A stretch of DNA of 64,000 nucleotides from Nitrospiraceae bacterium (lineage in GTDB: Bacteria > Nitrospirota > Nitrospiria > Nitrospirales > Nitrospiraceae). The translations under genes were made by a program, and so were the position numbers. Positions within the stretch are counted from its first letter, which is position 1. Every line of letters begins with the position of its first letter. The notes under the pieces are model-generated. The model was not told the DNA's origin, did no database searches, and saw nothing but the letters and a program-made list of their open reading frames with translations. Shown one piece after another: positions 1-64,000 of this stretch. The DNA lies in assembly GCA_050246315.1 (NCBI GenBank), contig JBFWWG010000013.1, positions 40,366 to 104,365 of the forward strand, read 5' to 3'.

Positions 1-999
1 GCCGACTGGGGCGATGAACAATTGCTGGATCTGCGCCTGTGCGATCTGCACCTAGCCCTCAAGACGAGCCAGGTCCGCGAGCAGATCGATCGTCTCCGCA
101 GAGAATTGGCCGCTCACCGGCTTGTCTTCCAGCCCCATTGCTGGCTGTCCAGCGAGTGGTTCAGCCCGGACGGCGTGCCGGGTATCGCCATCCCCTTTTA
201 CCTGGCGCACCCGCGGCTCGCCAAGCTGGAGTTGAACCAGATGCTGGAAGTCGAAGGCGGCACGCCGGAATCCTGCATGCGCATTCTCCGGCACGAGGCC
301 GGACATGCCATTGAAAACGCGTACCGGCTGCGGCGGCGAAACGATCGCCGGCAGTTGTTCGGCAAGTCCTCGACCTCCTATCCGAAATTCTACACACCCA
401 AACCCTACAGCAAGAGTTTCGTGTTGCACCTGGACATGTGGTATGCCCAAAGCCATCCGGACGAGGATTTCGCGGAGACGTTTGCGGTCTGGCTCAATCC
501 GGACTCCCAATGGCGCGAGCGCTATGCCGATTGGCCGGCTCTGAAGAAGCTGGAGTACATGGATGGGATGATGGCGGAGCTGGCCGGACAACCGCCGCTG
601 GTGAGGTCGCGGCTCCAGGTCGATCCGCTCCCACGGCTGCGCAAGACGCTGCGCGACCATTATCGGGATAAGCGCCTCCGGTACGGTCTGGAGCATCCCA
701 CGTTCTACGACCGAGACCTGCGCCGGCTGTTCGCCGACGCCCCGGAGGCTGCGGGGAACAAGAGTGCAGCGACGTTCTTGGCGCAGGTGCGCAAGGAGGT
801 CTGCAGGAAGGTGGCAAGCTGGACCGGCGAATATCGCTACACGATCGACCGGGTCTTGGCCGATATGATCCGCCGGTGCCAGGAACTCAATCTGAGGTTG
901 GCCTTACCGGAAGAGCAGGCGAAGTTGGATTTTGCGGTGCTGTTGACGGTCCAGACCATGAACTATCTGCACAGCGGCCGCCATCGGGTGGCGCTATGA
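1..999 (+). CDS. Putative zinc-binding metallopeptidase (Peptidase_Mx-like), 5' truncated by window
   Basis: Frame is open from base 1; HEAGH (HExxH) motif plus YAQSHPDEDFAETF motif; stop overlaps next start (ATGA, 996-999). Confidence 0.8.
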   Translation, partial: ADWGDEQLLDLRLCDLHLALKTSQVREQIDRLRRELAAHRLVFQPHCWLSSEWFSPDGVPGIAIPFYLAHPRLAKLELNQMLEVEGGTPESCMRILRHEAGHAIENAYRLRRRNDRRQLFGKSSTSYPKFYTPKPYSKSFVLHLDMWYAQSHPDEDFAETFAVWLNPDSQWRERYADWPALKKLEYMDGMMAELAGQPPLVRSRLQVDPLPRLRKTLRDHYRDKRLRYGLEHPTFYDRDLRRLFADAPEAAGNKSAATFLAQVRKEVCRKVASWTGEYRYTIDRVLADMIRRCQELNLRLALPEEQAKLDFAVLLTVQTMNYLHSGRHRVAL

Positions 1000-2045
1000 A
1001 GAAACTCCGCGTGCTGGTCCTGCTGCATGCGGATCTGGTTCCGCCGGAATCGGTTGAGGGGGTTGATCTGTCCGACGCGGAATGGAAGACGGAATACGAT
1101 GTCGTCACCACATTACGGACGTTGGGGCACGAGGTGCGGCCGCTCGGCGTCAGCGATGAGCTGGCCGTGATCCGGCGGGCTGTGGATGAGTGGAAGCCGC
1201 ACATCGCCTTCAATCTGCTGGAGGAATTCAACGGAGTGGCTCTTTACGACCAGAACGTGGTCTCCTATTTGGAACTGCTGCGGGTCCCCTACACGGGATG
1301 CAACCCGCGCGGCTTGATGATTGCGCGCGACAAGGCCCTGGCCAAAAAGATTCTCCACTACCATGCGGTTCCCATCCCGGAATTCTTCACGGCGCCTCCG
1401 GGCCGCACGGTCAAACGGCCCAAGGAGTTGGATTTTCCACTCATTGTGAAGTCGGTGTCCGAGGAGGCGTCCCTGGGCATTGCACAGGCCTCCATCGTCG
1501 AAGACGACGAGAAGTTGCACGAACGCGTGGCGTTCATCCACCAGAGCCTGGGAACCGGAGCCCTCGTGGAACGCTATATCGAAGGCCGCGAACTCTATGT
1601 CGGCGTGCTCGGGAATCGGCGCCTCCACAGCCTTCCGGTGTGGGAACTCCATCTTGACGGGCTCCCTCCCGACGCCAAACGAATCGCGACACAACGGGTG
1701 AAGTGGAGCCGGAAATATCAAAAGAAATATGGGGTGGCATCTGGAGAAGCGAAGGACTTGCCGGACGAAACGACGGAGACGGTGCAACGCCTCGCGAAGA
1801 CCGTCTATCACGTGCTGGGCCTCAGCGGCTACGCCCGAATCGATTTCCGGCTCGATGCCTCGGGGCAGGTGTCGCTGTTGGAAGCGAACCCCAACCCCCA
1901 GATCGCTCAGGGCGAAGATTTGGCCGACTCGGCGGCACACATGGGGTTGGCCTATCCGGCGCTGATCAAACGTATTCTCGACCTGGGCCTGCGCTGGAAG
2001 CCCGCGGTCAGCCTTTCGGACCGGAACGTCAGCGGGTCGTCCTAA
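996..2045 (+). CDS. D-Ala-D-Ala-ligase-like ATP-grasp protein
   Basis: ELLRVPYTG, DKALAKKIL, FPLIVKS..EEASLGI, LVERYIEGRE, YARIDFR, LEANPNP motifs; lacks the GGxSxE N-terminal motif of true Ddl. Confidence 0.85.
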   Translation: MKKLRVLVLLHADLVPPESVEGVDLSDAEWKTEYDVVTTLRTLGHEVRPLGVSDELAVIRRAVDEWKPHIAFNLLEEFNGVALYDQNVVSYLELLRVPYTGCNPRGLMIARDKALAKKILHYHAVPIPEFFTAPPGRTVKRPKELDFPLIVKSVSEEASLGIAQASIVEDDEKLHERVAFIHQSLGTGALVERYIEGRELYVGVLGNRRLHSLPVWELHLDGLPPDAKRIATQRVKWSRKYQKKYGVASGEAKDLPDETTETVQRLAKTVYHVLGLSGYARIDFRLDASGQVSLLEANPNPQIAQGEDLADSAAHMGLAYPALIKRILDLGLRWKPAVSLSDRNVSGSS

Positions 2046-2069
2046 CAGGATGTTGAGAAAGTCCGCTGG
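2042..2069 (+). repeat. Solo MITE/IS-like terminal repeat
   Basis: CTAACAGGATGTTGAGAAAG matches the reverse complement of 30350-30369 at 16/20 and resembles the ends of the 6691-6830 element. Confidence 0.55.
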
Positions 2070-2380
2070 CTTTCTTGGGGAACGCATTGCCGCTCCATAT
2101 TGGTGCAATGAGGCTCACCCTGAAGAGGATTCTCTGTCCGCCAACGTTGATATCGGATCAGGTCTTGCCACAACACTTGAATCGCAATTGCCAAGCACGC
2201 AGTAAGATCCTCTCCTTCCTTCTGGTCCGTCCGAAGCGGACCTGGAGGGCAAGAAGAACCAATGATGCAACGATCGGTCGACCAATTAGATGGCCTATGA
2301 CTCAATACGAGGGCTTGATTTGTGTTGGAACTATTGGCAAGATAGTTCGCGTGCCGATTCGTCGATTTGAAATGTAGTAG

Positions 2381-3760
2381 ATGATGTTGGCTTTGCGGTT
2401 GCGTCCTAGTTTATTTGCCGTACTCTCGATTCTCTGTCTCGCGGGTCAACCAGCGGTAGCCTGGGCCCAGTACGGGAAAGCCACGGCGAAGAACAGCTCC
2501 TCGGATCGTCCTCGAGCTTCCAGTCCCCAAATCATTCCTCAAAAGACAAAGCCCGGCGTACACGCCGGTGAAGCCGAGAGCCTTTATTACGCCGGGGTTG
2601 CGCTCCATGCGAAGGGCAACTACGCGGAGGCCGTGGAGAAATTCAAGGCGGCGCTCCAGAAACGGGAGGACTTTCCCGAGGCTCGCCACGCCATGGGACT
2701 TTCTCTGGCTGCGCAGGGCGAGTTGGACGACGCCATCGAGGAATATCGAGCCGCGCTGAATGCGCAACCCGAATTCGCCGCCATTCACAACAACCTCGGC
2801 GTAACCCTCAGTGAGAAGGGGCGGCTTGACGAGGCCATCGAAGCCTATCGCCATGCTATTCGATTGCAACCCGGGAACGCCGCTCCCCATCACAATCTCG
2901 CCATGGCCTTGGAGGCGAAGGGCGATCTGGACGGGGCGATCGAAGAATATCGTGAGACCCTGCGCCTGCAGCCAGACAACTCCACCGCCCACAACAATCT
3001 GGGCCTGGTGTTGCAGCGAAAGGGTTTGGTCGACGAGGCGATCGGGGAGTACCGCGCGGCGTTACGGCTTCAGACCGGGCCCGCGGCCGCCTTGTACAGC
3101 CTGAACCTGAGCGCCGCCCTCCTGGCGAAGGGAGAACTCGACGGTGCGATCGGCTCCGGACGTGCGGCCGTCCGTCTGCAGCCCCAGAATGCCAATGCCC
3201 ATTACAACCTTGGGTTGGCGCTGAAGGCCAAGGGCGAGTTCGACGGGGCTCTGGCGACGTTTCGCGAGGTATTGAAACTGGATCCCGGACAGGGGGCGGC
3301 GCATTACGACGTGGCGCAGTTGCTCGACCGAACCGGTGACAGCGATGGAGCCATTGCCGAGTATCGCGCCATGTTGGCCTACCGGCCGACCCATGCTCCC
3401 TCGCAGGAGGCCTTGGGGCTTCTGTTGCAACAGAAGGGCGATTACGACGGAGCGATTACCGCCTACCGTGCGGCCTTACAGGCGGCGCCGAAGAGCGTGA
3501 CCGCTCAGAATAATCTCGGGGTGGCGTTGTTGAGCAAGGGGCAGGTCAACGAGGCGTTGACGGCCTTTCGCGCGGCGACCTCGCTGCAGCCCAACGATCC
3601 CGTCGCCTATTACAACCTGGGTGAGGCTTTCAGCGCTCAGAATCAGCGCAACGAGGCGATTCAGTTCTTCCGCAGGTACGTAACGCTGGCCGAAGCCCAG
3701 CCGGATCATCGTGAAAGGATCGAAGCGGTGCGGAAGCAACTTTCGTCGTTGGAACGATAG
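2381..3760 (+). CDS. Secreted tetratricopeptide repeat protein
   Basis: Signal peptide (AVAWA-Q) followed by ~11 TPR units (AHNNLG..L...G..DEAI..YR.AL..QP). Confidence 0.9.
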   Translation: MMLALRLRPSLFAVLSILCLAGQPAVAWAQYGKATAKNSSSDRPRASSPQIIPQKTKPGVHAGEAESLYYAGVALHAKGNYAEAVEKFKAALQKREDFPEARHAMGLSLAAQGELDDAIEEYRAALNAQPEFAAIHNNLGVTLSEKGRLDEAIEAYRHAIRLQPGNAAPHHNLAMALEAKGDLDGAIEEYRETLRLQPDNSTAHNNLGLVLQRKGLVDEAIGEYRAALRLQTGPAAALYSLNLSAALLAKGELDGAIGSGRAAVRLQPQNANAHYNLGLALKAKGEFDGALATFREVLKLDPGQGAAHYDVAQLLDRTGDSDGAIAEYRAMLAYRPTHAPSQEALGLLLQQKGDYDGAITAYRAALQAAPKSVTAQNNLGVALLSKGQVNEALTAFRAATSLQPNDPVAYYNLGEAFSAQNQRNEAIQFFRRYVTLAEAQPDHRERIEAVRKQLSSLER

Positions 3761-3767
3761 TCTCCGG

Positions 3768-5021
3768 ATGAGGGAACGTGGGTCGCTGTCGTCTCTTCGG
3801 TGCGCAGGGCTCAGTGCGGTGGCGCTCGGTCTCCTGTGCCTCTTGTCGGCGGGCTGTCTCTCGCCGATCGCGCTGCACCAGGCCGTCCTCGAATATGATC
3901 GAGCGGTGGGACGGGTCGAAGCCGAAATGCTCCTCCTCAACATCGCCCGTTCCCGCCATTTCCTTCCGCAGCACTTTACCGGCGTCTCCAGCGTGGCGGC
4001 GACGTTCGAATTCCAGGCAAACGCCGGATTAACGAGCACGGTCGTCACGCCCGGACCGGACGCCGTTGGTCTCTCGTTCGGCGGCAGCATGGCCGAACGC
4101 CCGACGATCACGATCGTGCCGATTCAGGGCGAAGAATTCACCAGCCGCATCCTCACGCCCTTCGACGAAGGCCGCGTGATGTTCATGTTTCAGCAGGGCG
4201 TCGAACCGGCGATCATTCTGCGCCTGATGGTGAGCGAGATCCAAGCCAGCGGGTACGGGGAGTCCGCGTCGTACCGCAACATGCCCTATTTCGAGGACGA
4301 GTATCGGGAGTTTCGTCGGCGCATCATGCACCTTTCGTCGTTGAACCTCTCGCGGGATTTGCGAGTCACGTCGTTGATTTTCGAGCAGACCGTGGCGCTA
4401 CCGCTCTCCGCGCGTTCGGGATCGGGAGATGTGGTTCGAGGGCTCGACAAGATCATCGACGCCATGGACCGTGGGTATGCCATCGGCGATGTCAGCGAAG
4501 AGCCTTCTCTGACCGTGCGGCGTCGGGTCACGGGGCGGACAGTCATTACGAATTACGACCCCTTGCAATTGCCGAATGAGGAGCGCCGTCTGTTGCACGA
4601 AGAGGCACAACGATATCCTCGGAACTATATCCTTGTTGACATCCGGCCGGATGGTCCGGGCGGAGACTATCCCCTGCACGGGGTCCTGGTCATCCGGAGC
4701 TTCACCAATATCATGCGCTTCCTCGCGAACGGCATCGCCATCGATCGCGAATACCAAGTCGAGCCCGACGAACGCACGGGCGAAGTCGCGTTCAATGCCG
4801 AGCAGACGCTTGAAATCGTCGAGAGCGATTCCCGACCGGACCATGCCGCCTTTGCCGTGAAGTTCGAAGGCCGCTGGTACTCGATCGTCAAGGCGTCCAG
4901 AGACGACGGTAGGATTGAGCCCTGGAATCTCGGCACGTTCCGCATATTGGCGCAGCTATATCAGATGACCGTCACGGATATTTCAAAGACTGCCACCCCC
5001 GCGATCACCATCGCGAAGTAA
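3768..5021 (+). CDS. Hypothetical lipoprotein
   Basis: Hydrophobic stretch with lipobox LSAGC; long ORF starting 7 nt after the TPR gene. Confidence 0.7.
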   Translation: MRERGSLSSLRCAGLSAVALGLLCLLSAGCLSPIALHQAVLEYDRAVGRVEAEMLLLNIARSRHFLPQHFTGVSSVAATFEFQANAGLTSTVVTPGPDAVGLSFGGSMAERPTITIVPIQGEEFTSRILTPFDEGRVMFMFQQGVEPAIILRLMVSEIQASGYGESASYRNMPYFEDEYREFRRRIMHLSSLNLSRDLRVTSLIFEQTVALPLSARSGSGDVVRGLDKIIDAMDRGYAIGDVSEEPSLTVRRRVTGRTVITNYDPLQLPNEERRLLHEEAQRYPRNYILVDIRPDGPGGDYPLHGVLVIRSFTNIMRFLANGIAIDREYQVEPDERTGEVAFNAEQTLEIVESDSRPDHAAFAVKFEGRWYSIVKASRDDGRIEPWNLGTFRILAQLYQMTVTDISKTATPAITIAK

Positions 5022-5206
5022 GCCGTTCCGTTGCGTGCATCGTCGGGGCTCCGCCGCTACGATGGCCGAGACCGTTCATGCTCAAGCCGAGCGCATCCGA
5101 CGAGTAGACCCCAAAATGTTACGGCTATCTTTCCGGTGCTCCAGCTTCAGCCGTTCGAGAACGAGTCCTACGCCAGCCACCGAGTGGGCCAGATCCAGCA
5201 GGGGCC

Positions 5207-6120
5207 TCACCGCTCGGGCGTGACCGCCACGAACTGTTTGCGATAGCCGACGACCTTGGTGAGATGCTGGCGGGTCTCGTCGTAGGGCAGCGAGGCGCGC
5301 AAACGCTCGTAGAGGGCCGGCGGTTCCATCGCGTGGATTTCATTGATCGCCGTCGCTTGTTTCTTGGAGAGTGTCTTGAGCACGTTCCCCGGGCCGGTGT
5401 TATGCGCCGAGATCACGCAATAGTCCCGCGAGACGAGGTTGGAGACCCCCGCCAACTCGTTCCAATTCAGCACATTCAGGTACGCACGTACGCCGTGCTC
5501 AGTTCGATGATACGCTCGGGATCGAACAGGTAATCCGGAGTGGGCGTCCGATCGCTCCCCTTGGCGCGCTTGTAGGCCTCGCGGCCGTCGCTGCTCGGCA
5601 CCAGTTGCATCAGGCCGTAAGCGGGCGCGGACCTGACCGCAAAGGGGTTGAAATTGCTCTCGGTGCGAATGATGGCGTAGATCAGGCCGGGACTGATCTT
5701 GTACTGTTCCGCGTAGCGCTTCACGAAGGTGCGGTACCGCTCGGCTTTTCTCGACTCGATATTCGACACCATCGACACCTTCACGCAATGGGCCTGTTTA
5801 CTCCCTTCCTCGGTCCGCACCATGCGGGTCTTCATCTGTGTCCGAGCCAGTGAGGTTGCGAACCGTTCCGGTTGTTCCCGCGTCTGTCCCGGCTTCGCGT
5901 CGACGTCTAGAATCAAGCCATAGAGATTGACCTGTCGCGCATCGGCCAACGCCACATCTTTATCGGAGAACAGATCCTTGCCGATTTGACTCGCGTCGCG
6001 CGACATCGTGGATTCAATGCTTTTCGTTTCGAACGGCTTTCCTGTGGCCACCCGGTCGATCGCCTTTCCCACATGTCGCATGATTTCGCCACTGCCGCTC
6101 ACTAACAGCATCACGACCAA
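5207..6120 (-). pseudogene. Frameshifted MltC-like murein transglycosylase (SLT domain)
   Basis: IIRTESNFNPFAVRSAPAYGLMQLVP in one frame continues as AYLNVL..SAHNTGPGNV..ETRQHLTKV in another; frameshift at an 8-bp near-duplication, 5478-5493. Confidence 0.8.
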
Positions 6121-6690
6121 CCCGGCCCTTGGGCGCGCGTGGCCTGCATGGCTTCCACGCGCTCATGTGTCCATCCGAGCCGACGCAGTCCATTGCGGGA
6201 GTCGGATCGCGGTTCCCGTATCCGGCGCTGATTTCAGCAGGATAAGCCGGTCGCCGATTTCGGGTGTCGGTCCGAGCCGAAGGTCGGCCGGCGAGACGAC
6301 CGGCTGCACCATCGAACGAGGCTGCCTCATCAACTTCATCCCAGCGAACGGCAATGGCGGGGATGGGGCCACGAGGCTGAGGCGATGGATGTCAGGCCGG
6401 ACCAGTTCTCCAAGAGGACCGGTCTGCAACCGGGCTCCTTCCTCCGGTATCGGAGATCGCCAAGGACCAGGGAGGGATTGCCGGGAGCCGCTTGGACGCG
6501 ACCCGTCGGTCGGACCGGCCTCCTTCGGTCGGAGCGTACCAAGTCAGACAACCTCCCCTGGTTGGCCCCTCGCGAAATCACCATTGTGTCTGGCGCCTAC
6601 ATTCCGGATAATCATTGGGCCGTTGACTTCGTAGGCTCGCGTCCACGGCGGGCTTTCAGGAGGCGGGCCATCTGCCGATTGCGGTAGGCC

Positions 6691-6830
6691 TCAGCAGGAT
6701 GCGGAAAAACCCTGCGTTCATCCTTCGAGGGCCTCAGGACGAACGGACCAGTCATCGAATATACTGGTGTTTTCCGATCATGCTGAGACCTGTCGAAGCA
6801 CACTGATCGAGTTTTTCCACAGCCTGCCAG
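6691..6830. mobile_element. ~140 bp MITE/REP-like palindromic element
   Basis: Terminal inverted repeats 6694-6710 and 6811-6827 (15/17), with nested inverted repeat CTTCGAGGGCCTCAGGACGAACGGA / TCCGATCATGCTGAGACCTGTCGAAG. Confidence 0.75.
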
Positions 6831-6840
6831 AAGAGGAGGT

Positions 6841-7173
6841 GTGGAGATGGGGAGAGGCAGCGATGGAGCGGGGAAGCCTCGCTCTGTATCGAAGAAGCGG
6901 CCGCGTGCCGCCACCAAGCTCGTGTCATTCGAGCATTTCGCGCCAGCGGCCCGCGTCGTGACCCTGGTCGGAGATTTCAATGAGTGGGATGTGTCCAAAC
7001 ATCCGATGAAGCTGGGGGTGGGCGGCCAGTGGCAGGTTGCCGTTCGTCTCAAGCCGGGAACCTACCAGTACAAATTCGTGGTGGACGGTGATCGGTGGGA
7101 GGATGATGCTGCGAATCCGAACAAGGTCGTCAACGAGCACGGAACGACCAACTCCTTGTGCGAAGTGCCGTAA
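6841..7173 (+). CDS. Stand-alone glycogen-binding (CBM48/AMPK-beta-like) protein
   Basis: APAARVVTLVGDFNEW, LKPGTYQYKFVVDG.W..D..NP..V.NEHGTTNS; SD AGAGGAGG upstream. Confidence 0.85.
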   Translation: MEMGRGSDGAGKPRSVSKKRPRAATKLVSFEHFAPAARVVTLVGDFNEWDVSKHPMKLGVGGQWQVAVRLKPGTYQYKFVVDGDRWEDDAANPNKVVNEHGTTNSLCEVP

Positions 7174-7267
7174 GGGCCGGCTCCTCCGGTTGGGCGGATG
7201 CATGGGGGGCGAGCGTCGCTCGCAGAGAGCACATGGGAGGAATAGGGTTGAGGGGACGACTGCGGGC

Positions 7268-7468
7268 ATGGCGGGTTCCACGACGCGAGTGGCCCGTCGA
7301 AAGGAGCGGAGCCGGCGGGTGCTCATGGAAGTGGGTCCGACGTGGTTCGATGAGAAGAGTATCGACTGGACCAAGATCGAGGACATCACGGAGCAGGCCG
7401 ACGGGGTCAGGCAACGGGGAGGCAAGCTCGCTGCGCAAATACAGGAGAGTTTGAAGGTGCGGTGGTAG
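7268..7468 (+). CDS. Small hypothetical protein (66 aa)
   Basis: ATG preceded by GAGGGG; fills the gap between the CBM48 gene and glgC. Confidence 0.45.
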   Translation: MAGSTTRVARRKERSRRVLMEVGPTWFDEKSIDWTKIEDITEQADGVRQRGGKLAAQIQESLKVRW

Positions 7469-7494
7469 GGCGGATGACGAAAGGAACCGATGAC

Positions 7495-8745
7495 ATGAGC
7501 CAAACAGGACGGCAGCCGCGGGTCCTCGCCATGATCATGGCGGGAGGCAAGGGCGAGCGCCTCATGCCCTTGACCGAGCAGCGCAGCAAGCCGGCGGTGC
7601 CGTTCGGCGGCAAATACCGAATTGTGGACTTCGTGCTGAGCAACTTCCTGAATTCCGGCGTGATGTCGATGTATGTGCTGGTGCAGTACCGGTCGCAGTC
7701 GCTGATCGAGCATTTGCGCCGGGCCTGGCGGATCGGCGGACGCATCAAGCGACAATTCATCACCGTGGTTCCCCCGCAGATGAAGGCCGGCGGCGGGTGG
7801 TACGAAGGGACGGCCGACGCGGTGTTTCACAATCTGAACCTTATCGAGGACTTCGCCCCGGATCTCGTGGCCGTGTTCGGCGCCGATCACATCTATCGCA
7901 TGGACATCGCCCGGATGGTGCGGTTTCATCAAGAGCGGGGCGCCGAGGTTACCGTGGCGGCGAGGCCTGTACCGGTCCAGGCGGCCAAGGGATTCGGGAT
8001 CATTGAGGCCGACCACAATGGGCGTATCCTCGGATTCGATGAAAAACCGAAACATCCCAAGCCGATGCCGGGGGACTCCGAACAGGCGTTCTCATCGATG
8101 GGCAACTATATTTTCAACGCGGATGTGTTGCTCAGGGTGTTACAAGAGGATGCGGCAAGAACGGGTTCGCACGATTTCGGACGGGATATCATCCCCTCCC
8201 TGATCGGCCACACCCGACTGGTCGCCTACAATTTCATGGACGACGACGTGCCCGGACTCAAACCGTACGAAGAACGGGGGTACTGGCGTGACGTGGGCAC
8301 GCTCGATGCCTATTGGCAGGCCCACATGGACATCCTGGGCGAATGCCCCATCTTCGATCTGCGAAACGGCGAATGGCCGATTTTGACCGATACCTTCGAC
8401 GGTCCGACCGTGAGTGTTGCCAAGGCCAGTATCGAAGACTCGATGATCGGGCAGGGCGGCCAGATTATCGACGCGGAAATTCGGCGGTCGGTCATCGGGC
8501 GGAATGTGCGGATCGAGCCCGGGGCCCGTCTCGACGAGTGCGTCGTGCTGGATGGGACGGTGATCGGAGCTAAATCGAGGCTGCGTCGCGTCATCATCGA
8601 TCGCTTTAACGTGATTCCGGCGGCCTCGGAAATCGGCGGCGATGCGAAGGAGGATCGGCAGCGCTATCAGGTCACCAAGTCGGGACTTGTCGTTCTCCCG
8701 CGGGGGCGTGCGGCGCGTGTCGCTTCGGTGCTCGCGGGACGGTAG
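7495..8745 (+). CDS. glgC: Glucose-1-phosphate adenylyltransferase
   Basis: MAGGKGERLMPLT..RSKPAVPFGGKYRIVDF, WYEGTADAV, GADHIYRMD, YWRDVGT motifs. Confidence 0.97.
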   Translation: MSQTGRQPRVLAMIMAGGKGERLMPLTEQRSKPAVPFGGKYRIVDFVLSNFLNSGVMSMYVLVQYRSQSLIEHLRRAWRIGGRIKRQFITVVPPQMKAGGGWYEGTADAVFHNLNLIEDFAPDLVAVFGADHIYRMDIARMVRFHQERGAEVTVAARPVPVQAAKGFGIIEADHNGRILGFDEKPKHPKPMPGDSEQAFSSMGNYIFNADVLLRVLQEDAARTGSHDFGRDIIPSLIGHTRLVAYNFMDDDVPGLKPYEERGYWRDVGTLDAYWQAHMDILGECPIFDLRNGEWPILTDTFDGPTVSVAKASIEDSMIGQGGQIIDAEIRRSVIGRNVRIEPGARLDECVVLDGTVIGAKSRLRRVIIDRFNVIPAASEIGGDAKEDRQRYQVTKSGLVVLPRGRAARVASVLAGR

Positions 8746-8759
8746 CGACAACAAGAGGC

Positions 8760-11663
8760 GTGGACGTGGCACCGTCAAAATTTCCTCTCTCCACCTATCG
8801 CGTGCAGTTCAATACCGCGTTTTCCTTCGTCGATGCGACGGCGCTCATCCCCTATTGGCATGCGTTGGGCATCACGGACTGCTACGCGTCGCCCTACTTC
8901 AAGGCGGTGCCCGGCAGTCCGCACGGGTATGATGTCATCGATCCGACCGTCTTGAATCCCGAAGTCGGGACCCCCGAGGAGTACCAGACGTTCGTCACCA
9001 CCCTCCAGGCCTCCGGCATGGGACAGCTCCTCGACGTCGTGCCCAACCACATGGGGATCGGGCGGATGGTGAACGCGTGGTGGGCCGATGTCCTGGAGAA
9101 CGGACCTAGCTCCCCCTATTCCATCTTTTTCGACATCGACTGGGATCCCGTGAAACGGGAGTTGCACGACAAGGTATTGCTCCCGATCTTGGGGGATCTC
9201 TACGGGCATGTCCTCGAGAATCAGGAGATCACGCTCGAGTACGACGAAGGTGCGTTCTTCGTGCGCTACTACGATCACCGGTTGCCGCTGTCGCCGCGGT
9301 CCGGCGCCAAGGTGTTGGCCCACCGGCTTGATCGGCTCATCCAGTGCGTGGGGCGGGGGCATGCTCCGATCGAGGAACTGCAGAGCATCATCACGGGACT
9401 GGGACACCTTCCGCCTCGTCACGAGCGTGATCCCGGTACGGTGGAGGTGCGGTACCGAGAGAAGGCGATCCTGAGGAAGCGGCTGGCGGCGGCGGTTCAC
9501 GACAGCGCCGTCGTCGGTGCGTTCATCAAGGACAATGTGGCGCTGTTCAACGGAACGAAGGGCGATCCCCGGAGCTTTGATCTGCTCGACGACCTCCTCA
9601 ACGACCAAGTTTACCGGCTGGCCTATTGGCGCGCGGCGTCGGAGGAGATCAACTATCGGCGGTTTTTCGACGTGAACGAGTTGGCGGCCATCCGTGTCGA
9701 GGATCCGGCGGTGTTCCAGGAGGCCCACCGGCTGGTGTTCCGATTGCTCAAAGAGGGGGCGGTCACCGGCCTGCGGATCGATCACGTCGATGGCCTCTAC
9801 AGTCCGAGCGAGTATCTGACGCAGTTGCAGGCCTGGGCTCGGCGAGAAATGGCGCCTGACGAGGACCAGGAACGACCGCTGTATCTGATCGTGGAAAAGA
9901 TTCTCGGCAAGGAGGAGCCGCTGCCCGAGACCTGGCCGGTGTATGGCACCACCGGATACGATTTCATGAACATGGTGAACGGGCTGTTTGTGGATCAGTC
10001 GAGCGAACGGCGATTCACGGAGATCTACGCCCGCTTCATCCACAAACGTCTCGTCTATCAGGATGTCGTTTACGAATCGAAGAAGCTGATCATGCAGGCG
10101 GCGATGTCGAGCGAGCTCAACGTGCTGGGCCACTACCTCAATCGTCTGTCGGAACGGGACCGGCGGTCCCGCGACTTCACCTTGAACAGCTTGACGCATG
10201 CGATCCGGGAGATCGTCGCCTGCTTTCCCGTGTACCGCACCTATGTGACGGCGGGGGCCAGCGGTCTGTTGGACCGTGACCGATCGTTCATCCGCCTGGC
10301 CGTGGCGAGGGCGAAGCGGCGCAACCCGGCGCTGAGCGGCCTGGTCTTTGATTTTGTCAGAGACTTGCTGCTGAAGCAGCGGGATGCTCGCACCGAAGAG
10401 GATGAACAGCTTCAGCAGCAGTTCATGATGAAGTTTCAGCAAATCACCAGTCCCGTGACGGCGAAAGGCGTCGAGGATACGGCTTTTTACATCTACAACC
10501 GATTGGTATCCCTGAACGAGGTCGGCGGCGATCCCGAGCAATTCGGCCTGTCCGTGGAGGTGTTTCATCGGGCCATGCAGGAGCGGCAGGCCCGCTGGCC
10601 ATTGGCGCTCTCGGCTACCTCGACGCACGATACCAAGCGGAGTGAGGATGTGCGGGCTCGCATCAACGTGCTGTCCGAGTTGCCGCAAGAATGGCGGACG
10701 CACATTCTGCATTGGGCGAAACTGAATCGACGATTCAAGACCGAGGTGGATGGAGAGGAAGCGCCCGATCGGAACGAGGAATACTTGCTGTATCAAACCT
10801 TGATCGGCGCCTGGCCCTTCGAAGACCTGGACGCCATGGCGTTCCGTGCGTTCCAGGCGCGCGTGCAGCAGTATCTTGCCAAGGCGCTCAAGGAAGCCAA
10901 GGTCCACACCAGTTGGGTAAATCCGAATCCGGCTCACGAGGAGGCGGTCGCGAACTTCATCGACCGGATTTTGGATCGCTCGAAGGCCAACCCATTTCTC
11001 CAGGATTTTCTCCCGTTCCAACGGCGGATCGCCGGCTATGGCATCTGGAACGCCCTGGCCCAATTGGTGCTGAAGGTCACAGCTCCCGGCGTGCCGGACT
11101 TTTACCAAGGGACCGAACTCTGGAATTTCAGTCTCGTCGATCCCGACAATCGCCGGCCGGTGGATTTCGCGGTGCGCCGGCGTGTGCTCGAGGACATCCG
11201 GCAAGCCTGTGCTGCGTCGCCGGAACGCGCGGCGCTGGTGCGGCACCTGATCGAACATCGAACGGATGGGAGGCTGAAGCTGTATGTACTGGTCTCGTTG
11301 CTGACCTATCGACGCTCACGGCCGGAGTTGTTCTCCAACGGGACGTATGTGCCGCTGGACATCCTCGGGGAGCGAACGGATCAGGGCTGTGCGTTTGCGC
11401 GGCTCGAACAGGATCAGGCCGTCGTAGTCGCGGTGCCTCGATTGGTGACCCGGCTGTGCGCCGATGCCAACCGACCTCCGATCGGACCGGAGTTCTGGGG
11501 CGAGTCCTGGATCACGGTGCCTTCCTGGAGCGCCAGAACGCACTATCGCAATCTGCTGACGGGCGAACAGCTTACCCCCTCCTTGCTGGAAGGTCGGCAT
11601 GTCCTCCCTCTCGGCGAAATCTTTCGGGAGTTGCCGGTGGCGGTACTCGAGAGGCTGACATGA
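8760..11663 (+). CDS. treY: Malto-oligosyltrehalose synthase
   Basis: STYRVQF, HGYDV, DVVPNHMG, INYRRFFDVNEL, LRIDHVDGL, TSTHDTKRSED, LVDPDNRRPVD. Confidence 0.96.
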   Translation: MDVAPSKFPLSTYRVQFNTAFSFVDATALIPYWHALGITDCYASPYFKAVPGSPHGYDVIDPTVLNPEVGTPEEYQTFVTTLQASGMGQLLDVVPNHMGIGRMVNAWWADVLENGPSSPYSIFFDIDWDPVKRELHDKVLLPILGDLYGHVLENQEITLEYDEGAFFVRYYDHRLPLSPRSGAKVLAHRLDRLIQCVGRGHAPIEELQSIITGLGHLPPRHERDPGTVEVRYREKAILRKRLAAAVHDSAVVGAFIKDNVALFNGTKGDPRSFDLLDDLLNDQVYRLAYWRAASEEINYRRFFDVNELAAIRVEDPAVFQEAHRLVFRLLKEGAVTGLRIDHVDGLYSPSEYLTQLQAWARREMAPDEDQERPLYLIVEKILGKEEPLPETWPVYGTTGYDFMNMVNGLFVDQSSERRFTEIYARFIHKRLVYQDVVYESKKLIMQAAMSSELNVLGHYLNRLSERDRRSRDFTLNSLTHAIREIVACFPVYRTYVTAGASGLLDRDRSFIRLAVARAKRRNPALSGLVFDFVRDLLLKQRDARTEEDEQLQQQFMMKFQQITSPVTAKGVEDTAFYIYNRLVSLNEVGGDPEQFGLSVEVFHRAMQERQARWPLALSATSTHDTKRSEDVRARINVLSELPQEWRTHILHWAKLNRRFKTEVDGEEAPDRNEEYLLYQTLIGAWPFEDLDAMAFRAFQARVQQYLAKALKEAKVHTSWVNPNPAHEEAVANFIDRILDRSKANPFLQDFLPFQRRIAGYGIWNALAQLVLKVTAPGVPDFYQGTELWNFSLVDPDNRRPVDFAVRRRVLEDIRQACAASPERAALVRHLIEHRTDGRLKLYVLVSLLTYRRSRPELFSNGTYVPLDILGERTDQGCAFARLEQDQAVVVAVPRLVTRLCADANRPPIGPEFWGESWITVPSWSARTHYRNLLTGEQLTPSLLEGRHVLPLGEIFRELPVAVLERLT

Positions 11664-11944
11664 TCCCGCGACCGTCGATCTTTCAGGATGGTGTCGGGGT
11701 GCGTTCCGAGGCGCCGCTGCCGGAACCGAGCGACCGGTGGTGGGGGGCGGAGGCGGGCGTGCGCTCGCAGCCGGGGTGGTCCCCGAAGACGGAACCCCGA
11801 CGGATCAGTCGATTCAGGTGGAAGATCGCGCTCAGTGGAATGTTCGCTGCGGGCCTGGCCATCGGCTGTCTCGTGGGCCTGGCGATCGGGTGGGAGCGTC
11901 GTCCCCATGAATCGGGCCCACGCGATCAGGACAGGGGATCATGA
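11660..11944 (+). CDS. Small hypothetical membrane protein
   Basis: ATGA overlaps with both neighbours; one Gly-rich TM helix (IALSGMFAAGLAIGCLVGLAIG). Confidence 0.55.
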   Translation: MIPRPSIFQDGVGVRSEAPLPEPSDRWWGAEAGVRSQPGWSPKTEPRRISRFRWKIALSGMFAAGLAIGCLVGLAIGWERRPHESGPRDQDRGS

Positions 11945-12606
11945 TGGAACCGACAGCCCTCACCCCGTTCACCTTTATCGGCTGCAGCGAGCTCGAGGAA
12001 AGCCTCGGGCAGCAGGCGGATGATGAAAAAGAACTGGCTGAGATGCTCGAAGATGTCCCGCTGGATTCCGTGCACTTCCACACGCACAGCTATTTTCTCC
12101 GGCATCGATTCATTGAACGGGTCTATCCGAACGATTTCGCCCAATGGGTGGTGACGCAGGTGGGCGATCATGTCCTGGCGGAAAAACTGGCGGTGGTCGA
12201 TCCGTTCGACTATCCCAATTTGGAGGACCTCCGCGAAGAGATCATCTCGATCATCGACCACCATCTGTCCCGGATGCCGATCGTTCCTCGCGTGATCTTC
12301 GGAAGGCCCTTCTATTTCCACCGCTCGCGCATCCTGGAAGTGCCGATGGGAGTGGAGGCCCGCACGTTGAGTGAATTTCGGCGGGCCGTGTCGGAGATCG
12401 ATGTGAGCGCGATCTACTTTCATATGTTCGAGGCGCATTTTCGCCTCCACCGCGAAGAGAGCGATTTTTCCGCGTGGATTCGCACTGGGCTGGGGCTGCC
12501 GGACCTGGCGGATCGGATTCGCGCCATCAATCCGTACCTCGGCAGCCTGGAGCGGCTGCGTTCCAGCTTGCTGACGGCCTGCGACGGATACGCGATGAGC
12601 GGGTGA
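11941..12606 (+). CDS. DUF5752-family protein
   Basis: Two internal repeats (S..FH...NDFAQWV...LAEKL..DPF / AIYFH...SDFSAWI...LADRI..NPY); context next to a TreT-like gene. Confidence 0.75.
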
Positions 12607-12632
12607 GGGCGACGGAGGAAGGGAGGGGGCCG

Positions 12633-14312
12633 GTGCCGAGACAGGATTCGCGATGGTACCAAGACGCCGTGTTCTATGAGCTGCACGTCCGGGCGTTTTA
12701 CGACGACAACGGCGACGGCATCGGCGATTTTGCGGGACTCACCCAGAAGCTTGACTATCTGGAGTGGCTCGGGGTCGATTGTCTCTGGTTGTTGCCGTTT
12801 TATCCTTCCCCCCTGCGCGACGACGGGTACGATGTGTCCGACTTCCTCAGCATCGCCCCGTCCTACGGCTCGACCGAGGATTTTCGCCGTCTCCTGGATG
12901 AAGCCCACCGGCGCGGCATGCGCGTGATCGCCGATCTGGTGCTCAACCACACCTCCGATCAACACGCCTGGTTCCAAGCCGCCCGGCGGTCTCCTCAAGC
13001 CCCGACGCGGCACTACTATGTCTGGAGCGATACCGATCAGAAATATGCCAAGGCAAGGATCATCTTCATCGACACGGAAAAGTCCAACTGGACATGGGAT
13101 CCCGAGGCGCAGGCCTACTATTGGCACCGGTTCTTCAGCCACCAACCGGATCTCAACTATGAGAATCCCGCCGTCAGGCAGGCGATGTTGGAGGTGATGT
13201 CGTTCTGGCTCGATCACGGCCTCGACGGGTTCCGATGCGACGCCGTTCCCTATCTCTTCGAACGCGAAGGCACACTGTGCGAAAACCTCCCCGAGACCCA
13301 TGTCTATCTCAAGGACATTCGCCGGCAGATCGACGAACGCTATCAGGGCCGCATTCTGTTGGCCGAGGCGAATCAATGGCCGAGCGACGTGCGGCCCTAC
13401 TTCGGGGAGGGCGACGAGTTCCATATGGCATTTCATTTTCCCCTCATGCCCCGACTCTTCATGGGGCTCCGAAGCGAGGACCGCGGGCCGATCATCGACA
13501 TGTTCAAGCACACGCCGCCGATTCCGGACGGGTGCCAGTGGTGCCTGTTTCTGCGCAACCACGATGAGCTGACGTTGGAAATGTGCAGCGGCGAAGAGCG
13601 CGATTACATGTACTATGCCTACGCGCGCGATCCTCAGATGCGGCGCAACATCGGGATCGCACGGCGGCTGGCTCCCCTGTTGGACAACGACCGCCGCAAA
13701 ATCGAACTGCTCAACAGCATCGTCTTCACGTTGCCGGGCAGCCCCATCATCTATTATGGGGATGAGATCGGCATGGGCGACAACATCCATTTGGGGGATC
13801 GGAACGGTGTTCGGACGCCCATGCAGTGGATGCCGGATCGCAACGCCGGGTTCTCCAAAGCGGACTCCAGCCGACTCTTTCTGCCGCTGGTGGCCGATTC
13901 CGTCTATGGCTATCAGTCGATCAATGTGGAGGCGCAGCGGCAGGTCCCGCATTCGCTCCTGCATTGGATGCGGCACATGATCGCCATCCGCAAGCAACAT
14001 CAGGTGTTCGGACGGGGGACGTTGGAGTTTCTGGCCCCGTCGAATGAGAAGATTCTGGCCTACGTGCGAGAATACGAAGGGGATGCCGTCCTGCTCGTGC
14101 ACAATTTGGCAGGGTCTGCGCAACCGGTGGAGCTCGATCTGCGACGGTTCCAGGGCCGGTCTCCGGTGGAACTCTTCGGGGAGTCGCGGTTTCCGCCGAT
14201 CGGGGAGTTGCCGTATCTCTTGAGCCTGGGGCCCTACGGCTCGTACTGGTTCAGTCTTCCGACGGCCCGCTCGTGGGAGCGAGAGTACGGACTCGAATGG
14301 AGCGCGATCTGA
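12633..14312 (+). CDS. treS: Trehalose synthase / maltose alpha-D-glucosyltransferase (not fused to maltokinase)
   Basis: [70 protein letters not shown]; alternative GTG start at 12603. Confidence 0.95.
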
Positions 14313-14353
14313 ATGCGGCTAGCAAGGGGACCGAAGTGGGGCCGTTCGCACCA

Positions 14354-15553
14354 ATGAATCCCATCCTGGACGACTATCGAGAGGTGGCTCCGAAGGGGAC
14401 GGTCGAATTCCTGTATCGGCTGAGCGACCTGGTGAAGAGCCGGAGCTTTCTCCACGTGACCTCGGTGAGGTACGGCGGCGGAATGGCCGAGGTGCTGCGG
14501 CGGCTCGTTCCGATGATGAACGCCCTCGGCGTGGAGGCGCGGTGGGAAGTCATCGCCGGCACGCAGGAGTTTGCCGCGGTGGCCAAGCGCTTGACCAACG
14601 CGCTTCAGGGACGGGACGAACCGATCACTCAAGACATGTATCAGACCTACATGGAGATCAACGATCGCAACGCGAAGGCGCTCAAGTTGGACGCGGATAT
14701 GGTGATGATCCACGACTCCCAGCCGGCTGGGATCGTGGATCATCGAGCGGGCGGCTGCTGGCTCTGGCGCTGCCATTTGGATCTGGCCCAACCGCAGCGG
14801 CGGGCATGGACCTTCCTCCGGCGGTATGTTCTGAAATATGACGCGGCGATTTTCTCGCTGTCCGGATTCGCGCAACGGCTGCCCATCCCGAAGTTTCTGA
14901 TTCATCCGTCGATCGATCCGCTGAGTCCCAAGAACCGGGATATGACCCGGGGCGAAATCGCCCCGATCGTGGATCGGTTGGGTATCCCGAGAACCAAGCC
15001 GATCCTCCTCCAGGTGGCGCGATTCGACCGCTTCATGGACCCCCTCGGAGTGCTGCAGGCCTATCGTATGGTGAAGAAGCACCACGATTGCCAACTGGTC
15101 CTGGCGGGGGCCGGTGTGATGCACGATCCGGAGGGCGAGACCGTCCTGGGGGAACTCAGGGAGGCGGCGGAAGGTGATCCGGACGTGCACCTCATCCCGC
15201 TTCCCCCGGAGGCCGATCTGGAGATCAACGCCCTGCAGCGGGTCGCGACGGTGATCATCCAGAAGCCGATCAAGGAGGGGTTCGGCGTAGGGGTGTCGGA
15301 GGCGATGTGGAAGGGAAAGCCGGTGATCGGCAGTGCGGCCGGAGGGATCGCCGTCCAGATCATGGATGAGGTGACCGGCTATGTCGTGCGATCCGCCGAG
15401 GGCGCGGCCTTCCGGATTCGATACCTGCTGAACAATCCGGGATTGATCCATCGGATGGGGGCGGCGGCGCGGGAGCATGTCCGCCGCAATTTTCTGATCA
15501 CGCGGCACTTGAGCGACTACCTCACGCTGCTGAACGTTCTGGTGCGGCGCTGA
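14354..15553 (+). CDS. treT: TreT-like GT4 glycosyltransferase (trehalose glycosyltransferring synthase family)
   Basis: GGGMAEVL, IHDSQP, WRCHLD, PSIDPLSPKN, EGFGVGVSEAMWKGKPVIG; alternative start 14297. Confidence 0.8.
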   Translation: MNPILDDYREVAPKGTVEFLYRLSDLVKSRSFLHVTSVRYGGGMAEVLRRLVPMMNALGVEARWEVIAGTQEFAAVAKRLTNALQGRDEPITQDMYQTYMEINDRNAKALKLDADMVMIHDSQPAGIVDHRAGGCWLWRCHLDLAQPQRRAWTFLRRYVLKYDAAIFSLSGFAQRLPIPKFLIHPSIDPLSPKNRDMTRGEIAPIVDRLGIPRTKPILLQVARFDRFMDPLGVLQAYRMVKKHHDCQLVLAGAGVMHDPEGETVLGELREAAEGDPDVHLIPLPPEADLEINALQRVATVIIQKPIKEGFGVGVSEAMWKGKPVIGSAAGGIAVQIMDEVTGYVVRSAEGAAFRIRYLLNNPGLIHRMGAAAREHVRRNFLITRHLSDYLTLLNVLVRR

Positions 15554-15643
15554 AGCGAGCGGAGAGGGAACCGATCCTGCTCGCGGAGGGCCGACCGGCG
15601 GCGGGTCGTGCCTGGGAGCCGGACATGAGACTGGAGAGACGGG

Positions 15644-16912
15644 ATGAGCGAGGAGGCGGCACTGCACAAGCCGCTGGATGAACGGGTCCGGCCGAGCCGG
15701 ACGGCGGATGTCATTGTTGTCGTGCTGACCCTCAACAATGCCCGCACGATCGAGCCACTGATGAAGGGGATCGTCGCCGGACTTCGGCAGTATTTTCCCG
15801 GGTCGCCGGGGCTCCTCATCAACTGCGACGGCGGGTCGCAGGACGGGACGCCGTCGATGATCGAGGGACTGGCCAGCGGGTATCCCGTCCATCGCTTGGA
15901 GGGGACGACGCTCGGTGCGTACCCGACCCTCCCAACCGAGGCCGGGACCTCCGGACGCGAGCGGATTCTGCGGGAGCTGGGCGCGATCTCGGAGCAGGCG
16001 CAGGCGAGCGCCTGTCTGATCCTGGACGGGAACCTCCGGTCGCTCACGCCCGAGTGGATGGAGTTGCTGGGGCGGCCGGTGCGCGAGGGCAGCGCCGACC
16101 TCGTCATCCCGCTGTATCAGCGGCATCGATACGATGGGACGCTGGCGCATAATTTACTCTCTCCCTTGTTGCGGGCGTTGTATGGAAAGCGGATCCGTTA
16201 TCCGAGCGGAGGAGCCCGTGCCTTGTCGGGCCGGTTTGTTCACGACGTTCTGGCACGAATGACACTCGAGCGGGCTGCGCAAGGCTGCGGGTTGGACGGC
16301 GCGCTGACCACGCTGGCGCTCGCCGGCGACCGACAGATCTGCCATGCCTATTTGGGCACCAAGGTGCAGGATGGGCTGTTCGGCGCCGCCGACTTGGCGA
16401 CGGTCATCTCCCAGTCGGTGGGGTGCATCTTCCATTCCATGGAGACATACGAATTGCGGTGGGAAGGGATCAGGGCTTCCACGGAGGTTCCCTTGTATGG
16501 CAAGGTTGACCATGCCTCCGCGAGCGAGCCGGTTCAGGTCGCCCGCATGGTGGGAGGGTTCAAACAGGGGCTGCGGGATCTGCTCCCTCTCTGGGAGTTG
16601 ATTCTTCCTCCCGAGACCTTGGATCAGATTCTGCCGCTTGGCATGCTCGATCCCGACGAATTCCGATTCCCGGTCGAGCTATGGGTCCAGGTGGTCTATG
16701 ACTTTGCGCTGGCCTATCACGACCAGGTGTTGCACCGAGATCACCTGCTGAAGTCGTTGACGCCCTTGTATCTCGGACGCACGGCTTCCTTCGTCCTGGA
16801 GACCAAAGACGGCGCCTCACCGGACGTGGAGACGGCGGTGGAATCGATCGGCGAGGTATTTGAACGGATGAAACCGTACCTGCTCGAACGATGGAGGTGG
16901 CGAGATGAGTGA
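15644..16912 (+). CDS. GT2-family protein resembling glucosylglycerate/mannosylglycerate synthases; active-site motifs look degenerate
   Basis: NNARTI, DGGSQDGT, LRSLTPEW, PLYQRHRYDGT, PLLRALYGKRIR, PLYLGRTASF. Confidence 0.75.
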   Translation: MSEEAALHKPLDERVRPSRTADVIVVVLTLNNARTIEPLMKGIVAGLRQYFPGSPGLLINCDGGSQDGTPSMIEGLASGYPVHRLEGTTLGAYPTLPTEAGTSGRERILRELGAISEQAQASACLILDGNLRSLTPEWMELLGRPVREGSADLVIPLYQRHRYDGTLAHNLLSPLLRALYGKRIRYPSGGARALSGRFVHDVLARMTLERAAQGCGLDGALTTLALAGDRQICHAYLGTKVQDGLFGAADLATVISQSVGCIFHSMETYELRWEGIRASTEVPLYGKVDHASASEPVQVARMVGGFKQGLRDLLPLWELILPPETLDQILPLGMLDPDEFRFPVELWVQVVYDFALAYHDQVLHRDHLLKSLTPLYLGRTASFVLETKDGASPDVETAVESIGEVFERMKPYLLERWRWRDE

Positions 16913-17612
16913 CATCTGGCGCGATACGATGGTCGCCGCCTTTCGTGACACGATGGTTCAGATCATGCTGGTGCTCCCGAAGTTGTTGGCCCTGCTCACC
17001 TTCATCCTGCTGGGCCTCCTGGCCGCCTGGCTGGTGAAGGTGTTGACGGTACGGGTGCTCGCCGCATTCCGTTTCGATGCGTTGTGCGAGCGCTTCGGCC
17101 TGAGCACGGCCTTGCTGAAGGCCGGCGTGAGACGCTCCGTGTCCCAGGTGGTCGGCCGTCTGCTGTTTTGGACGATGTTTTTGTTGTTCATCTTTATGGG
17201 GGTTGACGCGGTGGATTTGCCGGCGACGGCCACGCTGATCAGCCAGATGATGAGTTTTCTACCGCGGGCCCTGGCGGCGGCGCTGCTGCTGTTGGTCGGG
17301 GTTTTGGCCTCGAATTTCTTTTCCGAAGCGGTGCTGATCGCCGCGGTCAATGCGCACATTCATGAAGCTCGGCTTGCGGCTGCGTTGGTGCGCTGGGGGA
17401 TTCTGTTATTTACGTTCGCGATGGTGTTGACGCAACTGGGGATTGCCAACGAGATCGTGGTGGCGGCCTTCTCCATTACGTTCGGCGGCGTCGTGTTGGC
17501 CTTAGCCATTGCCGTCGGATTGGGTTCAAGAAATGTGGCGCGCCGGGCGATCGAGCGTCGCTGGGGTTCCAAGCCGGAACACGAGGACGTGGACGAATTG
17601 TCGCACATCTGA
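16905..17612 (+). CDS. Membrane protein, TM_helix/CmpX-like (MscS-related, no cytoplasmic cage)
   Basis: About 5 TM helices; LPRALAAALLLLVG and ALAIAVGLGSRNVA motifs. Confidence 0.75.
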   Translation: MSDIWRDTMVAAFRDTMVQIMLVLPKLLALLTFILLGLLAAWLVKVLTVRVLAAFRFDALCERFGLSTALLKAGVRRSVSQVVGRLLFWTMFLLFIFMGVDAVDLPATATLISQMMSFLPRALAAALLLLVGVLASNFFSEAVLIAAVNAHIHEARLAAALVRWGILLFTFAMVLTQLGIANEIVVAAFSITFGGVVLALAIAVGLGSRNVARRAIERRWGSKPEHEDVDELSHI

Positions 17613-17691
17613 TTTTAGGCGATGGACCGCCGGGAGGAACGTGCGAGGTCGATCGGCGAAAGCCTTCATGCGTAAAACAGGAGCGAGTCGG

Positions 17692-19785
17692 ATGTCTCGA
17701 CCGAGCAAGAACGTGAACCAGCCCGCTCTATCGCCCGAAACCGGGCCGGTGGATCGACCGACGGGAATCGGCGTCGGATTTTCTGCGGACCGGCCGGGAC
17801 CGGATGGGCGGCAACGGGTCGTGATCGAGGGGGTGAAGCCGGAAATTGATGGAGGGCGGTTTCCCATCAAGCGGGTGGTGGGCGACACCGTCGTCGTGGA
17901 AGCCGATCTGTTTGCCGATGGGCACGATGTCCTCTCCGGCGTTCTGCGGTATCGGCATGACAGCAGCCGGGAGTGGCAGGAGGCGGAATTTCGCTTCGTG
18001 AGCAACGACCGCTGGCGCGCGTCGTTCTCCGTCCAGGTGATCGGCACGTACCAATATACGATACAAGCGTGGCTCGACCGGTTCGGCTCCTGGCAGCGCG
18101 ACATGAAGAAACGGATGGCGGCTGGTCAGGTCATGTCGATCGATGGGCTTGTTGGCGCGAAACTGCTCGACGAGAGCGCGTCCCGCGCTCCGGGGCCCGA
18201 TGCGGACCGGCTTCGGCGGGTTGCGGAACAGTTGCGGGAAGACCAACAATCTTCGGCGGGAGGGCTTGATGCGGCGTTGAGTGAGGAGATCGGCCGGTTG
18301 ATGACGCGCTATGCCGATCGGAAGTTCGCGACGACCTATGAACGGGAACTGTCGGTGACCGTCGATCGCGAACGGGCGCGGTTCAGCGCCTGGTACGAAC
18401 TGTTTCCCCGTTCCTGTTCGTTGGAACCGAGCCGGCACGGCACATTCAACGATTGCGAAACGCGGCTCCCCTACATCGCCGGTATGGGATTCGATGTCCT
18501 GTACCTGCCGCCCATCCATCCGATCGGACGGACGTTCAGAAAGGGCAAGAACAACGACCCGAACGGCGGGCCGGACGCCGTTGGAAGCCCCTGGGCGATC
18601 GGGTCGCATGAAGGCGGGCACAAGGCCGTTCATCCGGCGCTCGGGACGATCGAGGATTTTCGGCGGCTCGTGCGCAAGGCCGGGGAACACGGCCTGGAAG
18701 TCGCGCTGGACCTGGCATTTCAGTGTTCACCGGATCATCCCTATGTGAAGGACCATCCCGAATGGTTCAAGAAGCGGCCGGACGGGACCATCCAATATGC
18801 CGAGAATCCTCCGAAGAAATACCAGGACATCTATCCGATCGATTTCGAGACCGAGCAATGGCAAGCGCTGTGGGCCGAACTCAAGAGCGTCGTAGTGTAC
18901 TGGGTGGAGCAGGGGGTGCGGATCTTTCGCGTGGATAATCCCCACACGAAGGCCTTCCGGTTCTGGGACTGGTTGCTCGGTGAGGTGAAGCGCGCCCATC
19001 CGGAGGTGGTGTTCTTATCGGAAGCGTTCACGAGGCCGAAGGTGATGTACCGGCTGGCCAAGGCGGGATTCACGCAATCCTATACGTACTTTGCTTGGCG
19101 CACGTCCAAGGTCGAGCTGACGGACTACCTGACCGAACTGACCACGACGGAGGTGCGGGAGTATTTCCGCCCGAGCTTCTGGCCCAACACGCCGGACATC
19201 TTGACGGAACAGCTTCAGTACGGAAGCCAGGCGACCTTCATGTCTCGCCTCGTGCTGGCGGCCACCTTGGGGGCGAGCTACGGTATCTACGGGCCCGCTT
19301 ACGAACTCTCCGAGCATCGTGCGATCAAGCCGGGCAGCGAGGAGTATCTGGATTCCGAAAAATATGAGGTTCGCCACTGGCCGATGGACCGGCCCGACAG
19401 CCTCTGCGAATTCATCGGTCTCGTCAATCAGGCGCGTCGCAGCAACCCCTCGCTGCAGCGGGACGACAGCCTGCATTTCCACCGGGTCGATAACGAGTAC
19501 CTGATTGCGTACAGCAAACATACGGAGGACCGTTCTAATATCGTCCTCGTGGTCGTGAACCTCAGTCCGCACCATGTTCATGCCGGTTGGATCGACCTGG
19601 ATCTGGACGTGCTGGGACTGAAGCCGGATCAGCCGTTTCAGGTCCATGATCTGTTGACGAACGCCTATTACCTCTGGGCTGGGTCAAGAAATTATGTCGT
19701 GATCGATCCGCAATCGGCACCGGCTCAAATCTTTGCGGTGCGGTCCCATCTGCGGACGGAGCGCGACTTCGACTATTTTCTCTGA
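17692..19785 (+). CDS. glgE: Alpha-1,4-glucan:maltose-1-phosphate maltosyltransferase
   Basis: IDGGRFPIKR, WYELFPRS, YLPPIHPIG, QYAENPPKKYQDIYP, FRVDNPHTK, EAFTRP, NTPDIL. Confidence 0.97.
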   Translation: MSRPSKNVNQPALSPETGPVDRPTGIGVGFSADRPGPDGRQRVVIEGVKPEIDGGRFPIKRVVGDTVVVEADLFADGHDVLSGVLRYRHDSSREWQEAEFRFVSNDRWRASFSVQVIGTYQYTIQAWLDRFGSWQRDMKKRMAAGQVMSIDGLVGAKLLDESASRAPGPDADRLRRVAEQLREDQQSSAGGLDAALSEEIGRLMTRYADRKFATTYERELSVTVDRERARFSAWYELFPRSCSLEPSRHGTFNDCETRLPYIAGMGFDVLYLPPIHPIGRTFRKGKNNDPNGGPDAVGSPWAIGSHEGGHKAVHPALGTIEDFRRLVRKAGEHGLEVALDLAFQCSPDHPYVKDHPEWFKKRPDGTIQYAENPPKKYQDIYPIDFETEQWQALWAELKSVVVYWVEQGVRIFRVDNPHTKAFRFWDWLLGEVKRAHPEVVFLSEAFTRPKVMYRLAKAGFTQSYTYFAWRTSKVELTDYLTELTTTEVREYFRPSFWPNTPDILTEQLQYGSQATFMSRLVLAATLGASYGIYGPAYELSEHRAIKPGSEEYLDSEKYEVRHWPMDRPDSLCEFIGLVNQARRSNPSLQRDDSLHFHRVDNEYLIAYSKHTEDRSNIVLVVVNLSPHHVHAGWIDLDLDVLGLKPDQPFQVHDLLTNAYYLWAGSRNYVVIDPQSAPAQIFAVRSHLRTERDFDYFL

Positions 19786-19813
19786 GGGTCGTGCGGGGAG
19801 CGGGAGGCTATCG

Positions 19814-21496
19814 ATGGAACGCCTGCGGATGCGGGGGCAGTGGTCGGAGGTGTTCGGACCGGGCGGGCTGCCTGAGTTCGAACGAATGCTGCCATCGGTC
19901 TTGGGGTCTGTCCGATGGTTTGCCGACAAGGCCCGGGAAATCTACTCCGCGACCGTTCGGGACGCCATCCCGATGGCCCATGGCACGATGCGCTCGTATC
20001 TGACGCTGATTGACGTGGAGTTCGCCGATGGGGAGGCGAAGACGTACGTGGTTCCCTGGTCGTTTTCGCCGAACCGGCTTCCGAGAGCGGATCAGGGAAG
20101 CGGACCCTCGCTTGTGGTGGCGCTGGAGTGCGAAGAAGGAGCGAAGGAATCATCGGGCTTCCTCTATGATGCGATGTGGAACGAAGGATTTGTGTCGGCG
20201 TTACTCGACGTGATCCGATCGAACGGGAGGATTGCGGCCCGTGGAGACTGGATCGTTGGCTCGCGTCCCGACGCCACGGAAGAGACGGAAGGTACGGGAG
20301 GGAATATCGGTACGGACTTCTCAGGGGAACGGGCAAGCTGTCACGTCATAGACGGAGAACAGAGCAACAGCTCGGTCGTGGTGAGCGATCAGGTCATCCT
20401 CAAACTGTACCGGCAACTTGGCGAGGGGATCAATCCGGAGTTGGAAATCGGCCGTGTTCTGACCAAGACGCGATTCACCCACTCGCCGGCGCTGCTCGGC
20501 GCGATCGAGTATGTCCGTGTCGATCGGGAGCCGGTCACGTTGGCCATCCTCCAACGATTCGTCCGAAACCAGGGAGATGCCTGGCGATTCAGTCTCGATG
20601 CGGCGTCTGAATGTCTTCATCGGGTGGCCGCGGGCGGCTTCTCACGGTGTACGGGTCCGTTCGCGGCCCCGCCGCCTCTCGAATGGTCTGAGGGCGACTG
20701 TCCCGATGCGGTTCGCGAGTTGATCGGGTCCTATTGGGAATCCGCAGAACGACTGGGGACTCGGACCGCCGATTTGCATGTTGCGCTGGCCCGGGCCTCC
20801 GCCAATGTGAATTTTGCCCCGGAGCCTGCGACCACAGAGTACTGGACGATGCGATACGAGTCGCAAGCAAAGCTGATCGAGCGTACGTGCGGATTGCTCC
20901 GCGCACGGCGCCGGCTGCTTCCGCTTGGTAGTCGAAAGGAGGCGGACTGCGTGCTGGAACTGGAGTCGGTCATCCTTGCGCAATTCCGGCACGTGATGGA
21001 GCGTGATCCGGAGGCCTGGCGCATTCGCTGTCACGGCGACTACCACCTCGGCCAGCTCTTACGCTGCGATCACGATTTCATGATCATCGACTTCGAAGGC
21101 GAGCCGGCCCGTTCATTGGCCGAGCGGCGGACAAAGCATCCCGCCGTGCTTGACGTGGCAGGCATGCTCCGGTCCTTGCATTACGTGCCCTATGCGTGCC
21201 TGGACCGACTGCCATCTCGGCCGGCGGCGGTGGCATCGATTCCGGTTGAGGACCGGGAGGCCTGGGCGGAGTGGTGGTCGGGCTGGACCAGCCTCCAGTT
21301 TCTGAAGGCCTACCTTTCCGGCGTCTCCCGGGAAGAGCTGTGGCCGTCCGATCGGGACGAAGCAAGACGGCTCTTGATCTCGCACCTGCTGGAGAAAGCG
21401 GTTTATGAGCTGGCCTACGAACTCAACAACCGTCCCGCCTGGGTGGGGATTCCGTTGAAGGGCATTCTGAAGACGCTGGAATTTTCTCGCAGGTGA
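19814..21496 (+). CDS. mak: Maltokinase (Pep2/Mak)
   Basis: EQSNSSV, LKLYR..GINPELEIG, RIRCHGDYHLGQ, IIDFEGEP, DVAGMLRS, YELNNRP.W. Confidence 0.9.
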   Translation: MERLRMRGQWSEVFGPGGLPEFERMLPSVLGSVRWFADKAREIYSATVRDAIPMAHGTMRSYLTLIDVEFADGEAKTYVVPWSFSPNRLPRADQGSGPSLVVALECEEGAKESSGFLYDAMWNEGFVSALLDVIRSNGRIAARGDWIVGSRPDATEETEGTGGNIGTDFSGERASCHVIDGEQSNSSVVVSDQVILKLYRQLGEGINPELEIGRVLTKTRFTHSPALLGAIEYVRVDREPVTLAILQRFVRNQGDAWRFSLDAASECLHRVAAGGFSRCTGPFAAPPPLEWSEGDCPDAVRELIGSYWESAERLGTRTADLHVALARASANVNFAPEPATTEYWTMRYESQAKLIERTCGLLRARRRLLPLGSRKEADCVLELESVILAQFRHVMERDPEAWRIRCHGDYHLGQLLRCDHDFMIIDFEGEPARSLAERRTKHPAVLDVAGMLRSLHYVPYACLDRLPSRPAAVASIPVEDREAWAEWWSGWTSLQFLKAYLSGVSREELWPSDRDEARRLLISHLLEKAVYELAYELNNRPAWVGIPLKGILKTLEFSRR

Positions 21497-21570
21497 GGAC
21501 CTGGCTGGATAGGGAGGCCGAACCGGACCGCGCCATGCCACCGTACAAGAGAGGGGAAGGGACCTGAGAT

Positions 21571-23505
21571 ATGACCATGCATCACGCGCAAAATCTGACA
21601 ATCGGCGAACCTCACCGCTTCACCGAGGATGATCTCCATCTGTTCAATGAAGGCACGCATTTTCGATTGTTCGACAAATTGGGTGCGCATCCGATCGAGG
21701 TGAACGGAGTCACCGGCACCCACTTTTCGGTCTGGGCTCCCAACGCGGAGTCCGTCGCTGTGATCGGAAATTTCAACGACTGGGACCCTGAACGGCATGC
21801 ACTCCGACCGTCCGGAAGCTCGGGAATCTGGGCGGGCGTCGTGCCCGGGGTCGGGAAAGGGACGCTGTACAAGTACCACATCCGCTCCCACCACAACGGG
21901 TATCGGGTGGACAAGCCCGATCCTGTATCCTTCTTCAACGAAATTCCACCGAAGTCGGCCTCGATCGTCTGGGATGTGCACTATGATTGGCAAGACGGCG
22001 AATGGATGCGGCACCGCCGCCGGCACAACGCGCTGGATGCTCCCATCTCGATTTATGAGCTGCATCTGGGATCCTGGCGGCGCGTGCTCGCGGAGGGCAA
22101 CCGATCGCTGAGCTATCGAGAATTGGCCGTTCCCCTGGCCGAGTATGTGCGGGACGCCGGCTTCACCCACGTGGAGTTTCTTCCGCTGATGGATCATCCC
22201 TTCTTTGGATCATGGGGGTACCAAACGACCGGCTACTTTGCGCCATCCGGCTGCTACGGCACGCCGCAGGACCTGATGTTCCTGATCGACATCCTGCATC
22301 AGCACGGGATCGGGGTGATTCTGGATTGGGTGCCGTCCCATTTCCCGACCGATGAGCATGGGCTCGGATTCTTCGACGGGACGCACCTCTACGAACATGC
22401 CCATCCGCATCAGGGATACCATCCGGACTGGAACACCTACGTCTTCAATTACGGACGGAACGAGATCCGCAGCTTTCTCATCAGCAGCGCGTTGTTTTGG
22501 CTGGAGGCGTATCATGCCGACGGCCTGCGTGTGGATGCGGTGGCGTCGATGTTGTACCTGGACTATTCACGAAATGAGGGCGAATGGATTCCGAATCAGT
22601 ACGGCGGGCGGGAGAATCTGGACGCCATCGGATTCCTCCGTCGGTTGAATGAGGAGATCTACCGGGCGCATCCCGATGTCCAGACCTTCGCCGAGGAATC
22701 CACAGACTGGCCGATGGTGTCACGCCCGACCTATATGGGCGGACTCGGATTCGGCATGAAATGGGACATGGGTTGGATGCACGACACGCTGGAATATATG
22801 CACCTGGACCCTATTTACCGGAAGTTTCATCACAGCAACCTGACCTTTCGCCTCTTGTATGCATTTCACGAGAATTTCGTGCTGCCCTTGTCGCACGACG
22901 AAGTCGTCTATGGAAAAGGCTCGCTCCTGGGGAAGATGCCCGGCGATGACTGGCAACGGTTCGCCAATCTTCGGCTCCTCTTCGGCTACATGTTCGCCCA
23001 GCCGGCTAAGAAACTCCTGTTTATGGGAGGGGAGTTCGGGCAATGGGGCGAGTGGGCGCATGACGGCGAGTTGGAATGGTCGCTTTTGCAGGAGTCCTCG
23101 CACGCGGGATTGCGGCAATGGGTCGCCGACTTGAACCGCGTCTATCGCAACGAGCCGGCTCTGCATGAGCGGGATCTCGACCCGACGGGGTTTGAGTGGA
23201 TCGATTGTCATGATTCGGAGTCCAGCGCGATCAGCCTGTTGCGCAAGGGCAAGTCCACGGGGGATCTGGTTGCCGTCGTGTGTAACTTTACCCCGGTGCC
23301 GCGGGTGAATTACCGGATCGGCGTGCCGAGGGGAGGTCAGTGGCGGGAGATCCTGAACAGCGATGCCCGAATCTACGGAGGATCGGGATGGGGCAATCAG
23401 GGATCGGTGGATGCCGTGCCCGTTCCGCTCCATGGGCGTTCTCACTCGCTGACCATGACCCTGCCGGCTTTGTCGGCGCTGTTTCTCAAGAGCGGAAATG
23501 GATGA
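21571..23505 (+). CDS. glgB: 1,4-alpha-glucan branching enzyme
   Basis: [54 protein letters not shown]. Confidence 0.97.
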
Positions 23506-23542
23506 GCGAGGGGGTCGGGTCCGGTCAAGATCCGCGTCGGAA

Positions 23543-23572
23543 TTGACAGTCATCCCGAAGGCCACGTAAGAT
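23543..23572 (+). promoter_or_regulatory. Sigma70-type promoter of the first RND operon
   Basis: TTGACA-N18-TAAGAT upstream of ORF 23587. Confidence 0.55.
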
Positions 23573-23586
23573 GACGCCCGAATCCG

Positions 23587-23892
23587 ATGAGACTTGTGTC
23601 GCTGGATCACAGTCGATCGCGAACGCTGCTCGCCGTCACGGCGTTGTTCTGTGTCGGAATCCTGTGTCTGGGCGCTGCGGCTCAGACTCTGGGAAATCCG
23701 ATTTCCTATTGGGATGTGGAGCCGGATTACGATTCGTCGGAGTCGTTGTTCGAAGACGTGCTCAATACCCCACGCGAACTGGTCTTCGCCGATCCAATGT
23801 CGGTTCTGCTTCTCGCGGATGCGGGGCCGATTCCACGTGTGCTGCTCGACCACTCTCTGTTCCGTCCTCCTTCTCTGTTACCGCTCAGCTAA
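23587..23892 (+). CDS. Small exported leader protein with C-terminal RPP motif (CzcI/DUF2946-like position)
   Basis: N-terminal hydrophobic signal, acidic middle, ends LLDHSLFRPPSLLPLS; first ORF of the czc-like operon. Confidence 0.65.
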   Translation: MRLVSLDHSRSRTLLAVTALFCVGILCLGAAAQTLGNPISYWDVEPDYDSSESLFEDVLNTPRELVFADPMSVLLLADAGPIPRVLLDHSLFRPPSLLPLS

Positions 23893-24053
23893 TCGATCAG
23901 CCGGCTGGACGACCCGAGCTTGCCGCAAATCGGCAGCGGCGCAGCGGTTCCTGCGCGACACGAGCTACCTGGCGAGCGGCTTGCCTCGAGACCGGCGTCC
24001 CTTGCGGGGGAACAGGCGTCGAATATCCACGATGCGTGTAGAGAGAGCACGCG

Positions 24054-24485
24054 ATGAGATTCAGAACAGTCATGGCGGAAGCGCTGTTGCTCAGCCTGTT
24101 GGGTTGCGCGAGCGGCGGCCCGCCCGAACCTGCACGACCTGTGCGGTACATCCAGATTCGGGATACGATCGAACCTCAGGTGCTCTATGCGACCGTCGGG
24201 GACGAAGTGCGGTGGCAGAATCTTCGGTCAGAGCCGGTGCGGATCAACATGCTTGGTAGTGAAGACTGGACCTCGCCCGGATGCGGCAAGGGGTTCTCCT
24301 GGCTGGGGATGGCGCGCGAATTTATTACGATTGAGCCGAGGGAATATGTCAGCCTCTGCGTGTCGCGCCCCCGCACCCTCCGGTTCAACGTCTGGATGAA
24401 TGCCGGCGATCTGCGAGGCCAGATCAGTCCGACGGCGACGATCCGGGTGATGGAGAAGCGAAACGATTCCGGAGGGCCGGGATGA
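24054..24485 (+). CDS. Hypothetical lipoprotein
   Basis: Lipobox LLGC; beta-rich mature part (VGDEVRWQN, two Cys). Confidence 0.7.
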   Translation: MRFRTVMAEALLLSLLGCASGGPPEPARPVRYIQIRDTIEPQVLYATVGDEVRWQNLRSEPVRINMLGSEDWTSPGCGKGFSWLGMAREFITIEPREYVSLCVSRPRTLRFNVWMNAGDLRGQISPTATIRVMEKRNDSGGPG

Positions 24486-24529
24486 CAGATACCTTGTCCG
24501 GCCTCCGGTTCTCGCAGAGGAGAAGGAAC

Positions 24530-25783
24530 ATGGCTCGTTACAGCAGACTGGCGGTTGCACTCTGGGCGGGAATCCAACTCATGTCCGGGTCGGCGCTTCC
24601 GGCAGGGGCGGCCGATCTCCCGTCGTATGAACTCGACACGGTCATTCAACTCGCCATCGAACGGAACCCGCTCATGACCGAGGCTCAGGGTCTCATCGAT
24701 CAAACGCAAGGGCAGCAGATTGCAGCCGGAGCCTATCCGAATCCGACCCTGTACGGACAAAGCGGGCGGGGCGCCATTCGCGACCCCAGCACGGGAGACT
24801 CGATCACCGAGTATGCTGTGAGCGTGGGACAGCCATTGGAGTGGCCGGGGAAGCGCGCTGCGCGGCAACGGGCTGCGGACGCGGGGTTTGCCGGAGCCGG
24901 AGCCGGGTTCTCGGAGAAGCGGCTGAACCTCATGGCCGAAGTGAGAATTGCGTTCGACGAGTTGTTGTTCGCCCAGCGCCAGGCCGAACTGGCCGAACAG
25001 AACCTCGGTATCGTGGAGGACGTGAAGCGGATTGTCACGACGAGGGTGAGGTTGGGCGAAGCCCCGCAATTTGAGGCCATCAAGGCGCAGGTGGAGGTGC
25101 TGAAGGCCAACCAGGTGGTGACGAGGGCGCGCAACACGGTTCGCGTCACGCGGGTGGCGCTGGATACCCTCACCGCAGGCGCGCTCGGACGGACCTACGC
25201 GATCAAGGGCGACTTTCGGCGTGTCCCGGGTGAACTCCTCCTTGAGGAGCTGGTGGCAAGCATGCTGAAAAATCATCCCTCGCTCAATCGGTTGGCGAGG
25301 CAGGTGGAGCGGGCCGATTACACCGTCGATTTCGAGCGGCAGGCGCGGGTCCCCAACGTGACCGTCGGCGGAGGCTATTGGAGAGAAATCGGGCGCGAGG
25401 CCGTCACGGCCAATCTCAGCGTACCGGTTCCGATCTGGTACCAGCAGAAGGGTGAAATCGCCAGCGCGCTTGGCATTCGGCGCCAGCAAGAGGCCGAGTT
25501 GCTGCGGATGCGCAATGAGCTGCTCCGGGCCGTGAATCTGCATTATCAGGACGCGCAAACGACGGCCGACCTGATTCGAGTTTTTGAAGAGGGGCTGTTG
25601 AAGCAGGCGGAAGAGGCGTTGCGCATCGCGCAATTCAGCTTCCGACAAGGCGCCTCGAGCCTGCTCGAAGTGCTCGACGCGCAACGGGTCCAGCGGCAGA
25701 TTCTCTTCGATTACACGCAGGCCCGGTTCGATTTGTCCATTTCGCTGACGCGGTTGGAACGGTCGATCGGCGGGTCGCTCTGA
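24530..25783 (+). CDS. czcC: TolC-family outer membrane factor (CzcC-like)
   Basis: Signal peptide, YPNPTL, QPLEWPGKRAAR, GASSLLEVLDAQR. Confidence 0.88.
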   Translation: MARYSRLAVALWAGIQLMSGSALPAGAADLPSYELDTVIQLAIERNPLMTEAQGLIDQTQGQQIAAGAYPNPTLYGQSGRGAIRDPSTGDSITEYAVSVGQPLEWPGKRAARQRAADAGFAGAGAGFSEKRLNLMAEVRIAFDELLFAQRQAELAEQNLGIVEDVKRIVTTRVRLGEAPQFEAIKAQVEVLKANQVVTRARNTVRVTRVALDTLTAGALGRTYAIKGDFRRVPGELLLEELVASMLKNHPSLNRLARQVERADYTVDFERQARVPNVTVGGGYWREIGREAVTANLSVPVPIWYQQKGEIASALGIRRQQEAELLRMRNELLRAVNLHYQDAQTTADLIRVFEEGLLKQAEEALRIAQFSFRQGASSLLEVLDAQRVQRQILFDYTQARFDLSISLTRLERSIGGSL

Positions 25784-25800
25784 GGGCGAACGGAGACCCT

Positions 25801-27003
25801 ATGACCAACATGGATCGGGTCGCGCGAACGTGGAGTCTGCGGGCGGTCGTGGCTGCCGGCCTGCTGATGACGGCCGGTTGCGACGCAAAGGGGCCGAATC
25901 AGGCCACCGGCGCGGCGGTGGAGGACAAGCCGGTGCCTCCGGGCGTCATCCGCGTCACCGATGAGGAGATGCAGAGCGCCGGTATCCAGACGGAAGCGGT
26001 CGTGCGATCCGATTTCCGCATGGTGCGGACCTTTCCGGGGACGGTGGTGCCGAACGAGCATGCCCTGGCCAATATCACGACCTTGGTTCGCGGGCGCGTG
26101 GTGGACGTGTATGTCGATCTGGGGCAGGAAGTGAAGTCCGGAGCGCTGTTGGCCATTCTTTACAGCGCGGAACTGGGCATGGCGCAGTCTTCCTATCTTA
26201 AGGCCAAGGCCAAACTCTATGTGGCCGAGCGTGCCTATCAACGGGCGCAGTCCTTGCTCGAAGAAAAGGTGATCGGTCTGGCTGAAGCCCAGCGGCGCGA
26301 AGGCGAGATGATCAGCCTGCGGGCGGAAGAGCGGGAGGCACAGGATCGGTTGCGTCTGCTGGGGATGAGCGATGAACAGATTCAGCAGCTCGACCGCGAC
26401 CAGAAAATCCGGTCCTATGTGCCGATCACGGCGCCGTTTGATTCGCGGGTGATCGGTCGAAACCTCACCAAAGGGGAAGTGGTCGAGGTCACGGAAAAGC
26501 TCTTTGTCGTGGCCGATCTGTCGGACGTCTGGGTGCTGGCCAGTATTCCGGAGAAGGATATCCCGTTTATCAAGCATCAGGGTGCTCCCGGTCCGAGCCA
26601 GGTGGTTGAGGTGTTGGTCAATGCCTATCCCGATGAGATCTTCCACGGGAAGGTCACCTATGTCGGAGACGTGTTGGACGCCAGGAGTCGCACGATGAAT
26701 CTCCGGCTGGAGCTGCCGAACGCCGAGCGGAAACTCAAGCCGGAAATGTACGCGACGATTCGAGTCTATTCCGCGCCGGAGAAAGACGTGCTGACCGTAT
26801 CTGAGAGCGCGATCCAGCGCGACCGAGAACGCAAATTCGTCTTCGTGCAACGCGATCCCCACACCTTCGAGCTACGCGAAGTCAAGTTGGGCGAATCCGA
26901 CGGACAGATGGTCAAGGTCCTGGACGGCATCCTTGAAGGAGAAGCGGTCGTGACCAAGGGCGCCTTCGTCCTCAAGTCTGAGCTGCTCGGGGAACAAATT
27001 TAG
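25801..27003 (+). CDS. czcB: RND periplasmic adaptor (CzcB-like)
   Basis: Lipobox TAGC, ITAPFDSRV, LFVVADLSDVWV, LKPEMYA, GEAVVTKGAF. Confidence 0.9.
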   Translation: MTNMDRVARTWSLRAVVAAGLLMTAGCDAKGPNQATGAAVEDKPVPPGVIRVTDEEMQSAGIQTEAVVRSDFRMVRTFPGTVVPNEHALANITTLVRGRVVDVYVDLGQEVKSGALLAILYSAELGMAQSSYLKAKAKLYVAERAYQRAQSLLEEKVIGLAEAQRREGEMISLRAEEREAQDRLRLLGMSDEQIQQLDRDQKIRSYVPITAPFDSRVIGRNLTKGEVVEVTEKLFVVADLSDVWVLASIPEKDIPFIKHQGAPGPSQVVEVLVNAYPDEIFHGKVTYVGDVLDARSRTMNLRLELPNAERKLKPEMYATIRVYSAPEKDVLTVSESAIQRDRERKFVFVQRDPHTFELREVKLGESDGQMVKVLDGILEGEAVVTKGAFVLKSELLGEQI

Positions 27004-27012
27004 CCTCACCAG

Positions 27013-30000
27013 ATGCTGGCCTCCCTGTTAGAACTCTCGCTTCGTCAGCGGGTGCTGGTCGTCACGCTGGCCAGTGTGCTCACAGCCGGCGGACTGTATG
27101 CGTTCCGCACCATCGCCATCGACGCCTTCCCGGACGTGACCAACGTTTGGGTGCAGGTCGTGACGAAAGCCCCGGGCCTGTCGCCGGCGGAAGTCGAACG
27201 GTTCGTGACATTCCCGCTCGAACTCCAGTTGACCGGGGCTCCAGGGCTGGTCGAAATCCGCTCGCTCTCCAAAGTCGGTGTGTCGCTGATCGATATCATC
27301 TTCGAGGACCGCGTCGATATTTATCTGGCCAGGCAAGTGGTGCTCGAACGAATCCTCGAAGTGCAGGAGCTGCTGCCGCCCGGGTCCGTCTCCCAACTCG
27401 TGCCCAACAGCACCGGCCTTGGGGAGGTCTATCAGTATTACCTGGAAGGCCCGAGAGACAATGACGAGGGGTATGTGCTGACGGACCAGGAACTGATGGA
27501 GCGGCGAACGCTTCAGGATTGGGTGATCAGGCCGCTCTTGAAAGGCACGCGCGACGTCGTGGAAGTGAATTCGCTGGGCGGGTTCGTCAAGCAATATCAG
27601 GTCATGGTGGAACCGGGCTTGTTGAGGAAATACGACCTGGCGCTCCATGACGTCTTCGATGCTGTCGCCAAGAACAACGCGAATGCCGGAGGGAATATCC
27701 TCGAGAAGGATGCGGAAAAGTACATCGTCCGAGGGGTCGGGCTGATCAAGGCTCTTGCGGATATCGAAAATATCGTCGTCAAGGAAGTCCACGGGACACC
27801 GGTCTACGTGCGCGATGTGGCCCACGTCCGCATCGGTCATGCGGTGCGGCACGGCGCCGCCGTTCTCAACGGGGATCGGGAGGTTGTGACCGGCATCGTG
27901 CTGATGCTTCGGGGCGGCAACGCCCGTGAGGTGGTGCAGGACGTCAAGGCGAAGGTGGACGCCATTCACAAGATGAATCTCCTTCCCAACGGGCTGCGTA
28001 TCGTGCCGTTTTACGACCGCATCGAGTTGATCACCGCGGCGCTGAAGACGGTCTATAAGGCCCTCATGGAAGGCATTGTCCTGGTCGTTGTGATCCTGTT
28101 GCTGTTTCTGGGGAATGTGCGCAGCGCCCTGATCGTGACCGCGACGTTGATCGTCACACCGCTGGTCACCTTCATCGTAATGGATCGGATGGGGTTGACC
28201 GCCAATCTGATGTCGCTGGGCGGGCTGGTCATCGCGATCGGGATGATGGTGGACGGGTCGGTGGTGGTCGTCGAGAACGTCTATCGCCTGATGTCGGAGC
28301 ACAAGGGCGATGGTCTGGATCGGAAGGCGCTCGTCATCCGGGCGGTGCAAGAGGTCGGCCAGCCGGTGATCTTCGGGATTCTCATCATCATTATTGTGTT
28401 TCTCCCCATCCTATCCCTGGAAGGGATGGAGGGAAAAATGTTTCACCCGTTGGCCTATACGATCATGATCGCGCTGTTGGTGTCGCTGGTCCTGTCGCTC
28501 ACCCTCTCCCCCGTGTTGTGCTCGCTGGTGATGAAACAAGGCAGCGAAGAAGACACGTTCCTGATCAGATGGACCAAACGTCTCTACCTGCCGACGCTGC
28601 ATTGGGCCTTGGGGCATCGGGTGGCGGTCCTGGCTACCGCGGTCGGGCTGTTGGTCGCCAGCCTGCTGTTGTTTCCGTTCCTGGGAGGCGAGTTCATTCC
28701 GATCCTCAACGAAGCGGCTCTGACGCCCCAGACGATCCGGTTGCCGAGCATTTCGCTCCAGAAATCTATTGAGATCGAGAAAGACATGCAAAAAGCGGTG
28801 CTGGAGTTCCCGGAAGTGCGGAAGGTCGTGTCCAAGATAGGACGATCCGAGCTGGGAAACGATCCCCAGGAGCCGAATGCCAGCGACCCGGTGGTCACGC
28901 TGAGACCGATGGACGAGTGGACTACGGCGAAAACCAAACCAGAACTGGACGACGCGATCCGCAAACGGCTGGAACGGGTGCCGGGCGCCAATTTTCTTAT
29001 GAGCCAGCCCATCCAACAACGGGTTGACGAATTGCTCTCGGGGGTGCGGTCCGAGGCCACCGTCAAGGTCCTGGGCGAGGATTTGGCCGTGCTGCGCAGC
29101 ACGGCCGATCGGATTCAAGAAATCATGAAATCGGTCAAGGGCGTCCAGGATGTGCGCGTGGAACAGTTGTTCGGGCAGGCCTATCTGACCATCGACATCG
29201 ATCGCGGGAAGATCGCGCGTCACGGCATCAACGTCGCCCATATCCGGGAGATCATCACGACGGCGATCGGTGCCGAGCCGGCGACGAGAGTCTATGAGGG
29301 GCAACGCCGGTTCGATTTGATCCTGCGGTATCCGGAGCAGTACCGGGACAGCGTGGAGGATATCAGCAACATCCTTCTCACGACCGCATCGGGCGCCTTG
29401 ATCCCGTTGGGCGACCTCGCCCGGGTCGAACTGACGGAAGGGCCGGCGCTGATCAGTCGGGAAGGGCTCAAACGGCGGATCTACATCGGCTTCAACACGT
29501 TGGGCCGCGATATCGAGAGCATTGTGGCGGAGGCGCAGTCCAAGATCGATCGCGGAATCAAGCTGCCTCCCGGCTATCAAATCACGTGGGGCGGCTCGTT
29601 CGAGAACATGCAGCGGGCGATGGCCCGATTACGGGTGATCGTGCCGATCACGATCGGGATCATTTTTGTGCTCCTGTTTGCCTCGTTCAACTCAGTGCGC
29701 TATGCCGCATTGATCATCATGAACCTGCCCTTCGCCATGATCGGAGGAATCGTCGCGCTCTGGGCCACCGGGGAGTATCTGAGCGTGCCCGCGTCCGTCG
29801 GATTCATCAATCTGTTCGGCGTCGCGGTCCTCAACGGGATCGTGCTTGTGTCCTACATGAACAAGCTCCGTGAGGACGGTTCCGACATCCAGGCTGCGGT
29901 CATCAATGGCTGTCTGTTGCGCCTCCGCCCGGTGCTGATGACCGCGCTCGTCGCGCTGTTAGGGTTGCTTCCCTTGGCCTTTGCCACGGGTATCGGTTCG

Positions 30001-30192
30001 GAGGTGCAGCGGCCGTTGGCGACGGTGGTGATCGGCGGGTTAGTGAGCTCGACGCTGTTGACCCTCATCGTCCTACCGGTGCTATACGGTTGGCTCGATG
30101 AAGTGGGGCACGGACGAGGCGCCAAACGCCGGCCAACGATGCAGGCGCAGATCGAGGATTCGCACGCTTCCGAAACAGCCGTCCGGCGATAA
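27013..30192 (+). CDS. czcA: Heavy-metal efflux RND permease (CzcA/CusA family)
   Basis: IDAFPDVTN, TGLGEVYQY, AIGMMVDGSVVVVEN, EGKMFHPLA, RLRPVLMTA, GSEVQRPLA. Confidence 0.93.
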   Translation: MLASLLELSLRQRVLVVTLASVLTAGGLYAFRTIAIDAFPDVTNVWVQVVTKAPGLSPAEVERFVTFPLELQLTGAPGLVEIRSLSKVGVSLIDIIFEDRVDIYLARQVVLERILEVQELLPPGSVSQLVPNSTGLGEVYQYYLEGPRDNDEGYVLTDQELMERRTLQDWVIRPLLKGTRDVVEVNSLGGFVKQYQVMVEPGLLRKYDLALHDVFDAVAKNNANAGGNILEKDAEKYIVRGVGLIKALADIENIVVKEVHGTPVYVRDVAHVRIGHAVRHGAAVLNGDREVVTGIVLMLRGGNAREVVQDVKAKVDAIHKMNLLPNGLRIVPFYDRIELITAALKTVYKALMEGIVLVVVILLLFLGNVRSALIVTATLIVTPLVTFIVMDRMGLTANLMSLGGLVIAIGMMVDGSVVVVENVYRLMSEHKGDGLDRKALVIRAVQEVGQPVIFGILIIIIVFLPILSLEGMEGKMFHPLAYTIMIALLVSLVLSLTLSPVLCSLVMKQGSEEDTFLIRWTKRLYLPTLHWALGHRVAVLATAVGLLVASLLLFPFLGGEFIPILNEAALTPQTIRLPSISLQKSIEIEKDMQKAVLEFPEVRKVVSKIGRSELGNDPQEPNASDPVVTLRPMDEWTTAKTKPELDDAIRKRLERVPGANFLMSQPIQQRVDELLSGVRSEATVKVLGEDLAVLRSTADRIQEIMKSVKGVQDVRVEQLFGQAYLTIDIDRGKIARHGINVAHIREIITTAIGAEPATRVYEGQRRFDLILRYPEQYRDSVEDISNILLTTASGALIPLGDLARVELTEGPALISREGLKRRIYIGFNTLGRDIESIVAEAQSKIDRGIKLPPGYQITWGGSFENMQRAMARLRVIVPITIGIIFVLLFASFNSVRYAALIIMNLPFAMIGGIVALWATGEYLSVPASVGFINLFGVAVLNGIVLVSYMNKLREDGSDIQAAVINGCLLRLRPVLMTALVALLGLLPLAFATGIGSEVQRPLATVVIGGLVSSTLLTLIVLPVLYGWLDEVGHGRGAKRRPTMQAQIEDSHASETAVRR

Positions 30193-30271
30193 CCGCGTCC
30201 AGCGCGGTCTTACCTTGCCCGCTGAAAGGCGTGTTTCGGACGCGCCGGGGTTGAGCGGGTGAGCATGTCGG

Positions 30272-30369
30272 CTTTCTTGACCATCCTGCACGGGGTTCTG
30301 AGATCGTCCGTGATCGCTTGCTGTGCCGGATTTCACGGGTGCTCGGAAGGTTTTTCAACAGCCTGCTAG
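30272..30369 (-). repeat. Degenerate MITE-like repeat end(s)
   Basis: GTTTTTCAACAGCCTGCTAG (30350-30369) and a weaker copy CTTTCTTGACCATCCTGC (30272-30289); same family as 6691-6830. Confidence 0.6.
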
Positions 30370-30698
30370 GCGGGGTGGTCCCTTGTCAGACTTCCCACCG
30401 CCGTCTGCTGCGTGGAGGAGGCGGTCGTGTGAAGGGTCGCTTCCAGCTCCTGAATACGAGTTTCCTGACTCTTGATCAGCGATTCCAGGCGACGCAGCTC
30501 TTTGGCCCGCCGAAGGCGGGGACCGATGGAGACGAGCAGGGCAAGGAGGGTCCCCAGCAGCATGGCTCCTAAGATAATCAGGACGAGTGAAGCCTGATAG
30601 TCCCACAGCAGAAACTGGACGGTCACGACATCCGTATTTTGCAGTGCGAAGGTCGCGGCGACCAGGAGGAGGATCAGCGCAACAATGAGGGAGGGCAT
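30366..30698 (-). CDS. LapA-domain membrane protein
   Basis: FALQNTDVVTVQFLLW...SLVLIILG..LLG followed by a coiled coil; alternative start 30719. Confidence 0.85.
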   Translation of the reverse strand: MPSLIVALILLLVAATFALQNTDVVTVQFLLWDYQASLVLIILGAMLLGTLLALLVSIGPRLRRAKELRRLESLIKSQETRIQELEATLHTTASSTQQTAVGSLTRDHPA

Positions 30699-30999
30699 GG
30701 GTGGCGTCCTATTTCTCATTTGAGTGGCTCGGGCCCGGCCACAAACTTGTGCCCCTCGTCGTACACGGATGAACAGGAAGCATGCATAACAGGATTCCCG
30801 GGACAGGCCAACGCCATGTCGGTGGATGACGAGGCTGGCTGAACGCGACGTCAGAGGCCCGCAGCATCACGATCTTGAAGATCCACTGGCCGTTCGTTAC
30901 CTTGAGGCTGTACTTCGTCGCTGTGTTGGTGTGGGTTCTGTATAACAGATCCGGTCACGGTGATCCATAGGTTGCCGAGTGGTGAGACGCTGACGATTG

Positions 31000-31890
31000 T
31001 CAGCGGGGGCGGCGTTTTTTTGGCACGGAGGTTGGTGCGATGTCGGCTTGGTCTGGTTGTACAACGGCCAGCACGGCGCGGTTCCAGCCGGCAGGGCCGA
31101 TTCCCTCTGCCCTGAGAAGATTTGACAATTGAATGTTTGGGTCGTAGGACCCGTCCGACCGCGCGATGAGTACGGGGTGATCGACAACCCGCAACATCGG
31201 CAGGTCGTTCACGCTGTCGCCCAACGCAACCGACATGAGGCCCTGTGACGTTTCCGGCCGCTGACGGCGGTATCGTTCGATGAGATGCAGACAAGCTCGA
31301 CCTTTGTCGCTGTCTCCCATCAAGTGGTGGAATCGACCTCCATGCGTCACCGTTAGGCCGCGATCTCGAGCCTCCCGCTGAACCTCCGTCACCAAACTGC
31401 CTGGTCCCTCGATCAAGAACGGTTCGTCGTATTCTCGTTGCCGTGCGAGATGCACCTCCGCTTCACAGAGCCCCGTCCGTTCGGCGATTTCTTCCACCGA
31501 CATATCTCCAAATCCCCTGAGTTGCACGCCGACCGCCTGTTCTAGCTCGCGCAGAGCCTGTCGCAAAAGGGCATAAGGCGTTCCGAGTTCGATGACTTCA
31601 TAGTCGTCTCGCTGGACGGCCTCATCCGGGGAGATGGAGAAATAGCCTTCCGGGGAAAAGACGGCTCCGCCGTTTTCGCTCACGAAGGGATGGGGGAGCT
31701 GTAATTGCGATCGAATCGCTTCCAACTCGGCTCTGGTCTTGCTGGACACCAGCACCAGGGGGATGTGGCGCGCCTGCAAAGTCGCCAGGGCCTCCCGAGC
31801 CGGTTCCCATGAATAGGTGATCCCGTCGAGCAGACAGCCGTCAAGGTCAGTGAAAACGACGACAGGAGGAGGATCCGTCGAAGCGCTCAT
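31000..31890 (-). CDS. mpgP: Mannosyl/glucosyl-3-phosphoglycerate phosphatase (HAD-IIB)
   Basis: VFTDLDGCLL, SSKTRAE, PFVSENGG, ARQREYDEPF, GGRFHH, DKGRA, LGDSVNDLPML. Confidence 0.88.
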   Translation of the reverse strand: MSASTDPPPVVVFTDLDGCLLDGITYSWEPAREALATLQARHIPLVLVSSKTRAELEAIRSQLQLPHPFVSENGGAVFSPEGYFSISPDEAVQRDDYEVIELGTPYALLRQALRELEQAVGVQLRGFGDMSVEEIAERTGLCEAEVHLARQREYDEPFLIEGPGSLVTEVQREARDRGLTVTHGGRFHHLMGDSDKGRACLHLIERYRRQRPETSQGLMSVALGDSVNDLPMLRVVDHPVLIARSDGSYDPNIQLSNLLRAEGIGPAGWNRAVLAVVQPDQADIAPTSVPKKRRPR

Positions 31891-31935
31891 CCTGGAGACT
31901 ACGTTACTGAAACCATCGGTTCTCCGCAAGTCCGG

Positions 31936-34900
31936 TCACAGATTCATGCTGGATGACGAAGACATCGTCTCGTCGGGCCGGGCATCCGATCGTAGGATCT
32001 CGGGAGAAGGAAGGGCGGCGGGCGTGGCGCGTAGGATCGGGTCCTCAAACCAACGGAACAGAGCCGGAAGCACGACCAAGGTGAGGAGCGTCGAACTGAG
32101 TACGCCACCGATTACGACGATGGCCAGCGGACGCTGCACTTCCGCTCCGATGCCCCGGGCGAAGGCCAACGGGAGCAGACCCAGGAGCGTTGTCAGCGCG
32201 GTCATGATCACAGGACGGAGCCGATGCAGGCAGCCGGTGGTCACCGCTTCCTCATGGGAGAAGCCCCGCTGCCGGAGCTCGTGAATGTGGGACACGAGCA
32301 CGATCCCGTTGCCGACCGCCACGCCGAAGAGATCGATGAAGCCCAGCGAGGCTGGGACGCTGATGTACTCCCCTGTCACCCACAGGGCAAGGACGCCGCC
32401 GATCAGCGCCAGCGGGACGTTCAGGATGATCAGCGCGGCATACCGGAGAGAGGTGAGCGACGAGAAGAGCAGGAGAAAGATCAGTGCGATTGTGACGGGC
32501 ACAACAATCAGCAGGCGGTCCATCGCGCGCTGCATGTTTTCAAAGGCTCCGCCCCAGGTGAGGCGGTACCCGTTCGGAAGATCGACTTCCACGAAGATCC
32601 TCTGCTGCGCCTCTGCGACGACGCTCGCGACGTCGCGATTTGTGATGTTGAACCCGATTGCGATTCGACGTCGCAGGTCCTCCCGGCTGATGAGCGCCGG
32701 TCCTTCCTTCAACTCAATGGCCGCGAGGTCACTCAAGGGGATGGGGACTCCATGAGGATCCCGAACCAGGATGTTGCCGATCGCCGCCGGGGTCGATCGA
32801 GCTCGGGGAGGAAACCGCAAGACGAGATCGAATCGGCGTTCCCCTTCGTAGACCTGTGTGGCCGGCATGCCGCCGACAGCCGTGGCGATCAGCGTCTGCA
32901 CATCGGCGACGTTGATGCCATGTCGGGCGATCTTCGATCGGTCGATGGAGACCGTGAGGTACGATTGCCCGAACAGTTGCTCCATTTTCACGTCCTGGAT
33001 GCCGTCGATCGTCTTCAGGATCGATACCACCTGCTCAGCTTTGTCTTTCAGTAGGGCGAGGTCTTCACCGAAGATTTTTACGGCGACTTCCGTCCGAATG
33101 CCGGAGATCAGTTCGTCCACGCGCTCCTGAATCGGCTGGCTCATGAGCAGGGCGATGCCGGGGATGTCGGCCAGGCGCTGCCGCATGAGGGCGATCAGTC
33201 CGTCCTTGCTCGCAGCCGAAGTCCATGATGACTGGGGGGTCAAGGTGACTACCGGATCGCTCTCGTTGGGCTCCTCCGGAGTCGTCGCAATCTCGGATCG
33301 GCCGATCTTGCTGACGATGCTCTGCACTTCGGGGAATGAGCCGAGCGCCGCATGAACTTGCCGCTCGAGCTCGATGGAGTGAGAGAGGGAGACGCTGGGA
33401 TGTCGAATGATCTGAGGGGTCAGCGCACCCTCGAAGAGAATTGGGACAAACTCTCGTCCGAGAAATGGAATCAGGGTCAGCGTGATGAGAAACAGCGCGA
33501 CCGCAATGCTCAAGACCGCCATCCGCTTCGACAGCGCCCACCGCAAGACGGGCAGGTAGCGTGCTTTGAGCCATCGGAGCATGGCCATGTCCTCCTGATA
33601 GCCGGTCTTGAGAACCAACGAACACAGGACCGGGGTCAAGGTCAGCGACAAGACCAGCGACACGAGCAGCGAGATGACCATCGTATAGGCCAGAGGCTGG
33701 AACATCTTGCCCTCCATGCCGTGGAGGGTCAGGAGCGGCAGGAACACGACGAGCAGAATCAGGATACTGAAGGAGATCGGCCGCGCGACTTCCCCGGCTG
33801 CCTCGAAGACGATGCTCAACCGATCACGCGCTGACGCGGTCCGTTCGGTGAGATATCGATGGGCATTTTCGACCACGACGATGGAGCCGTCCGCGATCTC
33901 CCCGATGGCGATGGCCATCCCGCCCAGCGTCATGAGATTGGCGCTCAGGCCGACATGGTCCATGATGATGAAGCTGACGAGCGGGGTGAGAAAGAGAATG
34001 CCGGTCACGATGACCGCAGCTCGGAAGTTGCCGAGGAACGGGATCGACATCAGCAGGAGGAGTCCGATGCCTTCCACCAACGCATCGTACACGGTTCGAA
34101 GGGCGGCGGTGATCAGGCCAATGCGATCGTAGAACGGGATGATCCGAATCCCGTCAGGAAGCAGCCCTTTGCGATGGATCTCGTCCACCCGTGCCTTGAC
34201 GCCGGTCACCACTTCGCGCGCGTTGGAACCCCGCAGCATGAGGACGATGCCGGCCACGACTTCCTGTCCGTTGAGGAGCGCGGCGCCGTGCCGGACGGCA
34301 TGCCCGATCTGCACGGCCGCAATGTCACGGACCAAGATCGGAGTGCCGTGTTCCTCTTTGACAACGATATTCTCGAGGTCCGTGAGTGTCCGGATCAGTC
34401 CGATGCCACGGACGATGAACTTTTCCTCATGCCGTTCCAGGATGTTGCCGCCGGTATTTTGGTTGTTCTTGGAGACGGCGTCGAAGATGTCCTGGAGGGC
34501 CAGGTTGTATTTCCTGAGCCGATCGGGGTCTACGATCACCTGATACTGTTTGACGAACCCACCCAGGGAATTGATCTCGATCACGCCGGGCTGGCCTTTG
34601 AGAAGGGGGCGGATCACCCAGTCCTGGACCGTGCGCATCGCCCTCAGTTGTTCTGTTCGCGCATCCGGATGGTCGCCTGGGTCCGGGCCGTCGAGGTAGT
34701 ACTGGTAGACCTCGCCGAGTCCCGTGGTAACGGGCACCATGACGGGTTCGATACCAGCCGGGAGCCGGCCCTTCACCTCGATCAATCGCTCCAATACCAC
34801 TTGGCGGGCGAAGTAGACGTCGATGTCGTCCTCGAAGACCGCTGTAAGCTGAGCCAGTCCGAACTTGGACATGGATCGGATTTCCATGAGCCCCGGGAGC

Positions 34901-35124
34901 CCAGTGAGCTGGATTTCAATCGGGATGGTGACGAATCGTTCGACGTCCGCGGGCGATTGTCCAGGGACTTGGACTGCCACCTGCACTTGTACATTCGTCA
35001 CGTCGGGGAAGGCATCGATCGGGATCCTCTGAAACGCGTGGAGTCCCCAGGCCGCGAGGAAACAGGCAAGCCCGATGATCAGCAGACGTTGACGAAGCGA
35101 AAACGTGAGGATCGCGGCGATCAC
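31936..35124 (-). CDS. czcA: Second heavy-metal efflux RND permease (CzcA/CusA family)
   Basis: IDAFPDVTN, TGLGEVYQY, AIGEIADGSIVVVEN, EGKMFQPLA, RLRPVIMTA. Confidence 0.92.
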   Translation of the reverse strand: MIAAILTFSLRQRLLIIGLACFLAAWGLHAFQRIPIDAFPDVTNVQVQVAVQVPGQSPADVERFVTIPIEIQLTGLPGLMEIRSMSKFGLAQLTAVFEDDIDVYFARQVVLERLIEVKGRLPAGIEPVMVPVTTGLGEVYQYYLDGPDPGDHPDARTEQLRAMRTVQDWVIRPLLKGQPGVIEINSLGGFVKQYQVIVDPDRLRKYNLALQDIFDAVSKNNQNTGGNILERHEEKFIVRGIGLIRTLTDLENIVVKEEHGTPILVRDIAAVQIGHAVRHGAALLNGQEVVAGIVLMLRGSNAREVVTGVKARVDEIHRKGLLPDGIRIIPFYDRIGLITAALRTVYDALVEGIGLLLLMSIPFLGNFRAAVIVTGILFLTPLVSFIIMDHVGLSANLMTLGGMAIAIGEIADGSIVVVENAHRYLTERTASARDRLSIVFEAAGEVARPISFSILILLVVFLPLLTLHGMEGKMFQPLAYTMVISLLVSLVLSLTLTPVLCSLVLKTGYQEDMAMLRWLKARYLPVLRWALSKRMAVLSIAVALFLITLTLIPFLGREFVPILFEGALTPQIIRHPSVSLSHSIELERQVHAALGSFPEVQSIVSKIGRSEIATTPEEPNESDPVVTLTPQSSWTSAASKDGLIALMRQRLADIPGIALLMSQPIQERVDELISGIRTEVAVKIFGEDLALLKDKAEQVVSILKTIDGIQDVKMEQLFGQSYLTVSIDRSKIARHGINVADVQTLIATAVGGMPATQVYEGERRFDLVLRFPPRARSTPAAIGNILVRDPHGVPIPLSDLAAIELKEGPALISREDLRRRIAIGFNITNRDVASVVAEAQQRIFVEVDLPNGYRLTWGGAFENMQRAMDRLLIVVPVTIALIFLLLFSSLTSLRYAALIILNVPLALIGGVLALWVTGEYISVPASLGFIDLFGVAVGNGIVLVSHIHELRQRGFSHEEAVTTGCLHRLRPVIMTALTTLLGLLPLAFARGIGAEVQRPLAIVVIGGVLSSTLLTLVVLPALFRWFEDPILRATPAALPSPEILRSDARPDETMSSSSSMNL

Positions 35125-36392
35125 TGTATGACCATGGGATGTTGACGAGCCGCCAATTCTGATTTCAGACGAAAGGCGCCCTCCACAACGACCGGGTCTC
35201 CCGCGCGCAGCCCGGTGAGTACTTTCACCAGTCCATCGGTTTCTTCTCCAAGGGTGACCGGACGCCGTTCGAAGGCATGGTCCTCAACTTGAATGAAAAC
35301 GATGCTCTCCCCACGGTCGTGCACCACGGCGGTGGCTGGGATCGTAAGGATGTCGGGTTCCGGGTTTGTCCAGAGCCGGACTTTGGCGAACATCTCGGGC
35401 CTGAGTCGCTTGTGTGGGTTCGTGACCACCACCCGGAGACGAACGGTACGCGTGGCGGGATCCAAGACGTCGCTGATATAGCCGATATGCCCCTCGAACG
35501 ATTCCCCAGGGTAGGCCGTGATCTCCACCTCGACTTTTTGGTCCGCCTGTACGAAAGCGATGTCCTTCTCTGGAATATGGGCGATGACCCAAATATTGGA
35601 GAGATCCGCGATGGTGAAAAGCTGATCGGTCATCTCGACGACCTCACCTCGGACGATGTTCCGCGCGATAATGCGGCCGGCGAACGGCGCGCGGATGAAG
35701 ACGGTCGAGCGGATGGTTTCGTCGCGGCGCAGCCGGGCGATCTCATTTTCCTGCATGCCGAGGAGACGGAGCCGGTCGTGAGCCTCCCGCAATTCCGACC
35801 GGGCAGTGAGCCGCTCCCCTTCGCGCCGCTGATACTCGGCCTGTCCGATCACCTTCTCTTCCAACAACACCGTGGCCCGCTGAAAGGCGCGCTCGGCCAC
35901 CGTCATTTTCGCGTGGGCTCTGAGGTAGCTTGCCTGGGACAGTCCCAACTCACTGCTCTGCAAAGTGGCCAGCAATGCCCCGGCCCCGACATCTTGGCCG
36001 AAGTCCACTAGGACTTCGTCGGCCCTGCCTCGTACCAGGGTCGTGATCTCCGCCATCCGGTTGGCATCCGCCTGGATTGTGGCAGGAAACTCGCGAGAGA
36101 CCCGAAAGTCGCGGGTGGTCACCGGGGCGATTCGCAGCGCAGCCTTCGCGGCAGTTTCAGGCGTCAACCGCAAGAGATTCGTCGGTGGATCAGGTGTCCG
36201 TGTCTTGTCGCCGGATGCTTCTTGAGGAGGGCCATCACAGGCAGCCGTCAAGAAGATAGCGCAGAAAATGGTTATGAGTGACCATTTGCAACCCTGCTCT
36301 CCCTGATTCATGCTCAAAGAGACTCGGGTTGCATTGAAACCGGTTGCCCAAAGGCGTGGAAAAAGTGGATAGAGGGCACGGCCGATAATCAT
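35121..36392 (-). CDS. czcB: Second RND periplasmic adaptor (start uncertain; 36311 possible)
   Basis: Lipobox-like TAAC, IRAPFAGRI, LFTIADLSNIWV, LDPATRTV, LRPEMFA; ATGA overlap with the permease. Confidence 0.88.
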   Translation of the reverse strand: MIIGRALYPLFPRLWATGFNATRVSLSMNQGEQGCKWSLITIFCAIFLTAACDGPPQEASGDKTRTPDPPTNLLRLTPETAAKAALRIAPVTTRDFRVSREFPATIQADANRMAEITTLVRGRADEVLVDFGQDVGAGALLATLQSSELGLSQASYLRAHAKMTVAERAFQRATVLLEEKVIGQAEYQRREGERLTARSELREAHDRLRLLGMQENEIARLRRDETIRSTVFIRAPFAGRIIARNIVRGEVVEMTDQLFTIADLSNIWVIAHIPEKDIAFVQADQKVEVEITAYPGESFEGHIGYISDVLDPATRTVRLRVVVTNPHKRLRPEMFAKVRLWTNPEPDILTIPATAVVHDRGESIVFIQVEDHAFERRPVTLGEETDGLVKVLTGLRAGDPVVVEGAFRLKSELAARQHPMVIQ

Positions 36393-36675
36393 GTCAGGAC
36401 ATTCGGTGGTCTCCTCGTTTTCCGGCTACACAATCAACCATGCTTAGAACAGGAGTCTGGTAAAGAACCCTGTAATTTCTCACATAAATCCACTGGAGAT
36501 CTCAGCAACTCGTATGCCGTAATAAGGTGCTGAATTCTCAGATGATGATCGGTAGGCAAGAGAAGTTCTGCCACCTCTACTGGATTGGCGTTGGGGCAAA
36601 ACGCCACCATCGCAGGTCGCATGCTCGCTCGGCCGCCCAACGGGGGCCGGTGCTCCTGCATGCTACACTTGGCCC

Positions 36676-37170
36676 ATGCCGATCTCGGGAACGTTTTTCA
36701 AACGAGTGACGCTGTGGCTCCTCGCCATCATGGTGCCCGGCGCTGTGTATGGGGCGGAGTTCCGTACGGACGTGTTCCGAGTGATCGACGGTGACACCCT
36801 CGAAATCCGTCATCATGGGCGGTCAGAGCGAGTCCGTGTCGAGGGAATTGATTGTCCCGAGTTAACGCAACCGTATGGGAAGCAGGCAAAACGGGCGGTG
36901 ATGGCGCTGGTTATTGGATCTTCGGTGACCCTGAAAACCTATGGACGAAGCCGGGACGGCTCGGTCCGCGCCGATGTGATCATTGCGAACGGACGCCAAC
37001 TCAGCCAGATCCTGCTGGAGGAAGGCCTAGCCTGGAGGGTCACGACGGTGGATTCCTCCGGAAGTGACTTAGAAGAGGGGGCACGCTATGCCAAACGAGG
37101 CCTCTGGGCCGATCCCGATCCGACTCCTCCCTGGAAGTTTCGAGCTGCGCAGGTTCGAAAGCGCCGCTGA
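36676..37170 (+). CDS. Thermonuclease (SNase) family protein, secreted
   Basis: RVIDGDTL, VRVEGIDCPE..QPYG, EGLAW, AKRGLWADPDPTPPWKFR. Confidence 0.9.
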   Translation: MPISGTFFKRVTLWLLAIMVPGAVYGAEFRTDVFRVIDGDTLEIRHHGRSERVRVEGIDCPELTQPYGKQAKRAVMALVIGSSVTLKTYGRSRDGSVRADVIIANGRQLSQILLEEGLAWRVTTVDSSGSDLEEGARYAKRGLWADPDPTPPWKFRAAQVRKRR

Positions 37171-37356
37171 ACGGATCACTGTTCTTGCTCCGTTCGGCGT
37201 TCCTGCGTTTTTGTAGTCCCGGCTTCCCCTCGCACACCGACTCGTTTCTTCCGTCCTCCCAGGATCTGTCAGAACTCGATCCTCATTCCCGGTCACTCCT
37301 CCGGCTTAAGGTGGCAGTCGGGGCGGGTGAGCGCGCGGCCTATGCTACACTTAGCC

Positions 37357-37791
37357 ATGGGCAGATCGTCGATGGATCAACAGGACATTCAGACCAAAGT
37401 CCAGGCCTTCGCGCAACGGCTGCTGATGGAGGCCAAAGGTGACGCAATTCGCGCTCTGGGGTTGCTCGTATTGGTGCTGGATGGCGTTGACACTCAGGAC
37501 GTGAACATGGTGAATCGACTGATCTCGGAGGTTCGCAGGATCCTGATGCCATCTTCCTCCTCTCCGACCGTATTGCAACCTTCTGAAGAGGAGCCGCCGA
37601 TCCAGCACCTGGCGGGAGATCTTTCGTGGGAAGGGATTCAGCATTGCATACGATGCGGGAAGGTGCTCGTCCGCGACGGGCAGAGGCATGGCGGCGGTCT
37701 ACCCCCCGGGTATGTATACCAAGTTGGTACCCACTATCGAGTCGAAGACTTTGTCGATTTCAGATCCTGCAAAGATGTGCTGCCCTTTTAG
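37357..37791 (+). CDS. Hypothetical protein with C-terminal CxxC
   Basis: Clean ORF behind an extended -10 element; QHCIRCGK motif. Confidence 0.6.
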   Translation: MGRSSMDQQDIQTKVQAFAQRLLMEAKGDAIRALGLLVLVLDGVDTQDVNMVNRLISEVRRILMPSSSSPTVLQPSEEEPPIQHLAGDLSWEGIQHCIRCGKVLVRDGQRHGGGLPPGYVYQVGTHYRVEDFVDFRSCKDVLPF

Positions 37792-38007
37792 AAGCCCGTT
37801 CTTCAAACAGTGAACCCACCTCCGATTCCTCTTCGACTTGGCATCCTGATCACGGATGAACTTGTCCCGATCAAAATCGCACAGCAGGATGGCCGTATCT
37901 TCGTGATCGGATGCTAACCATTTGTTTTTCCTAATTTTGCAAGCAGTGAGTTTAACAAAATGAGGGCACTTCCCTTGCAAGGCTCGGGTGGTCCCCTTCC
38001 GACTCAT
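37699..38007 (-). CDS. Possible small hypothetical protein
   Basis: ATG preceded by GAGAGATGG; AT-richer, and overlaps the neighbouring gene by ~90 nt. Confidence 0.25.
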   Translation of the reverse strand: MSRKGTTRALQGKCPHFVKLTACKIRKNKWLASDHEDTAILLCDFDRDKFIRDQDAKSKRNRRWVHCLKNGLLKGQHIFAGSEIDKVFDSIVGTNLVYIPGG

Positions 38008-38104
38008 CCATCTCTCAACCTCTCAACCCCAAGGCGATCCCGGTATGCAGGCCAAGCGGGCTCGAAGCAGTCTCGTCCCTCTGGCGCTCTGCTAAGGTTG
38101 TACA

Positions 38105-41100
38105 GTGCGTGGTGATCGACGGTCCCCAACTCGGTCTGATAAGAAGGCTCCGGCCCGCGCTCATAAGCGAAGCCAGGGATCCGGCCCATCATCCTCCAAG
38201 AAATCCGCCCTTCTCGAAGAAGCGATCACCCACATGAATGCCGGCCGCTATGGCCGATCGTCTTCCGTACTCAAGGAGTTGCTGACGATTGACCCCGCTA
38301 ATCCGGAGGCGAAGCGGCTCTTCGCCACGCTACAGCTTCGGTTGGGGAGCCTGGTGACCGCCAGAAATGCTTTTCAGGCGTTGACGGATGAAGCGTTGGA
38401 ACGACAGGACTATTGGCTTGCGGAGTCCTTATTAAGAGAATATTTGGTCGCCGGCCCCCGCTGCGTGCCGTTTGTGGAAAAGCTCGGTTCCGTCTTTGAA
38501 CTCAAGGGCGATTTGGATGCCGCTGTAGAAGAGTATGTCAAGGCGGTCGAGATCCTCGTCGAAGATCCCGATTCGGAACAGCCCGATTTTGCGGCTCGCT
38601 TGGTGACGAAGATTGCCCAACTGTCCCCGCACAATCCGGTTCTGCTTCATTTGGAGTCCCTTTTGCGACAGGCGAAGGAACATCCGCGCGACGAGATGCC
38701 CATGGACGAGGACGGCACCCGGCCACGGTTGGCGCCGGGCCTGTCGGGTCTCGATCAACCGGCTACAGATGTCGAGTTTCGCATTCCGCCGGCCGAAGCG
38801 TCCTCCGATCACGAACGTGCGCGCCTACCATGGGAGGAGGAGGCCGACGATATTGTCGTGCCGCAGCAGCCGACGGCTGGTCAGGATGCTGGAGCTTCAA
38901 CATCGAGTCAGGATGTTCCTGAGCAACCGGTGCAACTGGTAGGCCTTGGCACGTTGCCGGTCCCGCACGATGTAGAGATTGCGGCGACGCATGCTCTCCT
39001 CTCGTCGGACCGGCCTGCCCCGCCATCGCCGGAGAACACGCTTGCGGTAGCAGAACCGGAAAGCGTTCAGAGGAAGTGGTCTACAGTTCCGATACCCGAG
39101 TCGCCTCTCTCTGCTGACCCAAGGGTTGCGGAGATCGGCCAGGAGGAGGTTCCTCCAGCCTCGTCAATCGGGGATACGGCGCTTATACCTGCTCAATTGA
39201 AAGATGGGGTCGAGCGGCCGGGAGCGCAACTCAATGTCATCCCCGAGCCGGCAGAAATGGGCGAAACGTCTTCGGGGCTCACCGAGTTGAGGCTTCAGGA
39301 AGGACCGACCGACCAGGACCTTTTACCTGGGAGTCGGCCGGAGCCAACTCCGCTCGGCGGTGGATTGACGGCCACCGAAGAATCCCCCTCGGTTGAGATC
39401 CTCTTGCGTCAAGAGAACTCCGAGTCCGATCGACCCAACGAAGCGGTTCCCCCTCCGATGCCCTGGGAACAAGTGCAGGAAATTCGTCTGGAATCGATGC
39501 CGGTTGAGACAGCGGACAGGCTAGTTGTCGAGGAAGTTAACGAAGACCTCATCGCTGGCATCCTGCAACAGATCGACTTGCGAGAGCGCCTTGCCGGTGA
39601 ATTGATGGGAGCCGCGATCCTAGAGGTTCCGGACCACCCGCTTGCATCCGAACCCGCCGCATTGCCGGAGTTGGAACCCGTGTTGGATGTTCCGTCCACG
39701 GTATCGATCGGTAAGAGAGATGAAGCAGAGATAGCGCTCGTGACGCCGCCGGCCGATCCCTTGCCGGATGCGCCTTCAATGCCGTGCGTTACGGAACCAA
39801 AAGAGCCGTTCGACGCGGCACCAGCCTCTGAAATTGTAGCGGAAGGCAGTCCCCCGGCCACCTTGGTGGAGGAAGCATTCGACCGACCAGTCGAGACAAG
39901 CCAGCCTGGGGACATCGCGATACAGTCTGCGTGGCTCGACACAGCCCCGACACTTGCCCTGCCACAGGATACCGATACCGCGGTAGGATCCGCCGCTCAG
40001 ATCGAATCGTCCGAGATTGTCAGAACCCGAGAGGACAGCTCAAGGGAAGAGAATACTTCCGATTCGTCTTGGCCGCTGCCGGAATCCGAAGAGGCGCCAA
40101 CGGCCGGAATGCCTACGTACCCATCCTATCTGGATCAAGCGAGGGTCGTAGCCGATCCTGTAGTCCCCGCTATCCAAGAAGCTGCCGTGAAGGATTCGGA
40201 CTACTCGGGAACAGAAACGCTGCTCGTCGGTGAAACCGTTCCTGAATCACGGATCGGATCGGAACCTCAGTTGATTACCGACTTGGAAGGATCCCCTCCT
40301 GGATATTCAGAACCGGAGATTGTCGAAGCGGCCGATCCCCTGTCTGTTGTCGGAGAGGGCACAGCGGCCTCTCCTGACTTGGCTGATCGCTATGGAAACC
40401 GCTCCGAACACGAGCGTCACCGGCAAGCAGGTGCGTTGGAAATGGGCCCTTCGATCGGACCAGAGGAGCAACTTCCGGAGGCGCCTCCCATTTCTGAATC
40501 ATGGGTTGCGGAACCCGCGACTCCCTTCCAGTGCCGCTTGGTCCCAACGATCGCCGACGAAGCAAGTCGCGAAGAGGGGGCGACCACACAGCCCTGGCCG
40601 GTGCACCTTCGTTCGCGATCGGAATCAGAGCAACCCGCGGGCTCATTCGCTCCATTGGAATCTAGACGGCACGAGGACGAGCCGGTGGCCGCACGTCCTG
40701 CGCCGGTCACAGAACCATCGAGTAACCTCATCGCGACGCTTGAACCTGCGACGGATAGAACGTTGGCCCAGAAGGAGGCCTCGGTCCAGTTCCAAGATTC
40801 ACGAAAACCTTTAGCGACTGTTGGGCTCACGGACTCGACCGTTCGGCCGGCGTCGAGGCCTGTCACGGCGACGCTCTCCCGGTTCTTCTTGCGGGGCGCC
40901 CTTTTCATACGGTCTTGCTTTGCAACCGCCCACGCCGTGGCGGTGACTCTGATCAGTCTCACGCTCCTTTCCATGGGGTGTGCCATTCTCCTGGTCGGGG
41001 GATTGGGACTTGTCTGGTTAGGATTGGAAGAGAAACCGAATTCGGCCTTTCAGGACTTGGTAGCTGCGCGGCCCCAGCTCACCGAAGATCCCAATCGCAA

Positions 41101-42322
41101 CGGGGCGCTCTTCCTGATGGGGTTTGCCGCGCCGGAATCCAAAGATCCGATTCAGGTCGGTCTCGCGATCCAGCACGAGCAGTCCGGGCTGGGTGCGGCA
41201 AATGGTTGCGTGACCGAGGACGATCCGACTATTCCCCACACCGGCCAAGTCTCCGCCCCCTCCTTGGCGAGATGGTATCGCGAAGAGGTCCCGTCCATCC
41301 TATTCCGCGACAAAGCCACGACGGTCAAGGATTGGGTCAGGACTCGATCAATGTCGATGACTCGATATCAGAAGTGGTTGTCGCTGCCGTTTGATGATAC
41401 GGGCTATGGACAGCCCGCGACTCCGGATTGTCGGCTGATTCTGGACGTGCACCGGCTCTTTGTGGCGGAAGGTTTCGCACAAGGCCTGGAACCGGGGATC
41501 GAGCGACTGGAAGCTGATCTTCCCACGTGGCGAGGACTGCTACGGAAGGCCAAGACCTTGGGGACCAAAATGCTCGCCGTTGCGGCCGTCAATGACGATG
41601 CTCGTGTCGTCTCAGGGCTGTTGGGTATGCCGGAGTTAGATGCGCGATCTCTGATGCGATTGGCGAAGCTTGTGTCCCCGCTGGATAGTGCCGAACAGTC
41701 CCTACGCTGGCCCATGCAGCATGAGTTTCTTCTCGCCAAGCAACGGATCGAAATGACTAGCCGGGCCGACCGCCATCCCGCTCGACCCTGGTACGTGGCA
41801 GGGGTTGCGCTGATGCCGCTGCCAGACCAACGTATCCTGAATGCCTATGCTGACTACTATGAAGACCTGATCAAATCCGTCGAGACTGCCCGGACAATGC
41901 CGACGGGGCTCAGTCCTTATTCGCACATCCGAACGCCGGCGGTCCGGCTGGTGGACTACCTGCTCAATCCTGTGAACAATATTCTGGAGGTTCCTCCGGG
42001 GCCTGCTTGGGAGCAACCGATCGGTCAGATACGAGAGACCGATGCATTGCTGCGGTTGGTCAGCCTTCAGGCGTGGATTCGGAAAGGACCCGTGGACGGC
42101 GACGTCAAGACTCGGGTAGCTAAGGCAGGGCAGAATTTCTATGATCCTTTCACGGGCTATCCGATGTTGATCAACCAGGCCACGAATCGGCTGTATAGTG
42201 TGGGGGCCGACGGCAAGGACGACGATGCCGTGGCGCAGAAGGACGTTAGCGTTCGCCTCTCGACCGCGGGCGCACCACCCAGTCTGAGTGCTGCCTCGCC
42301 GACCAGCACTTCATCAAGATAG
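38105..42322 (+). CDS. Large membrane protein: N-terminal TPR, ~750-aa Pro/Glu-rich linker, TM segment, C-terminal extracytoplasmic domain
   Basis: TPR-like helices to ~aa 190, low-complexity acidic middle, hydrophobic stretch around aa 940-975, C-terminal DPFTG..LYSVGADGKDD. Confidence 0.85.
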   Translation: MRGDRRSPTRSDKKAPARAHKRSQGSGPSSSKKSALLEEAITHMNAGRYGRSSSVLKELLTIDPANPEAKRLFATLQLRLGSLVTARNAFQALTDEALERQDYWLAESLLREYLVAGPRCVPFVEKLGSVFELKGDLDAAVEEYVKAVEILVEDPDSEQPDFAARLVTKIAQLSPHNPVLLHLESLLRQAKEHPRDEMPMDEDGTRPRLAPGLSGLDQPATDVEFRIPPAEASSDHERARLPWEEEADDIVVPQQPTAGQDAGASTSSQDVPEQPVQLVGLGTLPVPHDVEIAATHALLSSDRPAPPSPENTLAVAEPESVQRKWSTVPIPESPLSADPRVAEIGQEEVPPASSIGDTALIPAQLKDGVERPGAQLNVIPEPAEMGETSSGLTELRLQEGPTDQDLLPGSRPEPTPLGGGLTATEESPSVEILLRQENSESDRPNEAVPPPMPWEQVQEIRLESMPVETADRLVVEEVNEDLIAGILQQIDLRERLAGELMGAAILEVPDHPLASEPAALPELEPVLDVPSTVSIGKRDEAEIALVTPPADPLPDAPSMPCVTEPKEPFDAAPASEIVAEGSPPATLVEEAFDRPVETSQPGDIAIQSAWLDTAPTLALPQDTDTAVGSAAQIESSEIVRTREDSSREENTSDSSWPLPESEEAPTAGMPTYPSYLDQARVVADPVVPAIQEAAVKDSDYSGTETLLVGETVPESRIGSEPQLITDLEGSPPGYSEPEIVEAADPLSVVGEGTAASPDLADRYGNRSEHERHRQAGALEMGPSIGPEEQLPEAPPISESWVAEPATPFQCRLVPTIADEASREEGATTQPWPVHLRSRSESEQPAGSFAPLESRRHEDEPVAARPAPVTEPSSNLIATLEPATDRTLAQKEASVQFQDSRKPLATVGLTDSTVRPASRPVTATLSRFFLRGALFIRSCFATAHAVAVTLISLTLLSMGCAILLVGGLGLVWLGLEEKPNSAFQDLVAARPQLTEDPNRNGALFLMGFAAPESKDPIQVGLAIQHEQSGLGAANGCVTEDDPTIPHTGQVSAPSLARWYREEVPSILFRDKATTVKDWVRTRSMSMTRYQKWLSLPFDDTGYGQPATPDCRLILDVHRLFVAEGFAQGLEPGIERLEADLPTWRGLLRKAKTLGTKMLAVAAVNDDARVVSGLLGMPELDARSLMRLAKLVSPLDSAEQSLRWPMQHEFLLAKQRIEMTSRADRHPARPWYVAGVALMPLPDQRILNAYADYYEDLIKSVETARTMPTGLSPYSHIRTPAVRLVDYLLNPVNNILEVPPGPAWEQPIGQIRETDALLRLVSLQAWIRKGPVDGDVKTRVAKAGQNFYDPFTGYPMLINQATNRLYSVGADGKDDDAVAQKDVSVRLSTAGAPPSLSAASPTSTSSR

Positions 42323-42437
42323 CCTTCTCTGAAGCTCCGACTTCAGTTTCTGATCGGCCGATTCCCTCGCTGAGCCGGGACCATTCTATTCATCACATTC
42401 AGGAGTGCACTGAGCCTGGATCTTCCGCCGGCGCCGT

Positions 42438-42803
42438 TCATTGAGGAGCCGCTTGAACGTGTGTGGCCTCCTTCACCGGGGGCTCGATCTTGATTTGAGG
42501 CCCCTGAACCTTCGGAAGAAGACCGGCTCCGGGCTTCTCTATGATCCGTTGATCAGTTTGGTTGCTGGAGAGCTCTTGCTTGACATGTGTGTCATCAAAG
42601 GTGGCGGCCTGTTGCAGCGCTCGCGCTCCTGTGGCATTCGATTGCCCTGGATCGTTTGCTAACGGCTGGCCGGCCACCGGGTCAACAGCTTTTCCCATCG
42701 GATAGCCCGGGTGTTGAGGCAACAGGGCGGGATTGGCAAACGCGAGTGTTATCGGGGCTACCGCGCCCAGAACAACCAGGAAGCACCGCAAGGTGTGTCG
42801 CAT
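42438..42803 (-). CDS. Hypothetical secreted protein
   Basis: SD AAGGAGGG; signal peptide ending LAFA-NPALLPQHPGYP. Confidence 0.75.
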   Translation of the reverse strand: MRHTLRCFLVVLGAVAPITLAFANPALLPQHPGYPMGKAVDPVAGQPLANDPGQSNATGARALQQAATFDDTHVKQELSSNQTDQRIIEKPGAGLLPKVQGPQIKIEPPVKEATHVQAAPQ

Positions 42804-43021
42804 GGTACCCTCCTTCCCGAATACACCCACGCCTTCCCCGAGAACCATCGAGGAAGGCATGAGGTCGGTATCGTGGACTGTGATATCGATAAGGCAGCGA
42901 TCGGCAGGCTACCCCGGTTTCATCACGCCCTCCGAGGCATGTGCGGACACGGTCATCCTGCTCCTTGCCGAACACCGGCGCAAGCTGGACCGATTACGTA
43001 CTCATGGCCTCGATCCGCTGC

Positions 43022-43050
43022 TTGACAGGGGTTGATCAAACCCAGAGAAT
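43022..43050 (+). promoter_or_regulatory. Sigma70-like promoter with a palindromic spacer
   Basis: TTGACA-N17-GAGAAT; spacer holds GGGGTTGATCAAACCC (14/16 palindrome). Confidence 0.45.
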
Positions 43051-43080
43051 CATCCGGCGCTTGATCCCTGACAGGGTCGG

Positions 43081-44568
43081 ATGGAGATGGCTCCGCGAAT
43101 GAGACAACGATCCGGGTCCCCCTTCACACGAGAGTTTGTGTCGCCACTTCCGTTTCCTACGCAGGTCATCTCCAACGAGGAATTTCTCCCGTCTCCCCAA
43201 ACCCCCCGCCAGGCCATGGTTGAAACCCTGGCCCTTCGTCTGGCTGAGTCGGCTGCCGCGCGATTGAATGTGACGCGCCGGAATTTTCTGCGTCGATCGG
43301 GTGGAATGGCTGCGGTTTTTCTTGCCATGAACTCCGTGTTCGGGAAAATCTTCGACGTACTGGATGCAGAATTGTTCGATGTGGCCGCGGCCACTGAGCG
43401 CCGCGGCGATCCCTTTTTTATATTCGATGTGCAAACCCACTATGTCAGCACCCACTATGATCCAACCAATGCCGAGTCCAAACGAGAAGGGGCCGTGGCA
43501 AAGGATCGGCTGTTGGCGCTGCGCCGGCGCATCCGTGAAGCGGGATGGAACCCGGCGCTGTTAGCGGACACGGGGACCATGAAGGATCTGTCCTGGGAGA
43601 CGTTCATCAAGGAAGTGTTCCTGGACAGTGACACAACGATCGGACTCATCAGCACTCCGCCTGGTCCCTATCCTCAGGAAGCTGTCGTCCCGCCCAAGGA
43701 GATGGCCCATATCCGAGACGAAGTCAATCGTGTGGCCGGCTCGCAACGGATGCTGGCTCATGGCTTGGCGACGCCTCAGTTGGGCGCCCCCGACCTGGAG
43801 TTCATGGAATTGCAGGTCGCGTCGCTCAAGATCGACGCATGGAAGTGCTATACGGGTTCTTGCCCGAAGGGATTCGACCGCGGATGGTGGATGAGCGACG
43901 AGCGCATCGCATACCCCATGCTCGAAAAGGCCCGCGCTCTCAAGGTCCCTCGCGTGTGCGTCCACAAGGGGCTTCCGTTGGGACCGGTGCCGAACTACAA
44001 CCATCCTAAAGATCTCATCCAGGCCGCGAAGGATTTCCCAGACCTGGATTTCTTGGTCTATCATTCCGGCCTGCTCACTTCCTTGGGAATCGATGAGACC
44101 TTCGCCAAGACCGGGGCCATTCCTTGGACCACGGAATTTTGCCGCATGAAACAGGCCGAGCCGGAGCTTGGAAACATCTACATGGAACTGGGCTCGACCT
44201 TCGCCCAACTGGTCGTCACGCACCCAGCGATCTGTGCGCACCTCCTGGGCCAACTCATTCAAGCATTCGGTGTGGACCATGTGCTCTGGGGGACCGACTC
44301 CATCTGGTATGGCACACCGCAATGGCAGATCGAGGCCTTTAGACGATTTGAGATTCCGGAGCCGCTCGTGGAAGCATACGGCTACCAGCCGTTGACGCGA
44401 TCGGCCAAGGAACGGATTTTCGGTCTCAACGCGGCTAAGCTCTTCGGAATTGACGTCGCGGCCACGCACAATCGGGTGCCCGCGGACTATCTGGGCAGGA
44501 TTCGCATGGCCTATCACGAGGAAGGTCCGCTGCCGAGTCATCGATGGTATGGATGGGTGGCAGGGTGA
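43081..44568 (+). CDS. Amidohydrolase-family (Amidohydro_2) protein
   Basis: FDVQTH, WKCYT, CVHKG, LVYHSG, NIYMELGSTF, VLWGTDSIWYG, IFGLNAAKLF. Confidence 0.88.
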   Translation: MEMAPRMRQRSGSPFTREFVSPLPFPTQVISNEEFLPSPQTPRQAMVETLALRLAESAAARLNVTRRNFLRRSGGMAAVFLAMNSVFGKIFDVLDAELFDVAAATERRGDPFFIFDVQTHYVSTHYDPTNAESKREGAVAKDRLLALRRRIREAGWNPALLADTGTMKDLSWETFIKEVFLDSDTTIGLISTPPGPYPQEAVVPPKEMAHIRDEVNRVAGSQRMLAHGLATPQLGAPDLEFMELQVASLKIDAWKCYTGSCPKGFDRGWWMSDERIAYPMLEKARALKVPRVCVHKGLPLGPVPNYNHPKDLIQAAKDFPDLDFLVYHSGLLTSLGIDETFAKTGAIPWTTEFCRMKQAEPELGNIYMELGSTFAQLVVTHPAICAHLLGQLIQAFGVDHVLWGTDSIWYGTPQWQIEAFRRFEIPEPLVEAYGYQPLTRSAKERIFGLNAAKLFGIDVAATHNRVPADYLGRIRMAYHEEGPLPSHRWYGWVAG

Positions 44569-44713
44569 GAGGTAGTAGGCCGCCTGTTTTCTGCTCGCGC
44601 GCCTCGCACTCCAGATCATCAAACGAACAAAGCTAAGGCCGGTGCTCGGCGGATGCGCACAAGTCAGACGTCCGGTCCGGTACATATAACGAGATGAAGG
44701 GGAAAGGACGAAG

Positions 44714-45397
44714 ATGAAGAGTGAGATCTTGTATCCGGGGGCGTTTCCGATGGTGCGGGTCTTCCTGGATGTCGGCGAAAGCATCAAGGCCGAGTCGGGC
44801 GCGATGGTAGGCGCTTCCCCGACGATCGACGTCGAGAGCAAGCTGGAAGGTGGATTGCTGGGTGCGCTGTCCCGCAAGTTGCTCACCGGTGAAAAATTCT
44901 TCTTCCAAACATTGCGCGCCGCGCGGGGGGCGGGCGAAGTGCTGTTGGCCCCCACGGTTCCCGGAGAAATCGTGGTGGTTGATCTCGACGGCGTCAACGA
45001 ATACTTGGTTCAGAAGGACGGATTTTTGGCGGGAGCCGAGAGCATCAAGATCGAAAGCAAAGTGCAGAGTTTGAGTCGAGGGCTGCTGGGCGGCGAAGGG
45101 TTCTTCATTTTGCGCATCAGCGGGCAGGGGCAGCTCATCCTGAACAGTTTCGGCGCCATCCACAAAATTGAGCTCAAGCCCGAGGAAGAATATATCGTGG
45201 ACAACGCGCATCTCGTCGCCTGGTCGGCGACGACCTCCTATGGCATCGAGCGCGCCTCAACCGGATGGGTGTCAAGCTTTACGTCCGGGGAGGGATTCGT
45301 TTGCCGCTTTCGCGGTCCCGGCGTGGTGTTGATCCAAAGCCGCAATCCCGGCGGATTCGGCAATTGGATCAGGCAATTCATTCCGGTCTCAGAATAG
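44714..45397 (+). CDS. TIGR00266/AIM24 family protein
   Basis: GESIKAESGAMV, GGEGFFIL, YIVDNAHLVAW, SGEGFVCRFRGPG.V.IQSRN. Confidence 0.92.
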   Translation: MKSEILYPGAFPMVRVFLDVGESIKAESGAMVGASPTIDVESKLEGGLLGALSRKLLTGEKFFFQTLRAARGAGEVLLAPTVPGEIVVVDLDGVNEYLVQKDGFLAGAESIKIESKVQSLSRGLLGGEGFFILRISGQGQLILNSFGAIHKIELKPEEEYIVDNAHLVAWSATTSYGIERASTGWVSSFTSGEGFVCRFRGPGVVLIQSRNPGGFGNWIRQFIPVSE

Positions 45398-45400
45398 GGT

Positions 45401-45467
45401 GGTCACTGGTCACTGGTCATCAGTCACTGGTTTTTCCACTGACCAATGACTGGTGACCGATGACAGG
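45401..45467. repeat. Heptamer tandem repeats arranged as an inverted pair
   Basis: GGTCACT GGTCACT GGTCATC AGTCACT ... TGACCAA TGACTGG TGACCGA TGACAGG. Confidence 0.8.
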
Positions 45468-45473
45468 CTCTCA

Positions 45474-46589
45474 ATGACCATCTCCCCCAACGCCCTTTGT
45501 TTCGGATCTGAGTTGCCGGCTTCAGGCGCCGCCTGTTTCGCCAGCCTTTCCCCGAACGGCTTGACTCTCACTTTTCTCCCGGACCGTGGCGGGGGAGCGC
45601 ACAACGTTCCTTTCTCGGCGCTGACCGTGGGAGCGGGGGGCTTCGATCATGACCAGCTCGTGTTGAAGTGGGTTGATCGGGGTCGCGCCTTCGCGCTTCA
45701 CAGCCGAGACCCTGAACTCATCCGGGGGCTTCGAACGACGGCTCCAACGACGTTGGCCACGGCCCTTGCGCAGACCACCGACCAGGTTCGCAGGCGTCGC
45801 ACGATCCGCCGACTTGCCTGGGTGGCGTCGATCGCGATGCTCGCCGGCGTATTGACCTGGCTCTGGTATGGCTCAGACATGTTGGGCGACCTGGTTGTAT
45901 CGCGGATTCCATCATCATGGGAGGAGTCGCTTGGGGAATCGGCGTATCGTCAATTCCTGTCGGGCCAGACGGTTGTGAAGGAGGGGCCGGCGCTGCAAGC
46001 CGTGCAAGCGGTCACCGATCGGTTGACGGCCCATCTTGTTGCCAGTCCGTACCGTTTCCAAGTAACGGTAGTGGAGAATCACGCCGTCAACGCCTTCGCA
46101 CTTCCCGGTGGATACATCGTAGTGTTCAGCGGGCTGCTCAAGAAGGCGAATGGTCCGGAGGAAGTGGCGGGCGTGTTGGGCCACGAGTTGAACCATGTCC
46201 TTCTCCGACATGCCATGGAACGAATCGTTAAGAATATGGGACTGATCGCGGTCGTGACCGTACTGACCGGTAATCAGCAGGGCATGGCCGGCGTGATGAA
46301 AGAACTTGGTATCGAACTGGCCACGCTCAAGTTTGGGCGAGCGCAGGAGCTGGAGGCCGATCTCGAAGGCCTTCGACTCCTGCATCGGGCGAGGGTGTCT
46401 CCCGAGGGGATGATCGGGTTTTTTCAGCGCCTGGCCGACTTGGAGGGGCGGCAGGTGGAGCTGCTCTCGACCCATCCGATGAGTGAGGCTCGCGCGCAGC
46501 GGCTGAAGTCGGAAGCGGCGACGCTGCCTCCCATGACTCCCGAGCCGTTCGCCATCGATTGGCACGCGGTGCAGATTGCGGTGAAGTAG
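45474..46589 (+). CDS. M48 family metallopeptidase
   Basis: VNAFALPGGYIVVFSGLL, VLGHELNHV, FGRAQELEAD, LLSTHP; one TM helix. Confidence 0.92.
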   Translation: MTISPNALCFGSELPASGAACFASLSPNGLTLTFLPDRGGGAHNVPFSALTVGAGGFDHDQLVLKWVDRGRAFALHSRDPELIRGLRTTAPTTLATALAQTTDQVRRRRTIRRLAWVASIAMLAGVLTWLWYGSDMLGDLVVSRIPSSWEESLGESAYRQFLSGQTVVKEGPALQAVQAVTDRLTAHLVASPYRFQVTVVENHAVNAFALPGGYIVVFSGLLKKANGPEEVAGVLGHELNHVLLRHAMERIVKNMGLIAVVTVLTGNQQGMAGVMKELGIELATLKFGRAQELEADLEGLRLLHRARVSPEGMIGFFQRLADLEGRQVELLSTHPMSEARAQRLKSEAATLPPMTPEPFAIDWHAVQIAVK

Positions 46590-47120
46590 ATGATGAGTAG
46601 GACGGCGAAAATCCCAAATGCGACCATGCGGCGAGAAAAACGATCGTTCCGACTGGGCGTGATCGCCGATACGCATGGGCTATTCGATGCGTCGTTGGAA
46701 GTGCACTTTGGCGGGATCGACCATATCGTGCATGCCGGTGATATCGGCGACCGGTCTGTGATGGACCGGCTGGCGAAGATCGCGCCGGTGACGGCGGTGT
46801 CCGGCAATGTGGACGGGTATGGTCTCAGCGGGTTTCCCGTGGACCGTCTGCTGGAACTTGCAGGCTGTCGCATTGCGCTTCGGCATATCGTGTACGAGGG
46901 CGGACGCTTGCATCCAGACGCACGGGCCTTGCTCGACCGCGAGCATCCGGACATTTGTATTTTCGGGCATACGCATCGTCCGCTTATCGAATGGCTCGGT
47001 CCGATGCTCCTATTCAATCCCGGCTCAGCCGGGCCCAAACGTCTCCACCTTCCCAGGGCCATCGGACTCCTCACGATCGACCCCGACCGCGTGACGCCGA
47101 TACACGTGCTCCTGAAGTAA
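46590..47120 (+). CDS. YfcE-like metallophosphoesterase
   Basis: IADTHG, HAGDIG, VSGNVD, FGHTH, FNPGSAGP. Confidence 0.92.
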   Translation: MMSRTAKIPNATMRREKRSFRLGVIADTHGLFDASLEVHFGGIDHIVHAGDIGDRSVMDRLAKIAPVTAVSGNVDGYGLSGFPVDRLLELAGCRIALRHIVYEGGRLHPDARALLDREHPDICIFGHTHRPLIEWLGPMLLFNPGSAGPKRLHLPRAIGLLTIDPDRVTPIHVLLK

Positions 47121-47236
47121 GCAATCCTTCCAGGACAGCCCAGACCCGATGCGTAACGCGGTTGTTCACGCTCCATCAACGGCTGCGGCCTGGACATCGC
47201 TAATCGCTCGAATTATTACCATTCCAGAGGAAATCG

Positions 47237-47265
47237 TTGACAATCTAATTCAACGTCCATATAGT
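47237..47265 (+). promoter_or_regulatory. Near-consensus sigma70 promoter of the TRL gene pair
   Basis: TTGACA-N17-TATAGT in an AT-rich intergenic stretch. Confidence 0.75.
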
Positions 47266-47363
47266 GACGCCGTCTTGAGCAGTCCGGTCTAAGGGGAAGC
47301 CTACAACCCTGACGACATGTTCGCTACCTTCTCAATCCATTCCACATTTAACAGGGAGGGAGT

Positions 47364-47681
47364 ATGAAACGGAACCTAATCCTTGCCGCGGTTGCTGCAA
47401 GTATGTTGACGCTCTACGGTTGTCAACCGGTTCACTCGCCGCTGACCGGTGTCATCTTCAACGAGACTAAGTTTGGCTATGTGGCGACCACCAATGCGGC
47501 GACGACCAAGGAAGGCAAGGCCTGCGGCACCACGATCCTGGGGTGGGTGGCGACCGGGGATATGAGCCTCACCGCGGCCAAAGCGGCCGGTGGGATCACC
47601 AACGTGTCCCATGTGGACCATTCCGCTCATAACATCCTGGGGATCTTCGCGGAATTCTGCACGATCGTGAAGGGCAACTAA
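47364..47681 (+). CDS. TRL-like family lipoprotein, copy 1
   Basis: Lipobox LYGC; KEGKAC..ILGWVATGD.S..AAKAAGGIT.V..VD....NILG....CTIVKG. Confidence 0.85.
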   Translation: MKRNLILAAVAASMLTLYGCQPVHSPLTGVIFNETKFGYVATTNAATTKEGKACGTTILGWVATGDMSLTAAKAAGGITNVSHVDHSAHNILGIFAEFCTIVKGN

Positions 47682-47714
47682 GCCGCCACTCTCTCGACGA
47701 TTGAAGGAGGAGCT

Positions 47715-48032
47715 ATGAAGAAGCATCTCGTGCTTGCAGCATTGACGGTGTCGTTGTTGAGCCTCTACGGGTGCCAGCCGGTGGCGTCGCCCTTGGTGGG
47801 TATTATTTTCAACGAAACCAAGTTTGGGAATCTGGCCACGACCAACGCGGCGGCGACCAAGGAAGGGAAGGCCTGCGGCACCACCATCCTGGGCTGGGTG
47901 GCCACCGGGGACATGAGCATCAGCGCGGCCAAGGCGGCGGGCGGCATCACCAATGTGGCCCATATCGACTATACCGCCAAGAACATCCTCGGGATCTTTG
48001 CAGAGTTCTGCACGATCGTGAAGGGCAACTGA
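47715..48032 (+). CDS. TRL-like family lipoprotein, copy 2
   Basis: Tandem paralog of identical length (105 aa); SD AAGGAGGAG; lipobox LYGC. Confidence 0.85.
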   Translation: MKKHLVLAALTVSLLSLYGCQPVASPLVGIIFNETKFGNLATTNAAATKEGKACGTTILGWVATGDMSISAAKAAGGITNVAHIDYTAKNILGIFAEFCTIVKGN

Positions 48033-48056
48033 CCTCCATTCGGATAGGGTTCGACG

Positions 48057-48088
48057 AAAGGGCCTGGGTAACCAGGCCCTTTTTGTTT
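48057..48088 (+). terminator. Rho-independent terminator
   Basis: AAAGGGCCTGG-GTAA-CCAGGCCCTTTTTGTTT. Confidence 0.9.
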
Positions 48089-48099
48089 GTGGAGACCTG

Positions 48100-48816
48100 A
48101 TGCACAATCGGGTATGCCATGGTTCCAAGGACGATCGGGTGCGGCGTCTCCGTAGATTCCGTGAACGGCGAGGTGCTCGCAACTGGGGAGTCGCGCTCAG
48201 CATAGGCTTTCTTGTAGTACTGACGCTTGCTCCCGACAGTACTTCTGCGCAAACGAAAGATTTTGTATACATCGCGGCAGCGTTGGTCGGAAGCTTTCCC
48301 GAAGATAAGGACGCCGTGTTCCAGGGGCTGTCGCGGGGCGGCACTCAGCTCCGACCGGGCGTCGGATTGGGCATCAAAACCGCAGTCTTCCCGGCTTTTG
48401 TGAAGCGCATGGTCGGGCTGGAACTCGAATACGTCGGGCATTCGGGACGGATCCAATTCCCGCTCTCGGGAGCTAATACGGGACGGTCCGGCAGTTCGGC
48501 GCTCACGGTACTCACGTCTATGGCGAATCTCATGGTGCAATATCCCGACGCGGTCGTACAGCCTTATGCCGGAGTTGGAATGGGATGGGCAACGGGAATC
48601 TTGACCGATACGGACATTCCCGACAGGCCGGATCGCGGCTTCGAGGGAGCGTGGGCATTCAGTTATCAATTCATTACGGGTGCGCGAACGCGACTTTCCC
48701 CACGGACATTCCTCTTTGCCGAGTACAAATATCTTGCGGCCAATTTTCATTGGACTCAATTGGCCGTGGATTTTCGCTCACACTACGTGCTGTTCGGCGT
48801 GGGGCTGAGTTTTTGA
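48100..48816 (+). CDS. Small outer-membrane beta-barrel protein (start uncertain)
   Basis: Signal peptide, QPYAGVGMG, FSYQFITG, FAEYKY, C-terminal FGVGLSF beta-signal. Confidence 0.85.
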   Translation: MHNRVCHGSKDDRVRRLRRFRERRGARNWGVALSIGFLVVLTLAPDSTSAQTKDFVYIAAALVGSFPEDKDAVFQGLSRGGTQLRPGVGLGIKTAVFPAFVKRMVGLELEYVGHSGRIQFPLSGANTGRSGSSALTVLTSMANLMVQYPDAVVQPYAGVGMGWATGILTDTDIPDRPDRGFEGAWAFSYQFITGARTRLSPRTFLFAEYKYLAANFHWTQLAVDFRSHYVLFGVGLSF

Positions 48817-48946
48817 CTGGCCGCATCCGCGCGCAATTAAGGTGGATGGCCTCTGTCTTGCTTCTCGCATTCTGTTATACTTCGCCCCGACCCGTAATCC
48901 ATGCGCTCCGCGTTCATTACAACCCTTTTGCCGGGAGAAGGACAGG

Positions 48947-49456
48947 ATGAGGCACGCCGTCGAGTTCCAACTGGTTGCGATGCTTTTGGCCATACAGGTT
49001 GGGACGGCCTATGCGACCAACCCAGACACAGGCCCAGGGTGCGGGTTAGGTAAAATGCTGTGGGCCGATCATAAGAACCAAAAGAACATCGCCCCTCAGG
49101 TATTGATGGTGACGACCAATGGCACGGGGATGAACACGTTCGCGATCAGTTCCGGAACCTCCGGATGCACGAATGACGGGCAGGTGTGGGCTGAGCAGAA
49201 GGTCACGACCTTTGCGAGCCTCAATTTCGACAATCTGGCCCAAGAGATGGCTCAAGGAGAAGGCGAGCATCTGTCCTCCCTGGCCACGCTCATGGGTGTG
49301 CCCGCCGAGCATCAAGCCGAGTTTTTTGCGATGACACAGGAGAAATACACGAGCCTGATGCAGGGAGGAGCGTCTTCCCCCATGGCCTTAATTAAAGACT
49401 TGAATGACGCGATCGACGGCCATCCGATCCTCGCGAAGGCCACCGCGCCCCACTGA
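48947..49456 (+). CDS. DUF3015-family secreted protein
   Basis: Signal AYA; GPGCGLG, TFAISSGTSGC, LAQEMAQGEGEHLSSLATLMG; extended -10 TGTTATACT upstream. Confidence 0.85.
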   Translation: MRHAVEFQLVAMLLAIQVGTAYATNPDTGPGCGLGKMLWADHKNQKNIAPQVLMVTTNGTGMNTFAISSGTSGCTNDGQVWAEQKVTTFASLNFDNLAQEMAQGEGEHLSSLATLMGVPAEHQAEFFAMTQEKYTSLMQGGASSPMALIKDLNDAIDGHPILAKATAPH

Positions 49457-49499
49457 AGGCCTTGCGGTTCCCGATTGTTCAAGATTTGGGGAAGCTCGG

Positions 49500-51428
49500 G
49501 TGTTCCGCTACCACCTCCGTTTGGCCGTCCGGTGTTTCTTCTGCTGCCTACTCATCCTCCTATCCCGCATCGCCGCCGCCACTGTACATGATCCATCCGG
49601 TTACCTCAGCGAATTGATTCAAACCGCCGACAGAGAGGCGCTGGCCGATCGTCGAGAATGGCGACAGCTCCTTCACTACTACCCAAGGCTCTTTGGTGGC
49701 ATGAAGAGTCAACAGGACGACGAGGGATTCTTTCTTTCGCGGAAAGGAAAGACCAGTCCTCGGATCGAACTGGAAGCCACCCTGGCCGCCTTTTTCAGAG
49801 ACGATCTCGTCGGGCGTTCCAGACAACCGGCCCAATGCGCGTTCATGGCCCGGTACACATGGTTGAAGCAACAGTTGGCGTTCGATGAGCGGCGCCTGCC
49901 TCCGCAACGTTGCGAGCGGTTTGAAAATTGGTTCAAGGAATTGAATGCCGAGGGCATCAGCCTGATTTTTCCCGCCGGGTTCATGAACAACCCGGCTTCC
50001 ATGTTCGGACATACTTTTTTACGCATCGATCAGCGGGGTCAGACCGAGCAGACGCGGATTCTCGCCTACACGATCAATTTCGCGGCGGAAATTCCTCCTG
50101 ATGCCGGACCGGAATATGCCTACAAGGGAATCTTCGGAGGCTATCCGGGGCGATATTCGACCATTCCCTACTACTTGAAGGTGCAAGAATACCGCGATAT
50201 TGAGAACCGCGATATCTGGGAATATCGGCTGAATCTGTCTGAGGAGCAGATCCGGCGGCTGCTCATGCACGCCTGGGAAATGGGCAATGCCACGTTTGAC
50301 TATTATTTTTTTGATGAAAACTGCGCCTACCACATTCTCTCGCTGCTCGATGCAGCCGACCCGTCATTCCATCTCACCGACGGGTTCCCGTTCTATACCC
50401 TGCCGAGCGACACGGTTCGCCGGGTCATCTCGCACCCGGGACTGGTCAAGGACGTCGTGTATCGGCCATCGAGACGCACGCTGGTCGGTCAGAAGCAGCG
50501 AGCCATGTCGCCAGATGAGAGGGTGCTGCTTGGGAACCTGGTTGAGGATCCGCAGGTGTTGCAGACCGACGCGTTTGCCGCGCGCACGCCCGAGCGGCAA
50601 GCGTTCCTCATGGATACAGCCTCCGATTACCTCCTCATGCGAGGGGGGGGAGATCCTCAACGTTCCTCCGTGTTCAAGGATCGTAATCGGGCGATTCTTC
50701 TGGCCCGGAGCAGGCTCAAGGTCCTGCCGGAGGAGCCGCCTATCGTACCATTCACCGACCGGCCCGACCGCGGACACGGTACGGCTCGCGTCGGGGTGGG
50801 TGCGGGATGGCGTAACAACGACGCATACACGGAACTGGCTTTCCGCGGGGTGTATCATGATCTCCTGGACCCGGAACCGGGCTATACGCCGGATGCGCAG
50901 ATCGAGTTGGTTTCCGTGGGGCTCAGGTACTACCACAATCAAGATCAGACCAGACTGGAACGATTCGGGGTCATGAATGTGGTTTCGTTGTCTCCGATGG
51001 ATAACCTGTTCAAGGCGCCGTCCTGGAAGATGAATCTGGGGATGAACACCATCAAGTACAATACCTGCGATCTGTGCAGCAACGGGGTCGCCGGCGGAGG
51101 CATCGGCGCGGCCTTCGAGACCAGGTGGTTCAAACGGGAAGTCTACTTTGGGTTTGCTGAGGTCGAGGCGAACTACAGCCGGGCCTATGATGACCGGTAT
51201 CGGATCGGAGGAGGCGGTACCCTCGGTGTGTTGGCGGATCTCACCGAACGGTGGAAGCTGCTGGTCTCGTCCACCTATCTCACCTTTCCGCTGGGGGATC
51301 GGTCGGACGATTGGCGATGGTCAGTCGGACAACGATATACGATCAGCCAGAATCTCGCCCTCCGGCTCGAGTATCATCACCGCGATCACGACAACGATGT
51401 TGAGTTCCTGTTGCACGCCTATTTCTGA
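49500..51428 (+). CDS. DUF4105 / Lnb-like protein with C-terminal beta-barrel
   Basis: QCAFMARYTWL, NNPASMFGHTFLRID, ENRDIWEYRLNL, YYFFDENCAY, YHDLLD; ends in LHAYF. Confidence 0.85.
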   Translation: MFRYHLRLAVRCFFCCLLILLSRIAAATVHDPSGYLSELIQTADREALADRREWRQLLHYYPRLFGGMKSQQDDEGFFLSRKGKTSPRIELEATLAAFFRDDLVGRSRQPAQCAFMARYTWLKQQLAFDERRLPPQRCERFENWFKELNAEGISLIFPAGFMNNPASMFGHTFLRIDQRGQTEQTRILAYTINFAAEIPPDAGPEYAYKGIFGGYPGRYSTIPYYLKVQEYRDIENRDIWEYRLNLSEEQIRRLLMHAWEMGNATFDYYFFDENCAYHILSLLDAADPSFHLTDGFPFYTLPSDTVRRVISHPGLVKDVVYRPSRRTLVGQKQRAMSPDERVLLGNLVEDPQVLQTDAFAARTPERQAFLMDTASDYLLMRGGGDPQRSSVFKDRNRAILLARSRLKVLPEEPPIVPFTDRPDRGHGTARVGVGAGWRNNDAYTELAFRGVYHDLLDPEPGYTPDAQIELVSVGLRYYHNQDQTRLERFGVMNVVSLSPMDNLFKAPSWKMNLGMNTIKYNTCDLCSNGVAGGGIGAAFETRWFKREVYFGFAEVEANYSRAYDDRYRIGGGGTLGVLADLTERWKLLVSSTYLTFPLGDRSDDWRWSVGQRYTISQNLALRLEYHHRDHDNDVEFLLHAYF

Positions 51429-51450
51429 GCTGTGAGAGACCGAAGGGACT

Positions 51451-52206
51451 ATGCTCGACCGGCTGTTCCTCTATCATCCGGCGCCCTGGGAGGAGCGTGA
51501 CTGGGCAAGGTTGAGCGGTCTTCCGCTTGAGGAAGTGCGGTTCCGGGCGAAGGATGGTCCGGAACTGTTCGGTTGGTATCTCAGGGCTTCCCGGTCGTCG
51601 GCCGTGTTGTTATGGTGTCACGGCAATGCAGGTAACGTGACGCACCGGCTGGAAAATCTTCGCGCCCTCTACCAAACCGGCCTTTCGGTGCTGCTCTTTG
51701 ATTATCGTGGCTATGGCCGCAGCGAAGGTCGACCGTCCGAGCAGGGGCTGTATCGAGACGCCCTAGCCGCCTACGACCACTTGGTCACCCATCAGCACAT
51801 CGACTCGGAACGACTGGTGTTGTTTGGACGGTCGCTCGGGGGAGCCGTGGCCGGCGAACTGGCAGTGCGACGTCGGGCAGCGGGTCTGATTCTGGAATCG
51901 ACGTTTCCGTCCGTCGAGGCCGTTGCCAGATTCCACTACTGGGGGTTGCCCGCTCATTGGCTGATTGGCGCCGAATTCCGTTTGGTCGACCGGTTGCCGC
52001 ACCTCATGCTTCCATCCCTTGTGATCCATGGAGATCAAGACGATCTGATTCCCCCGGCCTTGGGGAAGGCCGTCTTCGATGCGCTCAAGGGACCCAAGAC
52101 CTTTTACCTGGTGAAAGGAGCCGATCATAATAACTTGCCGTTTCAGGGAGGACTCGCCTATTTCACCCGCCTTCGTTCGTTCATCGAGTCCGTCGTTCGG
52201 GGATAG
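51451..52206 (+). CDS. Alpha/beta hydrolase (YfhR/ABHD17-like)
   Basis: CHGNAGN, DYRGYGRSEGRPSEQGLY, FGRSLGG, IHGDQDDLIP, GADHNN. Confidence 0.92.
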   Translation: MLDRLFLYHPAPWEERDWARLSGLPLEEVRFRAKDGPELFGWYLRASRSSAVLLWCHGNAGNVTHRLENLRALYQTGLSVLLFDYRGYGRSEGRPSEQGLYRDALAAYDHLVTHQHIDSERLVLFGRSLGGAVAGELAVRRRAAGLILESTFPSVEAVARFHYWGLPAHWLIGAEFRLVDRLPHLMLPSLVIHGDQDDLIPPALGKAVFDALKGPKTFYLVKGADHNNLPFQGGLAYFTRLRSFIESVVRG

Positions 52207-52512
52207 CTCGCTTCTTGCACCAAAATTCGTCACCATTCACCCGGTGCTCTGTGATCTCAACGAATGGGACGGCAATTGCAGGAAGAGGCATCGTGAATCC
52301 TTCGGGGCTAGGACCACTCCCTAACACAGCCCTTCAAACGACCTAATCCCTCTCCACAACTATGGATCCGGTAGCGAGACTCATTCATCACGAACATACG
52401 AGTCTCAATGGATCGAGTCTTGCATTGCTTACGATCTCCCTCAGTCTAGTGGTTAAGAGGTGTGCTTACGTATTCAAATGCTTAGGCGGACAGTGTACAA
52501 TCTGGAACACTC

Positions 52513-53019
52513 ATGAGATTGCCGGTCAAAATGAGCGTGGGTTATGAAGGTGCCACGCTGGTCCTCGACAATACCCGAGAACTGCTGTCCGTGATCTCTC
52601 CGGCTGGAGAGGTCCTGGGGACGGTCAGTTGGGCCTCTGTGATCGAGTTGGTTCAAAGCCGGCAAGAAAGTGATGATCGGGAATCGGTCCAGGGGATGGT
52701 TCCCCTGGCGTTGAAGGTGCAGTACCATGCGGCAGGATCTGTATCCGGCGAGGGGCTCACGGCGGAATTCGGAGGAGGTGGGTTTTTCCTGGAGACCGGC
52801 ACTCCGTTGCCTGTCGGGACCGAGCTCACCGTCGAGTTTTCCTTACCTGATCAGCCGCATCAACTGCATGCATCGAAAGCCAAAGTCGTGTGGGTTCGGC
52901 ACAAACCGGAACGTCATCTCTTTCTTCCGGGGATGGAAGTGCAGTTTGTCGATCTCCCGGAGACTGTCCATCGGCAGGTCCGCGACCTTGTCGCAGCGCT
53001 CCAGCGGGCCAGGCGCTGA
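52513..53019 (+). CDS. PilZ-domain protein (degenerate motifs)
   Basis: GGGGFFLETGTPLPVGTELTVEFSLP, AKVVWVR, GMEVQF; RxxxR motif absent. Confidence 0.75.
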   Translation: MRLPVKMSVGYEGATLVLDNTRELLSVISPAGEVLGTVSWASVIELVQSRQESDDRESVQGMVPLALKVQYHAAGSVSGEGLTAEFGGGGFFLETGTPLPVGTELTVEFSLPDQPHQLHASKAKVVWVRHKPERHLFLPGMEVQFVDLPETVHRQVRDLVAALQRARR

Positions 53020-53257
53020 TTTTCCGCCCCACCGTTAACAGACCGGCACCCATGGTCGTTTCCCTTTCCGATCCCCAATACCGACATTGTGAATCTGGTT
53101 TCGCACACGGGTAGGAAGCGGCCGGATCGATTTTATCCGTCCACTCTCTGAGATACTTTGAGTTGTCGCTCTCTATTTGCTAAAGTTCAGCCTTCTACGC
53201 AGTTCATACAATCAGGATAAGTTGAATACAGTGGAATGTCATTGCGAGGGTAGGACT

Positions 53258-54232
53258 GTGTCAGCAGTGGGATGTCGGAGGTGGCGAGAGGCCCTGCTGT
53301 GGCTTGTCCTCATCAGTCTGAGCGGATGCGCCGATCACATCGAGTTGCTTCAGGCCAGCCACGCCTCGTCATTTCACCTGTCATCGGTCCTGCCGACAGC
53401 CGAACAGGAACGAATCCCCGTCTCGATGGCAGCGGCCGCCGAACCAGTCATGGCTGGCTCGCAAACGCCCCCCCCTTCGCCGCAGTCTGCCCAATCAGGC
53501 ACAACCGATTTGCCCGACGACCTTGCCGGGGACGAGCCCTTCGATCCGTTTGCCAGTCCGCAAGATGTTGTCGAGGAATACGATCCCTGGGAGCCGTTGA
53601 ACGTCTTTATGTTCGAGGTCAACCGCAAGATCGACACGTATGCCCTCAAGCCGATTGCCAGGGCCTATAACGCCGTGCTTCCCAATGATGTTCAGCGAGG
53701 GGTGCAGAATTTCTTTCATAACGCTCGTACAGGGCCTCGATTCTTCAACAATCTATTCCAAGGGAAGCTGAGAGGGGCGGGTATAGAACTCGGCCGCTTT
53801 GCGCTCAACACCACCTTTGGTCTCGGCGGCTTCTTTGACGTGGCCAAGCACATGCGAATCGAGACGCCCGATGAGGATTTTGGCCAGACGTTGGGCTATT
53901 ACAACGTGCCGCAGGGACCCTATCTCGTCATCCCGCTGTTTCCGCCGTTCACGGTCCGCGATTTTACCGGTTACTTGATGGATCTGGCGCTTGATCCGAT
54001 CAACTGGCTGGTGTTTCCGATCATTGAGATCAACAACGTTCCCTCGTTGGTCGCCCACCAAAACCGCATGACCACCACAATTGTGCAACTGGGTTCCCGA
54101 GCCACCTTCATCGTCAATGAGCGGTCGCGTAATCTGGAGACGTTCGAAGGAGTTGAGGAGTCTACAATCGACCTGTACAGTGCCGTCCGCAACGCCTATC
54201 TGCAGAAACGCGTGAAGCTGGTTCGGGAGTAA
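53258..54232 (+). CDS. mlaA: MlaA/VacJ family lipoprotein
   Basis: Lipobox LSGC; YDPWEPLN..MFEVN, RFALNTTFGLGGFFDVA, EDFGQTLG, GPYLVIP, DLYSAVRNAYLQ. Confidence 0.92.
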   Translation: MSAVGCRRWREALLWLVLISLSGCADHIELLQASHASSFHLSSVLPTAEQERIPVSMAAAAEPVMAGSQTPPPSPQSAQSGTTDLPDDLAGDEPFDPFASPQDVVEEYDPWEPLNVFMFEVNRKIDTYALKPIARAYNAVLPNDVQRGVQNFFHNARTGPRFFNNLFQGKLRGAGIELGRFALNTTFGLGGFFDVAKHMRIETPDEDFGQTLGYYNVPQGPYLVIPLFPPFTVRDFTGYLMDLALDPINWLVFPIIEINNVPSLVAHQNRMTTTIVQLGSRATFIVNERSRNLETFEGVEESTIDLYSAVRNAYLQKRVKLVRE

Positions 54233-54240
54233 GATGAAAT

Positions 54241-54350
54241 CGTCACTCGTCAAACGTCATTGGTCATTCGAGAGAGTTTCTCTCCAGGGGGGAGTCATCG
54301 GAGCGTGGGAGTTTGTAGCGGCCGACGAATGAGGCTTGACCCTTGACGCG
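54241..54350. repeat. Degenerate heptamer repeats in inverted arrangement between convergent genes
   Basis: CGTCACT CGTCAAA CGTCATT GGTCATT ... CGACGAA TGAGGCT TGACCCT TGACGCG. Confidence 0.6.
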
Positions 54351-54356
54351 ACCGCT

Positions 54357-55559
54357 TCAGGCGATCACGCCGAGTTCCCGTCCGACCTTGGCGAAGGCCT
54401 GCACCGCACGGTCCAGGTGCTCTCTGGTATGGGCGGCAGAGAGTTGCACGCGAATGCGGGCATGACCTTTCGGGACCACGGGGTAGCTGAACCCCACCAC
54501 ATAGATTCCTTCTTGGAGTAACCGGTCGGCCATTCTTGTCGCCAAGGTCGCATCGCCCAGCATGATCGGAACGATCGGGTGGGTGCCGGGCAGCAGTTGG
54601 AACCCCAAGCGACTCAGCTCCGTGCGGAAGAACTCGCTGTTCGCCTGGAGCGCGGCGCGAAGCCCATCCCCCTGGGCGACTAGCTTCACGGCCTGGAGCG
54701 CTGCCGCCGCAATCACGGGTGGAAGCGAATTCGAGAAGAGATAGGGACGGGATCGCTGGCGCAGCAGTTCGATGATCTCCGTACGTCCCGTCGTGAATCC
54801 GCCGGCTGCGCCGCCCAGAGCTTTTCCCAATGTGCTGGTGATCAGATCAATGCGGTTCGCGACCCCGAAGTGAGCGGGTGTGCCCCGCCCCCCAGGCCCC
54901 AACACCCCGGTCGCATGACTGTCGTCCACGACGACGACGGCGTCGTACCGGTCGGCCAAGTCCGCGATCCGATCCAGCGGCGCCAGATCGCCGTCCATGG
55001 AGAAGACGCCGTCGGTGGCGATCAGACGGAGGCGGCAGGAAGCCGCCTCCGTCAAGGCCGCCTCCAATTCGCCCATGTCGGCGTGCGCATAGCGGAACCG
55101 TTTAGCTTTGCAGAGGCGAATGCCGTCGATCAGGCTGGCATGATTGAGCGCATCGCTGATGACTGCATCCTCTTCACCCAACAGCGTGTCGAACAGCCCG
55201 CCGTTCGCATCGAAACAGGAACTGTAGAGGATGGTATCTCCGGTCCCGAGGAAGGTGCTGACGGCCCGCTCAAGACGCCGATGCAGGTCTTGTGTCCCGC
55301 AAATAAACCGCACGGAAGCCATTCCGTAACCATGTTGATCGAGTCCGTCCTTTGCGGATCTGCGGATCTCCGGATGGTTGGCGAGGCCGAGATAGTTATT
55401 GGCACAGAAGTTCAGTGCCTCGCGATGGCCGTGCCCGTGGGCCACCTGGATTTCAGCCCCTTGAGGGCCGAGCAGGTGCCGCTCGGTCTTGTAGAGGCCG
55501 GCACTCCGAATCTCGGACAGTTGGCGCTCGACGATGCTCTTCAACGACCCGTAAGCCAT
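54357..55559 (-). CDS. kbl: Glycine C-acetyltransferase (2-amino-3-ketobutyrate CoA ligase)
   Basis: [60 protein letters not shown]. Confidence 0.96.
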
Positions 55560-55623
55560 CTCACCTGTCTCCGATTGAAGGGCCGAGGGGAGGCCGGGGA
55601 TTTCAGAATAACCTCAGGCGATT

Positions 55624-56658
55624 CTAAGGAAATAGCACAACCTTCCCGCATTGACCCGAGTTGAGGAGGGTAAAGCCCTGTTCGAACTCCGCCAGTGGAA
55701 ACGTATGGGTGACGATGGGACGAATATCGAGCCCCGCCTTGAACAGTCCGGCAATGCGATACCAGGTCTCGAACAGGCGCCGCCCGGTGACCCCGTAGAC
55801 ACGGATACCTTTGAAGATGATTTCGTTCGGCAGATCGAAGCAGATGGGTCCTTTGGGAATGCCGAACAGCGTGACCCGACCTCCATTCTTGACTGCTCGG
55901 AATGCCTGGTGCAGCGCTGTCGGGTCCCCTGACATCTCCAGCGAGGCGTCCACGCCTTCGCCGTCCGTGATATCCCGGATGGCAGACGCAATGGCCTCAG
56001 AGGTGTCGGCTTTGACGTTCAAGGTATGATCCACGCCGAGCTGTTTGGCCAGGCCCAAACGATAGTCGCTCATGTCCGATGCGATGATGGTCGCGGCTCC
56101 GGCGGTCCGGGCGACGGCGGCGGCGAACAGGCCTGTGGGACCGCAGCCGGTGATCAGCAGCGTCTGCCCCGTCACATCTTCCGCCAACGCTGCGTCCACG
56201 GCGTTGCCGAGAGGTTCTTGGAGACAGGCCAGGTGAGACGGAATGTCCGGGGCTGTTTTCCAAAGCACGCCTTCCGGCAGGACCACATATTCTGCATAAG
56301 ACCCATCGAGATCGACGCCGAGAATGCGATAGTTCCGGCAGACGTGCGCTTTTCCCGTTCGACATTGGAAACAGCGCCCGCAGGTCAGATGGGATTCCGC
56401 GGCGACAGAGTCGCCGATCTTCACCAACGATACGGATGCCCCGATCTCCGCAACCTCGCCGCACAGTTCGTGGCCGACGGTGAGGGGCAGGTGGATGCGG
56501 CTTTCCGCCCAGGTGTCCCAATTGTAGATGTGTGCATCCGTTCCGCAGATCGATGTGGCCTTGACGCGCACGACGACGTCGTGAGGCCCGGGACGCGGGT
56601 CCGGTCGATCGGTCAGAACCAAGCCGGGTCCGGAAGCCAGCTTGCGTACGGCTTGCAT
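55624..56658 (-). CDS. tdh: L-threonine 3-dehydrogenase
   Basis: SICGTDAHIYNWD.W, GHE, AESHLTCGRCFQC, EPLGNAV, LEMSG; adjacent to kbl. Confidence 0.93.
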   Translation of the reverse strand: MQAVRKLASGPGLVLTDRPDPRPGPHDVVVRVKATSICGTDAHIYNWDTWAESRIHLPLTVGHELCGEVAEIGASVSLVKIGDSVAAESHLTCGRCFQCRTGKAHVCRNYRILGVDLDGSYAEYVVLPEGVLWKTAPDIPSHLACLQEPLGNAVDAALAEDVTGQTLLITGCGPTGLFAAAVARTAGAATIIASDMSDYRLGLAKQLGVDHTLNVKADTSEAIASAIRDITDGEGVDASLEMSGDPTALHQAFRAVKNGGRVTLFGIPKGPICFDLPNEIIFKGIRVYGVTGRRLFETWYRIAGLFKAGLDIRPIVTHTFPLAEFEQGFTLLNSGQCGKVVLFP

Positions 56659-56754
56659 GGGCGCATTATCCCACAATCGGGATTAGATGCGAAGGAAACA
56701 CGCTTTGCGTTCACGGCGGTTGCATCACATTTTCGGGAACGGTAGGATGCAGCC

Positions 56755-57858
56755 ATGCCTCGCGCGACGGACCAACGACGATGGCCGGTTCGGACGCCCG
56801 TCTTTTTCCTTCCCGCGTTACTGATCAGCGCGTCGCTCGCACCGCTCCAAAGCGAGGCAGCCGAGTCCAAGAATCCCGCCGGCAAACCTCCCGCTCCCAA
56901 ACCTTCCCTGAACGTAAGCCTGGAGGATGACGTGGGGACCGGTGTTGTGCAGTTTGGGGAGGAGCTGCCGCTGGCCGTCACCCTCGCCGACGGGCCGAAG
57001 AGCGCCACGTCCTTGGTCGCTGTGGTCGAGAGCCTGGCCTTCGACAAGGCCATGGTGCCGATGGAGCAAACGGAGACGCCGGGCGAGTGGAAGGCCGCGA
57101 TGACCATCCAACCGAAGCCGGTGGGGTATACGTCGGTGAGACCGAAGGCGGTGCGCCTGCGGGTCACCATATCCCGTGTTCGAGACAATGCGCTCAAGCG
57201 CGTTCTCGCCCGCACTATCTATCTGACCATGGTGCACGAGCCGACCAAGCCGCAGGAAAAAGATAGCGAGGAGGAAGCCTCCGAGGCGCCCGTCAACGAG
57301 ATGCCGCTCGATGAGGTCCAACCGGATGTCCCGCCGGTGGCCAATGTGCTGATCGCAGAGGAAGACCTCAGGCCGTTGCCGGAGACCAAACGAGAACGGC
57401 TGTATTGGAAGGAAATCACGCGACTGATCAGCCGAAGCTGGAGCTACCGGATGCGGTTTGCACGGGGCGTCAATGAGGCGAGGGAAACGGTGCGGGTGCG
57501 GTTTCGCATGCATGCGAACGGGAATGCGCAGCTCATTCAGCTCGAACGGAGCTCGGGGGTCCGTGAAGTCGATGAAGCGGGTCTGTTGGCGATCGTGCAG
57601 GCCCATCCCTTCCCACCGATTCCCGGCGGCATCAATGAACAGTATGTCGATGTCCACGTCCGTATGCGAACCGGGGCAAGGCCGGCTGCCGTGGTGCCAC
57701 TGACCTCGCAAGCGCCGGCGCCGGTCGGAACGATCGCTCCTGAAGCGAGGGGACCGGCGACCGTGCCTGATCCGAAAGGAGACCAGAAATCCGCCGAGAT
57801 CACCGGCGTCGAATCCAAAGAGCCGAAGCCGGTGGAGTCCAAGCCGGTGACGAAGTGA
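56755..57858 (+). CDS. Exported protein with a TonB C-terminal-like domain
   Basis: Signal peptide; YWKEI...ISRSW, VRVRFRM..NG, RSSGVREVDEAGLLAIVQAHPFPPIP. Confidence 0.75.
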   Translation: MPRATDQRRWPVRTPVFFLPALLISASLAPLQSEAAESKNPAGKPPAPKPSLNVSLEDDVGTGVVQFGEELPLAVTLADGPKSATSLVAVVESLAFDKAMVPMEQTETPGEWKAAMTIQPKPVGYTSVRPKAVRLRVTISRVRDNALKRVLARTIYLTMVHEPTKPQEKDSEEEASEAPVNEMPLDEVQPDVPPVANVLIAEEDLRPLPETKRERLYWKEITRLISRSWSYRMRFARGVNEARETVRVRFRMHANGNAQLIQLERSSGVREVDEAGLLAIVQAHPFPPIPGGINEQYVDVHVRMRTGARPAAVVPLTSQAPAPVGTIAPEARGPATVPDPKGDQKSAEITGVESKEPKPVESKPVTK

Positions 57859-57904
57859 CCGGACCGTCCGTGTACTTGTTCACAACCAAGGAAGAGGTGA
57901 AGCG

Positions 57905-58519
57905 ATGCGGAGCACCGTGACTCGAAGTCTGTGGGTAGTTGGCATGTTGGCGGGTGTCGTCCTGGGCGGGGGGGCGGCTTGGGGCGAGATGGCCCGGTAC
58001 GACGTGGATCTGGAACATTCCATTATCGAGTTCCAGGTCAAACACATGGTGATCTCCAAGACGACCGGTCGGTTCACGGATTACAGCGGATTCGTCGAGA
58101 TGGACCCGGAGGCGGGTCAATTCAAGACCATCGAAGCGACCATCAAGGCCGCCTCGGTGAATACCAATCATGAGAAACGGGACACCCATCTCCGGAGCCC
58201 TGACTTTTTCGATGTGGAAAAATATCCCTCGATTACGTTCAAGCTCAAACAGGTCAAGAAAACGGGCGAGGAATATACCGCTACTGGAGATCTCACGATA
58301 CGCGGGATTACCAAGGAGATTACCTTGGTCGGCGCCTTCAACGGGATCACCAAGGACCCCTGGGGAAACGTGCGTGCAGGGTTTACGGGAAAAGGGAAGG
58401 TCAATCGGAAGGATTTCGGGATGAACTGGAACAAGGCTTTGGATAGCGGCGGCTTGATCGTCGGCGACGAGGTCGATATCCGGTTGGAAGTCGAGGTGAT
58501 CAAGGCCAAAGGTGGTTGA
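57905..58519 (+). CDS. yceI: YceI family polyisoprenoid-binding protein
   Basis: HSIIEFQVKHM, RDTHLRSPDFFDVEKYP, GDLTIRG, DPWGNVRAGF, RKDFGMNWN. Confidence 0.95.
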   Translation: MRSTVTRSLWVVGMLAGVVLGGGAAWGEMARYDVDLEHSIIEFQVKHMVISKTTGRFTDYSGFVEMDPEAGQFKTIEATIKAASVNTNHEKRDTHLRSPDFFDVEKYPSITFKLKQVKKTGEEYTATGDLTIRGITKEITLVGAFNGITKDPWGNVRAGFTGKGKVNRKDFGMNWNKALDSGGLIVGDEVDIRLEVEVIKAKGG

Positions 58520-58622
58520 TAGGATCGTCATCCACTCGTTGTCGGGCACTCTCTCGCGGCCTGATCCGTCAACCTCTTCAGACGGCTCAGGCCGCGGGTG
58601 CCGCCCCTAATCTGCCTCCGAG

Positions 58623-59633
58623 ATGTCGCTCATGCAAGCCATGGTGTTGCATCGGCCGGCCGATATTCGGTCCGCGCCGTTGGTCTTGGAGGATGTGCCG
58701 GAGCCTGTGCCTGGGGCGAGAGATCTTCTGGTTCGGGTGTCGGTCTGCGGTATTTGCCGAACGGATTTGCACGTGATCGAGGCAGAGTTGCCTCCGCACA
58801 AATCTCCGATGATCCCGGGACACCAGATTGTTGGCATGGTGAAAACGGTCGGTTCCGAGGTGCGGTCGTTTCGTCCGGGTGATCGCGTGGGCATCGCATG
58901 GCTCCGGAGCACCTGCGGGACTTGCGACTTTTGCCTGACGGGACGGGAGAATCTCTGCCCCTCCGCCCGCTTCACCGGCTACCACGAGGATGGTGGATTT
59001 TCGACGGCGGCCGTCGTGCCGGAAACCTTTGCCTATCCGATCCCTTCGATCTTTGCCGACGAAGAGGCGGCGCCGCTCCTCTGCGCGGGCATCATCGGAT
59101 ATCGCGCGTTGCGCCTCAGCGGTATCCAACCGGGACAACGGCTTGGGCTTTATGGGTTCGGAGCTGCAGCCCATCTGGCCATTCAGGTCGCCCGGCATTG
59201 GGACTGCGACGTCTATGTCTGTTCCCTCAAAACGGAGCATCAGGCCATGGCCTTAGAGATGGGGGCGAGATGGGCGGGCCATGCGGTGGCTGTCCCGCCC
59301 AAGAAACTCCATGCCTCTATCATCTTTGCCCCAGCAGGCGAACTGGTGCCTCCGGCCTTGCGGGCGTTGGAGCAGGGTGGCACGCTCGCGCTGGCCGGGA
59401 TTCACATGAGCCCGATCCCTTCGCTCGATTATGACACGGAGGTGTTCGGCGAACGGGTCATTCGCAGCGTCACGGCCAACACCAAGCAGGACGGAATGGA
59501 TTTTCTCCGCGTCGCGGCCGAGGTTCCGATCAGGCCCCGCACCACCAGCTTTCGGCTCGACGAAGCCAACCGGGCGTTGCAATCCCTGAAGGCGGGAACC
59601 ATCAACGGCTCCGGCGTGCTCGTGATGACCTGA
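58623..59633 (+). CDS. Zinc-dependent alcohol dehydrogenase family protein
   Basis: CGICRTDLH, PGHQIVG, CGTCDFC..ENLC, APLLCAGIIGYRAL, GLYGFGAAAH. Confidence 0.93.
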   Translation: MSLMQAMVLHRPADIRSAPLVLEDVPEPVPGARDLLVRVSVCGICRTDLHVIEAELPPHKSPMIPGHQIVGMVKTVGSEVRSFRPGDRVGIAWLRSTCGTCDFCLTGRENLCPSARFTGYHEDGGFSTAAVVPETFAYPIPSIFADEEAAPLLCAGIIGYRALRLSGIQPGQRLGLYGFGAAAHLAIQVARHWDCDVYVCSLKTEHQAMALEMGARWAGHAVAVPPKKLHASIIFAPAGELVPPALRALEQGGTLALAGIHMSPIPSLDYDTEVFGERVIRSVTANTKQDGMDFLRVAAEVPIRPRTTSFRLDEANRALQSLKAGTINGSGVLVMT

Positions 59634-59710
59634 ATCGCTCTCGTGCCGGACTGGACGGTTCGACCTCCGCAGCGGCGCGGGTCCGGCTCTAGCTTATGGT
59701 AGGATGCAGC

Positions 59711-60334
59711 ATGCGCACAGGTATGAACATGTGGCACGCCGTCGCCGGTCTGCTGGCGTTGTGCTTCTGGGCGGAGCCGGTCTGGGCGCTGGAGTTCACC
59801 GCAGACCAGATCGTCAAGAGCAACGGACGGACCAGGAAGACCGTCATGTACTATCGCGACGACATGTGGCGGCTTGAGCATCATGACCTGGGGCCCGTCA
59901 ACGTCACGATTGTTCGCAAAGACAAGCAACTCATGTGGCTGTTGCTCTCGCGCATGAAGCATTTCAAGACCGTGCCCTACGATCCGGCGATGGCGCCCAA
60001 GATCGGGGAGAAACTCGAGGGCGAAACGGGACGGGAGGAGATTGGGACGGAGGTGTTCGACGGGCATCCGACCATTCTCTATGAGGTGACGACGCAGACG
60101 GCCGAGGGCACGGAACAGTACTATCAATGGCTAGCCACGGACCTGCGGTTCCCCGTAAAGTTGGCCAAAAAAGACGCCAGTTGGATTGTCGAGTATCGGC
60201 ACTTGAAAATGCGGACGGTCTCGGATTATTTGTTTCAACTGCCGGTGAATTTCCAACCGCTGGAATCGTACGATCAGGAGTCACCATCGGAGCCCAAACA
60301 GGAAGAACAGCCGGAATCCGAACCGGGCATGTAA
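59711..60334 (+). CDS. Secreted DUF4412-like protein
   Basis: Signal VWA-LEFTAD, IVRKDK, GTEVFDGHPT, WLATDLRFPVK, LFQLP. Confidence 0.7.
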   Translation: MRTGMNMWHAVAGLLALCFWAEPVWALEFTADQIVKSNGRTRKTVMYYRDDMWRLEHHDLGPVNVTIVRKDKQLMWLLLSRMKHFKTVPYDPAMAPKIGEKLEGETGREEIGTEVFDGHPTILYEVTTQTAEGTEQYYQWLATDLRFPVKLAKKDASWIVEYRHLKMRTVSDYLFQLPVNFQPLESYDQESPSEPKQEEQPESEPGM

Positions 60335-60365
60335 CCAAGTCAACAGGAGAGAGGATGCAGGGGCA

Positions 60366-61319
60366 ATGAAGAAGCATCAAGCGAAACATCTCGCGGGCGT
60401 GGGAGGCGGACTGTGTGTGCTGGGACTGTCGGCGGTCGGGTTGGTGTGGGCCCTGGATGTCGGGGACGTCAAACAGGAGTGGACGCCGGACGGCAAGAAG
60501 CTTGCGGCGGAACGGATCAAACTTCCGGCGCACGACGAGATGATCTTGATTCCGGCCGGCGAGTTTCTGATGGGGAGCAACAAGAAGGTCGATAGGGTCG
60601 CCTACCAGGCGGAGATGCCTCAGCGGTCGATCTATCTCGATGCCTACGAAATCGACAAGTACGAAGTGACCACCATCCAATATTTGAAGTACGTGCTGGC
60701 GAACGATTTGCCGCCGCAGGTGGATTGGAAATTCGACGGTGGAAACTTCCAAGACACCATGGTCAACCATCCGATCATGCACGTGACCTGGTTCGAGGCC
60801 GAGGCCTACTGTAAGTGGGCGGGGAAGCGCCTGCCGACCGAAGCCGAATGGGAAAAGGCGGCGCGCGGCATGGACGGCCGGATCTACCCCTGGGGCAATC
60901 AACCGGCCGGGCTGACGCGATCCAACTTTGGACGGACGGGCCTCTCCGGCCCGGTCCGCGACCGCCCGGAACGGCTGCTGCTTTATCCACCGATCATTTC
61001 CGTGGATAAATACGACAACGCCCTGAGCCCCTACGGCCTGTTCCAAACAGTCGGCAATGTGGCTGAATGGGTGGCGGATTGGTACTACAAGGACTATTAC
61101 AAGACGGGTCCCGATCGAAATCCCAAGGGTCCTGAAAAAGGGACGCACAAGGCCTTTCGAGGAGGCGGCTGGATCGACAGCACGCCGGCGGTTCGGACAA
61201 CCCAGCGAAACGGGACCGATCCGCAAACCTCTATGAACTGGCTCGGCTTCCGTTGCGCGCGGGACGTGCAGGACCAAAAAAGCGCGGCTGTCCCGTCGGT
61301 CTCACAGAGCACGCCTTAA
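60366..61319 (+). CDS. Formylglycine-generating-enzyme (SUMF1)-fold protein, exported
   Basis: IPAGEFLMGS, IDKYEVT, GKRLPTEAEWEKAARG, SPYGL...GNVAEWVADWY, GFRCA. Confidence 0.9.
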   Translation: MKKHQAKHLAGVGGGLCVLGLSAVGLVWALDVGDVKQEWTPDGKKLAAERIKLPAHDEMILIPAGEFLMGSNKKVDRVAYQAEMPQRSIYLDAYEIDKYEVTTIQYLKYVLANDLPPQVDWKFDGGNFQDTMVNHPIMHVTWFEAEAYCKWAGKRLPTEAEWEKAARGMDGRIYPWGNQPAGLTRSNFGRTGLSGPVRDRPERLLLYPPIISVDKYDNALSPYGLFQTVGNVAEWVADWYYKDYYKTGPDRNPKGPEKGTHKAFRGGGWIDSTPAVRTTQRNGTDPQTSMNWLGFRCARDVQDQKSAAVPSVSQSTP

Positions 61320-62324
61320 CCATCCTTCGAGTCCAAGAGGCAGGGGCCGGCAGGCGAATCTGACTTGGCCCTGGCCCTCGTTCGAACCGTGACTGGCAGA
61401 GGGAGAGCGGCAGTCATCCCTTGCATGCTCGCGGAATGCGCACATAAGTATGCGCCGCGGATCTGAAACGACCGGGAGCGCGCACGCTGGCCCCGTCATC
61501 TTGTCAGAAGCCAAGCGCGATGGACCTCGAGTGGAGAATGATTTCCGGATTGTGGTCGGTGTGGTGTTACAGAAGCCCGTTCGTGGTGCGCCTGTCGAAC
61601 TATGGACAGAACGACTCAAGATGCCTGGCCCTTCGACGCGCTGCTATGTGGACGATCACCGGAATTTCAGGAACCCAACACCGAACCCACATGGTTCATG
61701 AACGCGTCTACTGCAACCGCCGTGCGATCCGTTGCCGCCTAGGAGCAACAGGTGCCCCGGCTGCGACGAGCCATGACAGCCGAAGGTGTTTTCCGGCGGC
61801 GTATCAAACACTGAGGAAGGGACACGCCCGTAGGGTGCTTCTCCGTCGGCGCAGTTACGAAAATACGATGAATAGCCGACGGTTCAAGCGAAGCTTGGTA
61901 TGGAGGGGCTCGGCCCGACGAGCCGCCGGCTCACACGAAGTGCCGTATGGCGTGCAGGCTCGCCGCTCGGTCGGTTGACGTATTGATTCAGGTACGCCTT
62001 CCTTCCTCACTGCTTCGCGTGGGAGTACCCGTGCACCCCCGAGCAATAGGTGCCTCGGGTTTTCTCGGCTGAGCACGATACAGATGGCTGTCGATCGTTG
62101 GTCGCAGTAGAAAGGTCAATGGCGGACAGGCTCCTCGATCAGCCAATGCTCCGCTCAGTGATCTTGCAGCGCGAACCCGCCCCTCACTGTTGAGGCCGTT
62201 CTTTCATTTCTTGATGGACGGAGACGCGATTCAAGATTTGGCCCTCCATAGGTCATGACCTCCCAGACTCGCACTCAAGAGTAGTGGTGGCCTGCCCGAA
62301 CGCGTCCACCACAGTTGGCCTATG

Positions 62325-62921
62325 CTATTGGGGGAGAGAAAGCGTGACAAGAATCCCACCCATCACGTCTCCCGCCTTGAAATCTCTCTTTGGGCTATTT
62401 CGGTGCACATTATGGCAACTGGCGCACTGTGATGACAGCGCCTTATCGGGATACAGCGCTTGGAAGACACGGGCGCTTCCTTCGGTGGTCACGCCTGCAT
62501 AGGGGCGATCGGGATTCAGGAGGATCCTCATAAGGGCCGTCCGTTCGAACTCCGTTGTCGGACCGTTACTCTTGTTTATCGGCCAATTGCTGATCAGCCG
62601 GAATCGTACCCCGCTAGATTGTTTCGCCACGAGCCGTCCCGATTCGAGCAAAAATTGGGCGGGTAAGGGGAGCTCGCCATCTTCTCTCCAATGTTCGGAA
62701 GGAAACATCACGCCTCGTGCCTGCATTCGGTCCACAATCTCGGTCGAGTAAAAAGCTCGATCCGCCTGGATCACGCTATGGATATAATCCGCCACAGTTC
62801 CGGGGGCGATGCCCTTGAGCGAATCCGTCTCCTTGCCTGCCGCGGAGAACACCCACTGACCGATTAGGCAAGTGGAAATCGTTCCAACAGCAAGTCCTGA
62901 CCAGAACCCTCTCATCTTCAT
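62325..62921 (-). CDS. DUF3365 (Tll0287-like) c-type heme protein
   Basis: N-terminal anchor, LPLPAQFL, LISNWPINKSN.P..EFE, CASCH heme motif, FKAGDVMGG. Confidence 0.88.
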   Translation of the reverse strand: MKMRGFWSGLAVGTISTCLIGQWVFSAAGKETDSLKGIAPGTVADYIHSVIQADRAFYSTEIVDRMQARGVMFPSEHWREDGELPLPAQFLLESGRLVAKQSSGVRFRLISNWPINKSNGPTTEFERTALMRILLNPDRPYAGVTTEGSARVFQALYPDKALSSQCASCHNVHRNSPKRDFKAGDVMGGILVTLSLPQ

Positions 62922-63321
62922 GATGCGTCCTCCATTTCTTGTTCCTCGTAGTTTCTGATGTCGGAATGTCCTGAGATTCCTTTCACTCTTGGGTCGCTCA
63001 ACCGACCAGATCGATACCCGCATTGTGGCTATGAGATACGACCTCCTATCAGGATGATTGCACGCGCTGAAAGAGACCCTCATCACCCATCCGCGCAGCA
63101 ATAATCAAGTCATGGCGTCGAGACATTGTCAAGACTTGGGGATTGCGATTCATCAGGCGACGATCGTGCCAGCCTTCTTTTCCGCTCTCGACTCCGCTCG
63201 TTCGAGCTGGAGGTCATCGTGGCGTACGACACCCACCCGGACGAATGAGACCTGCTCGGAGAGATGAGCCGACGTCACGTGCGCTGTGCCGCGTACGAGA
63301 GCCTAAAGGCCATAGTCAGGC

Positions 63322-63392
63322 CGGCACTGCTGCATGCGGGTTTCGGACAAGACCTCTCGGACAGCGGCCCAGAACCCCAGCGCCCCGTCGCT
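63322..63392 (-). pseudogene. IS256-family transposase fragment
   Basis: Minus strand reads SDGALGFWAAVREVLSETRMQQC, resembling the IS256 GDGALGFW..L.EV.P..R.QRC motif. Confidence 0.7.
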
Positions 63393-63740
63393 CATTCCGG
63401 TGACAGCGGGGGATCGGGTGAAGACCGACCGCCGGGATGCGCTCATGCGGGCGAAGCTCTAGCGGGCGGGGGAACCGACGGTCGTGCAGATATGCTGGCG
63501 GGCGAGCAGGAGACCCTGCGGGACCTCTGCCGCGCGCGGGAGGATGCGAAGCAGGCGGAGTTGGTGGCACGGCAACGAATCCAGGCGGTTCTGCTCCGAT
63601 ACGCCCTCGGCTATGGAGGCGAGAACTGGAGTCCCGCCCCCATGCGTTGGTGAGCCGAGCGCGCGATGGCGAGCGCTCCGCAACCGATCGTCTCTGAAGA
63701 ATACGTGCGCGCGGTGAGGGAGGCCACGGAGCAAGCCCAG
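63382..63740 (+). pseudogene. IS110-family transposase remnant
   Basis: APSLIPVTAGDRVKTDRRDALMRAKL*RAGE, then after a frameshift EQETLRDLCRAREDAK..ARQRI...W*...EEYVRAV; stops and a frameshift are present. Confidence 0.8.
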
Positions 63741-63875
63741 GGTGACGTCAGGCCGGGAGACCGAACCGAACGAAGCGGGTAGCTCTCGATCGGGCGAGGA
63801 GGTCGCGCCGACCCACGCGGCAGCGCGAGCCCTAGATTCTAGACCGAGCCACAAAGATGAAGGATGGGGTCATGT

Positions 63876-64000
63876 TGAGGTGGCCCCGGAATAACAGACA
63901 CGTGAATTACGCACCACTCTCCTGCCGTTCGAACTCCTCTGGACTGCGATAGCCCAGTGCTTGATGTAACCGTTCTTGGTTGTAGAACACCTCGATATAC
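63876..64000 (-). mobile_element. Right end of an IS3-family element (extends beyond the window)
   Basis: Terminal repeat TGAGGTGGCCCCGGAATAACAGACAC (63876-63901) just past the transposase stop. Confidence 0.85.
63907..64000 (-). CDS. IS3-family transposase OrfB, C-terminus (partial)
   Basis: YIEVFYNQERLHQALGYRSPEEFERQESGA*. Confidence 0.9.
   Translation of the reverse strand, partial: YIEVFYNQERLHQALGYRSPEEFERQESGA

Follow-up and report, generated by a model that had tools for sequence, protein, structure and literature searches.

Genes and signals at the locus

The window, that is the whole stretch of DNA analysed, comprises 64,000 nucleotides of a Nitrospiraceae bacterium (contig JBFWWG010000013.1, assembly GCA_050246315.1). 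Six open reading frames of one orientation occupy the region 47237..52206 and encode, in order, two TRL proteins, an OMP_b-brl protein, a DUF3015 protein, an Lnb_N enzyme and a Hydrolase_4 protein (Table 1). The six co-oriented genes listed in a preliminary description of this DNA are all present, each with a Pfam match, as are the motifs quoted there (FGHTF, ENCA, the C-terminal F of HAYF, and GRSLG) and the 22-nt gap between the enzyme and hydrolase genes. The GTG at 49500 is the likely start of the enzyme gene; the longest reading frame begins at 49404.

Table 1. Features of the locus, in coordinates of the window
Feature	Position	Strand	Evidence
Sigma-70-like promoter, TTGACA-17-TATAGT, 5' of the TRL pair	47237..47265	+	11/12 matches
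TRL-family lipoprotein 1, 105 aa, Cys20 after lipobox-like LYGC	47364..47681	+	PF13146, E 1.5e-25
TRL-family lipoprotein 2, tandem paralogue	47715..48032	+	PF13146, E 5.8e-26
Intrinsic-terminator-like hairpin (12 pairs) and T-run, closing the TRL unit	48056..48088	+	Hairpin and T-run scan
Small outer-membrane beta-barrel, accessory	48100..48816	+	OMP_b-brl PF13505, E 3.8e-8
DUF3015, secreted partner, core gene	48947..49456	+	Pfam, E 2.6e-44
DUF3015 N-terminal two-Cys, Thr/Ser/Gly-rich segment (GCGLG...TTNGT...SGTSGC), candidate anchor or acyl acceptor	49037..49168	+	
DUF3015 predicted docking helices (mature 66-92; invariant A79, G81, G83)	49211..49291	+	Complex model, conservation
Core enzyme: signal peptide, DUF7843, Lnb_N (permuted NlpC/P60), helical linker, 12-stranded DUF7840 barrel ending in Phe	49500..51428	+	Pfam: DUF7843 E 5.5e-22, Lnb_N 1.8e-59, DUF7840 4.7e-59
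His of FGHTF (mature H144), matching Lnb His49	50010..50012	+	Lnb model alignment, conservation, PMC11573676
Cys of ENCA (mature C248), matching Lnb catalytic Cys148	50322..50324	+	Lnb model alignment, conservation, PMC11573676
Helical linker, predicted DUF3015-binding (mature 341-382)	50601..50726	+	Complex model, conservation
Predicted 12-stranded outer-membrane beta-barrel (mature 403-615)	50787..51425	+	AF2 model, fold searches
Alpha/beta serine hydrolase, GRSLG (Ser128 at 51832-51834)	51451..52206	+	Hydrolase_4, E 7.3e-20

The promoter and the terminator-like hairpin bracket the TRL pair alone, whose second copy is 80% identical to the first. Scans for such signals gave totals no higher than those of shuffled sequences (5 versus 3.6 promoters and 8 versus 5.8 terminators), so these two sites carry weight only through their quality and position. 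As a weak hint, RNA-library contigs from three studies start at 47285-47319, near the promoter, and contigs end at 48011-48037 in X1, X7 and X11, near the terminator.

The conserved pair and its variable neighbours

The conserved core of the locus is DUF3015 together with the Lnb_N (DUF4105) enzyme fused to a predicted 12-stranded barrel. Each of DUF3015 and DUF7840 is found in exactly the genomes that have the other: 47 of 121 Nitrospirota genomes, with no more than 2.5 kb between them (two DUF7840 matches below the cut-off were left out of this count), and 18 of 171 in a second phylum sample, where the distance is 1.2-1.5 kb. DUF3015 adjoins the enzyme in 76 of 80 metagenome loci, the four misses lying at contig starts, and in four of the five gammaproteobacterial records opened. 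The pair is found in Nitrospirota, in the second phylum sample and in Gammaproteobacteria; the enzyme family comprises 3117 representatives (50% identity, E no higher than 1e-30).

The serine hydrolase is the only third gene recurring beside the pair across lineages. It lies within 5 kb of it in 38 of 47 Nitrospirota carriers (23/27 outside the family and 15/20 Nitrospiraceae), in 9 of the 18 carriers of the second phylum sample, with one further partial case, and in 33 of 80 metagenome loci. It was not seen at the pair in the remaining 47 metagenome loci or in the five gammaproteobacterial records, and nine Nitrospirota genomes possess it without the pair. It may stand upstream or downstream and belongs to two subfamilies. 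PldA does not replace it in a complementary manner, being present in 14 of 65 carriers, many of which also have the hydrolase.

The linked hydrolase is usually a lipoprotein. The copy described here belongs to the subfamily without a signal peptide, as found in Nitrospiraceae, and sits where most other lineages have the lipoprotein hydrolase; its gene has an in-frame stop 15 nt upstream. The protein contains the G-x-S-x-G, Asp and His set of an alpha/beta hydrolase, its best match by sequence in the PDB is the ABH domain of MARTX (E 4.6e-18), and its label 'ABHD17-like' is an assumption. It is probably cytoplasmic and would therefore be a poor deacylase for envelope lipoproteins. The suggested linkage of the hydrolase holds far beyond close relatives.

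The TRL genes behave differently from the core. The small barrel gene (PF13505) follows TRL in 13/13 TRL-bearing Nitrospiraceae loci, where this cassette is placed upstream of the pair in four cases, downstream in eight and divergently in one. TRL is near the pair in 11 of 20 Nitrospiraceae genomes and is lacking in 8 of the 20 family carriers; of the 12 family genomes having TRL, 11 have the cassette no further than 5 kb from the pair. Outside the family, TRL is near the pair in none of 27 other Nitrospirota carriers, 18 carriers of the second phylum sample and 80 metagenome loci, and it is adjacent to the pair in 0/8, 0/2 and, among the metagenome loci, 0/80. Of the TRL-positive genomes in the two phylum samples, 16 of 36 and 12 of 14 lack the pair, and 12 of 12 TRL loci opened outside Nitrospiraceae have no pair, hydrolase or OMP neighbour. 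The TRL pair and the small barrel are a separate cassette of two gene types, near the core only in Nitrospiraceae. The lipoproteins belong to the same small family as Lsa14 of Leptospira (PF13146; NF047877), although their 60-67 bits fall below the NF047877 cut-off of 120; this family has no known tie to any acyltransferase.

The barrel-fused enzyme and its predicted docking partner

The catalytic part of the enzyme scores 200.7 bits against Lnb_N (DUF4105), well above the Pfam cut-off of 22.2. The intact His and Cys motifs noticed earlier are confirmed by a homologue alignment, in which H144, N247 and C248 are conserved in 150/150 sequences and N166 in 124/150, so that the Lnb-type His/Asn/Cys set is complete. 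The His precedes the Cys, as in the permuted NlpC/P60 superfamily, where the DUF4105 clade has been placed (PMC12994826). Proteins with a papain-like core of this order, such as LRAT/HRASLS, YiiX, TseH and Tox-Act1 (PMC12994826, section 11) and LnsA (PMC11573676), are tied to acyl transfer or to phospholipase action, and section 11 of the former describes permuted NlpC/P60 relatives as acting on acyl linkages. The enzyme probably has a chemistry of this kind, acyl transfer or phospholipase cleavage through a Cys thioester.

Lnb of Bacteroides is a lipoprotein N-acyltransferase with His49 and the catalytic Cys148 (PMC11573676; NCBIfam NF051878). Positions 44-149 of the NCBIfam Lnb model, spanning both residues, align to enzyme residues 199-309; the two proteins share Lnb_N, the His...Asn...Cys order with similar spacing, and an exported catalytic domain on a membrane anchor. 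The whole-protein match to the Lnb equivalog is nevertheless weak (23.1 bits, below the cut-off of 550). Lnb has 398 aa and five predicted inner-membrane helices, and stands in for a missing Lnt (PMC11573676). The enzyme, in contrast, has 642 aa, a predicted 12-stranded outer-membrane barrel, DUF7843 and a linker in addition, and an always-adjacent DUF3015 partner; the five-helix anchor was not found in it. It also coexists with Lnt, since LNT_N was found in its own genome and in 64/64 other carriers. This indicates that, unlike Lnb, the enzyme does not stand in for Lnt, and automatic 'Lnb' labels on barrel-fused proteins should not be taken as evidence of Lnt replacement.

The AF2 model of the enzyme (pLDDT 96.5, pTM 0.94) has 12 barrel strands, and the terminal Phe is present in 112 of 150 homologues. 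The long barrel connections lie on the same side as both termini and are conserved (0.64 and 0.47, versus 0.16-0.30 in the opposite loops). The usual outer-membrane barrel has a loop pattern opposite to the long periplasmic and short outer loops predicted here. The position of the conserved long loops makes the enzyme domain likely periplasmic and not surface-displayed, and on this model we regard a periplasmic orientation as quite probable. PldA (OMPLA) and LpxR act on acyl chains in the outer membrane with active sites on the barrel itself. The enzyme resembles them (PDB 1fw2, 3fid) in its 12-stranded outer-membrane barrel but holds its catalytic residues in a separate Cys/His domain. With EstA, AaaA and NalP (PDB 3kvn, 9oqa, 1uyo) it shares an N-terminal enzyme domain and a C-terminal 12-stranded barrel ending in Phe. 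However, autotransporters align over the barrel only, alignments to EstA, NalP and EspP beginning at residues 397-403; fold alignments contained no autotransporter linker (pore) helix, and the Pfam profile search gave no autotransporter match. In OMPLA, Tsx and OmpG it is the N-terminus that aligns within the catalytic domain, at residues 140 or 274-276. An extended linker may still run through the barrel lumen. Fold searches with the full-length model returned barrels only; in PDB sequence searches neither the enzyme nor DUF3015 had a significant relative.

The assignment of DUF3015 as a partner of the DUF4105 enzyme, proposed in the preliminary description, is borne out by linkage (47/47, 18/18 and 76/80) and by predicted docking. 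The complex model reached an ipSAE of 0.81 versus 0.00 for the best control; by a rough estimate with our own alignment, 116 of 157 solved pairs and 2 of 215 mismatched ones attain the ipSAE mark. The runs share at least 65% of contacts, with a partner pLDDT of at least 64. The predicted interface is on the helical linker of the enzyme (L373 and R376 conserved in 93% and 98%), away from the His and Cys. On DUF3015, interface residues exceed the remainder of the domain in conservation (0.68 versus 0.48), and on the enzyme they average no higher than the remaining N-terminal part (0.47 versus 0.52). The two-Cys segment of DUF3015 is conserved, yet unfolded alone and unplaced in the complex model. 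The interface would be the first concrete role for DUF3015, with specific residues.

Possible functions at the outer membrane

The barrel enzyme, its predicted docking partner and the very often neighbouring serine hydrolase make up a widespread and hitherto unstudied gene set. Literature searches yielded no description of a barrel-fused Lnb_N form or of a DUF3015 function. To our knowledge, lipoprotein acyltransferases work at the cytoplasmic membrane; an Lnb-type enzyme placed in the outer membrane while Lnt also operates implies that the envelope handles acyl chains in one additional step. We read the core, with about an even chance of being right, as an enzyme complex of the outer membrane that faces the periplasm. 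In it, the cysteine enzyme would remove a fatty acyl chain from an inner-leaflet phospholipid and hand it on, with DUF3015 docked on the enzyme as its dedicated subunit. The linked serine hydrolase would probably either dispose of the lysolipid or undo the acylation. Such a set would be a route, not described before, by which fatty acids are moved at the outer membrane. In the relevant parts of PMC12994826 and PMC11573676, no permuted NlpC/P60 lipid enzyme is described as resident, vertically kept and barrel-anchored with a docking partner.

The unplaced Cys/Thr-rich N-terminal segment of docked DUF3015 is the leading, though tentative, candidate for the acyl acceptor, water or another lipid being the alternatives. 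A bolder version, which we consider unlikely, is a second protein lipidation at the outer membrane, independent of Lgt and Lnt: DUF3015 would serve as a docking tag on the enzyme's linker and feed its own N-terminus into the active site, and the linked lipoprotein hydrolase would remove the acyl group or clear the lysolipid. DUF3015 paralogues that have the two-Cys segment swapped for a lipobox anchor and keep the Thr-Thr and Thr-Ser motifs fit this version. If true, a signal-peptidase-I protein would gain a fatty-acyl anchor after export, in a reversible periplasmic acylation cycle.

Hardly different in standing, and likewise unlikely, is a cutting enzyme, a periplasmic deacylase or amidase by which mature triacylated lipoproteins are trimmed or released at the outer membrane, with DUF3015 as adaptor and the hydrolase finishing the lipid. 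With Lnt in 65/65 carriers, lipoproteins would be expected to be N-acylated on arrival; Cys/His chemistry of this kind also supports hydrolysis (PMC12994826), lipoprotein-type DUF3015 paralogues retain the docking motif, and the recurrence of the hydrolase suits this reading. However, the closest characterised relative, Lnb, is a transferase (PMC11573676), and the neighbourhood survey revealed no conserved client lipoprotein linked to the pair.

It is rather improbable that the barrel is a small-molecule or lipid channel whose periplasmic enzyme processes the passing compound (e.g., an acylated one), with DUF3015 as a cap or binding subunit. The channels Tsx, NanC and KdgM are among the best structural matches (Z 13.5-14.6), Arg and Gly residues are conserved in the barrel strands, and the region of the invariant P275 appears in the structure alignment to lie at the barrel mouth. 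These Z-scores, however, tie with those of autotransporter barrels (EstA 14.4, NalP 12.5) and reflect no more than a 12-strand fold in common; the loops on the outer side are short and variable, and no transporter or catabolic genes recur nearby in the neighbourhood survey.

A toxin-immunity pair, with a lipid-attacking NlpC/P60 toxin on an autotransporter-like barrel and DUF3015 as periplasmic immunity protein, seems still less probable. The EstA/NalP-like barrel, the predicted binding of DUF3015 and its tandem and orphan copies (up to seven matches in genome G049) are consistent with it, and the sister clade Tox-Act1 comprises lipid-targeting toxins, some tied to type V secretion (PMC12994826). 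But proteins of the Tox-Act1 clade stand in conflict loci (PMC12994826), unlike the enzyme, which is a single intact copy at one fixed locus in 20/20 Nitrospiraceae genomes and so neither patchy nor mobile. The lack of an aligned pore helix, the predicted interface, which omits H144 and C248, and the lack of recurring secretion-system neighbours in the survey and of relatives in viral contigs also argue against a toxin.

The dedicated pathway acylating, processing or surface-displaying the TRL lipoproteins, as originally supposed, is very improbable: the proximity of TRL to the pair in three different positions in Nitrospiraceae and the surface localisation described for the below-cut-off relative Lsa14 (PMC7662565) are outweighed by the co-occurrence results, with TRL absent from many family carriers, often found without the pair and never adjacent to it outside the family, the outcome that the preliminary description had named as counting against its proposal, and by the terminator setting TRL apart from the remaining genes. 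Since Lnt is kept in all 65 carriers, N-acylation of TRL does not need the Lnb_N-barrel enzyme, and the two lipoproteins are likely local extras and not its dedicated substrates.

Composition of the locus and architecture of the enzyme

The preliminary description listed six co-oriented genes: two tandem small TRL lipoproteins (PF13146), a small outer-membrane barrel (OMP), a DUF3015 protein, a large DUF4105 enzyme and an alpha/beta serine hydrolase. ORF calls, Pfam matches and the sequence agree with it in the genes, families and motifs; the feature at the locus is real, and its earlier reading is right in part. According to Pfam, the large protein comprises DUF7843, Lnb_N (DUF4105) and DUF7840, and it probably starts at a GTG codon, giving 642 aa. 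Of the 42 loci of relatives with 50–91% identity, 39 belong to Nitrospira and Nitrospiraceae records.

The two TRL genes are bracketed by a near-consensus promoter and a 12-pair hairpin, and RNA-library contigs from three studies cover a span within these limits and end there. This hints weakly at a transcript of the TRL genes on their own and says nothing about expression level; the RNA data consist of contigs only, whose depths are unable to rank genes and were left unused, and one RNA run (X2) spans the whole stretch and may contain DNA. Elsewhere in the window, a 1405-aa protein has N-terminal TPRs, its only Pfam match, then a very long, acidic linker of low complexity and, after a hydrophobic stretch, a C-terminal domain.

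Coordinates of the features discussed, in the window unless a locus is named
Feature	Position	Source
1405-aa TPR protein	38105-42322	window
Promoter before TRL genes	47237	window
Span of RNA-library contigs	47285-48037	window
12-pair hairpin	48056	window
Small barrel (OMP)	48100-48816	window
Enzyme start (GTG)	49500	window
Serine hydrolase (GRSLG)	51451-52206	window
MlaA	53177-54232	window
Third TRL-family gene	L003:1498-1824	window's genome (G000:C6)
Second DUF3015	L005:1462-1890	window's genome (G000:C20)
DUF3332 gene	L023:5602-6324	
Enzyme gene and blaADC between ISAba1 copies	L055:4866-10291	Acinetobacter baumannii plasmid

In mature numbering, His144, Asn247 and Cys248 are invariant in 150 diverse enzyme sequences, and Asn166 is present in 124 of them. 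Positions 44-149 of the model of Lnb, the Bacteroides lipoprotein N-acyltransferase, align to the enzyme, and this stretch contains the Lnb residues His49-Asn66-Cys148, of which Cys148 proved essential in the Lnb paper (PMC11573676). The AlphaFold2 model of the enzyme (pLDDT 96.5) predicts a 12-stranded barrel at about residues 403-614. Both termini of barrel proteins usually face the periplasm; by this rule, the segment before strand 1 and two long conserved connections would be periplasmic, and the short variable loops would lie outside. In fold alignments, autotransporters match the barrel alone; several rows place the N-terminal ends of OMPLA, Tsx and OmpG against the catalytic domain, at residue 140 or at 274-276. 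We infer that the catalytic domain is probably periplasmic and docked beneath the barrel. PDB sequence searches with the enzyme, DUF3015 and TRL proteins gave no significant relative; a match between positions 15-61 of DUF3015 and a peptidoglycan-binding protein (E 0.5) was left unused.

Linkage and predicted docking of DUF3015

Linkage counts are given without a statistic because related genomes are not independent. DUF7840 (after removal of two sub-cut-off matches) and DUF3015 occur in the same 47 of 121 Nitrospirota genomes, at most 2.5 kb apart in 47/47. In a second phylum sample (171 genomes, centred on genome G003, probably Desulfobacterota), DUF3015 and the enzyme share the same 18 genomes and are adjacent in all; samples centred on G001 and G002 draw on about the same genome pool and do not count as a third. 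Of 547 metagenome loci, the best 80 were examined; DUF3015 stands before the enzyme in 76, and the remaining four begin at a contig start. Five further records were opened: those of Salinivibrio, Pseudoalteromonas, Photobacterium and Acinetobacter nosocomialis contain a bare two-gene unit, and the fifth, an A. baumannii plasmid, has the enzyme gene and blaADC between two ISAba1 copies and lacks DUF3015. A search of viral contigs found no relatives.

The model of the DUF3015-enzyme complex reached an ipSAE of 0.81 versus 0.00 for the best control, with at least 65% of contacts common to the runs and a partner pLDDT of at least 64. Among 157 solved pairs 116 attained this mark, as did 2 among 215 mismatched ones; these counts are a rough guide here, since own alignments were used. 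The model supports, without showing it, that DUF3015 binds the enzyme, and together with the linkage it speaks for the proposal that the two proteins are partners. In the predicted interface, DUF3015 helices 66-92 and 108-115, with the invariant A79, G81 and G83, lie on the helical linker of the enzyme (L373, R376), and enzyme residues 155-161 and 198-206 are also taken in; neither His144 nor Cys248 figures among the contacts named, and the model leaves the N-terminal segment of DUF3015 unplaced. Modelled alone, DUF3015 is predicted to fold confidently from about residue 55 onward, with pLDDT below 50 for the conserved two-Cys segment 1-54. A fold search with it gave no relative (best Z 5.9), and the Atlas returned its own family only.

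Extra DUF3015 copies at 20 hand-picked loci include 15 that are, as judged by eye, of a lipoprotein type, with a lipobox Cys instead of the two-Cys hairpin and with Thr-Thr, Thr-Ser and the docking motif retained. The second DUF3015 of the window's genome, located beside an IS200-like transposase-domain gene, belongs to this type, and in genome G273 such a copy stands immediately before the enzyme. It seems, therefore, that the N-terminal segment is interchangeable with a lipid anchor, and so it may be either a membrane anchor or an acyl acceptor. Genome G049, with seven DUF3015 matches, has four tandem copies followed by a hydrolase fragment (locus L211, G049:C40). The P0132 cluster (cluster 5) unites 161-aa DUF3015 proteins and 648-aa enzymes at 90% identity, a possible sign of a fusion or read-through product, none being among the members listed. 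A DUF3332 gene lies immediately upstream of DUF3015 at locus L023, with relatives in eight Nitrospira loci.

The hydrolase as a third gene

The hydrolase is the sole third gene recurring across lineages. It lies within 5 kb of the pair in 23 of 27 Nitrospirota carriers outside Nitrospiraceae and in 15 of 20 within that family, the remaining family copies being displaced by a 15-18 kb insert (four) or located on another contig (one). It adjoins the pair in 9/18 second-sample carriers, plus one partial case, and in 33 of the same 80 metagenome loci. Because the search profile derives from genes beside the pair, ranking by top score is circular, and positions alone were counted.

In a quick tree (SH-aLRT, midpoint root; L006, L014, L061, L108 and L135 excluded), the Nitrospiraceae hydrolases and two second-sample lipoproteins form one clade and the other 56 sequences form another; the window's hydrolase shares 32% identity with the main type. 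By pattern, the HGN[AG][EQ]N type has a lipobox-like Cys in 48 of 54 rows, and the Nitrospiraceae type lacks one in 15 of 16 rows, the single exception being upstream of the likely start. The presence of two subfamilies at one position suggests that activity, not lineage, is kept there. This reading is weakened by the probable cytoplasmic location of the window's copy, by nine genomes that have the main type without the pair, and by the absence of the hydrolase from the five gammaproteobacterial records opened. PldA was ruled out as complementary to the hydrolase, as no pattern was seen among carriers.

At eight loci of Nitrospirota genomes without the pair (L175-L182), a lipoprotein hydrolase is retained and in most cases adjoins one common conserved gene of ~360 aa. 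The 15-18 kb cluster between enzyme and hydrolase occurs in family genomes G066, G084, G105 and G111; genes 3' of the enzyme at the related loci L019-L037 include methyltransferase, acyl carrier protein, lipid A acyltransferase-like, LolA-like and MMPL genes, a set resembling clusters of the aryl-polyene type. MlaA, a lipoprotein of outer-membrane lipid asymmetry, is found 3' of the window's hydrolase; in 14 Nitrospiraceae loci it comes after the hydrolase, with PilZ present in some and missing in others, and none was seen adjoining the pair in other lineages.

Possible function and alternative readings

The most likely reading, held with moderate confidence, is an outer-membrane Cys acyl enzyme with a docked DUF3015 subunit and an accessory hydrolase. 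The periplasm-facing enzyme would form an acyl-thioester from inner-leaflet phospholipid, which would then be transferred or hydrolysed; DUF3015 would be a dedicated docking subunit and possibly also an acceptor, and the hydrolase would remove lysolipid or reverse the acyl change. By analogy, the enzyme may work in the mode of Lnb and further acyl enzymes of the permuted NlpC/P60 kind. It differs from Lnb in its anchor, in falling short of a full-length Lnb score and in having hosts with Lnt, the standard lipoprotein N-acyltransferase: unlike Bacteroides, carriers of the barrel-fused enzyme all possess Lnt (65/65), which rules out the enzyme as an Lnt replacement.

Among the papers listed, DUF4105 is named in the Lnb paper (PMC11573676) and in the Tox-Act1 paper and preprint (PMC12994826), whose S3 Table lists DUF4105 homologues and may include barrel-fused ones. 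Of two other papers, one guesses in a single sentence that DUF4105 has a part in transport (PMC10318531), and the other, the single match for DUF3015, lists it in a Leptospira expression table (PMC13066512). Nothing on the barrel-fused form was found among the matches listed in the literature covered, a collection with few subscription journals; the DUF78xx and Pfam names gave unrelated papers only, among the matches listed, putative Acinetobacter locus tags gave no papers, and the first 300,000 characters of a 2026 envelope review mention neither Lnb nor DUF4105.

The enzyme could instead deacylate lipoproteins, which is unlikely, or be coupled to a channel, which is more doubtful. The idea of a toxin-immunity pair formed by the enzyme and DUF3015, raised by the Tox-Act1 work (PMC12994826), has a lower probability still.

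TRL genes were found in 36 of 121 Nitrospirota and 14 of 171 second-sample genomes, of which 20 and 2, respectively, are also carriers. Of the 12 family genomes with TRL, 11 have it near the pair and the twelfth has it on another contig; the small barrel is 3' of TRL in 13/13 loci, and this cassette lies upstream of the pair in four of them, downstream in eight and divergently in one. That it stays nearby through such rearrangements makes a link of TRL to the pair, peculiar to this family, conceivable, but no TRL match was found in 8 of the 20 family carriers. Outside the family, TRL was near the pair in 0/8 other Nitrospirota, 0/2 second-sample genomes and 0/80 metagenome loci (best 80 of 547, with a profile made from Nitrospira-like sequences that distant TRLs could escape); 12 hand-chosen outside loci had no pair, hydrolase or OMP neighbour, and a tblastn search of plasmids gave no TRL match. 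Co-localisation of TRL with the pair beyond close relatives, set beforehand as a test, was thus not observed; the three samples and 12 outside loci rule out TRL as a conserved partner of the pair, and the pathway dedicated to TRL, as originally proposed, is very improbable. A third, distant TRL-family gene of the window's genome lies far from the pair and adjoins another small lipoprotein-like ORF.
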